From the NCBI GenBank assembly GCA_016840425.1, contig JAEOSI010000160.1:1-5445 (forward strand): 5,445 nt of DNA, in the 5' to 3' direction. This DNA is from Candidatus Wukongarchaeum yapensis (GTDB lineage Archaea; Asgardarchaeota; Wukongarchaeia; Wukongarchaeales; Wukongarchaeaceae). The position numbers and the translations under genes were made by a program. A model generated the notes under the pieces. That model was not told the origin of the DNA. It saw only the letters and a program-made list of their open reading frames with translations, and ran no database searches. Below are positions 1 through 5,445 of this stretch, in pieces (the first letter of the stretch is position 1; the number at the start of each line of letters is the position of its first letter).

Positions 1-5
1 TGGCT

Positions 6-539
6 ATGGCTTTGAGGTTAGTGGTTCTTACTGCTGTTTTTGGGATTTTTTTTAGTACGACTGATCCTGATCGTTTGGCTTTGGCTTTGAGGAAGCTTCA
101 TTTTCCTTTTGAGTTTTGTTGGGCGATATCTACAGCTTTTAGGTTTATTCCTACGGTGGCTATGGAGGGGGAGAAGATCATTGATGCTCAAAAAGCGCGG
201 GGTTTAGAGCTTGAGAAGGGAGGTTTGATACAACGGACTAAAAAACTTCTGCCTATACTGGTGCCTTTGTTTACTAACAGTATTAGGAGGGCTCATAATA
301 TGGCTGAGGCTATGGAGTCGAGAGGGTGGAAGGCTACTAAGGAGAGGACGAGCCTTACGGATGAGAAATATAGGGCTATTGACTATTTTATCACAGTTAT
401 TCTTTTAATGATAACGTTTCTCTTAATTGTGCATCTGTTTTTCGTGGAGTTTCCTTTGCCTTCGTGGTTTGATTGGAAAATACCTCAAAAGTATGAGATA
501 AAAAACCACATTGACATTTCTCTCCCTCTCATTTCTTAG
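6..539 (+). CDS. ecfT: Energy-coupling factor (ECF) transporter transmembrane component T (CbiQ/EcfT family), probably 5'-truncated by the window edge
   Basis: Contains both X-R-G coupling-helix motifs typical of EcfT (DAQKARG and EAMESRG), the 'AFRFIPT' segment and a C-terminal hydrophobic helix. The frame is open upstream of ATG6 (gct at 3-5), and 177 aa is short for the family, so the true start probably lies outside the window. Confidence 0.92.
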   Translation: MALRLVVLTAVFGIFFSTTDPDRLALALRKLHFPFEFCWAISTAFRFIPTVAMEGEKIIDAQKARGLELEKGGLIQRTKKLLPILVPLFTNSIRRAHNMAEAMESRGWKATKERTSLTDEKYRAIDYFITVILLMITFLLIVHLFFVEFPLPSWFDWKIPQKYEIKNHIDISLPLIS

Positions 540-558
540 GGTGTTTTATATTGTTTTT

Positions 559-566
559 AAGGAGGT
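559..566 (+). promoter_or_regulatory. Shine-Dalgarno site for the cbiZ-like gene
   Basis: AAGGAGGT at 559-566, 8 nt upstream of ATG575. Confidence 0.8.
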
Positions 567-574
567 TTTGTTAG

Positions 575-1771
575 ATGGAGCTTGATGTTATTGTTCCTGG
601 TGTTAGGGCGGAAGTTGTTGGTAGTGAGTGTATAACCGTTTTGTTTGATAGGCCTTGGAAGACTTTGAGTTCTGCTTTTTTTAATGGGGGTTTTGTCGAT
701 TCGAGGTCTGTTTTAAACATGCATGTGCCGAAAAGTTATAGGCATCAGGATCCTGAGGGACATATTAGGAGGATGATCGAGAAGGTTGGATTGCCTGAGC
801 CTGTGGTTGGGATGATGACTGCTGCTGAAATGGAGAATGTTGCTGTAGTTAGTAAGGAGGATGAGGGAGGGGAGTTTAGGGTTACTGCTATTATTACTGC
901 AGGTGTTTCTAATCCTGCTACCGCGGGAGAAAGACAGCGTTTTCCTTTTCTTAATAATACTATCATCGTGATTTTGCTCCTTGATGGTGATTTTTCTCCA
1001 GCAGCTATGACGGGTTCTGTGTCAGTTGTTACTGAGGCTAAGACTGTAGCTTTGCGGGAGCTTGATGTTCGAAGTTTTTCGATGGATTCAGGTTATAGTT
1101 TGTTGACTAATCTTGCAAGCGGGACTACGACCGATACTGTGGTTGTTTCGTGTACTGGTAAGGGAAAGTCGGTTTGGTTTAATAGTACGGGTATTGAAGT
1201 GGGGAGGTTGATGGCATTGGCGGTTAAGGAGGGCGTTTTGGAAGCTTTGGAAAAACAGGATAAGCTGCGGGTTGGTAGACCTTTGATGAATCGACTTGAG
1301 GAGAGAGGGGTTTTTATCGATCATTTTATGAGGATTGCAATAGACCACTATTTTTCCCACTTTTCCGAGAATGAATCAAGAGATGATCTACCTGGGGAGG
1401 AAATTTTCAGGAAGGAGTTGGAGGAAGTTTTGTCTAGCTCTGGAGGAGTTTGTTCTCTTGTGATGGCGGGGCTTGGCTTGGAGAAGGAGGAGGAAAGAAG
1501 AGGGTTTATGCCTTATGAGGGGGAAATAGTTCTCCGAAAAGGGAGTAATGAGGAAATTCATAGGCTTCCTTCACGGGTTTTAGGAGGGGTTATTGCGGAT
1601 TATATAGGGGGAATGAAAGGATCAAAATTATATGAAGAAAGTGTTGAGATTTTCGAAAAAACAGGGAATAACCCCTTGAAAGGTGAGATGACGCCAACAA
1701 TGTATTATGTTCTTTCAGGGATTATTGGAGGAGTAATAGGCCGAATAGTTAAAAAAGGACGAAATGAATGA
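575..1771 (+). CDS. cbiZ: Adenosylcobinamide amidohydrolase CbiZ (about aa 1-235) fused to a C-terminal CobZ-like (archaeal alpha-ribazole phosphatase / PgpA-like) domain; CbiS-like architecture
   Basis: The N-terminal part has CbiZ motifs: LSSAFFNGG, VLNMHVP, GMMTAA, TAGVSNP, VTEAKTVALREL and ASGTTTD. The C-terminal part (RLEERG...ELEEVLS...SLVMAGLGLE...VLGGVIADYIGGMKG...GIIGG) follows the recalled CobZ pattern. It has a strong RBS and lies next to ecfT. Confidence 0.85.
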   Translation: MELDVIVPGVRAEVVGSECITVLFDRPWKTLSSAFFNGGFVDSRSVLNMHVPKSYRHQDPEGHIRRMIEKVGLPEPVVGMMTAAEMENVAVVSKEDEGGEFRVTAIITAGVSNPATAGERQRFPFLNNTIIVILLLDGDFSPAAMTGSVSVVTEAKTVALRELDVRSFSMDSGYSLLTNLASGTTTDTVVVSCTGKGKSVWFNSTGIEVGRLMALAVKEGVLEALEKQDKLRVGRPLMNRLEERGVFIDHFMRIAIDHYFSHFSENESRDDLPGEEIFRKELEEVLSSSGGVCSLVMAGLGLEKEEERRGFMPYEGEIVLRKGSNEEIHRLPSRVLGGVIADYIGGMKGSKLYEESVEIFEKTGNNPLKGEMTPTMYYVLSGIIGGVIGRIVKKGRNE

Positions 1772-1790
1772 AAATAATCCCTTTAAATCC

Positions 1791-1809
1791 TTGAATTAAG
1801 TTGAATTAA
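1791..1809. repeat. Short tandem direct repeat TTGAATTAA x2 (10-bp period), flanked by two CTTTAAAT copies (1781-1788, 1815-1822)
   Basis: Read directly from the sequence: ttgaattaa-g-ttgaattaa. Function unknown. Confidence 0.55.
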
Positions 1810-1956
1810 AATAACTTTAAATTTCGGGTTTTTTAGGAAGCAAAAGCTGGGAGGCTTAGTTATAACGTTGACGGGATTTCTGTTGGAAATACGCCGAAAA
1901 TATGGAGAAAAACCTAATTTAATTTTCCTCCTGCCAATTTTTACGTGGGACCCAGG

Positions 1957-1970
1957 TTCTTTTTTATTTT
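1957..1970 (+). terminator. Candidate archaeal oligo-T terminator (a second T6 tract lies at 1829-1834)
   Basis: ttcttttttatttt lies in the convergent intergenic region downstream of the + strand operon. Confidence 0.35.
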
Positions 1971-1983
1971 AAGAAGGTTAGGT

Positions 1984-2358
1984 TTAGAAAGGGTGTTCGG
2001 CTTCTTCGCAGGGCTCTTCTAAGGGTGTAGTTTCATTTTTTAGGAATTCGTTTATGGCTTCTTTTAGGGTTTGTGACTTGGATGTTAGTACTTTTATTCC
2101 GTGGCTTTTCATTATGTTTATTCCTCTGGGTCCCATATTTCGAACGATTATCACGTTTGCCCCGCTGTCAGCAATTATGATCGCTGGGCGTCCTCTCCCT
2201 CCAAAGTGTTGGCCTTTGTTCTCTGTATAGGTTATTTTTTCGACTTTTCCTTCATCAGATATCTCCACATTGGCGAAGAAGGGAGCTTTTCCCAAATGGG
2301 GGAATATTTGGGCGTTATCATTATCTTTTCTATCTACTGGTATCACTACTTTTACCAT
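1984..2358 (-). CDS. NifB/NifX family (COG1433, MTH1175/ORP-like) small metal-cofactor-binding protein, paralogue 1
   Basis: MVKVVIP start, F-P-H-L-G-K-A-P-F-F (variant of HFGRAPYF), N-x-G-Q-H-F-G-G and VIIVRNMGPRG...GIKV motifs. Cys/His acidic tail PCEEAEH; 124 aa. Possible RBS GTGAG at 2374-2370. Confidence 0.9.
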   Translation of the reverse strand: MVKVVIPVDRKDNDNAQIFPHLGKAPFFANVEISDEGKVEKITYTENKGQHFGGRGRPAIIIADSGANVIIVRNMGPRGINIMKSHGIKVLTSKSQTLKEAINEFLKNETTPLEEPCEEAEHPF

Positions 2359-2476
2359 GAGTTTGTCATCTCACTTTGTCTTATTTTATGGTTTTTATCG
2401 AAAAGTTTTTAGGAGGATTAAAGAATGGCTATCTTAAATAATTATTGTTTATTTTTTAAACAGGGAAGGAAGGAAA
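2359..2476. promoter_or_regulatory. AT-rich divergent promoter region between the NifX-like gene (-) and the Lrp regulator (+)
   Basis: 118-bp gap between divergent starts. TATA-like cttaaata (2433-2440) and ttttaaa (2454-2460). Purine-rich RBS-like (GGAA)x3 at 2464-2475. Exact promoter positions not resolvable. Confidence 0.5.
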
Positions 2477-3046
2477 ATGGATAACATTGAGAGGAAGATA
2501 ATTAAAGAGCTTATAAAAAATGCGCGTAAATCCTACAAAGAAATCGGAAAAACGATCGGATATACAACGATGGGTGCAAAAAAAAGGTTGGACAAACTCC
2601 TAAAAAACCAGTCAATCAAAATTACACCCCTCCTTAACGTAAAAAAACTCAAACTATATCTCGCCCTTGTTTTATTAGAAGTGGAGAATGCTAAAAAACT
2701 AAGTGAAATACTTCAAAGATTTGAAAGGTGTCCAAGGGTAATCAATGTTTTTACGGCCCTTAGCAGATACAACCTAATAGCCCTAATATTTGCAGAAGAC
2801 AAGGATACACTCGAAAGTATATCCATTGTGAAATCTTCTATTAGAAGCCAAGAAGGTATCCGGCGCTCCGAACTTTGCCCAATAGGCGAAACATTCTATT
2901 CAAATTTCCTCCCAATAAGGGAAGACTTATGCCACAAAGATTTAGATAAAAGCCCTTGCGGCATATACTGCATAACTTGTGAAAGATTCGAAAACAATAG
3001 ATGCGTAGGATGCGCTGCAACAAAACATTACAGAGGACTACTATGA
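2477..3046 (+). CDS. Lrp/AsnC family transcriptional regulator with C-terminal Cys-rich (DUF3795-like) extension
   Basis: N-terminal wHTH (MDNIERKIIKELIKNARKSYKEIGKTIG...AKKRLDKL), then a RAM-like domain (LYLALVLLEV...VINVFTALSRYNLIALIFAED) and a tail C161-x3-C165-x2-C168-x7-C176-x2-C179. Confidence 0.9.
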   Translation: MDNIERKIIKELIKNARKSYKEIGKTIGYTTMGAKKRLDKLLKNQSIKITPLLNVKKLKLYLALVLLEVENAKKLSEILQRFERCPRVINVFTALSRYNLIALIFAEDKDTLESISIVKSSIRSQEGIRRSELCPIGETFYSNFLPIREDLCHKDLDKSPCGIYCITCERFENNRCVGCAATKHYRGLL

Positions 3047-3048
3047 CC

Positions 3049-3079
3049 TTTTCTTTTCATTTTGCCTTTTTGTGGTTTT
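3049..3079 (+). terminator. Oligo-T run cluster, likely archaeal terminator of the Lrp gene
   Basis: ttttcttttcattttgcctttttgtggtttt begins 2 nt after the TGA at 3044-3046. Confidence 0.55.
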
Positions 3080-3131
3080 GGACTATTATAATATATTAAA
3101 AACCTTATTTCTAGAACTAGTTTTGATTTTT

Positions 3132-3989
3132 TTAGAGGAGGTAGTTTATTCTTTTCCAAATTTTTTTAATTTCTGTTGAGGCTTTTCCGTCTGGAGAGTA
3201 TTCTATTACATTTTTTCTTTCAAGCATCGCTTTTATTATATCTTCATCATATGGGATTTTTCCAAGGATTGGTATGTTGTTGTTGCTGCAATATTCTTCG
3301 ATTTTTTTCGAGTTTTCTAAGTTTATATCATGTTTGTTTATGCAAAGGGTGGGAAACACGTTGAAATGGCGTGTAACTTTTAGGATCCTGTAAAAGTCGT
3401 GGAGGCCGGATATTGTAGGTTCTGTAACGATTAAAGCCATGTCGATTCCGGTTATTGAAGCGATCACAGGGCAACCTATTCCGGGGGAGCCGTCAACGAT
3501 TATAAGGTCTTTATGGAGGTTTTCCGCCAAAGTTGTGGCCTTTCCCCGAACAAAGGATACGAGTTTTCCCGAAGCTCCTTCCCCCATATTTAGTTCAGCG
3601 TGAACCAATGGACCAAATCTGGTTTCCGAGGTATATAAGTAGCCCGTTTCTCTATTTTCTAGGTTGATGGCGTTTTTTGGGCATATATAAACACATAAGC
3701 CGCAACCTTCACATTTTGAAGACTGAATCTTCAAGTTTTTTATTGCGTCGAATCGGCAAAATTCTTCACATTTACCGCATTCGTTACACTTTGAATCGTC
3801 TTTTGAAGCAATTTTAGACCCTGTAAAGATCTCTTTTTCCTTTACTTCGGGTTTTAAGATGATATGGAGATCTGGAGCGTCAACATCGCAATCAGCCATA
3901 ATGCAATTTTCAGCAAGGGAAGCAAAGGCAGCTACAAGGGTTGTTTTTCCTGTTCCCCCTTTTCCACTAATTATCGTTAACTGCTTCAT
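3132..3989 (-). CDS. MinD/ParA-superfamily P-loop ATPase with inserted 2x[4Fe-4S] ferredoxin domain (COG1149 type), subunit B
   Basis: The strand is minus, contrary to the ORF track: the reverse complement of 3989-3960 reads atg aag cag tta acg ata att agt gga aaa. Deviant Walker A SGKGGTGKTT, DCDVDAPD, CNECGKCEEFC, CEGCGLCVYICP, DGSPGIGCP and VTEPT motifs. RBS AAGGAGG at 4003-3997. Confidence 0.95.
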   Translation of the reverse strand: MKQLTIISGKGGTGKTTLVAAFASLAENCIMADCDVDAPDLHIILKPEVKEKEIFTGSKIASKDDSKCNECGKCEEFCRFDAIKNLKIQSSKCEGCGLCVYICPKNAINLENRETGYLYTSETRFGPLVHAELNMGEGASGKLVSFVRGKATTLAENLHKDLIIVDGSPGIGCPVIASITGIDMALIVTEPTISGLHDFYRILKVTRHFNVFPTLCINKHDINLENSKKIEEYCSNNNIPILGKIPYDEDIIKAMLERKNVIEYSPDGKASTEIKKIWKRINYLL

Positions 3990-4831
3990 TTTTCTCCCTC
4001 CTTTATATGTTGGTATAGGTTAAGAAACTCTTCTTTCCATCCAAGCATTTCATTTACGAAAGGTATGCCCTTTGAGTAAAACTTAGCGATCTCAAGATCA
4101 TAAGGGATTTTCATTAGGAGAGGAATCTCTTTTTCTTCGCAATATTTTTCAACACTATTATCGCCAATACCGTCTTTGTTAATAATGACCCCGAAAGGTA
4201 TTTTCATAGCGTTTATCAACTTTATTGAAAGGGTTAGGTCGTAGAAGCCGAAGGGAGTAGGCTCTGTAACTAATATGCAGAAATCGACATCTTCAACCGT
4301 TTTAATTGCTGGACAAGCGTTGCCCGGGGGAGCATCAAGAATTACAAATTTATCTTCCCTAATTTTGCTTTTTAAAGCTTGTATTATGGAGGTTGAAATT
4401 GCTTCACCTATTTTTAGGATTCCTTGGTAGAACTCGATTTTTCCGTTCGTATATCCCCGTTTAATTTCGCCTATTTTCCTAGGTTTTTCGGTGATGGCTT
4501 CTTTTGGGCATGCTATGGAACATAAACCGCAACCCCTACAAGATTCCTCTAAAAGCATTATGTTTTTTGGAAGCACTGCAATAGCGTTATATTGACAGAG
4601 AATTGCGCATTTTCCACAAAAGTTGCATTTATCTTCATCAAAAACAGGGGTAGGAACAGTTATATCTTCCGCTATTTCTAGGGATGTGTTGAGAAATAGG
4701 TGAACGTTTGGTTCTTCTACGTCACAGTCTATAAGTTGTACCTCTATTTCATCTGCAAGGGAGAGGGCAAGATTTACCGCTATGGTAGTTTTTCCTGTTC
4801 CTCCTTTTCCGCTAACTATTGCTATCTTCAC
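3986..4831 (-). CDS. MinD/ParA-superfamily P-loop ATPase with inserted 2x[4Fe-4S] ferredoxin domain (COG1149 type), subunit A
   Basis: GTG start with AGGTG RBS at 4843-4839. Motifs SGKGGTGKTT, DCDVEEPN, CNFCGKCAILC, CRGCGLCSIACP, DAPPGNACP and VTEPTPFG. Its TGA overlaps the next ATG (ATGA, 3989-3986). Confidence 0.95.
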   Translation of the reverse strand: MKIAIVSGKGGTGKTTIAVNLALSLADEIEVQLIDCDVEEPNVHLFLNTSLEIAEDITVPTPVFDEDKCNFCGKCAILCQYNAIAVLPKNIMLLEESCRGCGLCSIACPKEAITEKPRKIGEIKRGYTNGKIEFYQGILKIGEAISTSIIQALKSKIREDKFVILDAPPGNACPAIKTVEDVDFCILVTEPTPFGFYDLTLSIKLINAMKIPFGVIINKDGIGDNSVEKYCEEKEIPLLMKIPYDLEIAKFYSKGIPFVNEMLGWKEEFLNLYQHIKEGEK

Positions 4832-4838
4832 AAAAAAA

Positions 4839-4843
4839 CACCT
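4839..4843 (-). promoter_or_regulatory. Shine-Dalgarno site (AGGTG) for ATPase A
   Basis: 7 nt upstream of GTG4831; complementary to the extended 16S rRNA 3' end commonly used in archaea. Confidence 0.7.
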
Positions 4844-4919
4844 GAAAAAATCTGAATCATTCTATCTTTCTCTTTTTTTGCTTTTTAAATAGAAGCCGGG
4901 AATATTCTAAGGATTCCTC

Positions 4920-5303
4920 TTATATTCTTCTGTACCCTTTTCTTTCAATACGTCTTCCTAGTTCTGTGGGCAATTCTATTTCTTTTAACTCCCCTCTTTT
5001 ATAAAGTTCTAGCAAATCGGATATCTTCCCAGTTTTACCCATGAAAAATTTTATCCCTGCAACTTTTAAAACTTGGAAAGCTTTTGGGCCAATTTTACCA
5101 CTTATAATGGCGTTGACATTTTTGTTTACGAGGATTTGTGCTGCCTGAATACCAGCACCGTTTAAAGCATTAACCCCCGTATTTTGCAGATTTTCGACCT
5201 GCATATCATTTGTGTCGATTATTACGAAGTAGGGACAACGGCCAAAACGTGAAGAAAGTTGAGCCTTTAACCCTTTACCCATAGATGGAAACGCGATCTT
5301 CAA
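4920..5303 (-). CDS. NifB/NifX family (COG1433) protein, orange-protein (ORP)-like, paralogue 2
   Basis: TTG start with GAAGGA RBS at 5316-5311. Motifs MKIAFPS, SSRFGRCPYFVIID, GAGIQAAQ and IISGKIGPKAFQVL..AGIK; basic Arg-rich tail (GRRIERKGYRRI). Confidence 0.92.
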   Translation of the reverse strand: MKIAFPSMGKGLKAQLSSRFGRCPYFVIIDTNDMQVENLQNTGVNALNGAGIQAAQILVNKNVNAIISGKIGPKAFQVLKVAGIKFFMGKTGKISDLLELYKRGELKEIELPTELGRRIERKGYRRI

Positions 5304-5445
5304 GCTTAATTCCTTCTATATAAATCTAAAAACTTGTCAAATCTAAAGAATTAACCCTATTTTTTATAAGAAAAATATCTTTAACCTTTTAAAACAAACA
5401 ACGGATATATTTATTTATTATATTAGGCTTTCCCTTTCTGTTTAG
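5304..5445 (-). promoter_or_regulatory. AT-rich upstream/promoter region of the ORP-ATPase-ATPase unit, with short direct and inverted repeats
   Basis: No supported ORF. AAATCTAAA x2 (5322-5330, 5339-5347), TATTTTT-N6-AAAAATA (5358-5377) and TTAACC x2 (5351-5356, 5381-5386). Confidence 0.5.

Follow-up and report, generated by a model that had tools for sequence, protein, structure and literature searches.

A cysteine-tailed Lrp-type regulator adjoins orange-protein-type genes in Candidatus Wukongarchaeum yapensis and in dozens of archaeal species

The window, by which we mean the whole 5,445-nt stretch of Candidatus Wukongarchaeum yapensis DNA analysed here, carries the five genes of the original prediction (two encoding NifX-fold proteins, two ATPases and one an Lrp-type regulator), all confirmed at the predicted positions by open reading frames and profile matches. 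NifX1 (1984-2358, minus strand) is transcribed divergently from Lrp-Cys (2477-3046, plus strand), and the 118-bp intergenic region between them (2359-2476) contains the sole exact match in the window to a 15-bp palindromic box, GTTTA-N5-TAAAC (2447-2461). On the minus strand, and convergent with Lrp-Cys, lie MinD_A (3132-3989), the operon's last gene, whose start has a 4-bp overlap with the end of MinD_B, then MinD_B (3986-4831) and NifX2 (4920-5303); the AT-rich stretch upstream of NifX2 (5304-5445) reaches the end of the contig. The predicted gene positions were correct, but the predicted extent of the module was too small: it extends beyond the window on the right, where the contig also stops.

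The continuation is seen in a conspecific NCBI contig (L064), 98.4% identical to window positions 1683-5445 and with identical gene order, in which CDF::NifX, DUF5320 and then a divergent DUF134 gene lie beyond the window. The ATPase operon in that contig reads DUF5320 - CDF::NifX - NifX2 - MinD_B - MinD_A, and its start, outside the window, adjoins DUF134. About 4.4 kb are missing at this point from the organism's own assembly, in which L064 positions 5478-9857 have no counterpart. The NifX1/Lrp, Lrp/MinD_A and MinD_A/MinD_B junctions are each bridged by metagenome contigs from independent runs, and together with L064 these exclude an assembly artefact as the source of the gene order. Cobalamin salvage genes surround the module, CbiQ and CbiS within the window and CobT beyond the gap; the other 80 loci, surveyed below, do not retain this neighbourhood. 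Compared with the canonical operon, the layout in this species is rearranged: the promoter region of Lrp-Cys is common only to itself and NifX1.

Both NifX-like proteins matched PF02579 in the profile search (NifX1, E=2.3e-17; NifX2, E=9.5e-23), as had been predicted, and they belong to different types. NifX2 (127 aa, TTG start, its N-terminus aligning with those of its homologues) is of the ORP / MTH1175 / IssA-clade type; its FGRCPY motif is invariant, and it ends in a short cationic tail. Its structure matches are MTH1175 (1eo1, 4.3e-21), 1rdu (2.5e-20) and the Desulfovibrio gigas orange protein (2wfb, 1.7e-15). NifX1 (124 aa) is of the TM1816 type, its best solved relatives being 1t3v and 1o13 (E about 2e-12), with 2wfb weaker at 3.5e-4, and its counterpart in the canonical operon is the second NifX gene, to which it is 27-38% identical. 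MinD_A (285 aa; CbiA, ParA and two Fer4 matches) and its paralogue MinD_B (281 aa; CbiA/ParA P-loop and two Fer4 motifs) share 35% identity and one architecture, a MinD/ParA-type P-loop ATPase with an inserted 2x[4Fe-4S] ferredoxin domain, as in Orp3/Orp4. Both translations show the deviant Walker A, GKGGTGKT, and a pair of CxxCxxCxxxC(P) motifs, and there are further invariant cysteines: C34 and C173 in MinD_A, and C36, C173 and C231 alongside the eight ferredoxin cysteines in MinD_B. MinD_A and the second ATPase of canonical operons share 50-54% identity, and MinD_B has more than 8000 relatives at E<=1e-20, named in some sources [quoted passage not shown]

Judged by homology, then, the cluster is the core of an orange-protein (ORP) type module, as originally proposed, and so a version of a metal-sulfur system known from anaerobes but little understood; the NifX2 match to 2wfb and the Orp3/Orp4 architecture of the ATPases (PMC6345978) both bear this out. 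In Desulfovibrio, Orp3 and Orp4 are paralogous proteins with two [4Fe-4S] motifs each and Orp8 is the orange protein; the three co-purify and receive Fe-S clusters in vitro from the Mrp-type Orp9 / MrpORP (PMC6345978). The module is nitrogenase-independent, since neither nifH nor nifB was found in the 92%-complete genome. An archaeal ORP equivalent is not in itself new: ORP-type clusters were already known from archaea (PMC3949148). What is new is the Cys-tailed Lrp regulator that adjoins ORP-type genes in dozens of archaeal species and has a box at its own promoter.

Lrp-Cys (189 aa) is an Lrp/AsnC-family protein with a helix-turn-helix (HTH_AsnC, E=1.8e-8), a RAM-type domain and a C-terminal tail of about 45 aa; the LysM, AsnC and LrpA models all scored below cut-off in profile searches. 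The tail carries C161-x3-C165-x2-C168-x7-C176-x2-C179 (codons 2957-3013), invariant in 28 diverse family members, and in the RAM domain C85 is invariant and C120 nearly so. The spacing from C165 to C179 is also compatible with a Zn(Cys)4 site. The AF2 model (pLDDT 88) is an Lrp fold, with TM of 0.8 to PH0061, PH0140 and others; the tail reaches pLDDT 86-92, being modelled confidently only within the full-length protein. With its five invariant cysteines, the tail most likely binds an Fe-S cluster or metal. The family comprises 73 clusters at 50% identity (E<=1e-30), and its members are not confined to ORP loci: within this genome paralogues sit at unrelated loci beside corrinoid methyltransferase, TauE, MoeA and HerA genes, and G037, G002, P0092 and P0341 also hold members without ORP linkage.

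Conserved linkage of Lrp-Cys to ORP genes was the point on which the prediction hung, and a neighbourhood survey found it to be strong. The survey covered 80 species-level Lrp-Cys loci, mostly from Bathyarchaeia with a few from Asgard; ten loci were annotated individually. A Mrp or NifX gene is directly adjacent and divergent at 55 of 76 Lrp-Cys genes, and the divergent gene usually heads a Mrp-NifX-NifX-(NifU)-MinD-MinD operon. Among the 52 loci with at least 5 kb upstream, a NifX gene lies within 8 kb at 47, Mrp at 39 and two MinD-ferredoxin ATPases at 34. The linkage occurs in two phyla-level groups, Bathyarchaeia and Asgard, the latter represented by G013 (Atabeyarchaeia), G033 and the window's own genus (labelled Hodarchaeota). 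Many of the linked operons contain a NifU_N scaffold gene, and occasional neighbours are FeoAB/DtxR or CODH genes. In most species the Lrp-Cys promoter is common with the operon holding both ATPases, which points to regulation of ORP genes as the conserved state. The sister species (G001) retains the divergent Lrp-Cys/NifX1 pair and lacks CDF::NifX, NifX2, MinD_B and MinD_A.

The box at 2447-2461, a candidate operator for Lrp-Cys, ends 15 bp upstream of the Lrp-Cys ATG, immediately downstream of an AT-rich, TATA-like element (about 2434-2445), so assigned from its position. With at most 1 mismatch, the box recurs in 76 of 79 species-level loci, about -25 to -33 relative to the Lrp-Cys start, and at -24 to -37 in 12/12 ORP-linked loci, against a background frequency of about 1e-4 per position; it was not found at promoters of unlinked Lrp-Cys paralogues. 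Two boxes, 30-32 bp apart, occur in 64 of the 79. The window has one, the distal copy expected 31 bp upstream having decayed; in the sister species that copy is still recognisable with 1 mismatch. By simple count the box is not over-represented genome-wide (7 seen vs 6.6 expected), and all 5 intergenic exact boxes in the genome are located at Lrp-Cys loci. A palindrome at the regulator's own promoter suggests autoregulation; that Lrp-Cys binds it, and with what sign of regulation, is something we infer. No GTTTA-N5-TAAAC was found in the spacer upstream of NifX2 (5304-5445), which leaves no support for Lrp-Cys controlling the ATPases directly in this species. Of the proposal that the embedded regulator governs the module, the conserved linkage stands. 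Here, however, Lrp-Cys is convergent with the ATPases, and since their operon is headed by a divergent DUF134 gene, DUF134 becomes a second, more widespread regulator candidate.

The closest bacterial system is the ORP system of D. vulgaris Hildenborough (Orp3/4/5/8/9, OrpR), which is likewise restricted to anaerobes and has a paralogous pair of MinD-type ATPases with two [4Fe-4S] motifs each and an orange-protein-like NifX-fold protein. In the window's relatives, as in D. vulgaris, a Mrp/NBP35 gene lies alongside and a dedicated regulator is set between two units transcribed divergently, and Lrp-Cys is cysteine-rich, as is the Fe-S sensor OrpR. In contrast, the archaeal cluster is without sigma54, EBP or IHF control, its regulator belongs to the Lrp/AsnC family and has a different candidate operator, and it has extra parts (the CDF::NifX transporter, DUF134 and DUF5320); a fusion protein of the MrpORP type is absent, the archaeal Mrp being unfused to a NifX domain and outside this window. 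Archaeoglobus fulgidus AF2378-AF2380, a NifX and CbiA-superfamily ATPase cluster equated with ORP genes and reported to have constitutively high expression (PMC3949148), differs, as compared by description, in that no Lrp-Cys regulator is reported there. MTH1175, the best solved relative of NifX2 and placed in the IssA clade (PMC5524996), belongs to IPR003731, a clade that stores or carries iron-sulfide; the NifX2 family has the Gly/Arg-rich cationic C-terminus of Pyrococcus furiosus IssA, but the NifX2 tail is about 15 residues vs about 70, and NifX2 is encoded beside ATPases, not alone. Archaeal Lrp/FFRP proteins (P. furiosus LrpA, 1i1g; Pyrococcus PH1519/FL11, 2e1c; PH0061; PH0140) share the HTH and RAM fold (TM about 0.8, by target) and a candidate operator, palindromic and AT-rich at its centre, in the promoter of the regulator gene itself; unlike them, Lrp-Cys has a tail in which five cysteines are invariant, as well as two further conserved cysteines in the RAM domain, and its partners are Fe-S genes, not amino-acid metabolism genes. 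Finally, other ORP-type clusters share the DUF134 and DUF5320 head seen in L064, where a CDF transporter, NifX and two MinD-ferredoxin ATPases follow; in this species, as in many Bathyarchaeia, Lrp-Cys is attached as a second regulator with its own candidate operator.

We consider the best reading, and a somewhat better than even one, to be an Fe-S or metal-sulfide module with an autoregulating, metal- or redox-sensing Lrp-Cys. Building on the gene identities, synteny and box conservation, the module would most likely handle Fe-S or other metal-sulfide species. Going by what is known of their families, the NifX-fold proteins may be carriers of such anionic species, and MinD_B and MinD_A probably form an ATP-dependent dimer that would receive, reduce or pass on clusters via its four [4Fe-4S] sites, both being expressed here from outside the window in the putative DUF5320 - CDF::NifX - NifX2 - MinD_B - MinD_A unit. 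Lrp-Cys would be a lineage-specific transcription factor of the module, binding GTTTA-N5-TAAAC between the TATA-like element and its own gene start, autoregulating and controlling the divergent ORP gene(s): here NifX1, and in most Bathyarchaeia and in Atabeyarchaeia presumably the whole Mrp-NifX-NifX-(NifU)-MinD-MinD operon, whose common TATA region would lie between two boxes spaced 31 bp apart. Metal or cluster occupancy of the tail, or its redox state, would tune DNA binding in a feedback loop analogous to that of Desulfovibrio, and the idea of Lrp-Cys as a counterpart of OrpR gains weight because OrpR itself senses redox via a [4Fe-4S] cluster (PMC8359166).

A possible though less probable alternative assigns the ATPase/NifX2 operon to DUF134 and makes Lrp-Cys a local regulator of itself and NifX1, perhaps also of the corrinoid methyltransferase locus, where the conspecific genome has four exact boxes; the position of Lrp-Cys between ORP genes would then be a result of rearrangement. 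The divergent placement of DUF134, the lack of a box upstream of NifX2 and the retention of Lrp-Cys in a sister species without ATPases all favour this, as do three TGTG...CACA-type repeats in the DUF134-DUF5320 spacer, conserved in the sister species, and the fact that DUF134 also accompanies canonical Bathyarchaeial clusters. However, the promoter arrangement in most species argues for Lrp-Cys, whose partner here, NifX1, is itself an ORP-type component, and the two regulators do not exclude each other. A comparably tentative case can be made that the tail binds zinc for structural purposes without acting as a sensor and that the RAM domain senses a small molecule as in ordinary Lrp/AsnC proteins. 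Four of the invariant cysteines form CxxC-x7-CxxC, the intact RAM-type fold superposes on amino-acid-binding archaeal Lrp proteins, and the tail matched no Fe-S family model in profile searches; yet C161, which extends the motif to Cx3Cx2C, together with C85 and the nearly invariant C120, exceeds what one zinc site needs, and the genomic company of Mrp, NifU and NifX-fold genes, like the cluster of OrpR, suggests Fe-S.

The Fe-S or metal-sulfide reading has also to be weighed against a non-iron cargo, whether thiomolybdate/thiotungstate, the Mo-Cu of the isolated orange protein, or cobalt destined for corrinoids. A Mo-Cu-S cluster in the isolated orange protein, as cited in PMC6345978, lends this some appeal, as do the surrounding cobalamin salvage genes, the fusion of a CDF cation transporter to a NifX domain, and regulator paralogues adjoining MoeA and corrinoid proteins. 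We nevertheless regard it as unlikely, given that the recurrent operon partners Mrp/NBP35 and NifU_N are Fe-S specific, that MrpORP transfers Fe-S clusters to Orp3-Orp4-Orp8 in vitro, that the MTH1175/IssA clade binds iron and sulfide (PMC5524996), and that the cobalamin neighbourhood is not shared by the other loci surveyed. Most improbable, in our estimation, is the idea, initially put forward for the Desulfovibrio complex, that the MinD-like ATPases serve to divide cells or position proteins, not to handle clusters; that complex was called "putatively involved in cell division", and polar localisation of MrpORP was reported (PMC6345978). The MinD/ParA fold is indeed present, but the sister species dispenses with the ATPases altogether, their eight ferredoxin cysteines and further invariant cysteines speak for another function, and at the loci examined their company is never division genes but always NifX-fold, Mrp and NifU genes.

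Strict anaerobes commonly carry the ORP (orange protein) system, for which no cellular role has yet been settled. To our knowledge, Desulfovibrio is the only case in which its control is understood; there sigma54 acts with the regulator OrpR, a route closed to archaea. An archaeal regulator dedicated to the system, with a tightly conserved operator, would be a direct experimental handle on ORP control. The window is itself one complete contig of 5,445 bp (C167). All five genes of the stretch 1984-5303 were confirmed by Pfam matches and translations as originally placed: NifX1 (1984-2358, minus strand, 124 aa, PF02579); Lrp-Cys, with an AsnC-type HTH (2477-3046, plus strand, 189 aa); MinD_A (3132-3989, minus strand, 285 aa) and MinD_B (3986-4831, minus strand, 281 aa), each with a CbiA/ParA P-loop and two Fer4 motifs; and NifX2 (4920-5303, minus strand, 127 aa, PF02579). 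The stop of MinD_B and the start of MinD_A overlap by 4 bp, and none of the five genes reaches an NCBIfam equivalog cut-off. The gene order is real, since the conspecific contig L064, part of an NCBI assembly, shows an identical order at 98.4% identity over window positions 1683-5445 and the gene junctions are bridged by metagenome contigs from marine-sediment and mangrove runs. The DNA runs in which the stretch occurs are from sediments of marine, mangrove and marsh sites. In one metatranscriptome run, contigs overlap MinD_A and MinD_B in part, as well as the 3′ end of NifX1, with DNA carry-over possible; Lrp-Cys and NifX2 lie outside that run's contigs, a non-coverage that is uninformative. 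An Rfam search of the window returned no RNA family, and a scan for sigma70-type promoters and intrinsic terminators, a model inapplicable to an archaeon, gave nothing above shuffled expectation.

The cluster belongs to a known kind of system, the ORP type. In Desulfovibrio, the orange protein is Orp8, and its partners Orp3 and Orp4 are paralogues that both carry two [4Fe-4S] motifs; Orp3-Orp4-Orp8 receives Fe-S clusters from Orp9, a protein of the Mrp type (PMC6345978). The window has the same composition, NifX-fold proteins plus two MinD-type ferredoxin ATPases, and the original prediction of an archaeal ORP-type module is borne out by the match of NifX2 to the D. gigas orange protein 2wfb (E=1.7e-15) and by two paralogous ferredoxin ATPases of the Orp3/Orp4 kind. 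An archaeal counterpart was pointed out earlier in Archaeoglobus fulgidus (PMC3949148). There are also differences. In the Desulfovibrio MrpORP (Orp9), an Mrp/NBP35 domain is fused to a NifX-like domain, but here the fusion is absent: the MrpORP model NF041136 never reaches its cut-off, Mrp domains (contigs C117, C147 and C56) and NifX domains belong to separate genes, and relatives carry an unfused Mrp gene at the head of the operon. Moreover, Desulfovibrio relies on sigma54 and OrpR, whereas the regulators here are Lrp-Cys and DUF134, and no EBP gene is present in the window or in its extension on the conspecific contig.

NifX2 also matches MTH1175 (1eo1, E=4.3e-21) and TM1290, while the closest relative of NifX1 is TM1816; sources name such homologues "predicted Fe-Mo cluster-binding NifX family protein." Nitrogenase NifX and NafY co-occur with nifHDK and nifB, but neither nifH nor nifB had a match in the 92%-complete genome, so the NifX-fold proteins do not serve a nitrogenase. 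MTH1175 belongs to the IssA clade of iron-sulfide-binding proteins (PMC5524996), and NifX2, which has the IPR003731 domain in common with that clade, could therefore equally be named a short-tailed IssA-like carrier. The tail of IssA itself, about 70 aa, cationic and rich in Gly, Arg and aromatic residues, is absent from the window's NifX2, which ends some 15 residues past the domain; the family consensus is a Gly/Arg tail of about 20 aa.

Both ATPases, as read from their translations, have the deviant Walker A GKGGTGKT and two CxxCxxCxxxC(P) motifs, and they are 35% identical to each other. Their family is very large (more than 8000 proteins at E≤1e-20), some sources call its members [quoted passage not shown] and no member has a solved structure. 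Cysteines beyond the eight of the ferredoxin motifs are also invariant, C34 and C173 in MinD_A and C36, C173 and C231 in MinD_B; both ATPases have such cysteines in a D-C-D-V motif that follows the P-loop and in a PPGxxCP motif that follows switch II. At these positions NifH-type ATPases hold the ligand of their inter-subunit cluster, and by that analogy an additional bridging cluster is possible in MinD_A and MinD_B. A model of NifX2 in complex with MinD_B and MinD_A, run without controls, scored 0.07 against a mark of 0.32, a value that speaks neither for nor against binding.

What sets this cluster apart from other ORP-type clusters is the regulator. Ten individually annotated loci share one recurring arrangement, with Lrp-Cys divergent from Mrp(PF10609)-NifX-NifX-(NifU_N)-MinD-MinD, and DUF134, DUF5320 and another NifX gene occur beyond the ATPases. 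In a wider set of 80 Lrp-Cys loci from species-representative genomes, analyzed by tblastn, a divergent Mrp or NifX gene lies within 400 bp of Lrp-Cys in 55 of 76 loci (Mrp in 43, NifX in 12). Where at least 5 kb of upstream sequence was available, NifX genes were present in 47 of 52 loci, an Mrp gene in 39 and two MinD-ferredoxin ATPases in 34. The original refuting case, an Lrp-Cys family without conserved linkage to ORP genes, is thus not what these loci show. In the tree of Lrp-Cys, the linked state extends across the family core, and members that lack it fall on long or derived branches. Because Mrp and NifU genes are regular members of the regulated operon, the evidence favors a module that handles Fe-S or iron-sulfide species rather than an exotic cofactor. 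Iron-uptake neighbors were dropped as a main argument, FeoB being found near Lrp-Cys in just 3 of the 80 loci. Two other neighbors, both absent from the window, were noted. A metallo-beta-lactamase-fold gene of about 320 aa, in the same direction as Lrp-Cys, is often downstream of it in the annotated loci and directly so in 51 of 76 loci of the wide set. Genes for a CODH alpha subunit (Prismane-type) occur within 8 kb in 11 of 80 loci, and in the only one of these annotated in detail (L038) CODH is inserted between the Mrp and NifX genes.

The second component of the regulatory case is a 15-bp palindrome, GTTTA-N5-TAAAC, common to Lrp-Cys intergenic regions that are otherwise unalignable. With at most one mismatch, this box starts between -24 and -37 from the Lrp-Cys ATG in all 12 linked loci and is missing from the promoters of unlinked paralogues. 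The wide set has it in 76 of 79 loci, and 64 of the 79 have a pair of boxes spaced by 30-32 bp, or three helical turns, that enclose an AT-rich, TATA-like element; across 525 kb of these loci, the background is about 1e-4 per position. In the window, one exact box (2447-2461) directly follows a TATA-like element, and the distal box has decayed. From this position and co-occurrence we infer that Lrp-Cys binds GTTTA-N5-TAAAC. A GTTTAG at the contig end (5440-5445) was considered as a half box and rejected, since in the conspecific contig it falls where the CDF::NifX gene region ends. The counts within the genome call for caution: seven exact boxes were found where 6.6 are expected, which is no excess, and two of the seven are inside ORFs, outside Lrp-Cys loci. 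For this reason a regulon is claimed only from the positions of the exact intergenic boxes. All five of these are at Lrp-Cys loci, one in the window and four (C95:1506, 5398 and 5460 and C33:4, matching 6596, 8432, 12297 and 12359 of the conspecific locus L036) at a corrinoid methyltransferase locus, and the latter four suggest a regulon common to the corrinoid and ORP loci. At that locus, two tandem Lrp-Cys paralogues (C95:1-7689, C217:13375-13935; L036) lie between an MFS transporter gene and genes for a corrinoid protein and a URO-D-type methyltransferase; two of the four boxes are 62 bp apart, and the paralogues' own promoters have none.

Lrp-Cys itself is an Lrp fold with about 45 residues added. 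Its HTH matches PF13404 (E=1.8e-8) and PF13412 (E=1.6e-7), with profile matches to PH1519, LrpA, AsnC and others, and the AF2 model (pLDDT 88; TM about 0.8 to archaeal Lrp structures, with a range of 0.74-0.83 by target among solved Lrp proteins) has a beta-alpha-beta-beta-alpha-beta RAM domain over residues 61-136, which PF22482 and PF01037 match weakly. None of the named Lrp equivalogs (LysM, AsnC, LrpA, Lrp) exceeds its NCBIfam cut-off, the best being LysM at 47 bits versus 180. The tail has no Pfam match at E≤10 and no usable match in an ESM Atlas feature search, and when folded alone (pLDDT 55) it is too poorly modeled for a fold search. DUF3795 (PF12675) is unsupported as a name for it: that model finds just an unrelated gene in the genome, and hhalign gives a probability of 0.5%. 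Fold searches with the full model returned only Lrp proteins, and three AFDB clusters match over the full length, tail included. The family is of moderate size (73 clusters at 50% identity, E≤1e-30) and is found mostly in Bathyarchaeia but also in Helarchaeales, Odinarchaeota and other Asgard archaea. In the window's own genome, paralogues adjoin the corrinoid methyltransferase locus (the tandem pair, 64% identity) and TauE, MoeA-PBP and HerA/NurA genes. In the literature searched, no Lrp-Cys with this operator and cross-phylum ORP linkage was found; the combination is a new feature of ORP-type clusters.

How would such a regulator work? Lrp-Cys dimers seated on the boxes would regulate both the lrp-cys gene itself and the ORP genes transcribed divergently from it. 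Other archaeal Lrp proteins repress by blocking polymerase recruitment, and the position of the box between TATA and start site suggests the same here. Across 28 diverse members, C161, C165, C168, C176, C179 and Y185 are invariant; among 54 members, C85 is invariant and C120 nearly so. The five tail cysteines most likely hold an Fe-S cluster or a metal, such that DNA binding would depend on cluster or redox status, although a zinc site is also possible. OrpR, whose PAS domain senses through a [4Fe-4S] cluster (PMC8359166), offers a parallel. Our most specific proposal, which we put forward tentatively and think somewhat more apt to fail than to hold, is that Lrp-Cys would be the first Fe-S-sensing Lrp/AsnC regulator, carrying a [4Fe-4S] cluster on the five tail cysteines, possibly with C85 and C120, whose presence or redox state decides binding to the paired boxes flanking the shared TATA. 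It would then act in feedback on an ORP-type Fe-S trafficking operon in Bathyarchaeia and some Asgard archaea, as a convergent counterpart of OrpR, with a regulon that here includes the corrinoid methyltransferase locus. A tail that binds an Fe-S cluster would mean a new sensory mode for the main family of archaeal transcription factors and would support the notion of ORP-type modules as responsive to the Fe-S or redox state of the cell. With a small protein and a DNA site defined to the base, control of binding by a cluster or metal can be tested in vitro, with no culturing of Bathyarchaeia or Asgard archaea.

For the window's own species, the regulatory picture is split. Best matches give a canonical order of Mrp, NifX2-type, NifX1-type, MinD_B-type, MinD_A-type, and on that reading the window's order is a rearrangement in which NifX1 alone was kept at the regulator's promoter. 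We infer that direct control by Lrp-Cys, as proposed, reaches NifX1. The original prediction that Lrp-Cys regulates the module is supported by the conserved ORP linkage and the box, but finds no such support for the window's ATPase operon: on the conspecific contig there is no box upstream of NifX2, so this operon is more plausibly under DUF134. The order on that contig is CobT, an AIRS-like gene, DUF134 (minus strand), DUF5320 (plus strand), CDF::NifX, NifX2, MinD_B, MinD_A, Lrp-Cys (convergent) and NifX1, and about 4.4 kb of it, with further module genes, is missing from the window's own assembly. The spacer between DUF134 and DUF5320 (L064:8172-8279; L021:5879-5991 in the congeneric sister species G001) holds three TGTG-N6-CACA-like copies, two direct, 24-25 bp apart, and one inverted, conserved between the two species, which make a candidate DUF134 operator.

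The sister species has DUF134, DUF5320, Lrp-Cys and NifX1 but a clean gap, between DUF5320 and Lrp-Cys, for the 4.2-kb block CDF::NifX-NifX2-MinD_B-MinD_A. Since no MinD-ferredoxin ATPase was found elsewhere in its 87%-complete genome, the module core appears to have been lost there. The ATPase block may also differ from the regulator in origin, given that MinD_B shares 55-60% identity with proteins of Methanococcoides, Altiarchaeales and Hadesarchaea but only 45-50% with the MinD_B-type gene in canonical Lrp-linked operons. To the right of the window, in the region L064:7858-9880 and directly upstream of NifX2, CDF::NifX encodes a 412-aa cation-efflux transporter (Cation_efflux plus ZT_dimer) with a C-terminal NifX-fold domain; the DUF5320 gene (about 8280-8579 of L064) was missed by the gene caller, which called a 61-aa ORF in another frame.

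Two further observations concern the genome around the module. A second NifX1 copy, 88% identical, lies at C117:12864-13665 (L046:7862-8666), adjoining a 110-aa MinD_B-like remnant with 81% identity across the P-loop and the first of the ferredoxin motifs; both are between URO-D and FMN-reductase genes, with an Mrp gene 5 kb away. The left part of the window encodes the C-terminus of CbiQ (3-539), followed by a 398-aa protein (575-1771) with a CbiZ domain fused to a C-terminal CobZ-like part, which resembles the bifunctional CbiS, though well under its cut-off (134 bits versus 250), and has an 80% identical paralogue on contig C69. With CbiQ, CbiS and CobT, the whole neighborhood of the window is one of cobalamin salvage.
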